A DNA stretch of 64,000 nt, from contig PRDH01000003.1 in the NCBI GenBank assembly GCA_003345545.1, forward strand, positions 17,413 through 81,412. Reading direction: 5' to 3'. A model generated the notes under the pieces. The model had not been told where the DNA came from and searched no databases. It saw nothing but the letters and a program-made list of their open reading frames with translations. This stretch comes from Candidatus Thorarchaeota archaeon (GTDB lineage: Archaea; Asgardarchaeota; Thorarchaeia; Thorarchaeales; Thorarchaeaceae). Positions 1-64,000 of this stretch are shown here, piece by piece. Each line of letters opens with the position of its first letter. The first letter of the stretch is position 1. Position numbers and translations under genes: made by a program.

Positions 1-2
1 TG

Positions 3-1571
3 CCCGATACGCTTCTCAAGCTCTACAAGGGACATGCCTACTTCAATCTTGACGTGCTTCGCACTAAGGTCGTGAACGAGATGCCGCCATTCATCAGATC
101 AGACGATGTGATGAATTACTTTCCGGAGGGAGCTGGACCGTACGGCAAGGATACCATGAGGAAACTCCCCTTTGCCCTCCCAACGAGAATCATGGCCGAG
201 ATTCGAGTGATGCTACTTGATGGCGATGGTAGCATGACAAAGACAAACTCGGTCTACGAGAAATGGACAAAAGAAACCTTCGATCCAGCATGCAAAGTCT
301 TTGACTCAAAGCTGGCAAGCCTAAAGGAAAAAGGCACCCTAGAGGACTATATGGAGATTGCAGATGAGCTTGACAAGACGATGATGCGTCACTTCAGAAT
401 GGTGAGGTACGGCCTTCCTGTTCATACCCTTGGCATGAATCTGATTACTAATTATCTGCTGAAACGATGGCTGGGCGAGAAGGCTGCAACCACGCTGTAT
501 CCTATCCTTCTCTCCGGTCTCAAACACAAGACCCGCGAAACCAATAGGAGAATCGATGAACTCGCCGCAATCATTCGAGATAGTCCTGAACTCACGAGTA
601 TCCTACAGGACATTCCTTCTCATGAGCTTTTGAGTCATTTCCGAAGACATCCTGAGGCTAGTTCTCTGTTTGTAACGAAGTTCGACGAGTTCATGGTTGA
701 CTTGGGTGACCGTGGATTCACGAGAGAGCCATACTTCCCGAGATGGAGAGAGCATCCAGCATATGTTTTTGATATATTGAAATCCCTTGTGTCTGAGGGT
801 CCAAGAGATCTGAAGGCGGGAGAAGAAGGACTGGCACGTAAGCGTGCGAAAGCCGAGAAACTCGTGGTAGAGGTGATCGGTGCTCAGAGATATGGCCCTA
901 TCAAGAAGATGCTCTTCTCAACGATTCTAGGAATGGCAAGAACCTATGTTTGCTTCAGGGAGAATCAGAGGTTCAATCTTGACCGCTGGATTACTCGTGA
1001 GCGAAATGCATACCTTGAGATTGGCAAACAACTGGTCAAGGAAGGTTACTTTGAGGAGCCAAAACATGTGTTCTTCCTCTTTCGAAACGAGTTGAGAGGA
1101 GTTATCAGAGGCAAATCCAAACTTGATAGAGAGAATGTCAAAAGCCTTGTTGCGGAACGCTACGAGGAATTCTTGAAGTGCGAGAACATTACGCCCCCGA
1201 AGTTTCTGCATGGCGATAGAGAGTTCGATGACCCTATACCGACCTCTGCCGAGGGTTTCAGGGGCATGCCCGCAAGTCACGGATTGGTGACGGGGTATGT
1301 ACGTGTGTTGGCGAGTGTTGAAGAAGTTCCACAGGTGCGAGCTGGAGAGATACTGATCGTGCCGCGAACAGACCCTGGGTGGACTCCAGTCTTTTCCAAA
1401 ATAGGGGGCCTTATCACAGAAACTGGAGGAATTCTCTCTCATGGTGCAGTGGTCTCACGCGAGTTTGGCATTCCCGCTGTCACTAATGTGCGGAATGCCT
1501 GCCAGGTATTCAAAACAGGGCAAAGAGTGACAGTAGATGGAAACAAGGGGATTGTGCTTAGGCTTGATTAG
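3..1571 (+). CDS. PEP-utilising phosphotransferase (rifampicin phosphotransferase/PPDK-like), C-terminal part, 5'-truncated by window edge
   Basis: Frame is open from position 3 (PDTLLKLYKGHAYFNLDV). C-terminal phosphohistidine swivel domain TDPGWTPVF..GGLITETGGILSHGAVVSREFGIPAV..VTVDGNKG follows a long helical domain. Confidence 0.85.
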   Translation, partial: PDTLLKLYKGHAYFNLDVLRTKVVNEMPPFIRSDDVMNYFPEGAGPYGKDTMRKLPFALPTRIMAEIRVMLLDGDGSMTKTNSVYEKWTKETFDPACKVFDSKLASLKEKGTLEDYMEIADELDKTMMRHFRMVRYGLPVHTLGMNLITNYLLKRWLGEKAATTLYPILLSGLKHKTRETNRRIDELAAIIRDSPELTSILQDIPSHELLSHFRRHPEASSLFVTKFDEFMVDLGDRGFTREPYFPRWREHPAYVFDILKSLVSEGPRDLKAGEEGLARKRAKAEKLVVEVIGAQRYGPIKKMLFSTILGMARTYVCFRENQRFNLDRWITRERNAYLEIGKQLVKEGYFEEPKHVFFLFRNELRGVIRGKSKLDRENVKSLVAERYEEFLKCENITPPKFLHGDREFDDPIPTSAEGFRGMPASHGLVTGYVRVLASVEEVPQVRAGEILIVPRTDPGWTPVFSKIGGLITETGGILSHGAVVSREFGIPAVTNVRNACQVFKTGQRVTVDGNKGIVLRLD

Positions 1572-1582
1572 GAGTGACCAAC

Positions 1583-2548
1583 ATGGAACCATTGACCCAT
1601 CGACCAACATCGAGACATCATGAATGGAATGAGAGCTACTACTTCATCTTCTATGACAAGGACAACAACATTGGTGGCATGAGTAGATTGGGTTTCAAAC
1701 CCAACAAGAAGGAAGGTATGACCTTCTTTTTCTTGTTCTTACCAAATGGCTCAGTTGGAGCCTTCCATGCCAATGATGATGCTCACGCCTATCCACGAGC
1801 GCTGAAGGTCGAAAACGTTCATTATGACTATCAGGGTAGCGGCGAGTGGCACTACACATACGAAGGGCCGATGCTGATATTCGACCGACCAAGGGATTTT
1901 GCACAGGTTCAGGAGAATCCGGAAGTCATCAGTGATTTGGTGGGTGCAAGAGTCGATTTGAGATACAAGGCTCTCAATGAAACCTATGAATACAGTAAGC
2001 ACATGACAGCCAAATCTCTTGAGATTGGAAAGAAGACTGGTGACATGCATTGGGAGCAAATTGGTAAGGTCAGTGGCAGTATTAAAATCGGCGAACGATC
2101 ATTCACTATTGGGGAATGCATCGGGCAAAGAGACCACACATATGGAATTAGGGACTGGACTGGAGTAGGCAACTGGTTCTACTTCGTAGTCTGGTTCGAT
2201 GAGAACCTTGCGCTGAATCCCGCTGCAGTTGTCTTGGATGATGGGCGAATCGGTTCAGGTGGCTTCATCTACAAGAATGGAGAGAATATACCAATTAAGA
2301 CCATCCGAATGCTCGAACACTTGTACGAAGAAGATGGTGTCTTCCCAATTTCGACAAAACTCGAAATAACTGATCAAAATGGCAAGAGGTATGTCCTCAG
2401 GGCTGCTCCGGGATCTATCGTGCCCGTGCCATTCGAGGGGAAAGATGGCAGTCTGTCTTATCTCATTCAATCCTTCGGCTCATTTCAGCTTGACGACTTG
2501 GTTGGAGGATATGGTTCCTACGAAGTCTTGAGAAGAGCATCAAAGTAA
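1583..2548 (+). CDS. AttH/CrtC/tocopherol-cyclase-like beta-barrel protein (WNESYYF...RDHxxGxRDW family)
   Basis: Motifs EWNESYYF, HWEQIG and GQRDHTYGIRDW. SD AGGAG at 1570-1574 favours ATG 1583. Operonic with the upstream gene. Confidence 0.6.
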   Translation: MEPLTHRPTSRHHEWNESYYFIFYDKDNNIGGMSRLGFKPNKKEGMTFFFLFLPNGSVGAFHANDDAHAYPRALKVENVHYDYQGSGEWHYTYEGPMLIFDRPRDFAQVQENPEVISDLVGARVDLRYKALNETYEYSKHMTAKSLEIGKKTGDMHWEQIGKVSGSIKIGERSFTIGECIGQRDHTYGIRDWTGVGNWFYFVVWFDENLALNPAAVVLDDGRIGSGGFIYKNGENIPIKTIRMLEHLYEEDGVFPISTKLEITDQNGKRYVLRAAPGSIVPVPFEGKDGSLSYLIQSFGSFQLDDLVGGYGSYEVLRRASK

Positions 2549-2610
2549 CGGAACACGACATGCTCGAAAATGTTAAACACAGGCAGCTATAGAGCAGGGT
2601 GGCGAGAGTA

Positions 2611-3267
2611 ATGTTCGAATATGTCCAAGAAAGAGACCTATCAAGGCGACTTGAGCCGAGAACCATGGTCTATGTAATCACACATGGCGAGTATGATAGG
2701 GAGAACACGGGCAAGCTGTCTGAAAGAGGCAGAAATCAGGTCACGGAATTGGCCCATTCTCGTTTAGTCGTTGGCATACGAACGTTGTACAGCTCCCCTG
2801 CAAGAGAAACTCTCGAGACATCAGTAATGCTGCGGAAGGAATTCGAATGCACGATGGAGAAGAAAGAATGTCTTGCAGATGTGAAACTGGGCTTTGGCTG
2901 GCAAGACACAGAACTGCTTAGAGAGAGAATTTCCCCGATGTGGAAAGATGAGAACCTTCGAGTCGAAAAAGGCGAGTCATTGGCCGATGCTCGGGACCGA
3001 ATTGGGGAATGTTTGAATGAGATTGGCGCTAGACATCGAGGGGACAGTGTTGCTGTAGTCAGCCATCCCTTCATTGCAACTCTATTCTATTCACTTGTGA
3101 CTGCAGCACCTCTTGATATCAATGAGTGGCTCATGACTGGATTTGCCTCCTGCGCAACATATGAGTATGCAACCTCTGGATGGTCGCTTCTCATGCCATC
3201 TGATAATAGCTTTCAGAGTAATCCATCATCAGTAGCTGATTGGTTGCCAGATAATGTGTTCGACTAA
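2611..3267 (+). CDS. Histidine phosphatase (PGM) family protein, degenerate RHG motif
   Basis: VYVITHGE, LSERGRNQ, LYSSP, GESLAD and VAVVSH follow the His_Phos_1 layout. Start is uncertain (2611 or 2665). Confidence 0.75.
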   Translation: MFEYVQERDLSRRLEPRTMVYVITHGEYDRENTGKLSERGRNQVTELAHSRLVVGIRTLYSSPARETLETSVMLRKEFECTMEKKECLADVKLGFGWQDTELLRERISPMWKDENLRVEKGESLADARDRIGECLNEIGARHRGDSVAVVSHPFIATLFYSLVTAAPLDINEWLMTGFASCATYEYATSGWSLLMPSDNSFQSNPSSVADWLPDNVFD

Positions 3268-3317
3268 AAAGAGAAAAGGTGTTGAAGCGCGACCTGAGCG
3301 ATCGAACTTCAACAACC
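3266..3317 (-). terminator. Hairpin plus T-rich terminator of the surface-protein gene
   Basis: GTTGAAG (3281-3287)/CTTCAAC (3307-3313) stem followed on the minus strand by TTTTCTCTTTTT. Confidence 0.5.
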
Positions 3318-3328
3318 ATCGTTATGCA

Positions 3329-6300
3329 CTATCTACGTCGATACATCGCACAGACTATGATGACCAAAGCAACGACTCCGCCGACTATTATGTAGAGTGT
3401 TGTTGGATTTCCGCCTCCAGTGGTCGTGGTAGTAGTTGTGGTACCTGTTGTCTGTAATGCACTCGTATATGCCACAAAGACAGGATCGCAGAGTATCTCT
3501 TCGCCACCCCAGTTCTCATAGCCCGATGTCATGAAGAGCATCGACGCGTCTACGTTGAAGTTCGTCACAGAAGTGCCCGAACTTGACTCAAACATGACAC
3601 TAAAGGCTCCTATCGGTGCGGTGGTTGATCCGGAGGTGTAGATTGTCGTATGATTATCGCCACCCCAGGTATATGGCAGCCCGCCCATGGTGACATTCGC
3701 GAAGGGAGTGTCCTCAGCCCCAAACTGGTAGTATGAAGCCTCAAGACTGGCACCGTTGGTGTCGGTCACAGGACGCTGACCCGCAGTATACGTTGTAGCC
3801 GTTCCGGTTGCAAGAACTCCGAAGAAGTTCACAGCCAAACTACGTCCCTCGAGAACTGAGTTGTCAAAGTCGTGGAGTGTCCATTCACCAAACCGTTGAT
3901 CCACCTTGAATGTCACTGCGTGATTCCATGTCTTGGGATCATCCGCATCGTATGAGGTCATATCTGCTGCGAAGGTGATGTCGAACGCCATCTCATCGAT
4001 GGTAGCCTGAGTCACCCAATAGTCGAAACTCGTTGAGTTAAGACCAATGGAACCCTCATATGTTTCTCTGAAGTCCCAAGCACCTCTCAGGGCAGAAGAG
4101 TGCTCCACACGAAGCGGGTATATGGTCACATTGACATTGGAGATAGTTACGCCAAAATTCACGACAGTGTCAGGATTGACAATGACATTGCCCGTGTTGT
4201 TGGTCGCACCGAATGGCCTCCTTAGCTCAACCTCGCCCACGCTGTCGATGAGCACGAGATGAGTCACTTCATCAGTAACTACCTGACCTCCGATGATGGT
4301 GAAATCTGGAGCACTCTCTGTTGGCCCTAGACCGTCATTGAAGATTAGGAGTCCTGCATATTCAGCACGGAAGTGTGCTAGAGTTGCCTGCGTATCGGAC
4401 ACAGCCACAAGAAAGTTCTGCGTCGTCCCCCAAGCAAACCACGTCGTTGACCATTTGCCTCCCTCGATACCCGGTAGGTTATCAAGTTTCAGAGTTCGAT
4501 TCACGGACAACCATGATACGTACTCGTAGCCTGGCACAGGAATATCATTACCCATGTCAGCCCACAGCAAGTCCTGTATTGCAGCCATTTCGCCTGTATT
4601 GAGTGAACTACCATCAGAGGCATGATACCAATAGAAGGTTTCATTGGCCTCATACCAGATATTCATCTCTACGACGCCCATCCAGTTTGTCGATAGGAAC
4701 TCATCACCCGGAGCGCCAGGACTTGGGTCAAACCCAACTCCGACCGCCATTCCATTAATAGTGATGTTGCCCTCATCACTCCAATATCCAGTCCGCAATA
4801 CGAAGTACTGATCTTCGGTGGTGTAGATGTTTCCGTCAAGGTCGATTGCACCATTGTCTGTCACTGTCCAGATTGGCGGTGTGTAGGACGGAACTACGCC
4901 AAGACGAAGGTGACGTGGGCTCCAGAGCGTATTGCTCGAAATGTCAGCTTGGCGATACTCATCTGTCCAAGCGTCTACAAGTTCGGCGTATTGCGCAGGG
5001 GTGAGTTGCCCGCTGGTCACCAAGAATGCAGGATAGTCCCAAGCAGTTTCATTCCAGAAGCGAACATTCTGAATGAGTCCAATCTTTACGGTTGCGGTCT
5101 CAATGACCATTGAGGGTGCTTCCGCGTTGAAGTTGAATAGTACCTTCAGAGTGCTCAGGTCCTCGCCCAGAACAGCCTCAAAAGTCGACACAGTCAAGTC
5201 ATTGCGAGGTATCACTACACTCCAGAGCAATGTACCACCTCTAAGATACATTGTGACTCTATAGTGTGAACTTGTAGTAGCATTACCAGTTTCGAAATCA
5301 ATGACCATGGTGTGTGTTATCTCATACCTCCAATAGTGAGTCTCATTGCCGTCCATTCCAGAACCACTCACCTCAAGAGTGAAGTCCTTGACTTTCTGAG
5401 TGAGATTGAACAATGCACCTGCCTGGGGTTCATAGATAATTGATCCATTGAGTTCATTGATGTTTCTATGGACTATCAGCGTTAGATTGAGGGGTTCCCC
5501 CTGCTGGGCAATACTTGCAATATTGCCCTCCATGTCAAAAACAAATGCTTCGATGAATGCTGAGCGGAATGCCAGTTTCATTGTTTCTTTTTCAGTCACT
5601 TCAGGTCTCTTGTAGATAGGATCGCCATTTGCGTCAAGGACTGTCACCAGATCCATCTCAGGTCGGATGGTTCCGCCAAAGCCAAAGCTGGGATCAAGGT
5701 CAGTTTCATTGGTGAAATAGCCTCCCCACTGAATTCTGTGACTGCCGTCAAAGATGCCTGTGTATTCATCATTGAATACAAAATACTTGCTGATACTGAT
5801 CGTCGAATTCTCAGTGACCGTCAGAAACGGGAACCACATACCAAGACCTCCGCCTAGGTCAAGCCAACTCCACGAAACATCAGGATAACCAGCAAGGACA
5901 TATGCGTCCGTCGCGTTGACCTTCAAAAAAATCCATGGGTAGAGATCCACTTCGGTTTCAGTCCACGCTACAGTATTATCAAAGAGTACAGATTCACTGA
6001 CGTTCAAACCCAAAGGCATTGTCCAGTTTTCTTTCACAAGATAGTCTGCATCCCAAGTCACTTGTGTGAACGGGATTAGGGTTGCTCCGATTTCTGCAGA
6101 AGACTTCATCCTAACAATGAATGTATCATTGACATCAGCGTAGTGGAGAATTCGATTGCTCTCGTCGATAATGTCGGCATAGTAATAGTCAGGCAATGAG
6201 AAGTCCAGTGGATTGACGGGCTTTCCAAAGCCAATGGGTGGTGTTGCATACTCTCCACGTGTTGTGGATGCTAGCCAAGATGGTGTTACTGGCCTTCCTT

Positions 6301-6886
6301 CTGTATCAACAGCCTGCATACCCGTGTAGAAGATGCTGGGCACTATAGCTTCTTCATAGGTGATGGCAAAGACTACACGGTAGAAAGCGGGCTCTTCAGA
6401 ATACTCTGAGTCCACACTGTCCAACGTTATGAAGTTAGCCTGCCTAGGTTCTTCAGCTCCGGGAACGTATACAAACGCCATGCTGTTCCATCTATCAGAT
6501 GTAGCGTTATACTCGAGACCAAAGAAAGGAGCTCTTGGTCCTTCTCGAACGCCCCAAAACTGGACTGAATCAAGTTCACTTCCAACCCCAAGGAATGCCT
6601 TTGGGATTGTGATATTCACGAACAGGTCGTTACCGACAGCTATTCGATAGTTATTCGTGGCGATATCTGTCAGGTTGTCAGCATACCCAATCCAGATGCG
6701 CGGCTGTGGACCGAAAATCCATTCAGAGTGTTGATCTACGTTACTGAACTGCGTAACGTTATCCTCAACACGCCAGGCAATATGCATTAGTGCTTGACCT
6801 GCTGTCTGGGCTGCAATCGGAGTGACAGCACCTGCAAAACTCACCAGAAGTACTGAGATTATTGCGATTGTGCTTATCTTCTTCAT
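3329..6886 (-). CDS. Large secreted, membrane-anchored cell-surface (S-layer-like) glycoprotein
   Basis: Signal peptide MKKISTIAIISVLLVSFAGAVTPIAA after SD GTGAGGTG. Many NxS/T sequons, acidic composition, Thr-rich linker, C-terminal TM helix and RRR tail. Confidence 0.8.
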   Translation of the reverse strand: MKKISTIAIISVLLVSFAGAVTPIAAQTAGQALMHIAWRVEDNVTQFSNVDQHSEWIFGPQPRIWIGYADNLTDIATNNYRIAVGNDLFVNITIPKAFLGVGSELDSVQFWGVREGPRAPFFGLEYNATSDRWNSMAFVYVPGAEEPRQANFITLDSVDSEYSEEPAFYRVVFAITYEEAIVPSIFYTGMQAVDTEGRPVTPSWLASTTRGEYATPPIGFGKPVNPLDFSLPDYYYADIIDESNRILHYADVNDTFIVRMKSSAEIGATLIPFTQVTWDADYLVKENWTMPLGLNVSESVLFDNTVAWTETEVDLYPWIFLKVNATDAYVLAGYPDVSWSWLDLGGGLGMWFPFLTVTENSTISISKYFVFNDEYTGIFDGSHRIQWGGYFTNETDLDPSFGFGGTIRPEMDLVTVLDANGDPIYKRPEVTEKETMKLAFRSAFIEAFVFDMEGNIASIAQQGEPLNLTLIVHRNINELNGSIIYEPQAGALFNLTQKVKDFTLEVSGSGMDGNETHYWRYEITHTMVIDFETGNATTSSHYRVTMYLRGGTLLWSVVIPRNDLTVSTFEAVLGEDLSTLKVLFNFNAEAPSMVIETATVKIGLIQNVRFWNETAWDYPAFLVTSGQLTPAQYAELVDAWTDEYRQADISSNTLWSPRHLRLGVVPSYTPPIWTVTDNGAIDLDGNIYTTEDQYFVLRTGYWSDEGNITINGMAVGVGFDPSPGAPGDEFLSTNWMGVVEMNIWYEANETFYWYHASDGSSLNTGEMAAIQDLLWADMGNDIPVPGYEYVSWLSVNRTLKLDNLPGIEGGKWSTTWFAWGTTQNFLVAVSDTQATLAHFRAEYAGLLIFNDGLGPTESAPDFTIIGGQVVTDEVTHLVLIDSVGEVELRRPFGATNNTGNVIVNPDTVVNFGVTISNVNVTIYPLRVEHSSALRGAWDFRETYEGSIGLNSTSFDYWVTQATIDEMAFDITFAADMTSYDADDPKTWNHAVTFKVDQRFGEWTLHDFDNSVLEGRSLAVNFFGVLATGTATTYTAGQRPVTDTNGASLEASYYQFGAEDTPFANVTMGGLPYTWGGDNHTTIYTSGSTTAPIGAFSVMFESSSGTSVTNFNVDASMLFMTSGYENWGGEEILCDPVFVAYTSALQTTGTTTTTTTTGGGNPTTLYIIVGGVVALVIIVCAMYRRR

Positions 6887-7126
6887 TATTTCCACCTCAC
6901 CAAGAACCAAGCGTGCTGTAGTCGTCCTTCCCAGTATGTCCTAGATTCGTACGAGGAGTTCTAAGAATTCGATCGGAGCGAGATGCTGGTTCTCGTTGTC
7001 TTGGTGTCTTCATCGTAGGTACTTTCCTAGTAACCTCTGATGGAAAAAACCGACGAACTGCAGTATAATGTATGCAACATCAGTATATAGTATAATTGTG
7101 AATGAATCGTACACCCATTATGTACA

Positions 7127-9142
7127 TCATAGCTCGTCAAAATAGACACGGAGAAGCTCTGCGACACTCCTGGCTCGAGATACTGTGCCTCTATCTCGGT
7201 GAGGCATTGATCCATCGAACATGTCAGATATTGTGCCGAGGCAACCTCTACGGACAGTGCTGAGGACAGGCCGGAAGAATTTCTTCTCAGCCTTTGCTTT
7301 ATTCTCAGGAGTCCTGCCGTTGACCGTAAGCCATGCAGATATGTAGGGACCTATCAACCAAGGATGCACACTCCCTTGATGCGTCGCGGCTGCTCTACTT
7401 CTTGGACCACCTGTATAGGCACGAGCATACCTCGGGTCTGTTGGGGACAGAGTTCGGAGACCGTAGGGGGTGAGTAATTCCTTGGTCACTGTCTTCAGCA
7501 CTGAGTTTGCTTTCAAACTGTCAAGAAGGGGGTACGGCAGACTAATCGCGAATATCTGGTTCGGTCTTATCGACTTGTCCTTCTCTTCATCGGTGACAAC
7601 ATCGTAGAGATAACCTAAATCCTGACCCCAGAAGGTCTGAACAAAAGCTTCTTGGATCCAAGAAGCTACAGCCTGGAACTCGTATGGGTCTCTTCCGACA
7701 AATTCACACATCTCACCCATGGCCATCAGTGCATTATACCACAATGCATTGACTTCGACGCACTTCCCGATTCTAGGGGTTGGGCACCAGTCATCGACAC
7801 ACTCGTTCATCCACGATACCTCGACACCATTTATCCCTGAGATGATGAGACCATCATGATCCTCGTGAATGTTGAACTTCGTGCCAATTCTATATGCGGT
7901 AATGATAGAGTCCATTGTATCCCAGATTATGCCTCGGAGGAACTCCATATCATTTGTTGCTTGGATATAGCGACGAACAGCCATGATGAACCAGAGTGAT
8001 GCATCAACCGAGTCATATTCGGGCTGAATACCTCTATCTGGAAAATCGTTGGGAACAAGACCATAGCGTGAGTATCGTGCGTAATTCGTAAGAATCGCCC
8101 GTGCATCCTGAAAACGGCCGATAGACATAGTGAGGCCCGGAAGAGAAACCATTGCGTCGTGACCGATATCAGCAAGCTCATGGTATCCGGCGATTATTGA
8201 TCTCATGTTTGTTGAAACCCGGTCGACGATGAATGTGTCTGCATCAAGGACAAGCCATTCTATGTCCTCGTCACGCGCCTTAGAAGACATTGAAAATGCA
8301 CGGTCATTCAGTATCTTCCTCCGTCGGAGTTCCTCAAATCGAAGTCGGGCAAAGTCTTGTCGTTTCGCTTTTGCCAAAGGGCCAAGACTCGACATGAGGT
8401 CCTTCTGATCTCGGCCGACTGCAAAGAGGAAGGAGAGGAAATGCTCCCCAGCATTCAGAACCGTGTGAAAGACGCCGGGGATGATCATTTGTTCTTGATG
8501 TGGCAGACCCATTGCTTGATCGCGTCGATATACCTGAGGTGCAGTAGTACGAATTTCGCTGGGCATGAATTCAGCATCTGGGGTATACGCATACATCCAC
8601 GGGCTGTTCGGGCGTTCATCGAATGCAAAATAGGAATGACTGTCGGCAACTTCTATCTCTGGAGTGAAGTCAAGAACTGGAGGTCTTGCATGGAGGTCTC
8701 TGCAAGTCTGTAGTGGTGTAACTGTGAGGACTGTTTCTTCAGTGTTCTTTATTTCATAGTTCACGACTACCAGATTTCTTCGATATGCCATGAAAACAGT
8801 CTTCTCAAGCTCGACGCATCCTGTCGAATAGATCATCTGAGGCAGCGGATTGAGTTCAAATCGCTTGAGATACTTGTAGCCTCGATGAGTAACACCCTCG
8901 GTAGTCTGCTCGGTGCTTAAGTTACATTCCCCTTCGGAGTTCACCATAGCTTCATCCAATCGGGAGAGGGTGAGCCATCGATCCACCGGAGGGCTCATCG
9001 ACGAGACCAGAAGACCGTGGTAGCCGCGAACATTCAGACCGACAATAGTGGAAGATGTGTAGCCTCCTAGACCATTAGCATAGAGCCACTCGAATGTGAT
9101 AGCTCTATTCAGTTTTAGGTCAGCATCTTCCAACGTTATCAA
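7127..9142 (-). CDS. Archaeal-type glycogen debranching enzyme/amylo-alpha-1,6-glucosidase homolog (GDE_N + GDE_C), active site degenerate
   Basis: EWLYANGLGGY..YHGLLV, GLVPN, DASLWF, VEVNALWYNAL, RPNQ, LLTPYGLRTL, SVAE. Confidence 0.85.
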   Translation of the reverse strand: MITLEDADLKLNRAITFEWLYANGLGGYTSSTIVGLNVRGYHGLLVSSMSPPVDRWLTLSRLDEAMVNSEGECNLSTEQTTEGVTHRGYKYLKRFELNPLPQMIYSTGCVELEKTVFMAYRRNLVVVNYEIKNTEETVLTVTPLQTCRDLHARPPVLDFTPEIEVADSHSYFAFDERPNSPWMYAYTPDAEFMPSEIRTTAPQVYRRDQAMGLPHQEQMIIPGVFHTVLNAGEHFLSFLFAVGRDQKDLMSSLGPLAKAKRQDFARLRFEELRRRKILNDRAFSMSSKARDEDIEWLVLDADTFIVDRVSTNMRSIIAGYHELADIGHDAMVSLPGLTMSIGRFQDARAILTNYARYSRYGLVPNDFPDRGIQPEYDSVDASLWFIMAVRRYIQATNDMEFLRGIIWDTMDSIITAYRIGTKFNIHEDHDGLIISGINGVEVSWMNECVDDWCPTPRIGKCVEVNALWYNALMAMGEMCEFVGRDPYEFQAVASWIQEAFVQTFWGQDLGYLYDVVTDEEKDKSIRPNQIFAISLPYPLLDSLKANSVLKTVTKELLTPYGLRTLSPTDPRYARAYTGGPRSRAAATHQGSVHPWLIGPYISAWLTVNGRTPENKAKAEKKFFRPVLSTVRRGCLGTISDMFDGSMPHRDRGTVSRARSVAELLRVYFDEL

Positions 9143-9291
9143 TGGATGGATACCTCAGAGTCGATTTCTGTTCACTTACGAGTTCTGACCACGGGTACAC
9201 TTTAAGGGTTGTGTCACACAGATTTGGTATAGACAGTCACCGTCATAAGTAGCTGAAATCGAATTCCGATATCGTCTAGGAGTGCTCAATT

Positions 9292-10575
9292 TTGACTGAC
9301 AATGGCTGTAAACCACCAATGGCTATTAGCGCAGTCGATACTGGGCAATCAAGCAGACGATGGCTAGGGCTGAGCGGGAACCTTTGGAGGCTGGCGGCGG
9401 TCACAGGAGTTGCCCAGTTCTGTATGAGTCTATGGGCTTGGCAATTCGGTATCTTCCTCGCAGGCGTTGTTGAGAAGTGGCAGATCGGCCTCACATTCTC
9501 AATTGGCACTTTTGCAATGATTGTTGGCTATGCAGTTTCGGGCACCGTTTCAGACCTCATCGGACGTAAACACGCAATGACCTTCGCCTTTGTACCAATG
9601 TTCGTGGGGCTACTTGGGTTGAGATTGTTTCCTGTCTGGCCTCTTATACCCCTGGAATACGGAATCGTATTTTTCGGCTGGGCATTCGTCATAATCATGA
9701 GCAGAGCCATGCCTGCAGATGAGATTGCTCAGACAAGCGGAGAAAACTCCGCACGCATCTTCAACATGACCCTACTACCAGCATTTCTGGTTGATGGTAT
9801 CAGTCCCATCATTGCTGCGATTCTGCTCGATGCAGGCTATGTGGCCGGAGACCTCCATCTATTGGCTTCGCTTGGAGCATTAATTGCAATTGTCGCAAAC
9901 AATCGGATTGTAAAAGAGTCTCTTGGCAAAGAGCTGATGGAGCGGGCAAAGGCTGGACCAGTTATCACATTTCGAGGGTTGGGGAAGAACTTCTGGATCT
10001 TCACATTGGGTATGCTCGGATTCGTCTTCATTGGAAACCTCGCATTCCCATACGTGGGGAACCTTGTTGTCGAGGATTGGGGTCTTAGCGATTCAGCATA
10101 TGGGTATGCTTGGGCAGCATATTCCTTCACATGTGTGATTCTTATGTATAATCTGAGTGGCCTTGTAGATAAGAACGTTCGAGTCGCACTGATTCTGGCA
10201 CTCTGGAGTATTGCAGTCATTTTGGGCATTTTCGCCTTCAGCTCAGGGGTATGGGCACTCGTCATTCTCAATATCGCTTGGGCAGTCCCCTTAGTGATCT
10301 GGACTGGAGCCGAGAACAGCCTTGCCGTGAACGGTGTCAGCAACGAAATGAAGGGACGAGCTCTTGGAACATATCAATTCATGTTGAGTACCACACATCT
10401 CTTTGGTGCGTTTTTCGGTGCGATTCTATGGGACTACTTTGGAAGCCTGCGCACGGTCTTCAGCATTGCGAGCATTGGCGGACTAGTCATTGTAATTGGT
10501 CTGACATACGCACTGATGTCAGTGGAGATTATCAAAGAACCTCGTGCAACATTAGAACTCAACAAAACCGAGTAA
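9292..10575 (+). CDS. MFS transporter
   Basis: About 12 hydrophobic segments. Motif A GTVSDLIGRK and KGRALG in the second half. Confidence 0.85.
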   Translation: MTDNGCKPPMAISAVDTGQSSRRWLGLSGNLWRLAAVTGVAQFCMSLWAWQFGIFLAGVVEKWQIGLTFSIGTFAMIVGYAVSGTVSDLIGRKHAMTFAFVPMFVGLLGLRLFPVWPLIPLEYGIVFFGWAFVIIMSRAMPADEIAQTSGENSARIFNMTLLPAFLVDGISPIIAAILLDAGYVAGDLHLLASLGALIAIVANNRIVKESLGKELMERAKAGPVITFRGLGKNFWIFTLGMLGFVFIGNLAFPYVGNLVVEDWGLSDSAYGYAWAAYSFTCVILMYNLSGLVDKNVRVALILALWSIAVILGIFAFSSGVWALVILNIAWAVPLVIWTGAENSLAVNGVSNEMKGRALGTYQFMLSTTHLFGAFFGAILWDYFGSLRTVFSIASIGGLVIVIGLTYALMSVEIIKEPRATLELNKTE

Positions 10576-10583
10576 AGTTCTCA

Positions 10584-11303
10584 TCAATCCTTCTTACGCT
10601 TCCTCAAGGACTCGATTCTTGAGATGTCTCTAGTATCAGCGTATTTCCCCAATAAGTGACCGGACTTCTTTGCTTTGGTTTCAAGATAGGCACGATTATA
10701 CTCAGATGGCGGTATGACCAAAGGCAGCCTCTCATCAATCTGTACTCCTGCTGAAGTAAGTTGCCGGATCTTATCAGGATTGTTTGTGAGCAGCTTGATT
10801 GAACGGACTTGCAGGTTCTTGAGAATGCTCGCAGCTATTCTATAGTCACGTTCATCCGGTTGATAGCCCAAATGTATGTTTGCATCGATAGTATCCAGCC
10901 CGTGATCCTGAAGTGCATATGCTCTAATCTTTTCGGTAAGCCCAATATTGCGACCCTCTTGACGCAGATAGAGCACCACACCAGCACCCTCTTTCTCTAT
11001 GATCTTCAAGGATTCAAGAAGTTGGTCTCTACAGTCACATCTCTTGCTCCCCATCACGTCGCCTGTCAAGCACTCTGAGTGAACGCGGGTGACAACACCC
11101 CTCTTGCCTACAATGTCTCCCTTTATGATTGCAGTGTGCTCTTTGCCATCACAGGGACTCACAAATCCACAGATTTGGAAATCTCCAAACCTGCTTGGAA
11201 GGTCGGCAATGGCCACCAATTGAACACAGCATTGATCTGTGACGCAGACTTGCCTTGCGCTCTCATCAATGAGCTCAGCAATCTGCTCATCGGATAACTT
11301 CAT
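10584..11303 (-). CDS. ribA: GTP cyclohydrolase II
   Basis: RVHSECLTGD..RCDCRDQL, YLRQEGRNIGL, AYALQD.GLDT, LLTNNPDK, YLETK..KSGHLL. Confidence 0.95.
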   Translation of the reverse strand: MKLSDEQIAELIDESARQVCVTDQCCVQLVAIADLPSRFGDFQICGFVSPCDGKEHTAIIKGDIVGKRGVVTRVHSECLTGDVMGSKRCDCRDQLLESLKIIEKEGAGVVLYLRQEGRNIGLTEKIRAYALQDHGLDTIDANIHLGYQPDERDYRIAASILKNLQVRSIKLLTNNPDKIRQLTSAGVQIDERLPLVIPPSEYNRAYLETKAKKSGHLLGKYADTRDISRIESLRKRKKD

Positions 11304-11437
11304 TCCTTCGAACCCAAGATTCGAGTTTTCGTTTCAAATATAGAGATTTGCCTTTGGTCTTTCCGGCATCGCTAAATATGGGCGTCCAAGCATAGAGAGG
11401 AGGAGTCACATGACTACAACTCCATGGTGAATCCAGG

Positions 11438-12505
11438 ATGAAGCGCAACCATAAAGCTGCTGTTGAAGAAATGCAAAGACTGCTCAAGCAGAATACCAAG
11501 AGATACGCGTTCAAGAAACTTGAGAAAGAGGTCATAAAGACAGGAGCGTGTGTTGAATGTGGAGCATGCGTTGCTGCCTGTCCGGTTGATGCAATATCAG
11601 GAGAGCGCACTGATAGGAAGTATGTTCCCATCCTAACCGGCGAATGCATATCCTGCGGCATCTGCTACGCTATGTGTCCAAGGTCCTTCGTTCTTCAGGA
11701 CCAGCTGATTGGTGAAGTCAAGAACTCATGGAAGTTGCAGTCAACGAGAGATCATATGCGACAGGATGGAGGAGCAGTCACGGCCATCCTTGGATACATG
11801 CTTGATGAGAAAATGATAGAAGGCGCAGTGGTCGCTTGCCGGTCATCAGATACTCCATGGTTGCCGGTTGCAACAACAATCACACGGAGAGAAGATCTCT
11901 ACAGGTGCGGGGGAACGATTTACACCCATGCGCAAGTTATCGATGAAATGCTGCGGGGTTTCAAGAAAAATCTCTCATCTCTTGCCGTTGTGGGCACAGC
12001 GTGCAATATCGACGCCATTCACAGAATGGAAGAACATTCCGAAGGTCTATTCAATGTGGACAGAGCAGCATCCGTTTTCAAAATCAGCCTATTCTGTATG
12101 GAGTCTTTCAATTATGGTGATCTCGTGGCATTTCTCAAGAAAGCAGGAATTGAAATCGAGAATGTCAGCCATTTTGCCATCACAAGCGGCGAACTCAAGG
12201 TCACCCTTGGGAGTGATGTACGCAGCTGGCCAGTAGCCGAATTAAACACTGCAGCGGCTTCCTCGTGTGCCTTTTGTCAGGACTTCACCGGAAAATACTC
12301 AGATCTCTCCTGTGGGAATATTGGTTCAGATGAGGGGTGGACGACTGTTTTGGCAAGAACCGATAGGGCAGCAGACATCATCAAAGGTGCACTCAAGAAA
12401 GGGATTGTAAAAGGCGAAGCACTTGATGCTGAATCTCTTCAGGCTGTCATGAATTCAGCCCGGTTCAAAATGAATAAGTACTACCGTCTTCAGACTGGGC
12501 ATTAG
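11438..12505 (+). CDS. Coenzyme F420 hydrogenase/dehydrogenase beta subunit (FrhB/FdhB family) with N-terminal 2x[4Fe-4S] ferredoxin
   Basis: CVECGACVAACP, CISCGICYAMCP, QDGGAVT, VVGTAC, LFCMESF, CAFCQDF..DLSCGNIGS..GWT. Confidence 0.9.
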   Translation: MKRNHKAAVEEMQRLLKQNTKRYAFKKLEKEVIKTGACVECGACVAACPVDAISGERTDRKYVPILTGECISCGICYAMCPRSFVLQDQLIGEVKNSWKLQSTRDHMRQDGGAVTAILGYMLDEKMIEGAVVACRSSDTPWLPVATTITRREDLYRCGGTIYTHAQVIDEMLRGFKKNLSSLAVVGTACNIDAIHRMEEHSEGLFNVDRAASVFKISLFCMESFNYGDLVAFLKKAGIEIENVSHFAITSGELKVTLGSDVRSWPVAELNTAAASSCAFCQDFTGKYSDLSCGNIGSDEGWTTVLARTDRAADIIKGALKKGIVKGEALDAESLQAVMNSARFKMNKYYRLQTGH

Positions 12506-12607
12506 CGCTATCTCGAGTTCCATTACAGGCATATATGAAAAAAGCTGAAGATAGCCTGGGAATAGACATCTACTCCTGAATAGTGTTGAATCTCATTATC
12601 TCTCTGA

Positions 12608-14365
12608 TCACTTGACCCTCGTTCGGAAGTACAGAACGAGGACAATCAGTAGCGAGAGACCTCCCAAGAGAAACACAGTAACATAGACTGGTAGAGGTCC
12701 TCCGCCATAGCTCATCGCTGAAACCGTGATGTTTGCCCATGGCGTTTCTTCGATGTTGTTGACTGATGAGTTGTCCTCTGCGAATACCCTGAACCACACT
12801 ATTTGTCCATGAGCATACTCCCCTAGGGGAGCACCGAAGACGTCACCGATCTCAGTGCGTTCCATGGTCCTGTTCTCGAGAACGAAACCAGCATCTTCTG
12901 GATTTCCAATACCCCAACGAACTTCTATGGTCTTGATGTGATTCAGGTCCCAGACATATGCTTGGACCGTCAGATTGTTTGTCGTCTGAGTCGTTAGTGA
13001 TTGAATCACTTTGACATTAGCAATGATTGGGTTGTGTGCATCCGGTGTCACATGAACCTGAATGACTGCGAACGATGTGGAATTGAAGAAGTCGCTTAGA
13101 GTTAGATTGTAAGCATAGTCGCCAACAGCAAGGCCATTGACGAATATGGTGAAGTTCTGACCTCTCCAAGTTCCATTTTCTAGGATTTCGTCATTCCTCG
13201 TGAGATTGAACCATAGGGGATTACTCTCTTCGACTCTCCAAGTGATATTATAGCCAGTATAACCCTCCTCGTAGGTGAAATCATCAGCAGGCTGGATGAC
13301 TGGTGCACGAATGTCCTTGTATATGGTAACATTGACCGAGTCTGTGGAGTTAAGTCCAAAGTCATCAAATGCAGTCAGTTCGATTGTGTAGTTACCTAGA
13401 AATAGACCATCCAAGGTGACGATAATATGTTGCCCCCCTGGGTCTGAGAAACTCCAATTCGGTTGGATTATATCAACAAACGAATGAAACGCTGAAACAT
13501 TGCCATAGCTCGTATCATTATAGTGAATTATCGCTCTCACTGTATAGTTCTTGGGATTACTATCATAGGCAGTCCAATTGATTCGGTGTCCTTTAGAGCC
13601 GAACTCGAAGAGAATGTCATCGGGGGATGACAGCAACGGGTTTGTCAGGTCGAGAGTGACCGTCACGTTGACTGAGCTTGTTGCGTTCCGACCAAAAGTA
13701 TCATTGACGAAGAGCGCATAGAGGTACCAGTGGCTGGCATTAAGGCCATCAATATCTACAACAATATTCGCTCCGTTCCAAGCACCACTAGCTATCTGAG
13801 TATAGTTAGAAGTTGATTCATTGGACGTCCGCGTCACATTGTAGTAGTCCGGATTTGATTCAGTCACATTCCAATTGATCTCGTGACCGAAGCTTCCCAC
13901 TTCGTATGTAATGTTCTCATGCTGCTGGATAATTGGAGCGGTCTCGTCAAGGATGACTCTTAGTGCAGTCTGCGTAGAAGCTGACTCATTTGCTATGTTG
14001 TTCACTGTGACTTCGAAGTTGAATTGCATGGGCAATGCTGTAATCATGTGTCTCGTGTAGAGATAGATTAAATTCACGGTAAGCTTACCGCTGACCCAAA
14101 CGCCACTATCATAGCTACTAGCATTAACAGTGACAGTGTAGTTCTTGGGATTGGCATCAAATGTGTCGTAGATGAGGGTCTCGCCCACACTACCGTTTTC
14201 GAATTGATAGGAAGCAGGACCTGTTATTGTTGGAGCAGCTGGTTCCATCACACGAATCTGAGCGAGAGGAAGACCCACATTGTTGATGGAGATGACATAT
14301 GGCGAAACTACGAACCAAGTCAACATGAGAGCGATTATGAAGCGGCTACGATTCGACGAGACCAT
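12608..14365 (-). CDS. Membrane-anchored surface protein with tandem Ig-like repeats
   Basis: Signal peptide and four ~95-aa repeats (APxIxxxxxITYExGxxGxxIxWxxxESNPxxY). C-terminal TM and basic tail. Confidence 0.75.
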   Translation of the reverse strand: MVSSNRSRFIIALMLTWFVVSPYVISINNVGLPLAQIRVMEPAAPTITGPASYQFENGSVGETLIYDTFDANPKNYTVTVNASSYDSGVWVSGKLTVNLIYLYTRHMITALPMQFNFEVTVNNIANESASTQTALRVILDETAPIIQQHENITYEVGSFGHEINWNVTESNPDYYNVTRTSNESTSNYTQIASGAWNGANIVVDIDGLNASHWYLYALFVNDTFGRNATSSVNVTVTLDLTNPLLSSPDDILFEFGSKGHRINWTAYDSNPKNYTVRAIIHYNDTSYGNVSAFHSFVDIIQPNWSFSDPGGQHIIVTLDGLFLGNYTIELTAFDDFGLNSTDSVNVTIYKDIRAPVIQPADDFTYEEGYTGYNITWRVEESNPLWFNLTRNDEILENGTWRGQNFTIFVNGLAVGDYAYNLTLSDFFNSTSFAVIQVHVTPDAHNPIIANVKVIQSLTTQTTNNLTVQAYVWDLNHIKTIEVRWGIGNPEDAGFVLENRTMERTEIGDVFGAPLGEYAHGQIVWFRVFAEDNSSVNNIEETPWANITVSAMSYGGGPLPVYVTVFLLGGLSLLIVLVLYFRTRVK

Positions 14366-14564
14366 ATGACCAACATCCTATGCATCCTTGTTACACATAT
14401 CGACCGGTCGGACTTCAGAGTGCGGTTTTATACCCTTCGGTAGTTCAACTGCTCCACGATATTTCGGCAGTGCATTTATCAAGAATAGGCTGATAAGACC
14501 ATTTGCTTCTAACAGAGCAAGACCTTCGTTAGCTGGGACACATTGAAACAGGGGAAAAAAGACA

Positions 14565-15482
14565 GTGCCTAAGGCAATCTTCTCGATTTGGTGGGACGAC
14601 CGTCTTGGACCCATGGTTGGGCGTTCATACCCTGAGGCACCACCGCTTTCCAGTGAGGAGGCCGTCACAGTCTTTATGGGTCATGGAGCAAACATGGAAA
14701 TTCAGGTAGGATATTCCAAGATCCAGAGTGGCGTTGTGATATCATATATGAGACCACCAAACTGCATAGCCGTTCTCTTAGATGATGGAGAGAACAGCGC
14801 AACGATCGAGAGAAACATCTTGCGACTAGCGCCCACTATTGATTTCAATAGCGATACCTGGGACAGAGAACTCGAAAAGGCGTATCGTGGTCTTGAGGAT
14901 CTGATTACTGAAACCACTGGCGAGGAACTACTCCTGAATCCGAATGTGAAGCATCTCGTTGCAGACATGATGGATGGCCGACTTGCGTCAGTCACACCAA
15001 CACATGTACTGAAGGCAACAATCAGATATCCAGATGCACATGAGTATCTAGGCAACGACGATGAAGAAGTGTTGAGACTTCTCAGAGACCTCGAGGATGA
15101 GGAAGTGCTTGAGTCCCGTACGTATGGCCGAAGAGTTGAGTGTCGCCAGTGCGGCGATTCTGATTTGATGATTAGCCTTCTGTGTCCTTCATGCAACTCT
15201 GAGGACATACACAAGGTCTACACAGTGTATTGCCCTAAGTGCGGCAATCAATTCCAGACATTGTTGGCCGATGATCTTGCAGTAGTCAAATGCTTGAGCT
15301 GCAAACAACCAGTGAAGGTCAGCCAGCTCTCTGTCATCGATGTCGAGCCGCTATGCAACAAATGTGGTACTGCATCCAATGACCCAAAGATAGTGTTCAA
15401 GTGTGGGACATGCGGAAAGCAGTTGAAAGGGGCCGATCTACTATCGGGCACTGGATTGGCGTACTATTTCAGGAATGTGTAG
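14565..15482 (+). CDS. uDENN/longin-like domain fused to wHTH and multi-CxxC Zn-ribbon (TackOD1-like) domain
   Basis: N-terminus IFSIWWDDRLGP..SYP. C-terminal IRYP..LRDLEDEEVLE followed by six CxxC pairs (CRQC, CPSC, CPKC, CLSC, CNKC, CGTC). Confidence 0.65.
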   Translation: MPKAIFSIWWDDRLGPMVGRSYPEAPPLSSEEAVTVFMGHGANMEIQVGYSKIQSGVVISYMRPPNCIAVLLDDGENSATIERNILRLAPTIDFNSDTWDRELEKAYRGLEDLITETTGEELLLNPNVKHLVADMMDGRLASVTPTHVLKATIRYPDAHEYLGNDDEEVLRLLRDLEDEEVLESRTYGRRVECRQCGDSDLMISLLCPSCNSEDIHKVYTVYCPKCGNQFQTLLADDLAVVKCLSCKQPVKVSQLSVIDVEPLCNKCGTASNDPKIVFKCGTCGKQLKGADLLSGTGLAYYFRNV

Positions 15483-15505
15483 GACCAGAAAATCACAGAT
15501 GGTCC

Positions 15506-17113
15506 CTAGCTATCTTCCTTCTTCTTACCTTTCTTTATTGTCTTCTTCACCACAGTTCTAGCATCTTTCACTATCTTCTCTGCGCGTCCGTCACTGAGTC
15601 CATCGATCTTCTGTGCAAGCCTTTGCGGTGTTTCACCAGCGAGTTGGACGGCAGATTCGTAACCAGCCGCCTTAAGCTTCTTCTCCAGAGCCTCGCCGAT
15701 TCCAGGAATTCCTTGAAGGGACATATTTGACTTGGAATCTTCACCGAGTATTTCACTCATATCACTATCACTCAATTCAGTGCCCGCATCGATTATGTCG
15801 ATCTGACTCTTAATTGAATCAAAGTCATGTGATCCAACAAAGGCGTCAACTGTCTTTTTCACCTGACGGTCATCAAAGTCAAAGGCCAATTCCTCAATCT
15901 CTATCTCCCGTCCCAGAATCGCTGGAAGATGCCCCGTAAGGTACAGAGCTATAAGAGATGAGAATATGGCCACTTGTCCACCGAATACGGTCAGATAGCT
16001 AGGAATATGAAACTGTATCCCGAATACAAGGAGATTGAGATCAACAGCTAAAAACAGTAGCACATAGCCCAAGAAGAAGAACCAAATCAGGGATAGCCGA
16101 ATTCCCTTTGTTCGGACAGAACCAAGCTCTGGCCAAATCAGACACACACATAGCCCAAGAAGGTAGCCCTCGAAGAACCTTTCAGAACTGAGTAGGATCT
16201 GAAGCAATGAGAACAAGTCCGTATCCTGAAAGAAACCAGTGTATAGAGTGGAACCAAAAATCGTCAATAATCCCATCATCAAAAGAGCAAAACTGAAAGC
16301 GGGCTTTCTACCCTTAGTGTCAGCAATGACACCTGCAACTACTATGCCAAGGATGAGAATAAGCGTTTCGAGTAAGGGCAAGTTAACATATTGACTCAAT
16401 GATTCAAAAGAGGAGTCTCCTGCAAAATGCTCCTGAAAGCTGAGTTTCATCACCATGTACCAAAGTATGTATGAAGCCATGATCAATACAGTAGGGGTGA
16501 AATATGTGAGAACACTCCCAGATGCTGCGAGGCGCGCCCTAGGTTGTCGCCAAGGCTTCATGCCAATTGAAACGATCAGAAGCACAATCGCGATAACTGC
16601 TGGCAGGGTGAGATAGGAAGAGCCCAGAAGGATGCTCATTTGCTCAAATAATGCATAGAGAGTGACGAGGATTATTGTGACGCACAGGAATACTGCTACC
16701 GTGCGACCCCGATACTTAACAATGATGCCTTGATTGACACGAACAGTCCAAAGAACCAAGAGAGAGGCCAATCCAGCAAATGAAGATAGTACTAGGAGCA
16801 ACTCCACAGTTTCCAGTTGCTGCAAGGTGAGTGGAGCAAGTCTAAGCAATGCAACTATTGGCGTGACTACCGCGGCAAGGACTACCAAGAAGTCAATTCT
16901 TCGTATTCGATCTGCAAGAATACCCGTCAATGGAAGTGCAAAGACAGCAGCGAGTGCACCGAGCCCTAGTAGTCCATAGTGTTCCAGGAGTGTCAGACCA
17001 AAGAGTGTACCTGATATCAGTTTCAGTATGATATAGATATTCAGTGCTACAGGACCAGCAAACAGAATGAAGAGACTGGCAGTCTTTGTGGGGAACTCAC
17101 GATACTGAAGCAT
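15506..17113 (-). CDS. MFS-like polytopic membrane protein with C-terminal helix-hairpin-helix domain
   Basis: GILADRIRR and GVIADTKGRK MFS motif-A repeats. C-terminal LQGIPGIGEALEKKLKAAGY..IDGLSDGRAEKI resembles the RadA N-terminal HhH. Start is uncertain (17113 or 17164). Confidence 0.7.
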   Translation of the reverse strand: MLQYREFPTKTASLFILFAGPVALNIYIILKLISGTLFGLTLLEHYGLLGLGALAAVFALPLTGILADRIRRIDFLVVLAAVVTPIVALLRLAPLTLQQLETVELLLVLSSFAGLASLLVLWTVRVNQGIIVKYRGRTVAVFLCVTIILVTLYALFEQMSILLGSSYLTLPAVIAIVLLIVSIGMKPWRQPRARLAASGSVLTYFTPTVLIMASYILWYMVMKLSFQEHFAGDSSFESLSQYVNLPLLETLILILGIVVAGVIADTKGRKPAFSFALLMMGLLTIFGSTLYTGFFQDTDLFSLLQILLSSERFFEGYLLGLCVCLIWPELGSVRTKGIRLSLIWFFFLGYVLLFLAVDLNLLVFGIQFHIPSYLTVFGGQVAIFSSLIALYLTGHLPAILGREIEIEELAFDFDDRQVKKTVDAFVGSHDFDSIKSQIDIIDAGTELSDSDMSEILGEDSKSNMSLQGIPGIGEALEKKLKAAGYESAVQLAGETPQRLAQKIDGLSDGRAEKIVKDARTVVKKTIKKGKKKEDS

Positions 17114-17173
17114 ATATCTCTCTCCAAGGAATGAAATACCCTGAGACTGATGGGTTATGGACATTTCGACTTC

Positions 17174-17183
17174 TTATTTATAT
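17174..17183. promoter_or_regulatory. TATA-like box in the divergent intergenic region
   Basis: TTATTTATAT between the MFS-HhH gene and the longin operon. Confidence 0.35.
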
Positions 17184-17271
17184 CGAGAGCCTTTTCAATG
17201 TACCAGCAATGAACCTCAGCGATATCTTAATGTCCTCTCAGTTTTCCCTAAGATACACGGAGCGAGAAAGT

Positions 17272-18180
17272 TTGGTTGGAAAGCTTGGTGTAAACGAATT
17301 CATGGTCTTGACTACAGGAGGTACTCCGATTTTCCACTACTCTACAACAGACACTCCAAAGCTTGATCATCTCCTTTCGGGATTCATTAGTGCAATAACA
17401 AGCTTTGCAACTGAATTTGGCGAGCGATCCATTCAGAGCCTATCATTCGAAGGGTCACAACTTCTCTATGAGCAACACGATAATAACTACCTCTGCGTCT
17501 TCCTTGTAGAAACAGGTTCGTCAGAGAAGGTGCTTCGCGCAGTACTGCGCGAGCTGAGCAAGAAATTCATGTCGCGATATAGAGACGAATTGAAGATGGA
17601 TGTCCCAATTCTAGATGTCTTTATGGACTTCGAACAAGTGGTCAAGAGCGTCTTGTCTCACTATGAAGGAGTCCTCGCAGAAATATCAGGTTTCAGCAGC
17701 TTTTCAGTCCCTGAAATCAAGAAAGCCGATTTGGACATAGCAACCGAGTCAGAGGGTTTTCTGGACGAATTCCATCGTGACTTTGGTACCTCAGGCAATA
17801 GAGTTCTATCTGTAATCGATGGCAAGAAGACGCTATATGATATGAGCCGCGACCTCGGAATCACTCCAGTAGAAATCCGAGATGTGGTCGAATACTTGGC
17901 AATTAGAGGATTCCTAGGCATCTCAAGCCTCTGCCCGCTGATCAAAGGAAATGATGCGCGCTTTGAAGCCTATCTAGACATTGTTGGCCTTCCAAGCAAG
18001 GACTATCAGCTTCTTGAGAGAGCAAAGAATCTATGCAACGGGAAGAGGACACTTGTAGAAGTCAGTGAAAGACTCGGAGTCAATCCTGAGCGGCTCTACG
18101 ATGTTCTTGAAAAGATGGGAGAGGAAGTTGAATGGAGACTCGTTGAAGTCTCCACTTCTTTGCACACATTTTCACCCTAG
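17272..18180 (+). CDS. Longin domain + tandem winged-helix protein (NPRL2-like wHTH)
   Basis: FMVLTTGGTPIFHYS..LLSGFISAITSFATEF longin pattern. wHTH repeats IDGKKTLYDMS and CNGKRTLVEVS. The track's start at 17086 overlaps the divergent gene, so TTG 17272 is more plausible. Confidence 0.7.
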   Translation: MVGKLGVNEFMVLTTGGTPIFHYSTTDTPKLDHLLSGFISAITSFATEFGERSIQSLSFEGSQLLYEQHDNNYLCVFLVETGSSEKVLRAVLRELSKKFMSRYRDELKMDVPILDVFMDFEQVVKSVLSHYEGVLAEISGFSSFSVPEIKKADLDIATESEGFLDEFHRDFGTSGNRVLSVIDGKKTLYDMSRDLGITPVEIRDVVEYLAIRGFLGISSLCPLIKGNDARFEAYLDIVGLPSKDYQLLERAKNLCNGKRTLVEVSERLGVNPERLYDVLEKMGEEVEWRLVEVSTSLHTFSP

Positions 18181-18249
18181 TTCACTTTCTTCGAAGTGAT
18201 TAAGTAGGTCTTTGTCCACTGCGAACCACGATTCTAGGAGAATACTCCA

Positions 18250-19527
18250 TTGGTCAAAGAGATCATTGTGCTGCAAGAAGGAGGAATACTTCTCTTCCAC
18301 TATAGCATCGGTGGCACAAAGAAGCTAGATGAACTGGTCGCAGCATTCCTATCAGCAGTCGATTCGTTAGCGCAGCAAGTAGGGCGAGATAGAATCACAA
18401 CGATTTCGTTTGCTGCCAATAAGCTGGTTTGGGAAAAGAAAGGCAACCTGTTCTTCATCGCAATGATTTCTGAAGAGAGCACCAATGAGATATTCAGGAT
18501 CATATTAAGAGATCTCGCCGAGCAATTCGTGAGTATGTATTACGCGGATTTGATGAACGAGTTCTTTGACTTGGGGAGATTCAAGTCATTCACGGATGTT
18601 GTGGAAACAACACTCCACAAATTCGATGGTATCCCTGGATTAGCAAGGCGGTACAAGACAATCTTGCTACCATCTGAAGAGCTGAATATTCTGGCGAAAA
18701 AGCTGGTTGAAGTAGAAGTCAGTCGAGATGTCCTCAGAGGGTGTCTCATTACTTCTGATGGGTATATTGCCCTATCTCATCTTCGCGCCTATGAAATCGA
18801 GATTGTTCTGGATCTCATGCCCATTCTGCTTCGGGATGTTGAGATCAGGGAGCATGCAAGTCTGGAAAAACCAACAGCTCTTCTTCTCATCAGGACTCAT
18901 AACAAGGGCGTCGCGGCATTCATCGTAAGACTTGGATTATCTGAGGAGTCGTACTACGAACTAGTGACGCCATTCTTAGCCTATGCTTCGGAAGCTGACT
19001 TTGAAGGTGCGAGGAAACTTGAACCGGAGAAGACAGAGAGTCAGATCTCATTCTACAGTTTTGATAGAGTCAAGCCGATTGCCAGTATTGATGGCATTGA
19101 GCACGAGCTGAATTCACTGCTTAGCGCAGCCTCCGAGAACACTCGTTCAGGCGCAATCAAATTGAGAGAGGCCCTTCCAGAATCACCACTCGTGGCCGAG
19201 ATTCAGCAGATATTGGCCTTGCCTAAGAATCAATTAGACGAATTGCTCGCCAATCTAATAGCAAGAAACATGATCAGAATCATGAAAGTATTTCCAACTC
19301 TCGACGAGCGTGATGAGAGGTTTTCAATGTTTCTGGAGGTCATTGGAATTAAGAAGAAAGACTTTGATGTCGTCAACACTATCTGGAAGTACTGCGATGG
19401 TAGCCTTTCAATACAGGAAATATCAGAAAGAACAAGCATTCCTGCGCCTAGGATCATGGAAGTCCTGCGCGAACTAGGCAACAATGTTACTTGGTCTAAC
19501 GACCGGAGGTTAATTCATGTCAGGTAA
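18250..19527 (+). CDS. Longin + roadblock-like + tandem winged-helix protein, paralog of the upstream gene
   Basis: [28 protein letters not shown] (longin); [16 protein letters not shown] (roadblock/LC7-like); [14 protein letters not shown]..VTW (wHTH). SD AGGAG precedes TTG. Confidence 0.7.
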   Translation: [425 protein letters not shown]

Positions 19528-20272
19528 GATCATTTCAATACACAGTTTTCGTGGAGGAACAGGGAAATCGAACATTGCTGCAAATCTTGCAGCATATGCT
19601 GCGTTGCAGGGAAAAAAGGTAGCAGTCATGGATACTGACATGGCATCACCAGGTATTCATGTTATCTTTGGCCTAGGCCGAGAGAAATTGAAGTATACGC
19701 TCAACGACTATCTAAGGGGTTCATGTGATATCACTGATGCTTGTATCGATCTGACAAGTCGTTTAGATATCAAGGGGGGAGGAAAGCTCTTCCTTATTCC
19801 AAGCTCTATGACTGCCACTGATATCACTCGAATTCTGAGAGAAGGCTACGAGGTAGGAGATCTCAAGAAGGGCTTCACTGACGTGATTAAGGCAAAAGAT
19901 CTTGACTATCTCATTATTGACACGCACCCCGGGTTGGACAGAGAAACCCTACTATCAATGGCAACAGCACACTATCTTTTCGTTGTGGCAAGAATAGATG
20001 AACAGGACCTCCTGGGAACAGCCGCAACATTGAGCGTCGCAAGAAAACTCCAGGTTCCTGAGATTCGAATTATCATCAACAAGAAACCAGGTATCTACGA
20101 GGATAAGGCGATTACCTCTGAAGTTGAATCAAAATTCAAAGCCCGAGTCGCTACAATCATTCCGCTTCTTCCCCTGTTGATAGAAGTCGGTAGTCGCTTC
20201 GTGGTCATTTTGAGATATCCAGAAAACGAATTCGCAAAGAACATTGATGACATCTACAGAATGATTCTGTAG
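19517..20272 (+). CDS. MinD/ParA family ATPase
   Basis: SFRGGTGKSN deviant Walker A, VMDTDMASPG, YLIIDTHPG, IIINK. Overlaps the upstream gene by 11 nt. Confidence 0.9.
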   Translation: MSGKIISIHSFRGGTGKSNIAANLAAYAALQGKKVAVMDTDMASPGIHVIFGLGREKLKYTLNDYLRGSCDITDACIDLTSRLDIKGGGKLFLIPSSMTATDITRILREGYEVGDLKKGFTDVIKAKDLDYLIIDTHPGLDRETLLSMATAHYLFVVARIDEQDLLGTAATLSVARKLQVPEIRIIINKKPGIYEDKAITSEVESKFKARVATIIPLLPLLIEVGSRFVVILRYPENEFAKNIDDIYRMIL

Positions 20273-20292
20273 GCTATTAGCCGAATAGCCTA
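20270..20292. terminator. Perfect 9-bp hairpin spanning two convergent stop codons
   Basis: TAGGCTATT-agccg-AATAGCCTA. Confidence 0.4.
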
Positions 20293-20393
20293 GGAGCCTG
20301 AATGATGATCACCGCAAGGACTAGAATTATGAAGCACACTAGGAGAAGGAAAAAGAGAAGGGAATCGGTCTTTGATTGATGCTCGTACGTCAT
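20277..20393 (-). CDS. 38-aa single-TM microprotein (not in ORF track)
   Basis: MTYEHQSKTDSLLFFLLLVCFIILVLAVIIIQAPRLFG*. It has a clean 20-residue hydrophobic helix and fills the gap. Confidence 0.55.
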   Translation of the reverse strand: MTYEHQSKTDSLLFFLLLVCFIILVLAVIIIQAPRLFG

Positions 20394-20503
20394 CGCAATC
20401 CGATGTAGCAGCAACATAATTAACTCTTACTCCAAGTCTACAGCTGTAGAACTTCTAATAGGTCTGTTCCAGTAGATGAAATAGAGCTTGGAGGATGAAT
20501 GTA

Positions 20504-20968
20504 ATGGTCATTGATGTGAAACTTGCTACTGCTCAAGACCGTTCTGCATTGGATCAGTTGTATGCACGGGAGGGACACAGCTTTCAGAAACTCGCAGCTC
20601 TAGCAGCATGTACTCCTGTGGGCGGGATTCTCGAAACGATATTTGTTGTGGCGTGTGCCAATGACATGGTCGTGGCAGCACTAAAACTCGATGTTGGGAA
20701 TGACCCCGAGTTGGGCAGGATTGGAGTCATACAGCATTTCGAGGTCGAGGATAATCTCGAAGACACTGACTTAGAATGGAAGATGCTCAACAAAGTAGTC
20801 GAGATTGCAGAGGATAAGAGGCTTCGAGCTCTTGACACACTCATTAACGAGTTTTGAAAAAAGACAATCAATCTCTATGCGCAACTTGGTTTTGAAGAGG
20901 AGCGAAAGGAAGTGTATCTTAGGAAGGATTTCAGGCCACGAGTATCCCAGCTTATCCCGAAACTATAG
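20504..20968 (+). pseudogene. GNAT acetyltransferase interrupted by in-frame TGA at 20855-20857
   Basis: The frame continues after TGA as KKTINLYAQLGFEEERKEVYLRKDF, the GNAT C-terminal LYxxxGF motif. SD GGAGG favours ATG 20504. Confidence 0.7.
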
Positions 20969-22778
20969 AAGATAGGCCTAGCGATTCTACTGTTTCTCTT
21001 GTCGGGACTCCTTTGTTGTTCCAGCCCCGTAGCGCATAGTACTTCTCCAAACACTCCTCAAAATCGTTGTGACTAATGTATGCCTTCATGCCCTTCGAAG
21101 GACCTATAGTTTCCTCCTGCCAGAACTTGGGAGGAAGGATATCATTAGCTCTGGTTATACCTTCGCGCAAATTGAACAAGCGTGTGAGAGTCTCCACTCT
21201 CTGACCAAATCGGGATATGCTCTCATCAGTGTAATTCAGGCCAGTTGCCCCATTCACCAGTCTGACCTTCTGTTCCCTAGACATGGGAAAGTGCCAAGTG
21301 AAGTGGCACACAACCATGGAGTCCGTGAGCGTCTTTGTATCTCGCTCCCAGACCATTGACTCTACTACATCTAGGGCTGAGGAATTTGGCTTTTCGGCGG
21401 TCTGAGGCCAGCCTCGTAGATGGCTTGCGCCTACGTCGCCCGTGGCATATGTAAGACCAAGGCCTTTCTTTCCCCGAGGGTCCCAGGCAGCTGCTTCAAG
21501 GCCCTTTACGTGTACTGCAAGGTCCCCACTTCCGCGTCCGATTTCCTCTGCAGCTCTTTGGGTTCCCTTGGCAAGGATTCCGCCGAAACCTTCCCTGAAT
21601 GCAATCATCCTCATTAGCCGAAGTGCAGCAGCACTATCTCCAAAACGCAAAGGAAATCCAATATCATCTTCACAAAGGATACCTGTTTCAAACGAATCCA
21701 TCGCGAAGCTAATTGCAGAACCGGTACTGATAGTATCAAGTCCGAGATCATCTGCAAGGTAGTTGAGTTGGAGGACTGCCTGGAATTCATCGATGCCCAG
21801 ACTGCCTCCACACAGTCCCAAGGTTTCGTACTCGACTGTAGATTCGACAACGACGCCTGGATTGCTTGGATCTTCTGTCTTGTATGCATGGGTACAACGC
21901 ATGATACAATGCGGGCAAGAGAGATGGTCTCCAGCGGCCAACTCAGGGTAGTTCTCTGGCATGAGTAGTCTATAGTCTTCAAAGTAGCTATTACGCCAGT
22001 TTCTTGTTGGAAACTGTCCTCGTTCATTAGCTACCTCAACAAGAGAACCAGTTCCGTAGTACTTGAAGTCGTCATCTGTCTTTTCCTTCCAAATTGCCGC
22101 GACAGATCGATTTACTTCACGCAGGGCGCTTGGGTCGTGAGCTACCATTCTGTGCGTGCCTCTTGCAGCAATGCCCTTCAGATTCTTCGAACCAAGAACA
22201 GCGCCGACTCCGCCTCGTCCGGTCTGATGAGCTAGTTCACAGCAGCCCGTAGCAGTGAGTACCATGTTTTCACCTGCAGGTCCAATCACATAGACAGCGG
22301 ATTCTCTTGCTGAGGATTCATGGATCAGTTTTGTCGCTTCTTGAGTTCCTTTGCCCCAAAGAACCTGAGCTTCATTGAATTGAACAACGTCGTCTTCAAT
22401 ACTCAACCAAATAGGTGTGTCCGATTTGCCACTCACTGCAAGCACATCATAGCCAGAGTTCTTGATCTCGCGGCCGAGAGCTCCACCACAGTGTGAATCA
22501 ATGAAGAGTCCTGTCAGTGGTGATTTTGTTATGAGAGACCACCTACCTACGTTGGGAGCAGGCAATCCTTGGAGTGGACCTGTCATGAAGAACAGCACAT
22601 TCCTCGGTCCCAATGGGTCAATACCTGCGGGGAGCTCACGGTATAACAAGTAAGCACCAAGCCCCTTTCCTCCGATGAAGTCTTCGTACGACTTCGATGG
22701 CAACTCCTCAATTCTAGTCATTCTATCAGTCAGGTCGACCCAGAGTGTCTTGCCATTCCAGCCTTTGTACCTCATCAT
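20952..22778 (-). CDS. aor: Tungsten-dependent aldehyde:ferredoxin oxidoreductase family protein
   Basis: KSPLTG..DSHCGG, GRGGVGAVLGSKNLK, CPHCIMRC, EYET, DDLGLDTIS, WDPRG, GASHL, YYALRGW. Confidence 0.92.
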   Translation of the reverse strand: MMRYKGWNGKTLWVDLTDRMTRIEELPSKSYEDFIGGKGLGAYLLYRELPAGIDPLGPRNVLFFMTGPLQGLPAPNVGRWSLITKSPLTGLFIDSHCGGALGREIKNSGYDVLAVSGKSDTPIWLSIEDDVVQFNEAQVLWGKGTQEATKLIHESSARESAVYVIGPAGENMVLTATGCCELAHQTGRGGVGAVLGSKNLKGIAARGTHRMVAHDPSALREVNRSVAAIWKEKTDDDFKYYGTGSLVEVANERGQFPTRNWRNSYFEDYRLLMPENYPELAAGDHLSCPHCIMRCTHAYKTEDPSNPGVVVESTVEYETLGLCGGSLGIDEFQAVLQLNYLADDLGLDTISTGSAISFAMDSFETGILCEDDIGFPLRFGDSAAALRLMRMIAFREGFGGILAKGTQRAAEEIGRGSGDLAVHVKGLEAAAWDPRGKKGLGLTYATGDVGASHLRGWPQTAEKPNSSALDVVESMVWERDTKTLTDSMVVCHFTWHFPMSREQKVRLVNGATGLNYTDESISRFGQRVETLTRLFNLREGITRANDILPPKFWQEETIGPSKGMKAYISHNDFEECLEKYYALRGWNNKGVPTRETVESLGLSSIVSG

Positions 22779-22810
22779 CGGAACCTCAAAGTGCACGCCA
22801 GTGGACCTGC

Positions 22811-22960
22811 TTACTGAATCTCGATCTTTGAAATCGTATCGATATCAACATCTCGAAGATTGTTGAGGAGGGCCATCATGACATCGTTGATTACGCTTGC
22901 TACAAAGTCATTCATAGGGAGTTTCTTACCCTTGACGTATACTTCGATATTTCTAGCCAT
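22811..22960 (-). CDS. 49-aa protein resembling the C-terminal extension of archaeal MobB (not in ORF track)
   Basis: MARNIEVYVKGKKLPMNDFVASVINDVMMALLNNLRDVDIDTISKIEIQ*. SD GGTGA; lies immediately upstream of aor. Confidence 0.75.
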   Translation of the reverse strand: MARNIEVYVKGKKLPMNDFVASVINDVMMALLNNLRDVDIDTISKIEIQ

Positions 22961-23113
22961 GGTAATTCACCAAACGCTCGCTGCAGAATGCATGAGATGG
23001 ATTTCTGTTATTATGCTTTTGCAACAGTCCACGCGTTGTCCATAACGGTTTTATACCACACATCTCCGTTTCTTGCGACTGATGGTAACTATCACCATGA
23101 GAGGAATTACGAA

Positions 23114-25090
23114 ATGGGCCGTATGAGTTCTGCATTCTCTGCTATTGGAAGAAAGAAGACTGAAGGAGAACCAGCTGATATCGTTGGTCGGCTTGCTGGT
23201 ATTGGCAACATATTCGGCATCATCGCTGCTGCTGTCGGCCTTCTGGCTGGAGTTCCTCTAGTCCCGCTCACAGCCACTCCTTGGGAAGTAACCTCCACAG
23301 CGCCAATTCAATGGACTGTTGGGGGCAATGCCATGTATCCAACATTGACAACAGCTTTCATGGGATTGCTAGCCATTGGTCTGCTGCTTCAAGCTCTTGG
23401 CTCTCGGGACTTGCGGGCGCGTCTTGGTACCATTTTCGGATCAGTTCTCTATGCCGCTTTCATTCTTGCCTGTTTCATCGCAGTCTATGCTCTTTTTGGA
23501 TTTCGCAATGTAACCTATCCAGAACTAATAGCAGGATATCTTCAGATAATGTATCTCTTTGGATCCATCTTCGTCATTGCATGGCAGATGGTATCCGTCC
23601 TCTATGTCGATTCGAGTAAGACTTGGCTGGGTTTTGGCGCAGGTATGCTCAACGGTATGTTCATTCCAATACTTGCACTTGGTCAGGTGCTCGGCTCCTC
23701 GCTTACATACATTGCCTATGGCATCCTACTCGTCGGTCAGCTAATGTCAGTATCGTTCTGGTGGGCACCTCACTCCACCATAAGGGAATTCGCTAGAAGT
23801 CCAAGTAAGGCGAAATTCGCCTTTGGACTGAGTGGGTTCTTGACTTTCCTAATTGGCTCAGCGGCTGTATTCATTGGTCCAATAGCAGAACACCCTTCAG
23901 GGGGATTGATATGGCGTCCGTGGAGCACAACAGCACCCTACAACACGTTACTCTATGACTCTCCGATTGAATATGTAACGAACCCAGCACTCGTTTTCGG
24001 TTTTCTTGCAGCAATGGTATTTTGGCTCACGCTCTCCCCGAGGCTTGGCGCAAAGGAATTGAAGACCACAATGATAGGTGACGACATCATCAAGGGAGGA
24101 AGTAAGTGGCTTGCTATCTTCTTGGCAATGATTGGTGTTCTTGCTTGTGGCCAAGCAGGTACGTTTTCGGAGGGTGTAGGTTCGTGGGGATTCTTCATTG
24201 TCATCGGTCCTGCAGGTGCAATGATTCTCATTGGGGCACTCTACACTGCCAAGACGGACATTATAACGGGCTTTCCGCTCATAATTGCGGGAGCCCTTAC
24301 AATGGTCAGTCCATTTTCACTGGGAATTATAATCACCGTTGCGTGGGCTATGGTCATCCTAACACAGCTTTTCCTGATGATTGAGAGCCTTGTGCGCGGG
24401 CTGACTGGATTCAGTCAAGGAGCGCTCTCAGTCGTAATGAGCCTGCTGGCATCGGTGGCCATCATCGCCTTCATTCTCGGGGCATTCGGTAGCGGACCAC
24501 TGGCTCTTTGGCCAACAAACAGATGGTTCAATATCTCCCTAATACCTGGAATCTCTCCCGAGATTCAATCATCTGTAGTCATTATTCTGCCTTTTCTTAT
24601 GCTACTTCTCAGGAATGCTGCACTCACAGGATTCGCTCATGGTAGAGGATATACCACCGGGGGCATCTTGATGGGCATCACAGCGCTGTTTGCACTGATG
24701 ATTCCCGTCATCGCAGGGAATGTCACAGTGACACATGAAGCTAATACTGGAGCCGCATTGATGCTTGCACTCTATTCAGTGAGCGTTGCATTGATAATGT
24801 CCTTGAATCTGAACCTGGCAAATGATGTCGAAGAACGGGGACATTCGTTCGAAGGCACATTCATCAAAGTTGCCACTATTGCACAAGTTGTCCTTGCGGC
24901 ACTTGCAGCGATACTCGTGATAATCAGTTTCAGTGGCATTCCAACAGCGCAGGATATTGCATTAGTGATATCGATTTTCGTGACCTTCATGGTAGGTACT
25001 GAGATCCTTTCAGTAGTTGGATGGCTGATCGCTGGCATTAGGCTTGGCCTTCTAAGAGAGGGTTTCAGATTCCAAAGAATCGAAACATGA
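23114..25090 (+). CDS. Large polytopic membrane protein of unknown function (~18 TM)
   Basis: Almost entirely hydrophobic helices. SD GAGGA precedes ATG 23114, with TTTTATA upstream near 23049. Confidence 0.75.
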   Translation: MGRMSSAFSAIGRKKTEGEPADIVGRLAGIGNIFGIIAAAVGLLAGVPLVPLTATPWEVTSTAPIQWTVGGNAMYPTLTTAFMGLLAIGLLLQALGSRDLRARLGTIFGSVLYAAFILACFIAVYALFGFRNVTYPELIAGYLQIMYLFGSIFVIAWQMVSVLYVDSSKTWLGFGAGMLNGMFIPILALGQVLGSSLTYIAYGILLVGQLMSVSFWWAPHSTIREFARSPSKAKFAFGLSGFLTFLIGSAAVFIGPIAEHPSGGLIWRPWSTTAPYNTLLYDSPIEYVTNPALVFGFLAAMVFWLTLSPRLGAKELKTTMIGDDIIKGGSKWLAIFLAMIGVLACGQAGTFSEGVGSWGFFIVIGPAGAMILIGALYTAKTDIITGFPLIIAGALTMVSPFSLGIIITVAWAMVILTQLFLMIESLVRGLTGFSQGALSVVMSLLASVAIIAFILGAFGSGPLALWPTNRWFNISLIPGISPEIQSSVVIILPFLMLLLRNAALTGFAHGRGYTTGGILMGITALFALMIPVIAGNVTVTHEANTGAALMLALYSVSVALIMSLNLNLANDVEERGHSFEGTFIKVATIAQVVLAALAAILVIISFSGIPTAQDIALVISIFVTFMVGTEILSVVGWLIAGIRLGLLREGFRFQRIET

Positions 25091-25129
25091 GAAATCCATT
25101 GTCCTAGGATTCCCGAGAGGTAATCGACT

Positions 25130-25883
25130 ATGGCTCTTCAGGTGGCAGGCGTCGAAACAAGGCCTCGGTGAGCCTCTGTGGCTTTTCTGCTGGTGCATGG
25201 ATTCTCCGCGGCACCCGATGAGCTCAGAACACTGGCTCAGTTTCTTGAGAGCCAGAACATTGCGTCCTTCGCAGTTCGGGTCGCAGGTCATAGTACGAGT
25301 CCTGATGATTTGAAGAGAAACACTTGGTCTGATTGGTACAATTCAGTTAGGGATGGATTCACCCTTGTGAAATCATGGAATCCAATTCATCTTCTAGTTG
25401 CAGGTTTCTCCATGGGAGGAGCATTGTCAGTATTACTGGCCTACGACGTGAGAGGTGTTGACGGCCTTGTTCTTCTGGCTCCAGCTCTGAAAATCGGCGG
25501 AGTTCTTCCCAAGTTAGTTCCATTACTCAAACATTTTGTGAGCGACCGAGAAGTTGACTTCGTGAGGGCGCAGGAGCCCTATGAAATCAAGAGAACCAAA
25601 TACTCACGTGAACCGGTTTCTACATACCACGAGCTGTTCAAGCTACAGAAGAAAGCTCGTCAGAATCTCAGAAGAATCACTATTCCTACTGTTATCATTC
25701 AGGGAACCAATGACAGGACGATAAATCCACGAAATGGATAGGCTGCTTACAATGGTATCGGATTTCAAGAAAAAACTGTATATAATTGACTGTGCGGAGC
25801 ACGTTATTCCATGCCATTGGACTAGAGCAAGAGCATACCCCTTGAGTCAGAAGTTTGTTGAGGAAATCGTAACGAAGACTTAG
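25130..25883 (+). pseudogene. Alpha/beta-hydrolase (Est30/YvaK-like carboxylesterase) with two in-frame stops and a frameshift
   Basis: HGF, GFSMGG nucleophile elbow and QGTND. TGA at 25169 and TAG at 25739. A frameshift near the A-run at 25770-25775 restores LYIIDCAEHVIP, which contains the catalytic His. Confidence 0.75.
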
Positions 25884-26584
25884 GCTGAGAATCTTCTCAG
25901 TGCATCTAGTCCAATATTAGGGAAATCAGTAATCATGCCATCGACCTCAAGTCGAAGGAGTTCGGACATTCTTGAGGAATCATTAACAGTCCAAGGATGG
26001 ATTTTCAGCGAGTTTCCATGAGCCTCTTTCACCAGATCATGCGTGACTAATGAATGAAGAGGATTCATCGCATTTGCTCCAAGGTCAACGACGTAGGGAA
26101 TCAACCCATCCATTGGTTTGGCAATCAGGGCACCGGTGCAAACATCCTGATTGAGTTCCTTCATAGCAAGAAGGGATCCATGGTAGAAGGATGACACAAC
26201 AATGCTATCAAGCATACTTCTATCGGTCACCAAATCAAGGACATTCTTCTCTACACCAAGGGCTTTCAACTCAATATTCACACTCATATGGCCACGGGCC
26301 AGATCAAGAACTTCGCCGAGCAGGGGGATTCTCTCGCCTCGGCCAGCATCAAGTCTCCGGATCTCACGCAGAGTCATCTCCGCCACAATCCCAGAACCAT
26401 TTGTTGTCCGGTCCACAGAACTGTCGTGTATGCATACTAGATGACCATCAAGAGTTTCATGGATATCAAGCTCGATCATCGGTACTCCCAAATCCAGAGC
26501 TGTGCGATAAGATAGCATTGTATTCTCCGGAGCTAACCCTGCAGCACCTCGATGTCCAATAATCAAGCATTCCTGCAATACCAA
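25880..26584 (-). CDS. Glycerophosphodiester phosphodiesterase (GDPD/UgpQ)
   Basis: IGHRGA..PENT, ELDIH, HD..VDRTT, NIELK, WTVND, GMITDFP. Confidence 0.93.
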   Translation of the reverse strand: MVLQECLIIGHRGAAGLAPENTMLSYRTALDLGVPMIELDIHETLDGHLVCIHDSSVDRTTNGSGIVAEMTLREIRRLDAGRGERIPLLGEVLDLARGHMSVNIELKALGVEKNVLDLVTDRSMLDSIVVSSFYHGSLLAMKELNQDVCTGALIAKPMDGLIPYVVDLGANAMNPLHSLVTHDLVKEAHGNSLKIHPWTVNDSSRMSELLRLEVDGMITDFPNIGLDALRRFSA

Positions 26585-26603
26585 TCACCCCGCCGAACTT
26601 GTA

Positions 26604-26891
26604 TCATTCGTCTTCTGGAGTAATGCCTGTTCCTCCGCAACGAGGGCAAGTCTCACCGCCGACACTCCCACTGCCCTTACAATAGTAACAGCCCTTGCGT
26701 TGCACTTCCATCGACTTGTCAACGCCTTTTGATACTGCGACCCCAAGAGCAATCAGTACGACGCCTGCGAACATGCCCAGTAATGAAGGAACGTAGTAAA
26801 GCTCAGATAATGGCAGCACGATGAAGAGTGAGACCAAAAAGACCAACACACCAATGAAGCCGAGCCCGAAACCGATTTTCAATCGTTCCAT
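26604..26891 (-). CDS. Small 2-TM protein with DnaJ-type CxxCxGxG zinc finger
   Basis: Two TM helices followed by CYYCKGSG..CPRCGGTG. Confidence 0.75.
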   Translation of the reverse strand: MERLKIGFGLGFIGVLVFLVSLFIVLPLSELYYVPSLLGMFAGVVLIALGVAVSKGVDKSMEVQRKGCYYCKGSGSVGGETCPRCGGTGITPEDE

Positions 26892-27074
26892 CCGGATATC
26901 CCACTTAGATCAGTCATTTCGGACTGAGTTGAATCACACCTAGAACGCACTCTCTCTCTCCCTCTAATAGATTGTGGCGCAACAAGATTGTCCACCTCTA
27001 TTGGCGAAGAGTCCAACCCTAAGAGATAATAGCAGAGAACACATCAGATGCTCTAGTGCGGGAGATAGGACACG

Positions 27075-27992
27075 ATGTCGAGAACTGACCTCTTTTCAAG
27101 ATATACACAGCTATACGCCAAGGCTCAGGCAAGGGAGATTGTCCCCGCAGGACCATTTGTGCGGCAGCTGACAGATATTCCTCGAAAGCAGTACGACGTG
27201 GGACTATTCTTCAGACCAACACGGACTACCCGAACTGCTCAGCTCTACATCGGCAATCCGATTCCAAGTGAGATATGCGAGCAGGAAGGTTTCTTGGAAA
27301 CCGATGATGCAACCTATCTAAGCAGAACCCTCCTCTCAAAATTCCGGACTCTTGACTTCCTGAGAGTGGTGATCTCTGCTGGAGGAGTGTGTGAGAGCAA
27401 GCAGGAGCGTGTGGATTTTTTAAAGACAGGACAGCGTGTAATTGATGTGATATTGAGGAAGCTGCGTAACGTCATGCATTTGGCTGAGTTTGGGCCCTTT
27501 CGATTTGATAGATGTGTCAAGACATTGAACGAATTCCTTGTAACAGATTTGAAGATGGATGATGTCTCTGTCGAGGCTGCTTCAATCCCGTTTACCGTCG
27601 CAAACCCTCAATACATTCTTCTAGCAGATAATGACCTGATCGTCATCGATGATGAGCCACGAGTTCCGCAAGGGGAATTCTTCCTTGTCGGGGGCCTAGG
27701 ATATACGTTCGACAAGACCGAGGGCGCTGTGAGTGAAGCGCGTCTGTTCAGGTCGACAACAGACTTAAGCCCCCAGGGAATTGATGAGGCCTACATTGAT
27801 AGAATGATCTCGAGAATAACAGAAGACTTTCAGAATAGTCTGCACTCGCTTGTTTTCGCAGACGTCTGGAAGAAGGGCAGCGCAAAACCGATAGGAGTCA
27901 ACTTCGGAGGCGACCTTCTTGTGAAGGCAGAGCCAAGCAGTGAAATATGGGCAGGCGTCTTTGAAGTATATGTGAAGTCACCTAAAGCATAA
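27075..27992 (+). CDS. Hypothetical soluble protein
   Basis: 305-aa ORF with SD AGGA and no recognised motif. Confidence 0.65.
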   Translation: MSRTDLFSRYTQLYAKAQAREIVPAGPFVRQLTDIPRKQYDVGLFFRPTRTTRTAQLYIGNPIPSEICEQEGFLETDDATYLSRTLLSKFRTLDFLRVVISAGGVCESKQERVDFLKTGQRVIDVILRKLRNVMHLAEFGPFRFDRCVKTLNEFLVTDLKMDDVSVEAASIPFTVANPQYILLADNDLIVIDDEPRVPQGEFFLVGGLGYTFDKTEGAVSEARLFRSTTDLSPQGIDEAYIDRMISRITEDFQNSLHSLVFADVWKKGSAKPIGVNFGGDLLVKAEPSSEIWAGVFEVYVKSPKA

Positions 27993-29571
27993 GGATATCA
28001 AATGCATCTATTGCCATGAACACTGCTCTAAAGGCGTATATTCTGAATGTGTAAGATGCCGCTCCCTCTACCATTCCATCAATCGCATTTCGCAAGATGG
28101 AAAGCGAATTAGAGCCGGAGGTGTCCAATAACGACGCAAGACTATCTAGGGTCAAGTAGTGGACACCATTCCCAGCAGCCAATGCTACATCATTGACAAG
28201 AACATCAAGAGACCCATAGATGTTGTCAGGCCTTCCAGAGACATCGGTAGCATTGCCGACATTCCCTAGGCGCATGGACCAGCGAGATCCCAGCCGTGCT
28301 ATCGAACTTGAATACGAATGAACAAGGTATTCACCTACATCGCCCTGCATCTCAAATGAAAAACGCGAGCGTTCACAAAGAACTGTGTAGTCGTCCCACA
28401 TGCCCATTGTAGGGACAGTCAGACCACACAATCTCATCGTCAATGTATCGCCATCCTGAGTGTCATCAACAACGAAGGGCTCCACCAAGACGCCAGCTTC
28501 CACTCCAGAAGAAACAATATCCGCATGCAACTGTGTTGCCTCATACTCTATAGCATTCAGGTCGACTGAGTACAGCGAAGTCCTCATGAGCCCGCTAAAT
28601 CCAATAAGATCGAGACTTCGAGTTTCAACCATTAGTGCCTGCCACTCCGGCCTTGAAAGAGTCATGTCAAAAATAATGCTGAGAGGCATATTGGCAATGT
28701 TTGCCAAAGTCACGTTCATCAGGTACGATAGCGATACTCTGTGATTCCTGTAGATGTCCTCAATCAGCTCAGTTGTGGCTAGAGCAGAGGAAGGATTCTC
28801 AGCAAGCACTTCACGACCAGGTGTGAGTGTGATGGAATATGAGATTTCAGTTTGGTTGATTTCCACCAACCAATCGCGTAATCTAGACCACGATAGCGTA
28901 TCGTTTTCGAGAACTCTAAAGTCGAGATTGAAGGAATTAGCGGATATGTTGGAGAGCAACTCCGTGGTTGGCAAGATATCTCGATATGGGTAATCGAAAC
29001 TCGACAGAGGCATACTTAGGGCGATCTGGGGAACTTGCTCTACGCTTGAAACAGCAATAGGATTCTGCCCCATCAATACAATAGATACAGGGAATGTCAG
29101 ACCTAGCAAATTGAGTAGCAAGATGTATGCCAGTCCTTTCTTTCCTGCCTGTCTAAGGCTGCTTTTGGGGCGGAATCGGCCCAAGAGGAAGATGACGGCT
29201 GCTGCGATGATATTGAGCAATAGGCAGATCACGAATCCTCTGATAAGACTAGACAACACACCGAAAAAAACTGAACAGATCACCAGGAAGACAAAATTCC
29301 AAGCAGCAATGCGTTCGCGATAATATGCAAGCGTCATCAGGGGGAGAAAGATCATCAAGGGAAGGATATAGAGGACGATCGGCAGCGAATCAACAAGCCC
29401 TACACCACTCAGGGTCATGCTCAATGTCACCGATAACATCACATAAAGAATAAGAATCACATTCACTGCCAAAACCATTGTAACGAAGAGATGCAGAAAT
29501 CTATCATATCTCGTTGCGTAATTTATCTTTCTTCTAGCGCCTCTGCGTGCCTCGAGAATCTTGCTCATCAT
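27982..29571 (-). CDS. Hypothetical membrane protein (about 5 N-terminal TM plus a large extracytoplasmic domain)
   Basis: Hydrophobic N-terminal third, then an acidic domain with sequons. Likely start MMSKILE. Confidence 0.65.
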   Translation of the reverse strand: MMSKILEARRGARRKINYATRYDRFLHLFVTMVLAVNVILILYVMLSVTLSMTLSGVGLVDSLPIVLYILPLMIFLPLMTLAYYRERIAAWNFVFLVICSVFFGVLSSLIRGFVICLLLNIIAAAVIFLLGRFRPKSSLRQAGKKGLAYILLLNLLGLTFPVSIVLMGQNPIAVSSVEQVPQIALSMPLSSFDYPYRDILPTTELLSNISANSFNLDFRVLENDTLSWSRLRDWLVEINQTEISYSITLTPGREVLAENPSSALATTELIEDIYRNHRVSLSYLMNVTLANIANMPLSIIFDMTLSRPEWQALMVETRSLDLIGFSGLMRTSLYSVDLNAIEYEATQLHADIVSSGVEAGVLVEPFVVDDTQDGDTLTMRLCGLTVPTMGMWDDYTVLCERSRFSFEMQGDVGEYLVHSYSSSIARLGSRWSMRLGNVGNATDVSGRPDNIYGSLDVLVNDVALAAGNGVHYLTLDSLASLLDTSGSNSLSILRNAIDGMVEGAASYTFRIYAFRAVFMAIDAFDILML

Positions 29572-29689
29572 TAGTTCCCACAAAATCAGAACTCTCCAGA
29601 TAAGGTTAGGGTACGTAGATAAATGAACGAAACACACCCAACCGTTAAGATGAAGTGGATGTCATGAGTCCCATTACTGGTCATTCCTC

Positions 29690-30883
29690 ATGTTTGATGT
29701 AGCGGTTATTGGTGCGGGTCCCGCAGGATCCACAGCCTCGCGATACTTGGCAAAGCAAGGGCTGAAGGTGTGCATCATAGACAAAGATACATTTCCGAGG
29801 AACAAACCCTGTGGGGGTGGATTCGCACAAGGGCTCTTGGATGATTTCCCCTATCTGAAGAAGAGAGCAGATGAGTTTCTCAAGGGCATCGCTAGACTGG
29901 GCATTCTACACTCTCCGAATCTACATATCGCGCTCTCGGGCAAAGTGGAAATGGCCATGACGTTGAGAACTGATTTTGACAATGTGCTTCTTGAGAGCGC
30001 TCTGGAGCAGGGTGCAGCTTCTTACATTGGTTCGCGGGCAAGGCACATTACAATTAGACCAGGTTCTTCAAAGGTCGAGCTCGCCAATGGTAACTCCATT
30101 AAGTCATGCATGATTGTTGGAGCAGACGGAGTTTCCAGCATCGTTGCACGTGAGTCAGGCCTTCAGCGTAGCTGGCCCAAGAGCAAAATAACTGCTTGCC
30201 GTGTTGCCGAGGTGCCAGCTAAGCAGGACGAAATCATTGACAGATACACAGAAGACCTGCAATACCATTTCTATGCCAGCTTTGGCGGACTACCAGGATA
30301 TGGATGGATCTTTCCAAAACGAGAAACAATCAATGTAGGTCTAGGAATCGTTGGCGCTCATGCACGTGGACTACCTACAATATTCGAAACATTTGTTCGG
30401 TATCTAAAGAGTGAGAATCTTCTCGCGAGAGATGCAGACCTCTCATCAGTCAGGGGAGCTCTTGTCCCAACAGGGGGACCTGCGAAGAAGACAGTCAGCG
30501 ACGGCTGCCTTATTGTCGGAGATGCGGCAGGTATGGTAGACCCCCTGACTGGAGGAGGAATTGCCTATGCCATGAGGGCTGGTCGTCATGCATCGAGAGC
30601 GATTGCTACTGCTTTCGACAATGGGCTGGAGCATGAAACTCTCTTGAAGTACGAGCAGTCATGGAAGAACGATTTTGGAAAGGACTTCAAGGGTCACTTG
30701 CTTGCACAGAAGGTCATCACGAGCCCCTTTACAGACCTGTTCTTTGAGATAGGGCGACGTGATGAACTGATTCAAAAGATGGTGTCTGAGTCCATGGATA
30801 ATTCCTCTAAAAGCAAAATCGATACAAGGAACTTGGTCCTGCGAACTCTACTTGTCTGTCTACGCGGAGCCCTAGGGATATAG
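29690..30883 (+). CDS. Geranylgeranyl reductase family FAD oxidoreductase
   Basis: GAGPAGS, KPCGGG, GADG, GYGWIFPK, VGDAAG.VDPLTGGGI. Confidence 0.9.
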   Translation: MFDVAVIGAGPAGSTASRYLAKQGLKVCIIDKDTFPRNKPCGGGFAQGLLDDFPYLKKRADEFLKGIARLGILHSPNLHIALSGKVEMAMTLRTDFDNVLLESALEQGAASYIGSRARHITIRPGSSKVELANGNSIKSCMIVGADGVSSIVARESGLQRSWPKSKITACRVAEVPAKQDEIIDRYTEDLQYHFYASFGGLPGYGWIFPKRETINVGLGIVGAHARGLPTIFETFVRYLKSENLLARDADLSSVRGALVPTGGPAKKTVSDGCLIVGDAAGMVDPLTGGGIAYAMRAGRHASRAIATAFDNGLEHETLLKYEQSWKNDFGKDFKGHLLAQKVITSPFTDLFFEIGRRDELIQKMVSESMDNSSKSKIDTRNLVLRTLLVCLRGALGI

Positions 30884-30982
30884 AGGAATTGCCGTTGTCG
30901 AGAATCTATAAGAAGGAATAAATGATGGTACTCGCCTGTAATTGCATTCCGTTTCTCAAAATGCAAGAGAGGCGACTAAGCT

Positions 30983-32656
30983 TTGGAAAGACCATGGTAC
31001 AAAAATTACGTTGAAGGTACTCCAAGAGAGATTAAGATTCCCGAAGGACCGCTTTGGAGAGGTCTCGATGATGCAGTCAAGAATTATCCTGATAACATCG
31101 CGCTCTTTTTTGAAGGAGTCAAAATCACATATCGCGAACTAGGAGAGCTTGTAGATAGAGCAGCAAATGGCTTCGCGAAGTTGGGAGTGAAGAAGGGGGA
31201 CTCTGTGGCAATCATGCTCATCAACTGTCCCCAGTTCGTGATATCATACTTTGGTGTACTGAAGTGTGGAGCAATAGTCACGCCAGTGAATCCCTTGGCT
31301 GTGCCCAAAGAATTGAGAATCTACCTGCAGGATACAAAGGCCAAGGTCATTGTTGTTCTTAATTTCTTCTACGGAGTCGTTGAGGCTGTACGTGCAGAGT
31401 CAAGCATTGAGAAGGTCATAGTCGCTGCCGGGTGGGACATGATGTCCAAGATCAAACAGATTCTGGCACCCAAGACCGTCTACAAGAAAGAGATGAAGCA
31501 TGTTCCTCCGCTTCGCGAAGGGGACATTCTCTGGAATGATTTCATCACGAGTGCAGTCCCGGAACCACCAGAAGTCAAGATAGATCCAGCTAAGGATATC
31601 GCAGTCTATCAGTTTACCGGTGGAACAACGGGAATCCCGAAGGCCGCAATGCTTACCCATAACAATCTGAAGGCAAATTGCGAGCAGTGCGGAGCATGGA
31701 TGGAGTGGATGGCTGAGCGTGGAAAAGAATCGTTTATTGCTGCACTTCCGCTTCAACATATTTTCGGACAGACAATCTCCATGAACTTGGCAATTGCCTG
31801 GGGGAGCACAATAATCTTGGTGCCAAATGCTAGGGACATTAAGCACCTCCTAGAACTCATACACAAACAACGACCAACATTCTTCCCAACAGTATCGACA
31901 CTAGCCATTGCCATATACAGTCATCCTGATGCCAAGAAATACGATTTGACTTCACTGAAACTCTCTATTGCAGGCGCGATGGCATTACCGCCCGAGGTGA
32001 CACGAAGATTCGAGGAAGTCACAAACTCAATCATCATTGAAGGCTACGGGCTAAGTGAGGCTAGTCCTGTCACACACGCCAATCCGCTGGATAAGAAAAC
32101 AAGGAGAATTGGTTCAATTGGTCTGCCATTCCCAAGTACAGACTGCAAGATTGTTGATCTAGATGATCGGTCAAAGGACTTGCCAGTTGGAGAGGTTGGA
32201 GAGCTTGCTGTGAAAGGGCCCCAGATAATGAAAGGGTATCACAACCGTCCCGATGAAACCGCTGATGTCCTTTCAAAGGATGGATGGCTGTACACAGGAG
32301 ACATCGCCAAACTCGACAAGGATGGGTGGACATATATCGTTGACCGCAAGAAGGACCTAATCAATGCGAGTGGCTTCAAGGTTTGGCCTAATGAAGTCGA
32401 AGAAGTCCTCTTCGAACATCCGAAGGTACGCGAGGCTGCGGTCATCGGTATTCCTGACGAAACAAGAGGAGAAACCGTCAGGGCATTTGTCGTACTACAA
32501 CCCGGCCAGACTGCCACAGTTGATGAAATCAGGGCATTCTGCAAGGAGAAGATGTCCGCATACAAAGTACCCACTCATGTTGAATTTGTTGAGTTCCTAC
32601 CCAAAACGCAGGTAGGCAAAATCCTACGAAGAGAGCTTCGCGGAACGAAAGAATAA
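30983..32656 (+). CDS. Long-chain fatty acid-CoA ligase (FadD-like)
   Basis: FTGGTTGIPK, EGYGLSEASP, GWLYTGD, DRKKDLI, PKTQVGKILRR. Confidence 0.93.
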   Translation: MERPWYKNYVEGTPREIKIPEGPLWRGLDDAVKNYPDNIALFFEGVKITYRELGELVDRAANGFAKLGVKKGDSVAIMLINCPQFVISYFGVLKCGAIVTPVNPLAVPKELRIYLQDTKAKVIVVLNFFYGVVEAVRAESSIEKVIVAAGWDMMSKIKQILAPKTVYKKEMKHVPPLREGDILWNDFITSAVPEPPEVKIDPAKDIAVYQFTGGTTGIPKAAMLTHNNLKANCEQCGAWMEWMAERGKESFIAALPLQHIFGQTISMNLAIAWGSTIILVPNARDIKHLLELIHKQRPTFFPTVSTLAIAIYSHPDAKKYDLTSLKLSIAGAMALPPEVTRRFEEVTNSIIIEGYGLSEASPVTHANPLDKKTRRIGSIGLPFPSTDCKIVDLDDRSKDLPVGEVGELAVKGPQIMKGYHNRPDETADVLSKDGWLYTGDIAKLDKDGWTYIVDRKKDLINASGFKVWPNEVEEVLFEHPKVREAAVIGIPDETRGETVRAFVVLQPGQTATVDEIRAFCKEKMSAYKVPTHVEFVEFLPKTQVGKILRRELRGTKE

Positions 32657-32664
32657 ACAAATTG

Positions 32665-32699
32665 TGAGCCGGAAGGCATCCAGAGCTCTTCCGGTCTCA
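32665..32699. terminator. Hairpin between convergent genes
   Basis: CCGGAAG (32669-32675)/CTTCCGG (32688-32694) stem extended by TGAG/CTCA, with a pyrimidine-rich tail. Confidence 0.5.
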
Positions 32700-32710
32700 T
32701 TCTCTCTTCT

Positions 32711-33271
32711 TCACTCACTCGATTGAAAAGAATCTGTTTCAAAATCCTCTATGAGGGCTTGAACTTCGGGCCTTCCCAGCAATTTCCGCCGGGTTTCAGA
32801 CATGTTATTGATAACACATGCGATGCCAACGACTGATGCACCCACACTTTCTACGAATTTCTTGACCGCCAGTACGGTGGTACCTTGTCGTAACCAGTCA
32901 TCCACAATGACTACCCGATCACCAGGGTCTATAGATTCCGAAACGATTGTCAGTTTTCTATCAGCATATCGACTGAAAGGAAACACCTCTACTTGTCGAT
33001 CATAGTCATCAGGAATGTAGAATATTGAACGTGCAGGAACGATTCCGCAGCCCATGTAGTAGGCGATAGCACTGCCCAAAGCGATACCACGTTGTTCAAT
33101 GCCAATTACCTTGTTTGGCTTTACCTCTAGTAGCGGTTTTGCAAGTTCTACAACTGCTTGGTGGAACACATCGGGATGCTCAAGCAGCCTGCTGATATCG
33201 CAAACTGCCTTTCCAGGGGTTGGCCAGTCCTTGATCACCTCAACGTAGTTTCTAAAATCCATGTCAGCCAT
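32711..33271 (-). CDS. apt: Adenine phosphoribosyltransferase-like type I PRTase (variant motifs)
   Basis: DWPTPG..DISRLL, GIEQRG, PRPP loop VVIVDDWLRQGTT. Confidence 0.7.
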   Translation of the reverse strand: MADMDFRNYVEVIKDWPTPGKAVCDISRLLEHPDVFHQAVVELAKPLLEVKPNKVIGIEQRGIALGSAIAYYMGCGIVPARSIFYIPDDYDRQVEVFPFSRYADRKLTIVSESIDPGDRVVIVDDWLRQGTTVLAVKKFVESVGASVVGIACVINNMSETRRKLLGRPEVQALIEDFETDSFQSSE

Positions 33272-33404
33272 CGCTCCGTTGTCAGAGCCATCTCCAAGCA
33301 AGACTTAATCCTTTCGTTACTGATGTGAATCGCAGCTTTTCCGATACCAGACGCGAAACAGTTAATTTGCGAAATCTATTATTCTAGATTGGGAGTCTGG
33401 TCAT

Positions 33405-34748
33405 TTGATAGTACCCGGAACAACTATCTCACTTACGCTGATGCCCACGTATATCGAGGTAAGAGACAAAGGCGTTATCAAAAAGAAAATACCACTGAAA
33501 GCTAGGTCCTTTGAAGATATTTCACTGGAGCTCCAGAAGTACTTCAGATATCTGAGCAAACGACTTGCGCCTGGAGTACTGGATGAAACACTAGTCAGAA
33601 TCGGTCTCCCCAGAGCTCGAAGGATTCTCCATGAGCCTGAACCTGAGCCTGAATCAACCATCGAAGAACCTGTCATTGAAGCTGCCAAAGCACCAAGCGC
33701 ACCACAGAGATTCGAGGAACCTCCAGCAGAAACAAAGGAACATCCCAAAAAGAAAGGCAGGAAGAAGGGCACGAAGGAAAAGGCTGCAGTTCCTCCTACG
33801 CAGAGCCAGGGTACTAGTGCCGATGAGAAGGGAGTGATTCTGTCAAAGGACTTCGATGATATAGCAGATGCTCTTGAGGCAGTCGAAGCACTGAGTGACT
33901 CGTTTATGGCTGGGGCCAAGGAGCCCCATAGGAATGAAAAACAGGCACAAATCAGTATCAATGTTGAGGGACAGGAGGAAATCGTCGCCTCTGGAAGCAC
34001 GTATGTCCGAGCACCTGAAAACGTAAGAGGACCGGAAAAAGAGACTGTCACAACAGAAGAACCGGAGTTTGTTGAGATTGTTGCTGAAACCATTGGTGAA
34101 GAGATACTCCCAAAGGCAGCAGAAGAAATATCGCTCCCTGTCACGCCTGCTCATCAGATAAAGCCGATTACAGAATGCAAAGCCCTACTTCTGGGAGAAA
34201 CAGGAGTTGGCAAACGATGCCTGAGTGCCAAGGCTGGGATTATGTCGCTTGTTATTAACGAAGAAACGAATGAGGTATCCCCATATATCTATAACAGAGT
34301 CTTCGAAGGCGCGAACCACAGAATCAGTCTGAATACTTGGTCATTTGACCTGGCAGTGAAATCCAAACTGCCGAGGAAGGAGTTCTATTCTAATGCCCAA
34401 GTGATAATCGTCGTCTACGCCGCGTCCGATCGATGGTCCTTCGAAAGCATAGATTTCTGGCTAAGAGAAGCGTCAATTTCATGTGAAAACAACTTGCCAA
34501 TTGTAATTGTTGGAAACAAAATTGACCTGCGTACAGAAGGCGGAGATGATTCAGGCGAGGAGCACGTGAGCCACGAAGAAGGATTTCAATTCGCTGAAGA
34601 ATTAGCAAAGAGGTTTTCTACGAGGCAGGGGCTCCATCCCGTGGCCTTCATTGAAACATCATGCTTGACAGGGGAGAATATAGAGAGCGTATTCAAGACT
34701 GCTGCAGGCCTCTTCGAGAACAGCCTACAAAAGCTGACCGCGCAGTAA
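33405..34748 (+). CDS. Rab/Ras-like small GTPase domain with long acidic/Pro-rich N-terminal extension (probable pseudo-GTPase)
   Basis: LLLGETGVGKR (G1), VGNKIDL (G4), IETSCLTGENIESVF (G5). G3 reads TWSFD. Confidence 0.8.
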   Translation: MIVPGTTISLTLMPTYIEVRDKGVIKKKIPLKARSFEDISLELQKYFRYLSKRLAPGVLDETLVRIGLPRARRILHEPEPEPESTIEEPVIEAAKAPSAPQRFEEPPAETKEHPKKKGRKKGTKEKAAVPPTQSQGTSADEKGVILSKDFDDIADALEAVEALSDSFMAGAKEPHRNEKQAQISINVEGQEEIVASGSTYVRAPENVRGPEKETVTTEEPEFVEIVAETIGEEILPKAAEEISLPVTPAHQIKPITECKALLLGETGVGKRCLSAKAGIMSLVINEETNEVSPYIYNRVFEGANHRISLNTWSFDLAVKSKLPRKEFYSNAQVIIVVYAASDRWSFESIDFWLREASISCENNLPIVIVGNKIDLRTEGGDDSGEEHVSHEEGFQFAEELAKRFSTRQGLHPVAFIETSCLTGENIESVFKTAAGLFENSLQKLTAQ

Positions 34749-34854
34749 GGCTTCAAAAGCGCCACTGACTCAGAGAATTCATATAGTCGTCAGGCATGAC
34801 TATCAACGAACTAGACTCACTCCGAGATATCTAGCGCAGAGATGGTGACGGAAT

Positions 34855-35160
34855 TCGACAGAATTTTGTGAGAGCTGTGGCAAGGAAATGGATCCAATTG
34901 GGTCAGCCATCAGTCTAGAGGACAATTTCATCAACGATACTCGGCAAAGTCTTCACATTTGCACAGAATGCTTCAAGAAGCGTTTCAAGATAGTCACTAA
35001 AAAGAGCAGCGGTTATGGTGGTACCATCTATGAACTTGAAGAGCGCTCAACTCCAAGATTCGGATTGGGAAGTCAATCATTCAGTTGCCTGAAGTGCAAT
35101 TGGGTATCCTGGAATGAGGAAGGATTGAGAGCTCATATACGTAGATGTCATCCGCAGTGA
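34855..35160 (+). CDS. Small zinc-finger protein (CxxC..CxxC plus C2H2), start codon anomalous
   Basis: In-frame FCESCGK lies upstream of ATG 34888, then ICTECF and CLKC..HIRRCH. SD GGTGA points to TCG at 34855. Confidence 0.6.
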   Translation, partial: STEFCESCGKEMDPIGSAISLEDNFINDTRQSLHICTECFKKRFKIVTKKSSGYGGTIYELEERSTPRFGLGSQSFSCLKCNWVSWNEEGLRAHIRRCHPQ

Positions 35161-35808
35161 CTATCGATTCACTGCAAACTGACTGTTGTCTCTTATTATC
35201 TCATGACCTGATATTTTCAGACCAGGAATTCTTCGTGCAGCGCTCTCTAGCATTCCCATTCTGTATGTGGCAGTTCTTGGGCCCAGACCGTGAAGCCAGT
35301 CCAGTTGAGCCATATCGAGTTTCTTATTGGCAGAAAAATACACTTTTAGGTCCTCTGCTATTGCGCGGGACCTCTCTAGCATTGCTGCAGTGAGTCCGAT
35401 ACCAGGTGCAGCAAAACTGAGCAGTACCCAGATGAGGATCAGCGGATCAGCACCGAATTCTGCAGAGAAGAAAGCGAATCCAAAAAAGGTCGGACAAACC
35501 AAAGACAGTATCACAAGGATAAGTGAAATGTGTTGACTGGAGTCATCGCTTCCGAGGCCTGCCATGCCAATGATATCTTGGTCAGGAGGATAGAGGTAGA
35601 CAAGAACACTCCCAGATGTCAATCCAACAATGAGTGCGGATATAATAATTTGAAGCATGTATCCAAGGGTGCGGGTCTGCCATATAAGTGGGAAACTGAG
35701 AAGAGATTGTACAATCAGAGTGCCAGCAATGATCGCAGCACCAACAGCGAAACCCTGCCAGCTGAAGAATTCGTGTTTGTGGGCCATTATCTCATCAGAC
35801 AAAACCAA
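35161..35808 (-). CDS. Hypothetical 4-TM membrane protein
   Basis: Four hydrophobic helices and a soluble C-terminal tail. SD GAGGT precedes TTG. Confidence 0.7.
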   Translation of the reverse strand: MVLSDEIMAHKHEFFSWQGFAVGAAIIAGTLIVQSLLSFPLIWQTRTLGYMLQIIISALIVGLTSGSVLVYLYPPDQDIIGMAGLGSDDSSQHISLILVILSLVCPTFFGFAFFSAEFGADPLILIWVLLSFAAPGIGLTAAMLERSRAIAEDLKVYFSANKKLDMAQLDWLHGLGPRTATYRMGMLESAARRIPGLKISGHEIIRDNSQFAVNR

Positions 35809-36093
35809 GCAGACCTCTTACTATTCTATGGCTATGTAAGTCACTAATGGTGATAAAGTTAACTCATCAATCAAGCCGCTGTCACACCAAATAGCTCACT
35901 CTCATTCTAATGCCCACCTGCATTGTGGAGTTGAAACAATTACACAGATTCGATACGATTCCTACTGCATCGGTTTCGGATACCAGTTGATGCAAGCGGA
36001 ATAGTACAATTCTTGATACTTGGAAGCAGTCATTTATTAGCAACCGCGATACATGTTCCATTGTCGCAGTATGTTTCGTTCGAGCGGGTTGAG

Positions 36094-36795
36094 ATGAATA
36101 GCGATACCATTGTTGATGTACAAGACGTTTCCCGAGTCTATAGGATGGGGGAAATTGAAGTTCATGCACTGCGAGGAGTCTCGCTGCAGATTCAGCGAGG
36201 TCAAGCAATTGGCATCATGGGGCCAAGTGGCAGCGGCAAGACCACCCTTCTGAATCTTATCGGTGCCCTTGATAGGCCGACAAGGGGTAGGGTTGTCATA
36301 GATGATGTCGATATTACAGAGATGTCTGACGACGCGCTTACTACTGTTAGGCGAAATAAAATCAGTTATGTCTTCCAATTCTTCAATCTGCTGCCTGTAT
36401 TGACAGCCTATGAGAATGTGGAACTGCCACTGCTCATTGCAGGAGTGGTTGAAGACGCACGGAAAGAGCAAGTGGACCATTTGCTGTCCCTGGTCGGTCT
36501 CACTGAGAGGGCTGAACACCGACCAGACGAGTTGTCAGGCGGCGAACAACAGAGAGTCGCTATTGCTCGAGCTCTCGCCAAGCCAAAGGGTTCTGCTAGT
36601 TCCATCGTGGTCCTAGCAGACGAGCCGACTGGAGACCTAGACTACAACACTGGTAAAGAGATTCTGGATATTCTTGTATCGCTAACAAAGGGAGAGGGTG
36701 GAACGCTAATCACTGTGACGCATGATCCAGAAGTAGGCGAAAAGATGGACTATGTATACAGAATGCGCGACGGCCAGATTGAGAATCCTAAATGA
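36094..36795 (+). CDS. ABC ATPase, LolD/MacB/SalX family
   Basis: GPSGSGKT, LSGGEQQRVAIARAL, LADEPTGDLD, VTHD. Confidence 0.95.
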   Translation: MNSDTIVDVQDVSRVYRMGEIEVHALRGVSLQIQRGQAIGIMGPSGSGKTTLLNLIGALDRPTRGRVVIDDVDITEMSDDALTTVRRNKISYVFQFFNLLPVLTAYENVELPLLIAGVVEDARKEQVDHLLSLVGLTERAEHRPDELSGGEQQRVAIARALAKPKGSASSIVVLADEPTGDLDYNTGKEILDILVSLTKGEGGTLITVTHDPEVGEKMDYVYRMRDGQIENPK

Positions 36796-36805
36796 GGTGT
36801 GATTC

Positions 36806-39583
36806 ATGACTTCAGTGCCTGTGGGCTATGAGGCGTTTCATAGCCTCAGAAGAAGGGCTGTCACTCTTCTCTGCTTTCTACTCGCGTCGACAATGACAAT
36901 GGGCATTACAGTGTATGTAGATTCCTATTCGGTCCATGAGTGGGACAAGAATATTGATGTGGGCGATGTGGCGATCAGAGTTTCAGGTTATGACATAGTG
37001 GATTATGTCAGTGAGATAAGGGGACTGTCAGGAGTGACCAAGGCAGAGGCACTCCCCAGTGCATACGGACAACTGAGAAGAGCGGCGAATCTCACGGCAG
37101 GCACTCAGGAGTTGTTTACCGATGGGCAGCTACTTGCCCCAAACCAGCAATTCACTGATACATTTCCAAACTACATCGAGCTTGTGCGTGGGAGAATGCC
37201 AGAGAATTCCACTGAGGTCGCAGTAATCAACTCATTAAACACTTACTACAATGTCAATCTTGGCGACAATCTGATCCTTGGCACAGAAAACACTGAGATG
37301 AACGTGACAGTCGTTGGATTCTATCGACATGGAGGTCAAGGAGAGTCACCATACTATTGGATGTATGAGAGTATTGCGATAGTCATGGACGGTGTACTAG
37401 CATATTCTTATCCCTATACAGATATTCTGGTCGATGTAGATCGCGCTCCACTCACGCCTTTCAATCCTGCAGGTTCTCTTGGCTATATGAACGGGATTGA
37501 CGAAGCGATTAGGAGCCTTGATCCAAATTATAACCCTGCTTATGACCCCTATTCAGCCCTCAGTGTTGAGGACCGCCTCGCTTCTGGCATCACGGCCTAT
37601 ATTCTCTGGGTTCAAGCAACGCGAATAAGTGAGATGCTAAGGGCATCAAGTATCATACTTCTTGTGATTCTTGTCACTTTCCTTGCAATACGGCACAACG
37701 TCAATGAACGTCGATTTGAGGAAAGCATCCTCATATCAAGAGGTGCTGCAAAGGGAGATCTGGAGAAAATAGTCACCCGAGAGGTACTTGAACTGGCAAT
37801 CGTATCATCTCTTCTCGGAATACCATTGGGGCTGCTCTTCAGCAGAGTAGCGATTGGGGCGACTGGCTTCTTCTCTTTCGATTTCAGCCTCTTCATCAGT
37901 GAGCCCATATTGGTCAGCCTTGAATCATTGATAATTGCAGTTATTGTCGGGCTTGTCCTTCCAATGCTCACCCTAGCAGGCTATCGTATGGTCTATTCGA
38001 CAAAGAGGAAAGCTGACGAAGAACGCGGAAAGATAGCCAAGCTAGCAAGAGGACTCAGCCTCATTCGCTGGGATGTGTTCATTACGGTCATCGCTGGTCT
38101 CCTATTGCTCGCGCTCTCGACGGGTGGGCCTTCGGCCGCAAGCAATCCTATCTTGTCGATGCTCATGTCGCTCGTTCCACTTCCTCTCTTCCTCGGAGTA
38201 GCAAGCCTCTCCATGAAGGCTTTTCGAAGAGGTGCCAATTGGATATCAAAAAGGATGAGGAGGATAGTTGGCGAGATACCATCATCTATTGGAATTCGAC
38301 GTGTCGGCAAGGAGGCTTCGTCAGCAGGAGCGGCTGCAATGGTACTAGTGTTGGCCATATGTCTGAGCTGGAACAGCGCGATCATTGACGCATCGCTGCC
38401 TGTCACGGCTCAGAACCAGGCAAGACTTGCAGTCGGCTCTGATCTCAGTTTCAGATTGGATGAGATGAGCTATGACGTCTGGGACGAGTTCTTGACCAAT
38501 GTCACAAGTCACGAACTAATCGTTGCAGGAACATTCGCCTCTACAAAACAACTCTATCTCTCAACAGATTACAGCGGCAGGACTTCGTTCCTAGCAATTG
38601 ACCCTGAAGACTATTTGGGCATTGGGTACGATTATCTAGGGAACCAGCTCAACGAGTCAGAGATTGCGAGTCTAATCAATCAAATCCAGACCACTCGTGA
38701 CGGAGCTATTATCACTTCAGATATTGCAGCTGCCTACAACCTCGCAGTTGGAGATGTTCTTCGTGCTTCCACGATGGAGGACGATGCTTTTCCCGTTTCT
38801 TTCAGAATACTAGGAATCACTGAGGCACTCCCCGAGATGCCTGAACAGCACGACTGGTTGTACTATGATATCCCGTACTACTATTACTGGGGGGAGCAAG
38901 TAGGCAAGTGGAGAGTCATTGTGAATCGTGAGTATTTCGGAACTCTATTCAATTTGGTCAATGAAACAAGTAACTTCCTATGTGTCAAGACCGTCGACGA
39001 TGCTAATGCAACGAAAATTGTCGAGGACATTGTTCAGGAAGGTGGATTCATTGCAGTATATAATGAGGAGTGGGACAGCGTCTATAGCCGTGTACACAAC
39101 ATTATAGATGACGTTTCATATAAAATGGAAAGGGCGATCGACACCATGCTCACTGTACTCACAGTGGGTTCAATCGTGGGTGCATTCTCGATATATGCTG
39201 TCGAGGGGCTTCGGGACCGGAGAAGAGAGATAGCTCTTCTCAGGTCAGTCGGCGCAACAAAGAATACCATCATCATGGCTCAGGCAGCAGAGATGCTTGT
39301 GCTCGTAGTGTTCAGTCTCTTCCTTCTACTTGTCTACTCGCCTTTGTTTTTGAGTTCATCAGTGGCCTCAGCAGGAGGCTCTGCGTCCATCTCGTATGAA
39401 GTATACCCAATCTCTGTCTTTCCCGTGATTCCATGGAACATCGTAATAGCAGTTCTCGGTTTCTTCATTCTGACCGTCACGGTATTCATTGCAGTCACTG
39501 CAGCTCTCAGCTCAAAGATTAATCTAGCTGAGGCCCTCAACACCTCATGGGCGGAGGCAGGACCCTATGGAGGAGAAGTCTAG
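36806..39583 (+). CDS. FtsX/MacB-like (type VII ABC) double permease A1
   Basis: Two extracytoplasmic domains; ERRFE..SRGA and DRRREIALLRSVGA. Confidence 0.85.
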   Translation: MTSVPVGYEAFHSLRRRAVTLLCFLLASTMTMGITVYVDSYSVHEWDKNIDVGDVAIRVSGYDIVDYVSEIRGLSGVTKAEALPSAYGQLRRAANLTAGTQELFTDGQLLAPNQQFTDTFPNYIELVRGRMPENSTEVAVINSLNTYYNVNLGDNLILGTENTEMNVTVVGFYRHGGQGESPYYWMYESIAIVMDGVLAYSYPYTDILVDVDRAPLTPFNPAGSLGYMNGIDEAIRSLDPNYNPAYDPYSALSVEDRLASGITAYILWVQATRISEMLRASSIILLVILVTFLAIRHNVNERRFEESILISRGAAKGDLEKIVTREVLELAIVSSLLGIPLGLLFSRVAIGATGFFSFDFSLFISEPILVSLESLIIAVIVGLVLPMLTLAGYRMVYSTKRKADEERGKIAKLARGLSLIRWDVFITVIAGLLLLALSTGGPSAASNPILSMLMSLVPLPLFLGVASLSMKAFRRGANWISKRMRRIVGEIPSSIGIRRVGKEASSAGAAAMVLVLAICLSWNSAIIDASLPVTAQNQARLAVGSDLSFRLDEMSYDVWDEFLTNVTSHELIVAGTFASTKQLYLSTDYSGRTSFLAIDPEDYLGIGYDYLGNQLNESEIASLINQIQTTRDGAIITSDIAAAYNLAVGDVLRASTMEDDAFPVSFRILGITEALPEMPEQHDWLYYDIPYYYYWGEQVGKWRVIVNREYFGTLFNLVNETSNFLCVKTVDDANATKIVEDIVQEGGFIAVYNEEWDSVYSRVHNIIDDVSYKMERAIDTMLTVLTVGSIVGAFSIYAVEGLRDRRREIALLRSVGATKNTIIMAQAAEMLVLVVFSLFLLLVYSPLFLSSSVASAGGSASISYEVYPISVFPVIPWNIVIAVLGFFILTVTVFIAVTAALSSKINLAEALNTSWAEAGPYGGEV

Positions 39584-42442
39584 ATGTTCCTGCTGTCGCG
39601 TCTCTCAGCAAGAGCACCAGAAGTGATTACAACACTGGTAATATTCTCACTATCCAGCGGAGTACTTGGAGGCGTGCTGTTCTACATGGACTCGGCTTCT
39701 CCCGACGTCCTGGACGACATGACGTCAGATGTGCCGATTGATATGCAGGTTTCATTCACTCCCCCATTTTACACGCAGAATCTGACCAATCCAAATAGTA
39801 CAACGATGGAAGATATCGAGAACGGTGTGTCTGCTCAGGATTTCGTCATATCTACTGAGAGAGTTGTTTTTGCAGAAGTAGAAGATTGGAATGAGGAGGA
39901 CTACCGATATGTTAGGAAAGGCTTCCTTGGCGCAGACTATGGTGCTTTCCAAAGTTTCGCTGATGCAATTGATGCTAGTTTCGAAGACCTGACATACGAT
40001 GACAATTCATGCATTCTGGAGAAGTCACTCTTTCTGAGAATTGGCGCAGAGGTTGGCGACAATTTCACGCTTAGTATGACAGTATACAACAGCACTTGGG
40101 AATTGGTGGAGCTAGAGAGGACGTTCATAGTCGTAGGAACATTCACATCGAATATCTATATGAATGAGATATTCTGGGACCAGCCAGAGGTCACATACCT
40201 GCAGATGATTACAACGCCAGAAGCAATAAATGCCACCTTCAGTATCATCGGTCATGGACAGTATCACGGAGTCCAAGACAAGATTTGGGTCAAGTTCGAC
40301 CATACAGCCATTATCCAATCAGACATAGCGAGTGTGGAGGAGTCTCTTCTCAATGTCAAGAGACGGGTTGAAAATGAGTATCTTCCCTACGTGATGATCA
40401 ACTACAATGACTTCCAGCTCATGGATGCAGTCTATGAGTATACCATCTGGTCGGTAAGTATGCGGACAGTTGCTTTGTCATTCTCACTTCCAACCATTAT
40501 AATGGGGGTGATGCTTATCCAGTACAATACTCGATTACTTGCTGACTCTCAGAGGAGAGATGTTGGTACTCTCAAGACAAGAGGCTCGTCAGGCATGCAA
40601 GCTTCTTCATGGGTGCTCAGCAATGCACTCGCGACAGGATTCCTAGGAAGCATTGGTGCCGTTTGCACGGGCATTGCTGCCGCAATACTGTCGAGCACAG
40701 TGAAGGAACTACTTGTGTTTGACCTAGGGCATCTTGCGGGCTTTACCATCCTTCTTCAACCTGTTGCTGTTGCTGCAGTATTCTTCTTTTCCTTCATAAT
40801 AGGAATCATAGTTGCTTTGCCTGCCGCAATCAAAGCGTTACTCATGACACCCTCAGAGGCTCACGCATCGCTTGAGAGTGCTACCCTCTCAGATTCGGAA
40901 AAGATGGGGAGCCCTATTACAGATCTATTGATGATTGGCATAGCAGGTTGGCTGCTCTTGCCAATGATGAGTATGTTTGTCTATTTAGGGATGGGCGCTT
41001 TTGGATCATTTGCCGCGGCAGCGGTGATTATTCCAGTACTAGGTGTCTTTCTCTTTGGATTCGTGCGTTTGCTATCGAGACCAGCTGCTACAATCAAGGC
41101 CAAGATACTTGGGAGAGTAAGACGGCCATCCCTTATCGTGGGCTTGCGACTCATGTCAAGAACAGTCCTTATGTTCAAGAAATCGGAAGCGATGGGGACA
41201 ATGTTTGTTGCAATGGTATTCACCGCCGGTATCTTCGCCTCGATTTCAGCGACGACAGGAAATGTCCATATGAAACAGATTTTCATGTTTCAGACAGGAG
41301 CCGACATTGTGGTTGATGTTGATGCAAGCTTCACCAATGTCACGCTGGACCTTCTGGAGAACATTAGCGGCGTTGACGGAGTTGCTCATGTAAGCCCGAT
41401 GTTTCGTACAACCGCCTATGTGCAATACTGGGACTCATACTACTATGGATATCGAGATCACATAAATCGTACAATCTTTGTCTTCGGAGTCGACCCAGAC
41501 ACTTGGATAGAATCAGCATTCTGGTTGAGTTACTTCTCATATTATGCGTCGCCCAGTTTGTCGATTGCGTTACTCTCAGAGCCAGCATCCGATGGCATCA
41601 ATGTGATTACTTCTTTCAAGCCAGTCGACCATTATACTATGGATTCCACCGGATATTCGTATCCAGTGTATTCCAATTCTATCGACTTGCAGATTATCAC
41701 TCCCGAATCGAGAAACATAACCTCGTGTACTATTGTTGATGTCCTGGCTGCCGCTGTCAGTAATTATCCGGGTGTGACATATCTGCCTGGCGAACCTGAT
41801 GCTACTGATTTCGTTATAGCTGACCTCGAGTTCATTCATTCGAGCTTTAATACAACTCAGGTTTCAAAGTTCTATGTCGACATAGAGCCTGATGCAAATT
41901 ACACAAGAGTCAGTAACGATATCCACGCCATCGCGCCGTACGCTTTCAATGATATCGAGTCGCCCTTCGCCAATATCAATGACGTTCTCGCATCAAGGGG
42001 GACTCAATCCATAAATGGAGCATATACTCTCAATGTGATATTCTCTTTGGTTTATTTGACAATAGGCATATCAATCGTAAGTCTAGTGCGAGCCAGAGGA
42101 CTCAGGAAGCAACTCTCAGTGATTCGTGCTCTTGGCGCGCCGAGCAAGTCGATAATCGTGGCAGCTCTCTCTGAAACCAGTATTGGCTTACTCATCGCGG
42201 CAGCAATTGGCTCGATAGTTGGTATTTCTCTTGCTTACCTATTCATGAATTTGCCGCTCATCTATATGGGCGTGGCGACTGCCAGCATATGGTCGCGTCT
42301 GCCGGTCTTTCTGCAGATACCTATTCCGTTGCTGCTTACAATAATCGTTGTGTCAATTGGGGTTGCTTTGGCTGCCACATACTTCATACTTATTCGAATC
42401 TTGGGACTGAACATTGCGGAAGAAATACAATACAATGAGTGA
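39584..42442 (+). CDS. FtsX/MacB-like double permease B1
   Basis: QRRDVGTLKTRG, GADI, LSVIRALGA. Abuts the upstream stop codon. Confidence 0.85.
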   Translation: MFLLSRLSARAPEVITTLVIFSLSSGVLGGVLFYMDSASPDVLDDMTSDVPIDMQVSFTPPFYTQNLTNPNSTTMEDIENGVSAQDFVISTERVVFAEVEDWNEEDYRYVRKGFLGADYGAFQSFADAIDASFEDLTYDDNSCILEKSLFLRIGAEVGDNFTLSMTVYNSTWELVELERTFIVVGTFTSNIYMNEIFWDQPEVTYLQMITTPEAINATFSIIGHGQYHGVQDKIWVKFDHTAIIQSDIASVEESLLNVKRRVENEYLPYVMINYNDFQLMDAVYEYTIWSVSMRTVALSFSLPTIIMGVMLIQYNTRLLADSQRRDVGTLKTRGSSGMQASSWVLSNALATGFLGSIGAVCTGIAAAILSSTVKELLVFDLGHLAGFTILLQPVAVAAVFFFSFIIGIIVALPAAIKALLMTPSEAHASLESATLSDSEKMGSPITDLLMIGIAGWLLLPMMSMFVYLGMGAFGSFAAAAVIIPVLGVFLFGFVRLLSRPAATIKAKILGRVRRPSLIVGLRLMSRTVLMFKKSEAMGTMFVAMVFTAGIFASISATTGNVHMKQIFMFQTGADIVVDVDASFTNVTLDLLENISGVDGVAHVSPMFRTTAYVQYWDSYYYGYRDHINRTIFVFGVDPDTWIESAFWLSYFSYYASPSLSIALLSEPASDGINVITSFKPVDHYTMDSTGYSYPVYSNSIDLQIITPESRNITSCTIVDVLAAAVSNYPGVTYLPGEPDATDFVIADLEFIHSSFNTTQVSKFYVDIEPDANYTRVSNDIHAIAPYAFNDIESPFANINDVLASRGTQSINGAYTLNVIFSLVYLTIGISIVSLVRARGLRKQLSVIRALGAPSKSIIVAALSETSIGLLIAAAIGSIVGISLAYLFMNLPLIYMGVATASIWSRLPVFLQIPIPLLLTIIVVSIGVALAATYFILIRILGLNIAEEIQYNE

Positions 42443-42447
42443 TCATC

Positions 42448-43338
42448 ATGTCGGAAAACCTTGACCAAATCTCGGAACAATACAAAATAGTGGTGAGAGA
42501 CCTTATGAAGGTCTATAGGAGGGGTCAAAAGGAAGTCATCGCGCTCCGAGGAGTCGACTTTGAGGTCAGTGAGGGAGAATTCCTTTCGATAATTGGCCCA
42601 TCAGGCAGCGGGAAGTCAACTCTGCTCAAGATGCTTGGAGCTCTGGACAAGCCAACAGCGGGAGTCATACTCTATGACGGTCATAGTGTCAATGCCTTGG
42701 ATGATCGTCGTTCAATGCTTTATCGACGACAGAAAGTTGGATTCGTTTGGCAGATTGGAAACCTAGTTCCAGGGCTTAGCGCCCTCAAGAATGTAATTCT
42801 GCCGATGAAGCTTGCAGGGGCGCCATCGAGCGCTTCGACTGAACGAGCCACCATGCTTCTTGAAACTCTGGGGCTTGCCGACAGAATGAATCATAAACCC
42901 AACCAGCTATCAGGAGGCGAGAACCAACGTGTGGCAATCTGCGTTGCCCTCGCCAACAGCCCGGAATTACTTCTAGGTGATGAGATTACAGGAGAGCTGG
43001 ACTCCGAAACCACAGAGGTTGTAATGGACTCCCTTAAGAGAACAAACAAGGAATTTGGCACGACTGTCATTAACGTCACTCATAATCCTAAGGTCGCTGA
43101 ATACGCCGATAGAGTCCTCAGGATTCGTGATGGTTTGATTGAGGGTCAGAAGCACATCCTATATGGTGACATCACTGAGATTGATGCAAAGGGAAGAATG
43201 GTCATACCGGATACAATTCGACGACTTGCTGGACTTGGTAAGAGGGTAGTATTGCGAGCAACCTCAGACGGGCTTCTCATCAGCCCCCTCGACACCAGTG
43301 GTGAAGCCAGTAGTGGCCAAGATGCATCAATAGAGTGA
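42448..43338 (+). CDS. ABC ATPase (LolD-like) with C-terminal AbrB/MraZ-like domain
   Basis: GPSGSGKS, LSGGENQRV, LLGDEITGELD; C-terminal EIDAKGRMVIPDTIRRLAGL. Confidence 0.88.
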   Translation: MSENLDQISEQYKIVVRDLMKVYRRGQKEVIALRGVDFEVSEGEFLSIIGPSGSGKSTLLKMLGALDKPTAGVILYDGHSVNALDDRRSMLYRRQKVGFVWQIGNLVPGLSALKNVILPMKLAGAPSSASTERATMLLETLGLADRMNHKPNQLSGGENQRVAICVALANSPELLLGDEITGELDSETTEVVMDSLKRTNKEFGTTVINVTHNPKVAEYADRVLRIRDGLIEGQKHILYGDITEIDAKGRMVIPDTIRRLAGLGKRVVLRATSDGLLISPLDTSGEASSGQDASIE

Positions 43339-43387
43339 AAGATGAGCAATCTCTATATCGGAGCATACGGACCGGGGGTCAGGGACA

Positions 43388-43624
43388 ATGATGAAAAGCA
43401 AACAGAAGATGCCATGGTCATTCTATTCCACACTCGCATCCTTCGGAGTGTTCTTCGCTTCAGCGAATATGTATTTTCTAACTACGTGGCTCAATCATCC
43501 ATTCAAATCGGACCTCTGGCTTATTGGTGTCGTCATAGGTCTTGCTTGGCTCGTGTATTCAATTCACATGGTGAGAAGACATCAACAAGAATTGATTGAG
43601 AAGAAGCAACTCGAAGGCAGTTGA
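43388..43624 (+). CDS. Small 2-TM membrane protein
   Basis: 78 aa with two hydrophobic helices; T7 run downstream at 43672-43678. Confidence 0.65.
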   Translation: MMKSKQKMPWSFYSTLASFGVFFASANMYFLTTWLNHPFKSDLWLIGVVIGLAWLVYSIHMVRRHQQELIEKKQLEGS

Positions 43625-43703
43625 CAGTTGCTATGGCGCAATCAGGTACGGTTTTATGCCAGTCTATGGTGTTTTTTTCCAACAGGGAGGCCTGAACAAG
43701 GAC

Positions 43704-46466
43704 GTGCACCCGACCTTTGACTCACCCATGACGCCTCTAAGAAGAAGGACTGTCACTCTGTTCTGTTTTCTAATGGCAGTCTCTATTCTGTCATCCATTT
43801 TCATCTATGTCGATTCCAACTCGCTGACGACATGGTCAGAATGCAACAGGGATGTCGGACCCGTCGCAATGAGGGTCATAGGAGATAATCTTCATTTGGC
43901 CTTAGATGAAATAAGAAACATTCCTCATGTCACACAGGCAAGTCTTGTTGAAACTGCCCCGGCCTATCTTAGAATGGATAAGGATCTAGTCTATGTTGGT
44001 TCCCCAGATGATCCTTTCAACCCGACCTTCCTCCTACAGGGAAATGCATATGCTCTCAGTGACGATTTCATTATCAACTTCCCCGAGGAGTTCGAGATAG
44101 TGGAAGGGAGGTATCCTATGAACTCCTCAGAGATAGCATTAACATATGCAGATGCTGCAGAGTGGAACATACCCATAGGTCGAATGATGAACTATACACA
44201 CACTCTTAATGGAGAAAAGCGCACGATATTTGTTGTTGGCTTCTTCAAGCTAGAGTGCTATGATGCAATAAGATATGCAGCTGCGAAAATCATTGCCATT
44301 GTCACGTCAGATGTGCTGAATCCATTGGCAACGAAGACACTGGGCTACATAGACGTTGATAGGGACATCTTGTCGCCAGGAGATCCCAGAGGAAGCCTTA
44401 GTCTGCTTCTAGGAATCGAAGACAGCATCGCTCGAACCGATCCGTCCGACATGCTGTACTCAAACTACTTTGTCGACAACTATCTTGCAATGGGGGTACA
44501 ATCGTATCTGGACTCCCTGAATCTTCAAAGAATCAGACAAATCTCCAGAACACAATCGCTTCTCCTGCTCACAGGAATAATGGGCTTTCTCGCCGTACGA
44601 TTCAATATCACCTCACGCGAATCTGAGATGGACTTTCATGTGATGAGAGGAGCCTCTAGAATCAGGATTCTGAGGTTGACTATGGTTGAATTGTGGTTAC
44701 TATCAATCCTGTCAAGCGCACTATCTATTGTCCTCGGCCTATTTCTAAGCGGGCTCGCAGGAAGCTCGAATGGCTATCTTGACTTCGGTTTTGAAGATTC
44801 ATTTGGGAGTCCACTACTTCTTACCATTGACACTGTAGTCGTACTTGGACTCGCTGGCTTTCTTCTACCCGCAATTGGATATGTGACTCACAAAGCAATC
44901 CGGACTGTCACCAGCGTAGAAACGGGGCAGAGTCAACTGGCAAAGATTGTAAGGAACATTCGACTCGTACGTTGGGATGTCGCTACCACTCTACTCGGCA
45001 TTCTGCTGATATTGACACTGTATATAGGCGGTCAGAGCGTTAGTGGAAATGCAGTCCTTGTGCTTATTGCGAGTCTCGTACCGATTCCGCTCTTCCTGGC
45101 CATTGCCAGCATGTTCAAGAAAAGCATCGTACGGCTGACAATGCCACTCTCCCGTCTTCTGCGTAAAGCTACTGGTAAGATACCTGCGACCGTGGGCATT
45201 CGAGGCGTCGCGATTAGGGACAATATGGCGCTCCCTGTCATCTTGATCGTGTCACTCACGCTTTCATCATGTCTCATAAGTAATATAGTGGCAACCAGTC
45301 TGCCCAATACTCATCTCTTCCAGACAAGATATCTCATCGGTGGAGACCTATCGTTCCATCTAGACAATGGGGAATTAGGCCAATGGAGTGACTTCAGCGA
45401 AGCTGTTCTACAACAGGAAGATGCGGAAGCAGCCTCACTTGTATCGATCGGATTCCTTTCACTATCGGAAGGAGCTGAAGGAATCGTAGAATTCATCGCT
45501 ATTAGCCCGGAGCAGTATCGTCATGTTGGATACAGTCACACAGGGGAGGAACTAGATAGCTCAAGTCAGAGTGGCTTCTTGTTAGAACTTGAGGCGAATC
45601 CGGAGGGAGCTATTCTTACATCAGACATAGCATCAGAATACAACCTGATCCTTGGGGATACTTTGCGCGTGTTTTCATTCTGGGACATCTCAATCACTAC
45701 TGAATTCAACATCGTTGGAGTAACAGATGCGATTCCACGGCCAAAGGTGATTGGCCAGGCCACATCCGAGTCTGTTGTAGGTACGAGGGAAGTATGGCTC
45801 AACCGCAATCACCTAGGAGCTCTTATCGATTTGAATGCCACGGCAGAAACCTTCCTCTGTGCCAGGGTGTCTGATGGTGCCAACGCCACAGAGATTGGCG
45901 AAGATGCACTAGAGGACTATGAGTCAGTAATCCATTCCCAGAACGAGTGGTCTTCAGCCACAGCTGAATTGGACTCCTTCTACGCAGTTCCGAGATACTG
46001 CATTGACAGAGCAATTGATAACATGTTGACTATCAATCTGGCATTTTGCATGTTTGCAGCTCTCATCGCCTTTCAGGTCGATAGACAACGCATTGACAGA
46101 GGATGCAATGCTTTGCTCAAATTGCTGGGCGCTCCCAAGAAGTTGCTCGTGAGAACTCGCTATGCAGAGGTGTTGGCGCTTATCCTCTTCAGTTTCCTTC
46201 TGGTGGCAATATTCAGCTCAATCAGCATAGCAAACACCCTTCGGATCGAGCTACTCGAATACAGTACTTGGCGATATACATTCCCAGTTTCAATTTTCGC
46301 ATTCGCAGATTGGAGCGGGTACCTATGGGTAGCCGTGTTCCTGCTTGTGCCATCAGTAGTACTAACGACTGCTCTTTCGACAAGGAGTGACAAGAGGAGT
46401 ATTGCTAGTGTACTGGAAGATATAGAGTTGTTTCGAAAAACTCGTTTCGTAGGAGAAACCAGCTGA
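43704..46466 (+). CDS. FtsX/MacB-like double permease A2 (paralog of 36806-39583)
   Basis: LRRRTVTLFCFL vs LRRRAVTLLCFL; shared GAI.TSDIA and LxRWDV. Start is uncertain (43704 or 43728). Confidence 0.8.
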   Translation: MHPTFDSPMTPLRRRTVTLFCFLMAVSILSSIFIYVDSNSLTTWSECNRDVGPVAMRVIGDNLHLALDEIRNIPHVTQASLVETAPAYLRMDKDLVYVGSPDDPFNPTFLLQGNAYALSDDFIINFPEEFEIVEGRYPMNSSEIALTYADAAEWNIPIGRMMNYTHTLNGEKRTIFVVGFFKLECYDAIRYAAAKIIAIVTSDVLNPLATKTLGYIDVDRDILSPGDPRGSLSLLLGIEDSIARTDPSDMLYSNYFVDNYLAMGVQSYLDSLNLQRIRQISRTQSLLLLTGIMGFLAVRFNITSRESEMDFHVMRGASRIRILRLTMVELWLLSILSSALSIVLGLFLSGLAGSSNGYLDFGFEDSFGSPLLLTIDTVVVLGLAGFLLPAIGYVTHKAIRTVTSVETGQSQLAKIVRNIRLVRWDVATTLLGILLILTLYIGGQSVSGNAVLVLIASLVPIPLFLAIASMFKKSIVRLTMPLSRLLRKATGKIPATVGIRGVAIRDNMALPVILIVSLTLSSCLISNIVATSLPNTHLFQTRYLIGGDLSFHLDNGELGQWSDFSEAVLQQEDAEAASLVSIGFLSLSEGAEGIVEFIAISPEQYRHVGYSHTGEELDSSSQSGFLLELEANPEGAILTSDIASEYNLILGDTLRVFSFWDISITTEFNIVGVTDAIPRPKVIGQATSESVVGTREVWLNRNHLGALIDLNATAETFLCARVSDGANATEIGEDALEDYESVIHSQNEWSSATAELDSFYAVPRYCIDRAIDNMLTINLAFCMFAALIAFQVDRQRIDRGCNALLKLLGAPKKLLVRTRYAEVLALILFSFLLVAIFSSISIANTLRIELLEYSTWRYTFPVSIFAFADWSGYLWVAVFLLVPSVVLTTALSTRSDKRSIASVLEDIELFRKTRFVGETS

Positions 46467-49306
46467 TGTACCTATCATCGAGAATAAGATCCAGTGCACC
46501 AGAGATTCTTGTTGCATTCTTGATTTTTTCTCTCTCTACAGGTGTTGTTGGAGGAGTGCTTCTTTACGTCGACAGCATAGGGCCCGATGTCTTGGCCGAA
46601 ATGTCCGAAGAAGTCGTTGTCGATATGCAAGTCTACTTCTACTCACCGTTTTATGAGCAAAACGTTTCGACTGTTGAGGCATACAGAAACATAATCCTGA
46701 ATCAAGACTACATCATGGGAGCTGAATCCATATCGTTCATAGAGATAAATGATCCTGATGCAAGTCAGAGCGAGTACACAAAGAGTGCCATTCTGGGAAT
46801 CGAAGAGAGTTTCGAGAACTCATTTCCCAAAGCCATTGAAATGTCTGAGGGCAACACTCCTCTCAATGAAACCAGCTGCTATGTCCTAGAATCCAAACTA
46901 GTGAATGATGGTCTAGCAATCGGTGACAACTACACAGTATCTGTACCCTCAGATGGAGGCACCTTAGAGAAGACATTTGTCATCGCAGGTACATTCGAGT
47001 CCAATGTTTTCCTCAGAAGACTTTCATACGATTCACCAAGATTCTCCTACCTCCACGTCATAATTCTCAGAAGCACTCTCCTTAATGAGTTCTCAAGTCT
47101 AGGGCACTCGGACCAAGACAACATTGTTGATCGGATTTGGGTTAGAATCGACTCCGGAGAGCTGCTGATAGAGGATCCTTCATCAATCCTGACTCTCTTG
47201 CGGGCAACGGAGAAGCAAATCGAACAGAGGACGCTTCCCGATGCTTCAGTTGTTGAATTTGCGCTCGTATCAATATTCTATGAGTACTCAACATGGACGA
47301 CTTCAATGAGAATCATTTCTCTTGCGTTTTCTATACCATCAATCATTATGGCCGTGATGCTGATACAGTACAACTCCAGTCTTGAGTCTGAGCAACAGAG
47401 ACGTAGTGTCGGGGCATTGAAGACTCGTGGCGCCTCTGGCATTCAGGCAACTAGATGGATAATGAGTGTGTCTCTATTCACAGGACTCGTGGGCAGTATT
47501 GGTGCTATCATAACTGGACTTGCATCTGCTCTCATCGCAGGAGGGGTGCGGGAACTTATGGTGTTCGACATCTCTCGTATCCGTAGCTTTGTCATTGTCC
47601 TCCGGCCGCAGTCAATCATTATCTTGTTCCTCTTTTCATTTGTCGCAGGTCTGCTTGTAACAATACCAGCCGCAATTCGTGCATTCTTGATGTCGCCCAC
47701 AGATGCTCACAGTATCGTTGGACGTGAGGACAACGCACAAGAAAAAAAAATGGGCAACCCTGTCTATCAAGCGGCTATAGTGGGTATTTCGGGGCTTCTC
47801 CTCATTCCTCTGGTCGGAAGTCTGGGGTCATTTGCGGACTTATCATCAGGCTCTGCACTAATCGGAATAACATTCATTATTGCATTGGCAACATTCATTG
47901 TCGGGCTGACATTTCTACTTGCTAGACCCTCGGCGGACTTGAAAGCAGGTGTCCTAATGCGAATCAAAAGACACTCGCTAATTGTAGGCTGCAGACTACT
48001 GGGAAGGAATGTTGTCACATTCACAAGAACTGAAATTACCGCTGTTGTATTCATTTCCCTCGTTTTTACGGCTGGTGTCTTTTCAGCTATTGCCGCCACC
48101 TCAGGTAGCGAGCACATGAAGAGCCTCTTTATGTTTGAAGTGGGCGCAGATGTCGTCATCGATGTTCAGCCGGGACTCTCTAATGTTACGCTGGACATGA
48201 TTGATGATATCATGTCCGTTGAAGGAGTGTCTCAGGCAAGTGGATTGATGGCGACACTTGCGAGAGTGACCTATCTAATGGATTGGGAAGGGCACTTGAC
48301 TCCCTTCAATAGGTCGCTGGTCATTCTTGGAGTACAGCCGAGTGAATTTGCGGAAGCTGCTTTTCTAAGACCTGATTTTGCGTACTATGGAGACCCAAGA
48401 GCAGCCATCTCGCTTCTCGGACAATCAGAAGAGAATGCTATCACTAATTTCAAACCCATTGTCGAGTACGACACAGACTGGATAGGCAATTCATACCCGA
48501 TCCTATCGGATTATGTAGGTGTTGAGCTGATTGGGCCATCAGGAAAACACACTCTGAATTGCACGATAGTCGACGTGCTGGCATCGACACCAGGGACGGT
48601 AGCGCAGGGTATCTATTGGGGAACGTCATTCCGAGGAACGACTTACTTGCCTGGTATAGACTACGAAGATCAATTCGTAATGTTAGATATCCGCACCCTA
48701 CAAAAATACCTCAATGTTTCGTATGTCAACAGATTCTACATTGACCTCGTGCCCGATGCCAACTACACTAGAGTCATGCAGCAATTGGGGAATATTGCTC
48801 CCTTCAGTTTTGCGGATGTTTCCTCACCGTTCACTCAGATTGATGCAATCCTGAATTCAAGGGCAGGCGAGTCCATCTACGGAGCATACACATTGAATAT
48901 CCTCTTCTCAGTCCTCTACCTGACTGCAGGAATTACATTAGTCGTCACCATGAAGGTGAGAACACTCAGGAAACATTTCTCCCTCCTTCGAGCACTCGGA
49001 TCTCAACCCGGGCATATTCTGCAAGCCATGCTTGCAGACTCTGTCATTGGTGTGATTCTTGGAGCCTTTGTAGGTGGAATCGTTGGTTCCGTTCTATCGT
49101 TCATTGTCACGCAGATGCCATTGACATATCTCGGGCTGTCCACTGAGGTCTCGTGGGGCAGACTTCCTCTTGTGATGTCTGTGCCGCTCGTCCTTATCGC
49201 AGGGATACTAACTCTGGCCTTTCTGTTCTCGACAGCTGCCACTTATTTTGTGGTGCGAAAAGGCCTGCGGGCGAATATTGCTGAAGATATCCAGCATTCG
49301 GAATAG
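46466..49306 (+). CDS. FtsX/MacB-like double permease B2 (paralog of 39584-42442)
   Basis: MYLSSRIRSSAPE vs MFLLSRLSARAPE; shared PDANYTRV, GAYTLN and NIAE.IQ. Confidence 0.85.
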   Translation: MYLSSRIRSSAPEILVAFLIFSLSTGVVGGVLLYVDSIGPDVLAEMSEEVVVDMQVYFYSPFYEQNVSTVEAYRNIILNQDYIMGAESISFIEINDPDASQSEYTKSAILGIEESFENSFPKAIEMSEGNTPLNETSCYVLESKLVNDGLAIGDNYTVSVPSDGGTLEKTFVIAGTFESNVFLRRLSYDSPRFSYLHVIILRSTLLNEFSSLGHSDQDNIVDRIWVRIDSGELLIEDPSSILTLLRATEKQIEQRTLPDASVVEFALVSIFYEYSTWTTSMRIISLAFSIPSIIMAVMLIQYNSSLESEQQRRSVGALKTRGASGIQATRWIMSVSLFTGLVGSIGAIITGLASALIAGGVRELMVFDISRIRSFVIVLRPQSIIILFLFSFVAGLLVTIPAAIRAFLMSPTDAHSIVGREDNAQEKKMGNPVYQAAIVGISGLLLIPLVGSLGSFADLSSGSALIGITFIIALATFIVGLTFLLARPSADLKAGVLMRIKRHSLIVGCRLLGRNVVTFTRTEITAVVFISLVFTAGVFSAIAATSGSEHMKSLFMFEVGADVVIDVQPGLSNVTLDMIDDIMSVEGVSQASGLMATLARVTYLMDWEGHLTPFNRSLVILGVQPSEFAEAAFLRPDFAYYGDPRAAISLLGQSEENAITNFKPIVEYDTDWIGNSYPILSDYVGVELIGPSGKHTLNCTIVDVLASTPGTVAQGIYWGTSFRGTTYLPGIDYEDQFVMLDIRTLQKYLNVSYVNRFYIDLVPDANYTRVMQQLGNIAPFSFADVSSPFTQIDAILNSRAGESIYGAYTLNILFSVLYLTAGITLVVTMKVRTLRKHFSLLRALGSQPGHILQAMLADSVIGVILGAFVGGIVGSVLSFIVTQMPLTYLGLSTEVSWGRLPLVMSVPLVLIAGILTLAFLFSTAATYFVVRKGLRANIAEDIQHSE

Positions 49307-49592
49307 CTTAAGCGAGCTCGTTCATCGACTCTGCGAGCTGATGTCGCGTGCGAATACAACAGGATTCATGACGCCAGCCCGTGCATCCTCCGCCGCAAGA
49401 TGTTGAATGCATTTGGATTTGACCTTCGCTGCTAATCGATGCAACGATTCAGAGAGAAATGTAATAAAGAAAAGGCTCCGCGAGGATTGTTCCTTCATAG
49501 CAGAACCACTTTTAACTGATAACGGTTACACATTTCTAGGGACAAATCCATTGTAATGGAAGTGTCTTCTTGATATCATATGTAGGGAAGAG

Positions 49593-49895
49593 ATGATGTC
49601 CGAGAAACCACCTGAAGAAACCAAAGCAGCTGTTAAGAAGACGGTCAAGAAGACAGCCACGAAAAAGAAGGCCGTCAAGAAGACCGTGAAGAAAGCGGCT
49701 ACTAAGAAGACCGCCACGAAGAAAGCAGTCAAGAAAGCGGCCACCAAAAAGACCGCTACGAAGAAAGCAGTCAAGAAAGCGGCTGCCAAGAAAACAGCCA
49801 GGAAGACGACCACTAGGAAAAGTGCTGTTAAGAAGACAACCAAGAAAGCGGTTACTAAGAAAACGACTGCAAAGAAAGCAACTAAGAAGAAGTAG
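49593..49895 (+). CDS. Histone H1-like/HC2-like Lys/Ala/Thr-rich basic protein
   Basis: Repeated KKAATKK/KKTATKK/KKAVKK with synonymous codon variation, a purine-rich SD and a strong terminator. Confidence 0.8.
   Translation: MMSEKPPEETKAAVKKTVKKTATKKKAVKKTVKKAATKKTATKKAVKKAATKKTATKKAVKKAAAKKTARKTTTRKSAVKKTTKKAVTKKTTAKKATKKK
49689..49772 (+). repeat. Imperfect 42-bp tandem repeat (KKAATKKTATKKAV x2) inside the H1-like gene
   Basis: 49689-49730 and 49731-49772 differ only at a few synonymous positions. Confidence 0.8.
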
Positions 49896-49923
49896 AGTTG
49901 CTACTTCTTCTCATTCTTTTCTT
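49885..49923 (+). terminator. 11-bp hairpin plus T-rich tail
   Basis: AGAAGAAGTAG-agttg-CTACTTCTTCT followed by CATTCTTTTCTT. Confidence 0.65.
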
Positions 49924-49990
49924 GTCCTGTTTGTGAATTGTCATGATCGGGATCAGTGTCTGTTCACCAGGATCTGAGATTTCTCATCAA

Positions 49991-51295
49991 CTAGGGATAG
50001 ATGCGACTGACAGTTCTGGGGAAGGGAATACACTCTCGAATATGCTCTAGATTAAGCATCCATGTAATGATTCTGTCCATTCCAACGCCAAAACCAGAAT
50101 GAGGTACACTGCCATATCTTCTGATATCAATATACCACTTGTACTTCTCTGGATCGTCACCGATCCGAAGTAGATTATCAATGATCAGCTGAGCCTCGGT
50201 TTCTCGCTCACTTCCACCAATAACCTCTCCGAATCCTCTCGGTCCAAGTAGGTCACTATTCTTGTATGTCCTATGATCATCAGGGTTGTCTTTCATGTAG
50301 AAGGACTTGATCTCCTTAGGGTAGTATTCCACGAAGAGGAAATTACCACTGTCCTTAGTCAAGAACTCCTCTGCATCACTCCGAATATCATCGCCCCATT
50401 TGATATCGATGCCGCCATTCTGGCAGGCTTCAACTGCAGCAGTATATGTCATTCTATCGAATGGAGGGTTCACATCAAGCAGACGTTTTGAGTCTACTCC
50501 TAGTTCCTTCAATTCCGGAAGTCTGTTCTTCGCGACAGCGTGGCACATGTAGCTAATGAGTTCTTCCTGTCGCTTCATGTTACATTCGTGATCACACCAA
50601 GCTTCTTCGACTTCTAGATGCCAGAACTCTGTGAGGTGCTTTCTGGTTCGTGATTTCTCAGCCCGAAAAGATGGCGCTAGAATAAACACCTTTTCCATTG
50701 CAAACAATTGAGGTTCCAGGTGCATTTGGCTAGTCTGTGTAAGGTATGCCTTTCTGCCAAAGTAATCCACTTCGAAGAGGTCGCCACCCTCCTCGCCCAT
50801 AGTTGACACGAACATTGGACACGTAGTTTCATAGAAACCATGCTGCCGCAGATACTTCCGAGAGGCTGCAAAGACCTCATCCCTAATCTTGAATATACTC
50901 GTGAGCTTACGAGATCTCATCCACAAGTGGCGATTGTCATTCAGGAACTCAACACTCTGATCTTCGGTAATTGGGAATTCCTCTGCAAAGTGCAGCACAT
51001 TGAAATCTTCAACTTGCACTTCAAATCCACCCTCAGCTCTTGGATCAGCCTTGACATTTCCGGCCAATGTCACAAGAGACTCTATCAGCATCTTCTCTGC
51101 GCTAGCGTAGCTTTGTTCGTTGACTGCATCTTTCTTGACAACAGTCTGAACCACGCCTGAGGAGTCCCTCAAGACCACGAAGATCATCTTCTTCTGTTTG
51201 CGAATTCGATGTACCCAACCTCTGAGATGGACCTTCTTCCCATCATATCCACCTTCAAGCACATCCCTCACATGTATGTAGCTCACATTAGTCAC
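49991..51295 (-). CDS. asnS: Asparagine-tRNA ligase
   Basis: OB fold LRGWVHRIR, RHLWMRS, EEGGDLF, FRAEKSRTRKHLTEFW, IGGSERE, YGSVPHSGFG. Confidence 0.9.
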   Translation of the reverse strand: MTNVSYIHVRDVLEGGYDGKKVHLRGWVHRIRKQKKMIFVVLRDSSGVVQTVVKKDAVNEQSYASAEKMLIESLVTLAGNVKADPRAEGGFEVQVEDFNVLHFAEEFPITEDQSVEFLNDNRHLWMRSRKLTSIFKIRDEVFAASRKYLRQHGFYETTCPMFVSTMGEEGGDLFEVDYFGRKAYLTQTSQMHLEPQLFAMEKVFILAPSFRAEKSRTRKHLTEFWHLEVEEAWCDHECNMKRQEELISYMCHAVAKNRLPELKELGVDSKRLLDVNPPFDRMTYTAAVEACQNGGIDIKWGDDIRSDAEEFLTKDSGNFLFVEYYPKEIKSFYMKDNPDDHRTYKNSDLLGPRGFGEVIGGSERETEAQLIIDNLLRIGDDPEKYKWYIDIRRYGSVPHSGFGVGMDRIITWMLNLEHIRECIPFPRTVSRIYP

Positions 51296-51388
51296 CACAG
51301 AGATGAATTGGGCTCCCGAAGAGCTTGACATCTATCGCCCTTGGTCTCACCGATAAAAGGGTGACGGCTTGAGGAAACCATTATTCGT

Positions 51389-53302
51389 CTATCTGTATCT
51401 TATGAACCACACCACTGCAATGAGTGCAATGGCTCCAAGAGCCACAAGACTGCCATATAAGATGTATCGAAATGATGTTGATTGTGTCACGATGACTGTT
51501 ACAGTAGACTCAGCATAGTTTCCGCCTATATCATACACCTTCAAAGTGACAGTATGCGTGCCCTCAATGAAGCCAGAGAAATCGAACGCAATGTTCTCAG
51601 TAATCCAGTCGTCTTCAACAACTACATCACCATCCAGCGAAACTGTGTAGTAGTCTTTGAAATCATCCGTTGCCATCCACCTCTTGATGGGTACTGCATC
51701 ACCTTGGGCGTAGGCAAAATCCGATGGTGAGAGCACAATTATTGGCGTGATATCGTCAGCAAGTACTGTGACGAATACACTATTGGCTGCAGTGTTGCCA
51801 CTCGTGTCATTGGCGTATAATGTGAAGTTGTGGACACCGATATCTAGGCCATTAAGACTGATTGTGATGATTGGTTCTTCAGGACTGATGGTGCCAGATG
51901 CAACCTCTGTATCATTGTCGGTAATTCTGTATTCATTGACAAAATCGTCAGTGACATTCCAAGTCAGTGACTTGCCAGTGAGCGTGTAGTAGAACTCAAT
52001 TGGATCTGGTCCGTCAATCAATGGCGTCACATTCTCGAATATTCGTAGTGAAATGATGTCCTCGGCAAAGTTGCTGTTCTGGTCATATGCTCTCAAAATG
52101 ATATCGTAGAATCCAATAATGAATTCATGGAAGGCTGCAGACACGTTGTAGGTGTAATCATATGATGAATTGACCCATGAAACAGAGCGGTTCAGTATTC
52201 CATCAACATAAACCTTGATTTGGCCTGGGAATTCGTCCTCTACGTGCCAGGTGATAGTAACGTTCTCAGCATGATTTAGGATTGACTGGTTGCCAGGGCT
52301 AGTGATAACAGGTGCACGAATATCGCTAGCTTCCGTCGTGAGGTCATAATAATAGTTTCCGAGACCGATTGGGAACCCTCCAAATGTAACAGTCCAGTTG
52401 ACTTGTGCAATAGGGAGGTCAACGAAGACAACGGTTCCATTGGATGGCGTAGTCTTAGTGTCGATTGTTGTGCCATTCTTGTGCATCAATTCAATAACTG
52501 CCCCGACTATAGGCTGAAGACTTGTTTCGTAATATGTGAAGACTTCGAGATCATAGAGGTAGGGGTCACCAATCAGGGGGCCAATCTCTTGGTAAACTAG
52601 TAGTTGAGTGCCATTTGCTTGGAGTAGGCCCCAGTCAAGCAAGTATCCGGCATATGAGCCGCCTAGAACGGATAGTCTCCATATATACGAACCATCTGGA
52701 ATGTCGCTGAAGTCAGCTCTCCCGCTGACAACCTCGACTTGATCATAGATTGAATCGTTTCCGCTATAGTGAATTGAGAAATTCAAGTTGTTTGCGAGAG
52801 CACCCTCGATATCTCTGACTGTGGCGTTAAGATCATCATCATCATTATTCCAGTCTATGTTGCCGAACAGGATAGTCACACTAGCTTCAGGACCATTGGA
52901 CACGATTTGACCAGTCTTATCAGGAGTCAGTACGTCCGCAATATGCGACACATTCCACTTATAGGTTCCAACAGGTAGATTGTAGAACGTGGTATAGCCA
53001 TTCCCGTCTGTGTGACCATCTGCTTCGAGAGTCTTGTCAGTGGCATTGAACAGACGCACCCACGCGTTACTGAGAGGAACTGAACCATTTAGTACCCTGA
53101 ACTGAAAATCATCATCGTTGAAGGCCTGGAGTTCATTGAACACACGCACACTTACGACATAATTCGTCGATGAAGGAATGTAAGGAGACTCGACTAGTGA
53201 TACGTTCATGATGGGATTGCCATTGAAAGCAACTGGGACTGCCACACTTGCCAAGAACAACGTAATGAAGAAAAGTGCAAATGCTCTACTCGATTTGATC
53301 AT
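51389..53302 (-). CDS. Membrane-anchored surface protein with transthyretin/Ig-like domains
   Basis: Signal peptide, TDGNG.TTFYNLP, and three APxI..ITW..D..P..Y repeats like those in 12608-14365. C-terminal TM and RYR tail. Confidence 0.75.
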   Translation of the reverse strand: MIKSSRAFALFFITLFLASVAVPVAFNGNPIMNVSLVESPYIPSSTNYVVSVRVFNELQAFNDDDFQFRVLNGSVPLSNAWVRLFNATDKTLEADGHTDGNGYTTFYNLPVGTYKWNVSHIADVLTPDKTGQIVSNGPEASVTILFGNIDWNNDDDDLNATVRDIEGALANNLNFSIHYSGNDSIYDQVEVVSGRADFSDIPDGSYIWRLSVLGGSYAGYLLDWGLLQANGTQLLVYQEIGPLIGDPYLYDLEVFTYYETSLQPIVGAVIELMHKNGTTIDTKTTPSNGTVVFVDLPIAQVNWTVTFGGFPIGLGNYYYDLTTEASDIRAPVITSPGNQSILNHAENVTITWHVEDEFPGQIKVYVDGILNRSVSWVNSSYDYTYNVSAAFHEFIIGFYDIILRAYDQNSNFAEDIISLRIFENVTPLIDGPDPIEFYYTLTGKSLTWNVTDDFVNEYRITDNDTEVASGTISPEEPIITISLNGLDIGVHNFTLYANDTSGNTAANSVFVTVLADDITPIIVLSPSDFAYAQGDAVPIKRWMATDDFKDYYTVSLDGDVVVEDDWITENIAFDFSGFIEGTHTVTLKVYDIGGNYAESTVTVIVTQSTSFRYILYGSLVALGAIALIAVVWFIRYR

Positions 53303-53444
53303 TCAGGGTCACTCTCGATAGGGGATGGAACCAGCATATCACTTGCCGTTTCTCGCTTAGCGGCGTCGATTTCGGATGCTGCATAAAAGGCTTACCCTAG
53401 TTCCAACACTGCACCAACTCTAGTTCACTGTAGCCAATCTTATC

Positions 53445-53633
53445 TCATGATTTGCTCTTGCGACCAGTCTTATACAGCCCGACGAGATTTAGGACAACTG
53501 ACACTCCCGTGAGAATACCAATGATGAAATCGAGTACAGGAGCTTCAACTAGTAGGAATCTGTCTGCCAGGATTGCGGCTGCAAGGCAGATGCAGCCAAT
53601 TGGCATTAGCCATTCTTCTTTGACAAGTACCAT
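53445..53633 (-). CDS. Small 2-TM membrane protein
   Basis: 62 aa, two helices (DFIIGILTGVSVVLN). SD AGGTGA, with TTTTTTATT upstream. Confidence 0.65.
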   Translation of the reverse strand: MVLVKEEWLMPIGCICLAAAILADRFLLVEAPVLDFIIGILTGVSVVLNLVGLYKTGRKSKS

Positions 53634-53873
53634 GCGGAGTCACCTGGCATACTTCTGATCTAGCAATAAAAAAGGAACCTAACGAAGCAATATTCACAAG
53701 TTATGTTCTCACGTTAAATCCAATGAATGGACAATGCTCCAGGTGGACGGTTCTCATGCGCCTCAATATTCTGAAAATCGAAAGCGTTGGTATTTGACCA
53801 GTTGCAATTACAGCTGAGGAATCGATGCGGAGCTCTTCAAATACCTTGCCCCAAGAAGAACTCGACGGTGCGT

Positions 53874-54710
53874 CTATAATCGCTTTTCAATCCATGAGAA
53901 GATGTCAGCGAGGACTTCCTCGCCTCCAGATTCCTCGAAGGGTTCATGGTAGAGACCGGGATAGAGTATCCAGGTTTTATCTTTGGATGAGATGTTATCA
54001 AAGAACTCCTTGTTCTTCTCAGGTATGAGAATCATGTCATCACCTGACTGCTGGACAAGCACTGGAACTCTGATTCTACTCGCGGAGGCAAAAGCAGCCT
54101 TGCTTGCTTTGATACCTTCAATAGCATATCGTGGTGTTACCTTATCGAACCTCAGAGGGTCTTCTCTGTTTCTTCGAACGATATCTGGATTCTTCGAGAT
54201 TAGGTCGTAATTGAGTCCATTACTGATATATGTCTTGACGTTTAGTTTGGAAAGAAGTGATCCAACAGCACGCGTGGCCTTGCTCACTTCGAGCCTTTCG
54301 GAAACCGAGGGGCACGGTATGATAATCCCATTAATCGGAGCCTCTGGATGATTGATGGCATAGTTGGCGACATGCAATCCGCCCATGGAATGGCCGAACA
54401 GAAACATCTTCTCATCAGGATGACCCTCCCTAAGCTGTCCGACTAGGGAGTGTATGTCGTCCATATGCTCACTGTATCGTTCGACGTGTCCCTTGCGGCC
54501 AGGAAAGGTGCCAAAGCCTCTCATATCAGGAGCATAGAACATGAAGCCCTTCGATGAGAACTTCTCGCCCAAGAAGGATAGAAGGCCGCTGTGAGAGCCA
54601 AGTCCATGAATTCCAAGCACTACTGCTCGAGGAGTTCCTGCTGGTTTCCACACTCTCAGCAGCATGATTGTACCATCATGACCAGAGTAGTTTTCCTCAT
54701 CACCAGACAT
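53874..54710 (-). CDS. Lysophospholipase/monoglyceride lipase (Hydrolase_4 alpha/beta hydrolase)
   Basis: HGLGSHS, DMRGFG, GHSMGG, YPGLYHE. Confidence 0.9.
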   Translation of the reverse strand: MSGDEENYSGHDGTIMLLRVWKPAGTPRAVVLGIHGLGSHSGLLSFLGEKFSSKGFMFYAPDMRGFGTFPGRKGHVERYSEHMDDIHSLVGQLREGHPDEKMFLFGHSMGGLHVANYAINHPEAPINGIIIPCPSVSERLEVSKATRAVGSLLSKLNVKTYISNGLNYDLISKNPDIVRRNREDPLRFDKVTPRYAIEGIKASKAAFASASRIRVPVLVQQSGDDMILIPEKNKEFFDNISSKDKTWILYPGLYHEPFEESGGEEVLADIFSWIEKRL

Positions 54711-54773
54711 TGAAATCACGAATCTTCCAGTTGCAGCCTTGCCTAAGTGTCTTGCGAAGTCTTCGAAATATAT

Positions 54774-55592
54774 TCAGGAACCAAGTGCGAGTAGCTTCTT
54801 AGGGTAATCAATGGTCAATTCAAGTCGTCGCAAGATATCGAATCCTATGATTCCATTTTCTATCAGCCGCCCCCGTGGCGAAACAGAAGCGAGGTCTACC
54901 ACGGCCACCGGCATCTTCTCTTGCACAAACGAACCTAAGGAGAAATGGTCCAAAGAAGCTAGTTCTAGTCTCACGTCACCGCCAATGCCGCGAGCAATAC
55001 CATTGACCGGTTCTGTCCTCAGATTCAACAACTTGGCAAGATCAGGAGTGATAACGCTGCTTCCAGCACCAGTATCAATAACAAAATCAAATGGACCTCG
55101 ACTGTTGATGTAGACAGGCGCACGTATCAGATGGGTATTGTCAATGTATTCAAATGGGTACCAGGCTTTTTCTCGTCCCTCGTCACTCGTCGACGAGTTT
55201 CCCTTTCGCAGCTTGAGGCGTTGTTTCGCATAGTTCAGAGAAAGTCTACAACTCTTGAGGCTACTGTGACCAATCACCCCATCGTGTTTCCCACAGCCCT
55301 TCAGTGCCGAGTCCAAATCGATCACGTATACTTCTTCATTCTTAAATATCATTGAACCTATGCCTATGCTGTCGACACTGGCAAACCTAGTGGGAATACC
55401 TCCACCAACTCCCATAGCCTCTTTCCTATGACCATCATAGGTCGGAATGTCAAGTCTTTCTGCCAATTGGCTTGAGAGAGTGGTTGTGGAAGCGCCAATG
55501 TCGAAATCAAAAGCAAACGGACCTTTTTGGTTTACATAGACTGGGACCTTAACGAGATTCGTGTTGTTCTCCACTTGAACTTCCACTTCCAT
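54774..55592 (-). CDS. Tandem two-domain clan AA (retropepsin-like) aspartyl protease
   Basis: FDIGASTT..GVIGHS and IDTGAGSS..GIIGFD repeats. Confidence 0.85.
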   Translation of the reverse strand: MEVEVQVENNTNLVKVPVYVNQKGPFAFDFDIGASTTTLSSQLAERLDIPTYDGHRKEAMGVGGGIPTRFASVDSIGIGSMIFKNEEVYVIDLDSALKGCGKHDGVIGHSSLKSCRLSLNYAKQRLKLRKGNSSTSDEGREKAWYPFEYIDNTHLIRAPVYINSRGPFDFVIDTGAGSSVITPDLAKLLNLRTEPVNGIARGIGGDVRLELASLDHFSLGSFVQEKMPVAVVDLASVSPRGRLIENGIIGFDILRRLELTIDYPKKLLALGS

Positions 55593-55624
55593 TTCGTATT
55601 ACCCCATTTGAATGATGATAGCAG

Positions 55625-56422
55625 CTACTCTGGCTTTCGTGCAGAGATGTAGGCACTGTATGCTCCGTATAGACTGTCACCGGCTTTCCCGGTGATTTCT
55701 ACATCAACGAATCCTGCGGCCCTAATGTGGTCCAGATACTCCTTGTCAAGTATGGCTCCGCCGATACATCCAGTATATGTGATAACCTCATCGCGTACCT
55801 TCTTTGGAAGCGGTTTTGACAGTACAATATCGGACACCATTATCCTTCCGCCAGGACGTAAGACTCTGTTCGCTTCTCGAAACACCTTGCTCTTATCAGG
55901 AGCCAAATTGATGACGCAGTTGCTGATTACGACATCAATTGAGTCATCTTCTATAGGCATTTCTTCAATGTCGCCAAATCTGAATTCGACATTCGTGATT
56001 CCAAGTTCCTCAGCATTCTTCTTAGCTTTTTCGATCATGGCTGGAGTCATGTCGATGCCAATCACTTTCCCGCGACTGCCCACTTTTTTACTAGCAACGA
56101 ACATATCAAGTCCTGCTCCGCTACCTAGGTCCAAAACGACTTCTCCTTTCTTTAGGCTGGCTAGAGCTACTGGATTCCCACATCCAGCAAACGATTCAGT
56201 TGCCGCCAGGGGCATATTCTTCGTATCATAGCCCAGGGCTTTGGCTAGATTCACGCTTGTGACAACCTTAGATGAAGAGTCACCGCAGCAGCTTGAGGAT
56301 GTCTGAATCTCAGGTTCACAGCCACATCCCACGTTGATGTCTGCCACCCGAGTGTATGCTTTTCGCACTTCTTCTTTGATTTCGTCAGGCTTCATTTCGC
56401 TGACTCTCTTGGATTCCTTCAT
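55625..56422 (-). CDS. arsM: Arsenite S-adenosylmethyltransferase
   Basis: SSCC, FAGCGNP, VLDLGSGAGLD, ISNCVINL, YTGCIGGA. Confidence 0.92.
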   Translation of the reverse strand: MKESKRVSEMKPDEIKEEVRKAYTRVADINVGCGCEPEIQTSSSCCGDSSSKVVTSVNLAKALGYDTKNMPLAATESFAGCGNPVALASLKKGEVVLDLGSGAGLDMFVASKKVGSRGKVIGIDMTPAMIEKAKKNAEELGITNVEFRFGDIEEMPIEDDSIDVVISNCVINLAPDKSKVFREANRVLRPGGRIMVSDIVLSKPLPKKVRDEVITYTGCIGGAILDKEYLDHIRAAGFVDVEITGKAGDSLYGAYSAYISARKPE

Positions 56423-56562
56423 GCAATCACCATTCCTGCAAAATGATATTTCGAGTGGGAGCCATCATGGCATTTTGGCTTTCCGGTCGATACCACAGAT
56501 TTCACGATGCACTGCGCTTCACATAATGATACATTGCCTTCCGCTTCTTTTTTGGGGGTCAT
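56419..56562 (-). CDS. 47-aa Cys/His peptide translationally coupled to arsM (not in ORF track)
   Basis: MTPKKEAEGNVSLCEAQCIVKSVVSTGKPKCHDGSHSKYHFAGMVIA*. SD AAGGTG lies 8 nt upstream, and the stop overlaps the arsM start (ATGA). Confidence 0.5.
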   Translation of the reverse strand: MTPKKEAEGNVSLCEAQCIVKSVVSTGKPKCHDGSHSKYHFAGMVIA

Positions 56563-56588
56563 TTAGTTAGCACCTTCGTGTGTATTTA

Positions 56589-56650
56589 ATATTGGGAGTC
56601 CAATATTGGACGTCCTATATGTATATTTAAATGTATCGGATGTCCAATAT
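56589..56650. promoter_or_regulatory. Three 18-bp palindromic operator boxes (consensus ATATTGGACGTCCAATAT) flanking a TATA box
   Basis: 56589-56606 ATATTGGGAGTCCAATAT; 56603-56620 ATATTGGACGTCCTATAT; 56633-56650 GTATCGGATGTCCAATAT; TATTTAAAT at 56624-56632. Confidence 0.75.
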
Positions 56651-56656
56651 GTAACT

Positions 56657-57028
56657 ATGGAAGGCCCCTCAGATTCTGAACTATGCTGTGCACCGGACTG
56701 CTGTGATATGAGAGGACTACTTACATTCCAGATCCTCTGGGAGCTTGACAGAGAAGAGATGAATGGACAGCAGATCGCAGAAAAGATTGCTAAGAGAAGA
56801 GGGAACAAGCCAACTCCAGGCACGATTTATCCTGCCTTGAAAGAGCTCAAGAAAGGGAAGTTCATCAAAGGTCGAAAAGACGGACAGACAATCATCTATT
56901 CTTTGACAGTAAAAGGGAAGAAAGGGCTAGCTGACGCTTCGAGATACTTCCTTCAGGCATTCGGAGATATCGCAGAGGATGTGAAAGTCAAGGTCGTTGT
57001 CATTAGAAAAGATGATTGCAGTTGTTGA
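56657..57028 (+). CDS. PadR-family transcriptional regulator with Cys-rich termini
   Basis: PTPGTIYPALKEL..YSLTVKG wHTH; N-terminal LCCAPDCCDMRG and C-terminal DDCSC. ATG lies ~25 nt after the TATA box, suggesting a leaderless transcript. Confidence 0.85.
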   Translation: MEGPSDSELCCAPDCCDMRGLLTFQILWELDREEMNGQQIAEKIAKRRGNKPTPGTIYPALKELKKGKFIKGRKDGQTIIYSLTVKGKKGLADASRYFLQAFGDIAEDVKVKVVVIRKDDCSC

Positions 57029-57088
57029 GTATTAACCTCCAAAGCGTACAACAGGCTCGAATGTTGTCATAAACAGAATCGTCGAACC

Positions 57089-57096
57089 TTTATATA
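57089..57096 (+). promoter_or_regulatory. TATA box of tbp
   Basis: TTTATATA about 35 nt upstream of the ATG. Confidence 0.55.
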
Positions 57097-57130
57097 CTGT
57101 AAAGGTCGGAGAGAGCAGAAGAGAGAGCAG

Positions 57131-57697
57131 ATGCCACGTCCAGAGCCAAAAACAAAAATCGAGAATGTCGTAGCATCAGTCATTCTCAATCAGCGACTAG
57201 ACCTCGACGAGATCGCAGCTACGATGCCTAGTGTCGAGTTCGATTCCGAGCAGTTCCCAGGTCTTGTCTACCGACTGAAGTCACCTAAGACTGCCACGCT
57301 GATTTTTTACTCCGGCAAGATGGTGTGTACAGGTGCAAAGAGCGAGAAGGAGTCCAGGCGGGCAGTTCATAAGATTGTCAAGACCATCAAAGAGGCAGGT
57401 ATAGAGATAACCGGCCGACCTGCCATACCTGTCCAAAACATCGTCGCAAGTGCTAGCCTTGGAGCAGAGCTGAACCTTGAGCTTGCTGCCATGAAGCTAG
57501 AGAATACACTCTATGAGCCGGAACAATTCCCGGGCTTGATCTATAGAATGAGAAACCCGAAAGTTGTCATACTTCTCTTTGGCTCAGGAAAGCTTGTGAT
57601 CACCGGTGCAAAGTTTGAACCGCAAATCGACGAGGCTGCGTTGAGGGTAATGAATCGCCTTCTGGAACTTGGGGTCATGAGGGTCCCGGAGGGCTAG
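57131..57697 (+). CDS. tbp: TATA-box-binding protein
   Basis: Two repeats: IENVVAS..EQFPGLVYR..SGKMVCTGAK and VQNIVAS..YEPEQFPGLIYR..SGKLVITGAK. Confidence 0.97.
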   Translation: MPRPEPKTKIENVVASVILNQRLDLDEIAATMPSVEFDSEQFPGLVYRLKSPKTATLIFYSGKMVCTGAKSEKESRRAVHKIVKTIKEAGIEITGRPAIPVQNIVASASLGAELNLELAAMKLENTLYEPEQFPGLIYRMRNPKVVILLFGSGKLVITGAKFEPQIDEAALRVMNRLLELGVMRVPEG

Positions 57698-57698
57698 G

Positions 57699-57812
57699 AT
57701 TGGGGTCAAGGTGAATCTGAAGGCGAGGACGCAGACTGGTGATTGCACAGAAACGTCGTATGGTCCTCGTGACCCGAAAGCCACTCCGAAGGCCTTATAC
57801 TCGGGGCTCAAT
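57699..57812. ncRNA. Candidate structured RNA between convergent tbp and M50 genes
   Basis: GC-rich spacer with stems GGGTCA/TGACCC, CGAGGAC/GTCCTCG and CTCCGA/TCGGGG. No family recognised. Confidence 0.35.
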
Positions 57813-57834
57813 GATATCGCTTCGATGTATTCAT

Positions 57835-59055
57835 CTAGAAAAGACTGAACATCTGCCATAAAGGCGGGATACAGAGCACTAGGATTACCATGGCCGATAT
57901 GAACAGCGCTATACGACCTCTTGAAACCTTAATGGTATCATTCAGGGGGCCAGGATGTCCACCGCCACCTGATATTGCGAAGATTAGGATTGCCATCATA
58001 TAATATCCTGTCAGGAGTAGGAGAATGATCCCAGCCCATCCGATTCTCCTGTGCCAGGTTGTGTCCACAATCGCTCGGAGAGCATGACCCCCATCTAGCT
58101 GCGCGATTGGAAAGAGGTTCAGCGCGGTCACAAGCATTCCGACCCAAGATGCAAACGCGACAGGGTGCAGGTAGATTGTACCACCCACAGGGATGAGGTC
58201 GGAAAAGAAGTATTCCATCAGCACGAATAGATAGGGGACAGCAAGCGAGCCGGATTGGTCTGGGAAAGCCTGATCGATGGCTGTGAGTTGTTCGGCAGTG
58301 ACAGGCACGGACATGAAGAATCCAATTACCAGAACAACCAGAGTCACAGCAAATCCGGCAAGCGGTCCAGAAAGGCCAAGGTCTAGGAGGTCAGACCGTT
58401 TTTCTGTCGGACTCTTCTGTGAGATGAACGCACCAAAAGTTCCACCAATCTGCGGTAGACCCGGTATGAAATAAGGGAGAGATGACTCGATCCCCAGTTT
58501 TTGTGCGGTTTTGTAGTGCCCCATTTCATGCGTGAATATGATTCCCATGAGAGCAGCCATGAAAAGAATTGTCGTAAATGCGATGTCCCAGACGGTATAA
58601 CCAGAGGGATAGAAGAGAGACAAGAATACTGGACTCGTCGCTTGAAGGAATCCTCCAATCGCGATGGTTGAGAGGGTGACGAGAAACAGGGCATAATTGA
58701 TTCTGTTATTCCCTTTTGCAGCTTTCTGCTGGGGGATAAACCGAATGATGTATTCGCCCTCTTGCTCGTTCCGCCAGCGGATTACCGGCCAGACCTTGAG
58801 CGGTTGAGTCAGTTTCGTTATCTCTTTGAATGTGGCATCTTGCTCATTGTTGCTCGGAATCTGACCACCAGCCCACTGAACAACAAAAGTTGGCATGCCG
58901 TGTTCCAGCACGCTCATCTTGATCACGAATATCTGTGACAAGATCTCATTTAGATCAGAGAACATCGGATAGGTAATGACGCTGTCAGCAGGTTCTTCGT
59001 CAATGGACAATCGAATCGGGTCTCCAGGTCTTTCAGGACGCTTGGAAGCCTTCAT
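57835..59055 (-). CDS. Site-2 protease (peptidase M50)
   Basis: HEMGH, GTFGAFI, SGPLAG, NLFPIAQLDGGH. Confidence 0.92.
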   Translation of the reverse strand: MKASKRPERPGDPIRLSIDEEPADSVITYPMFSDLNEILSQIFVIKMSVLEHGMPTFVVQWAGGQIPSNNEQDATFKEITKLTQPLKVWPVIRWRNEQEGEYIIRFIPQQKAAKGNNRINYALFLVTLSTIAIGGFLQATSPVFLSLFYPSGYTVWDIAFTTILFMAALMGIIFTHEMGHYKTAQKLGIESSLPYFIPGLPQIGGTFGAFISQKSPTEKRSDLLDLGLSGPLAGFAVTLVVLVIGFFMSVPVTAEQLTAIDQAFPDQSGSLAVPYLFVLMEYFFSDLIPVGGTIYLHPVAFASWVGMLVTALNLFPIAQLDGGHALRAIVDTTWHRRIGWAGIILLLLTGYYMMAILIFAISGGGGHPGPLNDTIKVSRGRIALFISAMVILVLCIPPLWQMFSLF

Positions 59056-59108
59056 TCGTAGCATTATAAGAATATCCGCTCAGGCAGTTCCGGTCAAGGC
59101 CTGCAAGA

Positions 59109-61025
59109 TCATAGCCCGAGTTTGCTTGTGAATTCGAAGGTGCTATGAATGACTTCGAGCAGCTTCATGGACTTGACCATGGAGCCCACGCTTTCGACTC
59201 GTATTCCTTTCCTCTTGAGCTGCATGAAGAGACGGTCCTTGGGTTGTGGTCTTGTTGCTACGACCACAGTCTTTGCCTTGACATGGCGGTATTTGCCATC
59301 TTGAAACACAGTGATGTATTTGGGATCGATTTCGACGACACGTGCGTTGGCATTTAGTTCCACACCTCTGGCCCTGAGCTGCTGAAGGATGACCCAACGT
59401 GAGGTTCTTCCGAGGTCGACACCAATCATCTCGTCTGCATCAAACACGTACACCTTTTCAGCCTTTGACACAAGAGCCAGGGCCGTATAGCAGCCTAGAG
59501 CCTGCCCTCCAATGACGGCAACAACCCCTAGGTTGTCAAGACCAAGTGATAGGACATCATATGCTGTTGTCACGTGAGCACTTTCGACACCGTCTATGGC
59601 AGGGGCACCTGCTACGGTACCTGTCGCACAGATCACGCAGTCAAAATTGCCTTCACATAGGAGCTCTGAAGTCGCAGCAGTATTGAGGTTGATCTCGACG
59701 CCTAGAGCTCCGAGCTCACGTTCCATATATCTGACATATGCCGCAAACTCACCACGACCAGGGATTCTAGCAGCAAGATTCAGAAGGCCACCAAGCTTAT
59801 TGTGCTGTTCAAAGAGAACAACTCTGAATCCACGAAGTGCTAATACCCGGGAAGCCTCCATGCCTGCTGGGCCTCCACCTACTACTGCGATATGACCTGA
59901 CCCCTTGGGACCTAAAGACTTCTCACTCTCAAAACCAGCAAGAGGATTGATTGCACATGTGACAGGCTCGATCATGAAGGCTCGGTCCAAGCACCCTTGG
60001 TTGCATCCAATGCACGGTCGTGTGAGTCTCTGCTGTCCAGTTCGTGCCTTCGTCGGGAGCTCTGGATCAGCAATGAATCCTCGTGACATTCCTATAAGCT
60101 GAATCTTTCCTCTAGACAAGATATGTTCAGCAATGGTCACGCTATTGATCCGATTGCATGCGACCACCGGAACCGAAACAACGTCAGCTATGCCTTCGGC
60201 GAGATAGGCAAAGTAACCTCGGGGCACATTCATGGTGATTTGAGGGACCCTAGTCTCATGCCATCCACCTGTTACATTCAAGCAGTCGACTCCGGCTCTA
60301 CAGAGCAAAGGCGCAATAATCTTGTTATCGTCGAGAGTGAGACCATCTGGTACGAAGTCTTGTCCACTCATCCGGTAGAGTATCGGAAAGCCACGGCCAA
60401 CCGACTTGCGAACACTCCCAACAACCTCAAGTGCAAACTTTGCACGGGCTTCCAGATCTCCACCATATTCATCCTCACGCAGGTTTGTAGCTTTGGCCAG
60501 AAACTGATTGATGATGTAACCAGCTGAGCCGATTATCTCGACAGCATCGAAGCCGGCTTGCTTCGCGCGACGAGCGGCCTTCCCGAAGTTTGAAGCAGTT
60601 TCGTGAATTTCATCAATTGACAATGGCCGAGCAGTTTCTCGCGTCAGTCTGTTTTTGGTTGCTGATGCCGACACGGCCTGCTCACCCAGAATGAGTGAGT
60701 GCACATAGCGGCCGGCGTGGTAGAGCTGAGCAGCCACAGGAACGTCGTATGAGTGGATAGCCTCCGAGAGTTTCTGTAGACCCACAATGTGGTCATCTCG
60801 CGAGATGCCAATCATCGTTGGACTGCTCATCCCTAAATGCTCCGTGTAGCAGCCTCCAACGATGATCAGTCCAGGTCCATGCCTTGCGCGGGCACTGTAG
60901 AAGTCGACGAGCCTGTCTGTCACAACTCCATCCTCATCGCAATAGCCAAGATGTGTGGCGAGCAGAATCAGTCTGTTCTTGAGTTCCATTCCCCTTATGG
61001 AAACAGGCTCCCACAACTTCATCAT
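59109..61025 (-). CDS. NADH:flavin oxidoreductase, 2,4-dienoyl-CoA reductase (FadH)-like
   Basis: OYE barrel QLYHAGR..GFDAVEIIGSAGY..GWHE, CIGCNQGC..C.INP, VGGGPAG. Confidence 0.9.
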   Translation of the reverse strand: MMKLWEPVSIRGMELKNRLILLATHLGYCDEDGVVTDRLVDFYSARARHGPGLIIVGGCYTEHLGMSSPTMIGISRDDHIVGLQKLSEAIHSYDVPVAAQLYHAGRYVHSLILGEQAVSASATKNRLTRETARPLSIDEIHETASNFGKAARRAKQAGFDAVEIIGSAGYIINQFLAKATNLREDEYGGDLEARAKFALEVVGSVRKSVGRGFPILYRMSGQDFVPDGLTLDDNKIIAPLLCRAGVDCLNVTGGWHETRVPQITMNVPRGYFAYLAEGIADVVSVPVVACNRINSVTIAEHILSRGKIQLIGMSRGFIADPELPTKARTGQQRLTRPCIGCNQGCLDRAFMIEPVTCAINPLAGFESEKSLGPKGSGHIAVVGGGPAGMEASRVLALRGFRVVLFEQHNKLGGLLNLAARIPGRGEFAAYVRYMERELGALGVEINLNTAATSELLCEGNFDCVICATGTVAGAPAIDGVESAHVTTAYDVLSLGLDNLGVVAVIGGQALGCYTALALVSKAEKVYVFDADEMIGVDLGRTSRWVILQQLRARGVELNANARVVEIDPKYITVFQDGKYRHVKAKTVVVATRPQPKDRLFMQLKRKGIRVESVGSMVKSMKLLEVIHSTFEFTSKLGL

Positions 61026-61200
61026 GTATTCACCTCATTCACGGAATAAGACCTGCGCCCAAGAAATCCTCTCTGCGCAGCCAGGAAATCTCCTGTTCTT
61101 TGGTTCCGGATCAATTTCATTTGCAGGCCCGTCGGAAGTCACATCGAAAGCCAATAGCATCATTAAGATATACTTGTCCACTACTTGGCCGAATAGATCA

Positions 61201-61848
61201 CTATGCTGTCAGAGTTCGCAGAATCCCCTCTAGTGCTCCATCTGGGCCTTTGAAGACTCGCACGCGAAACTCAATCCGCATTCTCTTGGCGATTCCCCGG
61301 CAGGCATCAATGTCAACGCCAGGAATGTCAACAACAGAGAATTCGACTCTCATCAGAGGTTTGCACCTTTCAGCGAACTCCAGAATAGAATCGTAAGCAG
61401 ATCTCCCAAACTTTGGTTGACACAATCTCAGATAGGTGTCAGAATCAGGCGCGTTGAGAGAGATCTGGATCCTGTCCAAGCCCGCATCTGCCAATTCATG
61501 AGGAACATCACGAGAAGGGTAGAGAAGAAGCGCCTGTCCGTCCGTGTTCATTCTGATGGGTGTATGACTCAATTCTCTCATCTTCCGGATTGCAGCAATA
61601 GTCCCATCCAGATTGAGAAGTGGCTCTCCAAAACCAACTATGGCAATGTCAGTGAATTTTGATTTCCAGGTCTCCTCGATTTCCCTCACAAGTTCTTCAA
61701 CGGTTGGATCTTTGTCGAGAACCAGATTGAAACCAAAGACTCCCTCTCCAAAATGGCGAACACAGAACAAGCAATCATTGATGCATCGAGAGGTGGGATT
61801 TATGTAAAAGCTGTTTCCTCGCCAATATGTCAGGTTACCTCTAGCCAT
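61201..61848 (-). CDS. TatD-associated-type radical SAM protein
   Basis: YINPTSRCINDCLFCVR, GFGEPL, RMNTDG, ISLNAPD..Y..LC.P. The real start is probably MARGNLTY. Confidence 0.8.
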   Translation of the reverse strand: MARGNLTYWRGNSFYINPTSRCINDCLFCVRHFGEGVFGFNLVLDKDPTVEELVREIEETWKSKFTDIAIVGFGEPLLNLDGTIAAIRKMRELSHTPIRMNTDGQALLLYPSRDVPHELADAGLDRIQISLNAPDSDTYLRLCQPKFGRSAYDSILEFAERCKPLMRVEFSVVDIPGVDIDACRGIAKRMRIEFRVRVFKGPDGALEGILRTLTA

Positions 61849-61940
61849 TGAGATAGCACGTCCCTCTCGGAGTGAATACTTGAGATTCACTGATAGCATC
61901 ATTGTCATCCAGCCATTTAATTGTCTCGAAGTCATGAGGT

Positions 61941-63659
61941 TCATTTCTGCTCTGAGGAGTGTCCCCTCAAAAACAGCGCAAGTCCAATCAGGAGTGGAAT
62001 GACAGCCATTATCACGACAATCACAAGGACTGTGATTGTGAGCGGCAAAGCCTGAATCATGGTAAGAATTGCTGTCGCCCACGTCATTAGAAGTGCAACC
62101 ACCAGGCCATAACGTATCACTTCGCCCTCGATACCAATTTTATCAATGACCGCTGCGGCATTCTGTATTTTGGCAGGACTCAGGACGCTAGCGAGCCCTC
62201 CTCCAATTCCATTTGATGCAGAAACCACCATAGCATTCGCACCAATTATTGTACTTGTATCAACGTGATACTTTGTGAACATTGCAATTGCAGAAGTTTC
62301 GGAACCAGAGATGAATCCAGCTAGAAGTCCTAGAAATGGAGCCAATGCGGGATACAATATACCAAGCCCTGCAGTCGCCGACGCAAGAAGGAATATCATA
62401 TTATTGTATGAATCTGAAGGTGGATTCATAATACCAAGGGCGTCTAAAAAGAAGCCACTGTAGTTCATTACCTCAGCCATTGAAAAGAAGATTGCAGCAG
62501 CTAGGACGGGTCGTGGAGCTCTCTTAAGGAATTTCCTCATTGTTCTCCTGAGGACTTGCCGGTCTCTTGAGAGAAACGGAACAGATAGAAGAGTGGCAAT
62601 CAACATCAAAGTGTAGGCCTGCCAGAGGAATTTTGTACTGACAAAATACGAGACAATTTCACTCCCACGTAGAACTTGTCCAAATGTGACTACCAAATCG
62701 AGGTCTCGAGAGAGGAACTGCTTGATAGGCTCTATAAGAGTCGTGACTAATGAGAGAACAACAAGGATAATCCATGGAATGCTCGCACGGATGAGAGAGA
62801 TTGATTTCTCGGCCTTCTCATCTTCAACGGACAATTGCCCTCTATCAATTAGCTTTCGTCCCCGGATCCTTGTGTAGAGAAGTATTACTAGAAGAACAAG
62901 AGCTCCTGCCACAACATTCGTCAGCCTTGTTAGGCCGATGAAGTCAAGGTTGCAGATTATCGCAGAGAAACCAGCAGTTACACCGCAAATCACAGCCAAA
63001 AAGAGCCCCTCTCGGTCTAAGAGCAATTTCTTGCCACCTGCTATCCATAGCATAGATACTGCAATTCCTACGGTTATCAGAGGCATGTAGACAGCAAATA
63101 CTGACCCAGCTTCTGATGCAGAAAGCACAACGCCTGTAGCATCACGATAATAGACTTGGAACACGTCTACTGGGACTCCGAGAAGTGAAAAGGTTGTCAG
63201 AGGATCATATCCAATTGATGGAAGTGCAACTGCTACAAGTGGAGAAAATCCTAGTGCAAGCATCACAGGGGGCAACATGGAAACTGGGGTAGCCCCAATC
63301 CCAACAAGGAAAAGCCCTAGACCAAGGCTGATTAACAGAATCTGAATTGGTCTACTTCCCCCGCCGAGGGTCTTGAAGAAGACGATCAACCTTTGTAGTG
63401 CTCCGGTTTCTTGCATGAATGTCATCATTAGAATCGATGTTGCGACCATAAGGGAAATTGGAAATGACTTGACGATGCCTGCGATACTAGCTGTGATGGC
63501 TATGGGTATATCAGTCTGGAAAGCAGCAATGGCAATAACCATTGTAAGAAACCATACAACGACCCCAGTGACATCAGCAGCCTTGTGCAGGAAAACCAAT
63601 AGAGTGAATGCAAGGATTATTGGGAGAATGATTAGTACTAAGCCTACTGTGGGATCCAT
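61941..63659 (-). CDS. L-lactate permease (LctP/LldP family)
   Basis: GATPV..LGFSP, GFISGSETS, GGGLASVLSPAKIQNA; about 14 TM. Confidence 0.85.
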   Translation of the reverse strand: MDPTVGLVLIILPIILAFTLLVFLHKAADVTGVVVWFLTMVIAIAAFQTDIPIAITASIAGIVKSFPISLMVATSILMMTFMQETGALQRLIVFFKTLGGGSRPIQILLISLGLGLFLVGIGATPVSMLPPVMLALGFSPLVAVALPSIGYDPLTTFSLLGVPVDVFQVYYRDATGVVLSASEAGSVFAVYMPLITVGIAVSMLWIAGGKKLLLDREGLFLAVICGVTAGFSAIICNLDFIGLTRLTNVVAGALVLLVILLYTRIRGRKLIDRGQLSVEDEKAEKSISLIRASIPWIILVVLSLVTTLIEPIKQFLSRDLDLVVTFGQVLRGSEIVSYFVSTKFLWQAYTLMLIATLLSVPFLSRDRQVLRRTMRKFLKRAPRPVLAAAIFFSMAEVMNYSGFFLDALGIMNPPSDSYNNMIFLLASATAGLGILYPALAPFLGLLAGFISGSETSAIAMFTKYHVDTSTIIGANAMVVSASNGIGGGLASVLSPAKIQNAAAVIDKIGIEGEVIRYGLVVALLMTWATAILTMIQALPLTITVLVIVVIMAVIPLLIGLALFLRGHSSEQK

Positions 63660-63662
63660 GAT

Positions 63663-63998
63663 TCATGACCCCTTTTCGAGATAGCCGTTCTCGAAATACC
63701 AGTCGATTGCTCTCCGGAAGCCATCCGCCATCGTGACTCTCGGCGCCCAATCCAGAAGCCGCTTTGCCTTCTCATTCGTGTATACCCTCTCAGAACCCAT
63801 CATATCCACAGATTTTGGATGCCAAAAGAATGTCATCTTCTTGCGATTCTTTATGGGGCTTAGCAGAGCTATTCCGAACTTTGCAACTGCTCCCGGAACG
63901 CGGAGTCGCGGCGGTTTCACTCCAAGGTGTCTGGTCGACACCTCGACAAACTCCTGCCAACTCATTGATTCGTCAGGGCAAAGAATGATTGTCTGGTT
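63663..63998 (-). CDS. NAD-dependent epimerase/dehydratase (extended SDR), C-terminal fragment truncated by window edge
   Basis: Frame is open to the window edge; EKAKRLLDWAP...DGFRRAIDWY. Confidence 0.75.
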   Translation of the reverse strand, partial: NQTIILCPDESMSWQEFVEVSTRHLGVKPPRLRVPGAVAKFGIALLSPIKNRKKMTFFWHPKSVDMMGSERVYTNEKAKRLLDWAPRVTMADGFRRAIDWYFENGYLEKGS

Positions 63999-64000
63999 GA

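Follow-up and report, generated by a model that had tools for sequence, protein, structure and literature searches.

A longin-winged-helix gene pair linked to a ParA/MinD-family ATPase gene in Thorarchaeia, with distant kinship to NPRL2/NPRL3

The window analysed here is a 64,000-nt stretch of a Thorarchaeota genome, in which three genes follow one another on the plus strand. Gene A (17272-18180; 302 aa) encodes a longin domain and two tandem winged helices (wH) without a roadblock, gene B (18250-19527; 425 aa) encodes a longin, a roadblock and two tandem wH, and the third gene (19517-20272; 251 aa) encodes a ParA/MinD-family ATPase without a C-terminal membrane-targeting extension, its start overlapping the end of gene B by 11 nt. 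An earlier note on this DNA had described two adjacent paralogues and an overlapping MinD-family gene; all three open reading frames were found on the plus strand as stated there, and every motif quoted was present in the translations. The TTG start of gene A agrees with the ~300-aa length of its orthologues, with a GGAG lying upstream and with a conserved BRE/TATA-like box (17219-17232, plus strand) placed ~55 nt before the end of the start codon. This box, which recurs between −54 and −61 in about 26 loci of Thorarchaeales, is the putative promoter of gene A. Divergent from gene A is an MFS-like membrane protein gene (15506-17113, minus strand) encoding ~10 or more transmembrane segments and a C-terminal helix-hairpin-helix domain; its likely start is the ATG at 17113, and the longest open reading frame extends to 17164. 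It stands head-to-head with the other genes in the families f1 and f14, was not seen at the f2 locus, and is a candidate fourth member of the module. A conserved 13-nt element (17156-17168, minus strand), mostly 37-48 nt upstream of the membrane-protein coding start and with its exact match unique in the genome, is most likely the promoter of this divergent gene, and the idea that it serves as an operator for the wH proteins was set aside on that account. A search of the ESM Atlas returned only unnamed archaeal clusters. The sole RNA run sharing words with the locus covers none of A or B, and no inference was drawn from it.

The products of genes A and B are paralogues, sharing 32% identity in the longin (E 5e-23) and 25% in the C-terminal part (E 1e-13). 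In the AlphaFold2 model of A (mean pLDDT 83) a longin (residues 7-138) is followed by two wH, and in that of B (mean pLDDT 79) a longin (2-125) is followed by a roadblock (142-248) and two wH, bearing out the N-terminal longin and tandem wH that had been read in both proteins. The models match longins at Z 14-15, the B longin aligning with that of VAMP7 at Z 14.5 (rmsd 2.2, 113 aligned), and the insert of B, which had been called roadblock-like, superposes on an Asgard roadblock as well as on MglB, at Z 11.2 (rmsd 2.5-2.9, 104-112 aligned). Pfam Fuz_longin_1 was seen below its cut-off in 44/55 and 64/75 members. When the proposed heterodimer was modelled as a complex, A+B scored 0.42 against 0.00 for the best control, a weak pass in which no interface was given and which is to be read against a calibration where 58/80 solved pairs and 2/110 mismatched pairs reached the mark and only 7/80 solved pairs passed at ≤0.60. 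Contact agreement was at least 76% and partner pLDDT at least 77. The score may come from likeness to solved longin heterodimers, and the model weakly suggests that A binds B.

Both wH units of A are acidic, at a mean net charge of −4.7 and −3.3, and so is its first putative recognition helix (mean −3.7). Those of B are close to neutral and include some basic residues that are conserved, among them K369 (80%), R401 (77%) and R407 (83%) in the last wH, so B may still bind DNA. We consider it unlikely that the locus serves transcription control, with the tandem wH (mainly those of B) binding DNA, the longin and roadblock acting in dimerisation or as a sensor, and the ATPase as a co-regulator, the part that FlhG/FleN plays for FleQ. 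The basic residues of B, a Pfam TrmB match of B above the cut-off (E 9.7e-6) and the divergent layout with conserved promoter-like elements argue for such a role; however, two ordinary promoters explain the intergenic elements, the recognition helix of A is acidic, and in the nearest solved relatives, NPRL2/3, the wH domains serve protein contacts (PMC8534245).

The motifs of the ATPase are intact (Walker A RGGTGKS, sensor DTDMASPG, Walker B IIDTHPG). An Arg replaces the signature Lys of Walker A, with RGGTGKS invariant in 23 aligned sequences, and PG follows the sensor DxD (D39-T-D41..S44-P45-G46, likewise invariant), which places the protein, on its motifs, in the Arg-Walker-A, ConB2 type. 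It was rejected as the MinD of a MinCDE system: the protein ends with the last core helix, without the C-terminal amphipathic membrane-targeting helix, and it reaches 77 bits with TIGR01969 (cut-off 202) and 53 with TIGR01968 (cut-off 213). The longin-linked ATPases form one clade (support 100/100). In Helarchaeales a sister ATPase has a small helix-wHTH partner, which was used as a stand-in for the PwHTH1 model of Li, Burroughs and Aravind (bioRxiv 10.64898/2026.10.19.760177); PwHTH1, as that preprint describes it, evolves fast and has an elongated helix at its N terminus, and this partner fits the description better than A/B do. The idea that the A/B wH descend from the Helarchaeales partner gained only a weak match: hhalign gave 67% with B (E 5e-5), 0.3% with A and 2% with the sister family discussed below, and HMMER scores were not above background.

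According to the same preprint, ParA-wHTH systems combine an Arg-Walker-A/PG ATPase, mainly archaeal, with one or more wHTH genes, and wHTH fusions to a profilin/longin-like domain are listed among them. The present locus, a ConB2 ParA gene coupled to wHTH genes, is of this kind, and the listing weakens the claim of the earlier note that the MinD coupling is new. The preprint hypothesises that ConB2 ParA-wHTH systems coat the DNA of invaders, an immune function that is a prediction there. That the locus is such a defence against mobile elements is, in our judgement, quite unlikely. Both ConB2 signatures, the listed fusions (compared here by description only) and bacterial relatives that adjoin a ParE toxin gene in one locus are in its favour. 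In contrast to the typical patchy, fast-evolving defence locus, this one stays at the same chromosomal place within a long stretch of conserved genes and occurs in the majority of f1 and f14 genomes. Its ATPase gene is single-copy and, across the family, the most conserved of the block (78% vs 40-58% identity). The wH tails of A and B contain invariant residues and derive from an NPRL2-like family, their match to the Helarchaeales partner is weak, and the locus seems to have been passed on vertically and does not look like a defence system.

Genes B and ATPase adjoin in 61 of 63 tallied genomes across f1, f2 and a second Asgard family, f14 (probably Hermodarchaeia), confirming the conserved coupling that had been proposed. 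Among 64 loci in these 63 genomes, the two genes overlap in 31, are 0-30 nt apart in 17 and 31-150 nt apart in 14, and are separated by an insert in 2 (3.3 kb in G313 and 1.2 kb in G323); in G317 they are on separate contigs, each flanked by other DNA. A block of ~ten genes is kept in order in Thorarchaeales, so that little can be concluded from adjacency in f1 by itself. The linkage is nevertheless more than block synteny, since f14 shares no other Thorarchaeales neighbour but the membrane-protein gene, only B, the ATPase and that gene being common to the loci of both. The B orthologue occurs in the same families as the ATPase (f1, f2, f14), the ATPase-linked wH tails form one group (support 87/87), and the branching order, f14 and then f2/f1, is the same for this group and for the ATPase clade. 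The f2 and f14 loci each have only one B-like gene. In the tree, with moderate support, the A/B split is later than the separation from f14, and the duplication is confined to Thorarchaeia; gene A is a derived Thorarchaeia duplicate without the roadblock. B was not found in nine genomes of genus g12, where the ATPase gene directly follows A. G336, G370 and G335 seem to have lost A, B and the ATPase together, but this was not counted as evidence: the neighbouring TackOD1, membrane and 700-aa genes are absent as well, as would be expected of a gap in the assembly. Overall, the gene link is real and old, and the module looks vertically inherited. We give little probability to the alternative that the ATPase is merely co-transcribed while the longin proteins act in trans on a small GTPase. 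The conserved Thorarchaeales block, the presence of at least six small GTPases in the same genome and the sister proteins that flank GTPases are consistent with it, but the adjacency persists in f2 and f14, where the remaining block is gone, and that of A and the ATPase outlasts the loss of B in g12.

Like NPRL2-NPRL3 of GATOR1/SEACIT (Npr2-Npr3 in yeast), A and B are two paralogues with an N-terminal longin followed by tandem wH. A Foldseek search with A returned GATOR1/SEA chains as its top 11 matches (best E 5.6e-8, TM 0.23-0.32), and a sister Asgard family, with a longin and three wH, matches human NPRL2 at E 4e-10 and matches A and B by hhalign at 99.9% (E 1e-31 and 3e-34). These matches uphold the NPRL2/NPRL3-like architecture and distant homology, C-terminal wH included, that had been proposed. 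The kinship to NPRL2, as judged from sequence, is real but indirect, being transitive through the longin + three-wH family: phmmer with A or B directly against the PDB found nothing significant, the A profile reached NPRL2 at a non-significant E of 0.85, and the B profile had no NPRL2 match. Pfam NPR2 (PF06218) had no match in the same genome and none above its cut-off in 400 Asgard genomes, and Pfam HTH_NPRL3 was discarded as a marker of A/B, as in this genome it picks another paralogue (C24:8330, E 4.8e-4). The comparison with human NPRL2 made in the earlier note held in part: both snippets are in the PDB sequence, but the first comparison pairs different repeats, because the first wH of A corresponds, via the sister family, to the second wH unit of NPRL2.

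NPRL2 Arg78 is a catalytic arginine finger in a longin loop. The corresponding strand 4-5 loop of the A and B longins (A 69-73, B 63-66), located by the secondary structure of the models and by what is known of NPRL2 rather than by superposition, is variable or K/G/D and has no conserved Arg. A GP motif precedes longin strand 2 in NPRL2/NPRL3 (PMC12290439), whereas A has G17-x-P19 and B has G12-x-P/L14, and both longins fit VAMP7/Sec22 (Z 14-15) better than NPRL2 (Z 10.4, a loose 197-residue fit). A and B have two wH where NPRL2/3 have three, the first wH unit of NPRL2/3 (in the DEPDC5-contact region) being absent in A and a roadblock standing instead in B. They adjoin a ParA ATPase gene instead of a Rag GTPase gene, and their duplication is independent and lineage-restricted. 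A and B are not a GATOR1 orthologue pair, and the locus does not demonstrate a prokaryotic GATOR1 or TORC1 pathway. One proposal would make A and B a genuine, obligate heterodimer of the GATOR1 kind that has GAP chemistry, gave rise to NPRL2-NPRL3 and acts in nutrient signalling; it can draw on the Foldseek ranking, the transitive homology and the weak pass of the A+B model. It is largely refuted at the sequence level by the missing finger, the GxP motif, the unmatched Pfam NPR2, the VAMP7/Sec22-like longins and the late, Thorarchaeia-restricted A/B split, and is very improbable; single-gene lineages exist, so an A-B heterodimer is not obligate.

Eleven sampled genes of the sister family, in two clades, adjoin a Ras-family GTPase gene or sit one gene away from it; these two clades are the only GTPase-adjacent ones, and many of the longin + multi-wH relatives lie beside no NTPase gene. 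The two clades beside Rab-like GTPases, which are the addition made here to what was already catalogued, suggest that the ATPase took the place of a GTPase, a replacement that remains a proposal because the tree does not resolve a GTPase-linked clade as sister to A/B. In a wider and rather doubtful reading, the NPRL2-like longin + wH scaffold would be an NTPase-agnostic regulator in Asgard archaea, working with Rab-like GTPases in Loki-/Hel-type lineages. In the common ancestor of Thorarchaeia and Hermodarchaeia it would have been switched to a ParA-type ATPase, which A/B would directly activate or position at a membrane protein. If true, it would provide the first demonstrated case of a longin platform controlling a SIMIBI ATPase, and would offer a tractable model for the roles of NPRL2-like proteins before mTORC1.

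The reading we favour, with a probability of roughly 45%, is that Thorarchaeia, and probably Hermodarchaeia too, share a vertically inherited switch of the housekeeping type, in which a longin-(roadblock)-wH adaptor would be the partner of the ATPase. It builds on the gene anatomy, folds, homology, synteny and intact ATPase motifs established above, and takes all its functional steps from gene neighbourhood and analogy. By ParA/MinD biochemistry, the ATPase would dimerise on ATP and require a partner that triggers hydrolysis or localises it; gene coupling and the platform role of longin and roadblock domains point to the longin-(roadblock)-wH proteins as that partner. The adaptor would be dimeric (B2 ancestrally; A-B, or A2 where B was lost) and would bind the ATPase by nucleotide state without a GATOR1-type arginine finger, its wH units probably serving as protein-contact surfaces as in NPRL2/3, and the divergent membrane protein may supply the membrane anchor or input missing from the ATPase. 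Historically, one line of the broad longin + multi-wH family of Asgard archaea would have become linked to a ParA whose sister is the Helarchaeales ATPase with the small helix-wHTH partner, and this ParA would then fill the role of the GTPase; other family members often flank Rab-like GTPases. The role in nutrient signalling or positioning that the earlier note put forward is an inference.

Both halves of the locus, NPRL2-like proteins and ParA-wHTH systems, are already catalogued. Liu et al. (bioRxiv 10.1101/2020.10.19.343400) reported a family with the same longin + NPRL2-type C-terminal architecture in the majority of Thor genomes and in a few from Loki, and a link to MinD/ParA has 0 occurrences in their text; A/B are not equated with that family because this genome has about eight longin + wH paralogues. 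The locus also resembles the MglA-MglB switch and its ParA variants in having a roadblock-fold partner beside a P-loop switch. ParA displacing MglA beside MglB has been reported (bioRxiv 10.64898/2026.10.19.760177), but those ParAs belong to the PriB1 clade and the present one to ConB2, and the roadblock sits here within a longin-wH polypeptide and is lacking in lineages that kept A alone. Our literature search, which covered few subscription journals, found no paper on Asgard with GATOR1 and MinD or on Asgard with NPRL2 and winged. The locus bears on the published immune prediction, as this version of ConB2 ParA-wHTH behaves like a core, vertically inherited module. Asgard genomes encode many longin and roadblock proteins without a known partner, and this locus names a specific, small and soluble one; the partner is linked across two Asgard groups, so that binding and ATPase assays with the three proteins can probe the archaeal role of NPRL2-like proteins.

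The three open reading frames placed by the earlier note were borne out on the forward strand: gene A at 17272-18180, gene B at 18250-19527, and an ATPase gene at 19517-20272 that overlaps B by 11 nt. AlphaFold2 models and structural searches revealed a longin domain and two winged helices (wH) in both A and B, and in B also a roadblock domain (residues 142-248), which matched an Asgard roadblock and MglB at Z 11.2. The two proteins are paralogous across the longin and the C-terminal part, and nearly all of their named homologues are labelled Candidatus Thorarchaeota. In genus g2 (L049:6908-10240, L051:9110-10588), genes for PAS-domain and response-regulator proteins are found between A and B or directly 5' of B. 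On the 3' side of the ATPase gene, a GNAT-like ORF (20495-20857, forward strand) encodes 120 aa, compared with ~148 aa in most orthologues, and possibly carries a frameshift near 20850.

Homology to NPRL2, also claimed earlier, was supported through an intermediate family, while the direct sequence match was weak (E 0.85). Eleven GATOR1/SEA chains headed the Foldseek list for the A model (best E 5.6e-8) with low TM-scores (0.23-0.32), probably because domain orientation differs; for B, GATOR1 chains were interleaved with tri-longin GEFs (Fuzzy-Inturned, Mon1-Ccz1). When relatives were sought by HMMER in 1.84 billion proteins, the best beyond the A/B family were Asgard proteins of 340-365 aa with a longin and three wH. 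The profiles of this sister family align with A and B over their full length and have human NPRL2 as top PDB match (E 1e-6 and 4e-10), so that homology to NPRL2 holds through them. Compared with the three wH of the sister family, the first unit is absent from A and a roadblock stands in its place in B. The longin + multi-wH family is broad: a profile detected it in 181 of 400 Asgard genomes (E 1e-22 or better), and the host genome carries about eight members. An NPRL2-like family was reported earlier in most Thor genomes (10.1101/2020.10.19.343400). The host members include a second tandem pair of longin-wH paralogues (G000 contig C24:7808-9537), which in Thorarchaeales faces genes for a roadblock and a radical-SAM protein, a layout kept in three further genomes (L150, L157, L158).

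An arginine finger together with a GP motif is what defines the longin GAPs (PMC12290439; PMC8534245). In contrast to NPRL2/NPRL3, the 55 A and 75 B sequences showed no conserved Arg in the strand 4-5 loop and had GxP in place of GP. In a tree of wH tails, A grouped with the B genes of Thorarchaeales and family f2 (84/83), separate from the single B-like gene of family f14 (probably Hermodarchaeia, by one database label among inconsistent ones); this placement argues, with moderate confidence, that the A/B duplication was confined to Thorarchaeia and was an event separate from the NPRL2/NPRL3 split. The f14 and f2 loci hold the B-like form alone, no B was found in nine genomes of genus g12 having A, and inserts of 2-3.6 kb set A and B apart in three genomes. 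Support from the A+B complex model was weak: it passed at 0.42, where the best control scored 0.00. Only 7 of 80 solved complexes fell in this score range, as did both false passes, and resemblance to solved longin dimers may explain the result. Given the motifs, the duplication internal to Thorarchaeia and the single-gene lineages, identification of A and B as a GATOR1 pair was not upheld, and a true GATOR1 GAP is very improbable. A TackOD1 + longin fusion (14565-15482, forward strand), the single protein of the genome matching the motif pattern, keeps the GP motif (W-x4-GP) in all of the 26 loci listed and has no conserved Arg finger. The protein is consistent with the NPRL2-like longin/two-component fusions that Liu et al. 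described; its gene is syntenic with the A/B/ATPase cluster in Thorarchaeales, and no counterpart was seen at the loci of f14 or f2.

The proposed coupling to a MinD/ParA-family ATPase was confirmed by synteny: the gap from B to the ATPase gene was ≤150 nt in 62 of 64 loci (61 of 63 genomes, f2 and f14 included), and in one genome beyond those 63 (G317) the two were unlinked. Since the entire ten-gene block is conserved within the host's family (f1), the informative cases are f14, which has in common only B, the ATPase and the divergent membrane gene (MFS-like with a helix-hairpin-helix domain); f2, with B and the ATPase; and g12, where the ATPase directly follows A and the place of B is closed up. 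That the ATPase and the longin proteins have no functional link is thus a reading we consider quite improbable. A defence system is also improbable, the locus being conserved and its position fixed.

In the ATPase, the Walker A (RGGTGKS), sensor and Walker B motifs are all intact; the protein lacks a membrane-targeting tail and scores far under MinD cut-offs. It shares both signatures of the ConB2 ParA assemblage, an Arg where the signature Lys would stand and a PG following DxD (Li, Burroughs, Aravind; 10.64898/2026.10.19.760177); the ParA-wHTH system of that study includes variants with a fused profilin/longin-like domain. Close orthologues occur in 69 of 85 f1, 1 of 1 f2 and 17 of 19 f14 genomes, and in four Helarchaeales-type genomes. 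The longin-linked ATPases form one clade (100/100) and, with those of Helarchaeales, an Asgard group apart from sampled cyanobacterial and other relatives (100/100, in a tree without a root test). The Helarchaeales operon (L074, L077, L086, L162-L164) comprises a TPR gene, a 110-aa gene, the ConB2 ParA, an ADP-forming acyl-CoA ligase subunit and a 200-aa helix-wHTH protein; it fits the basic ParA-wHTH form, and the conservation of its ligase gene is a hint that it serves metabolism rather than immunity. The two bacterial loci inspected were signalling neighbourhoods.

Among ~40 sampled loci, eleven longin + multi-wH genes adjoin, or sit one gene from, a Ras-family GTPase. They belong to a Loki-type and a Hel-type clade and so count as two events rather than eleven; an NTPase neighbour is lacking in most other subfamilies sampled. 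Among the non-A/B proteins compared, those of the Hel-type GTPase-linked clade had the highest combined longin + tail scores with the B profile, and the wH-tail tree did not settle the sister group of A/B. By analogy with the published case of ParA in place of MglA (10.64898/2026.10.19.760177), it is plausible that ParA replaced a GTPase beside longin-wH proteins. A Hel-type run (L125:4030-6134, L128, L089) consists of a longin + three wH gene, a Ras-fold pseudo-GTPase with a broken P-loop and then an intact Rab-like GTPase. In a Loki-type genome (L136:4037-7712) the whole GTPase + longin-3wH pair is duplicated in tandem, which suggests that the two genes form a unit, and in G128 a further GP-motif longin-like gene (L132:3334-3978) separates a Rab-like GTPase from a longin + three wH gene.

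We favor, at a probability of about 0.45, a reading in which the longin-(roadblock)-wH proteins would act as a dimeric adaptor or activator, binding or activating the ATPase as an ATP-switch in housekeeping signalling or positioning, with the module perhaps anchored by the divergent membrane protein. A DNA-binding regulator with the ATPase as co-factor is unlikely; the wH units of A are acidic, although those of B are not. Overall, we established the anatomy, homology and linkage of a locus that is real and well conserved, both halves of which, NPRL2-like proteins and ConB2 ParA-wHTH, are already catalogued. What is new is the transitive link of A and B to NPRL2 through the sister family, the timing and non-obligate nature of their duplication, and the contrast of an ATPase-linked A/B with GTPase-linked sister genes.
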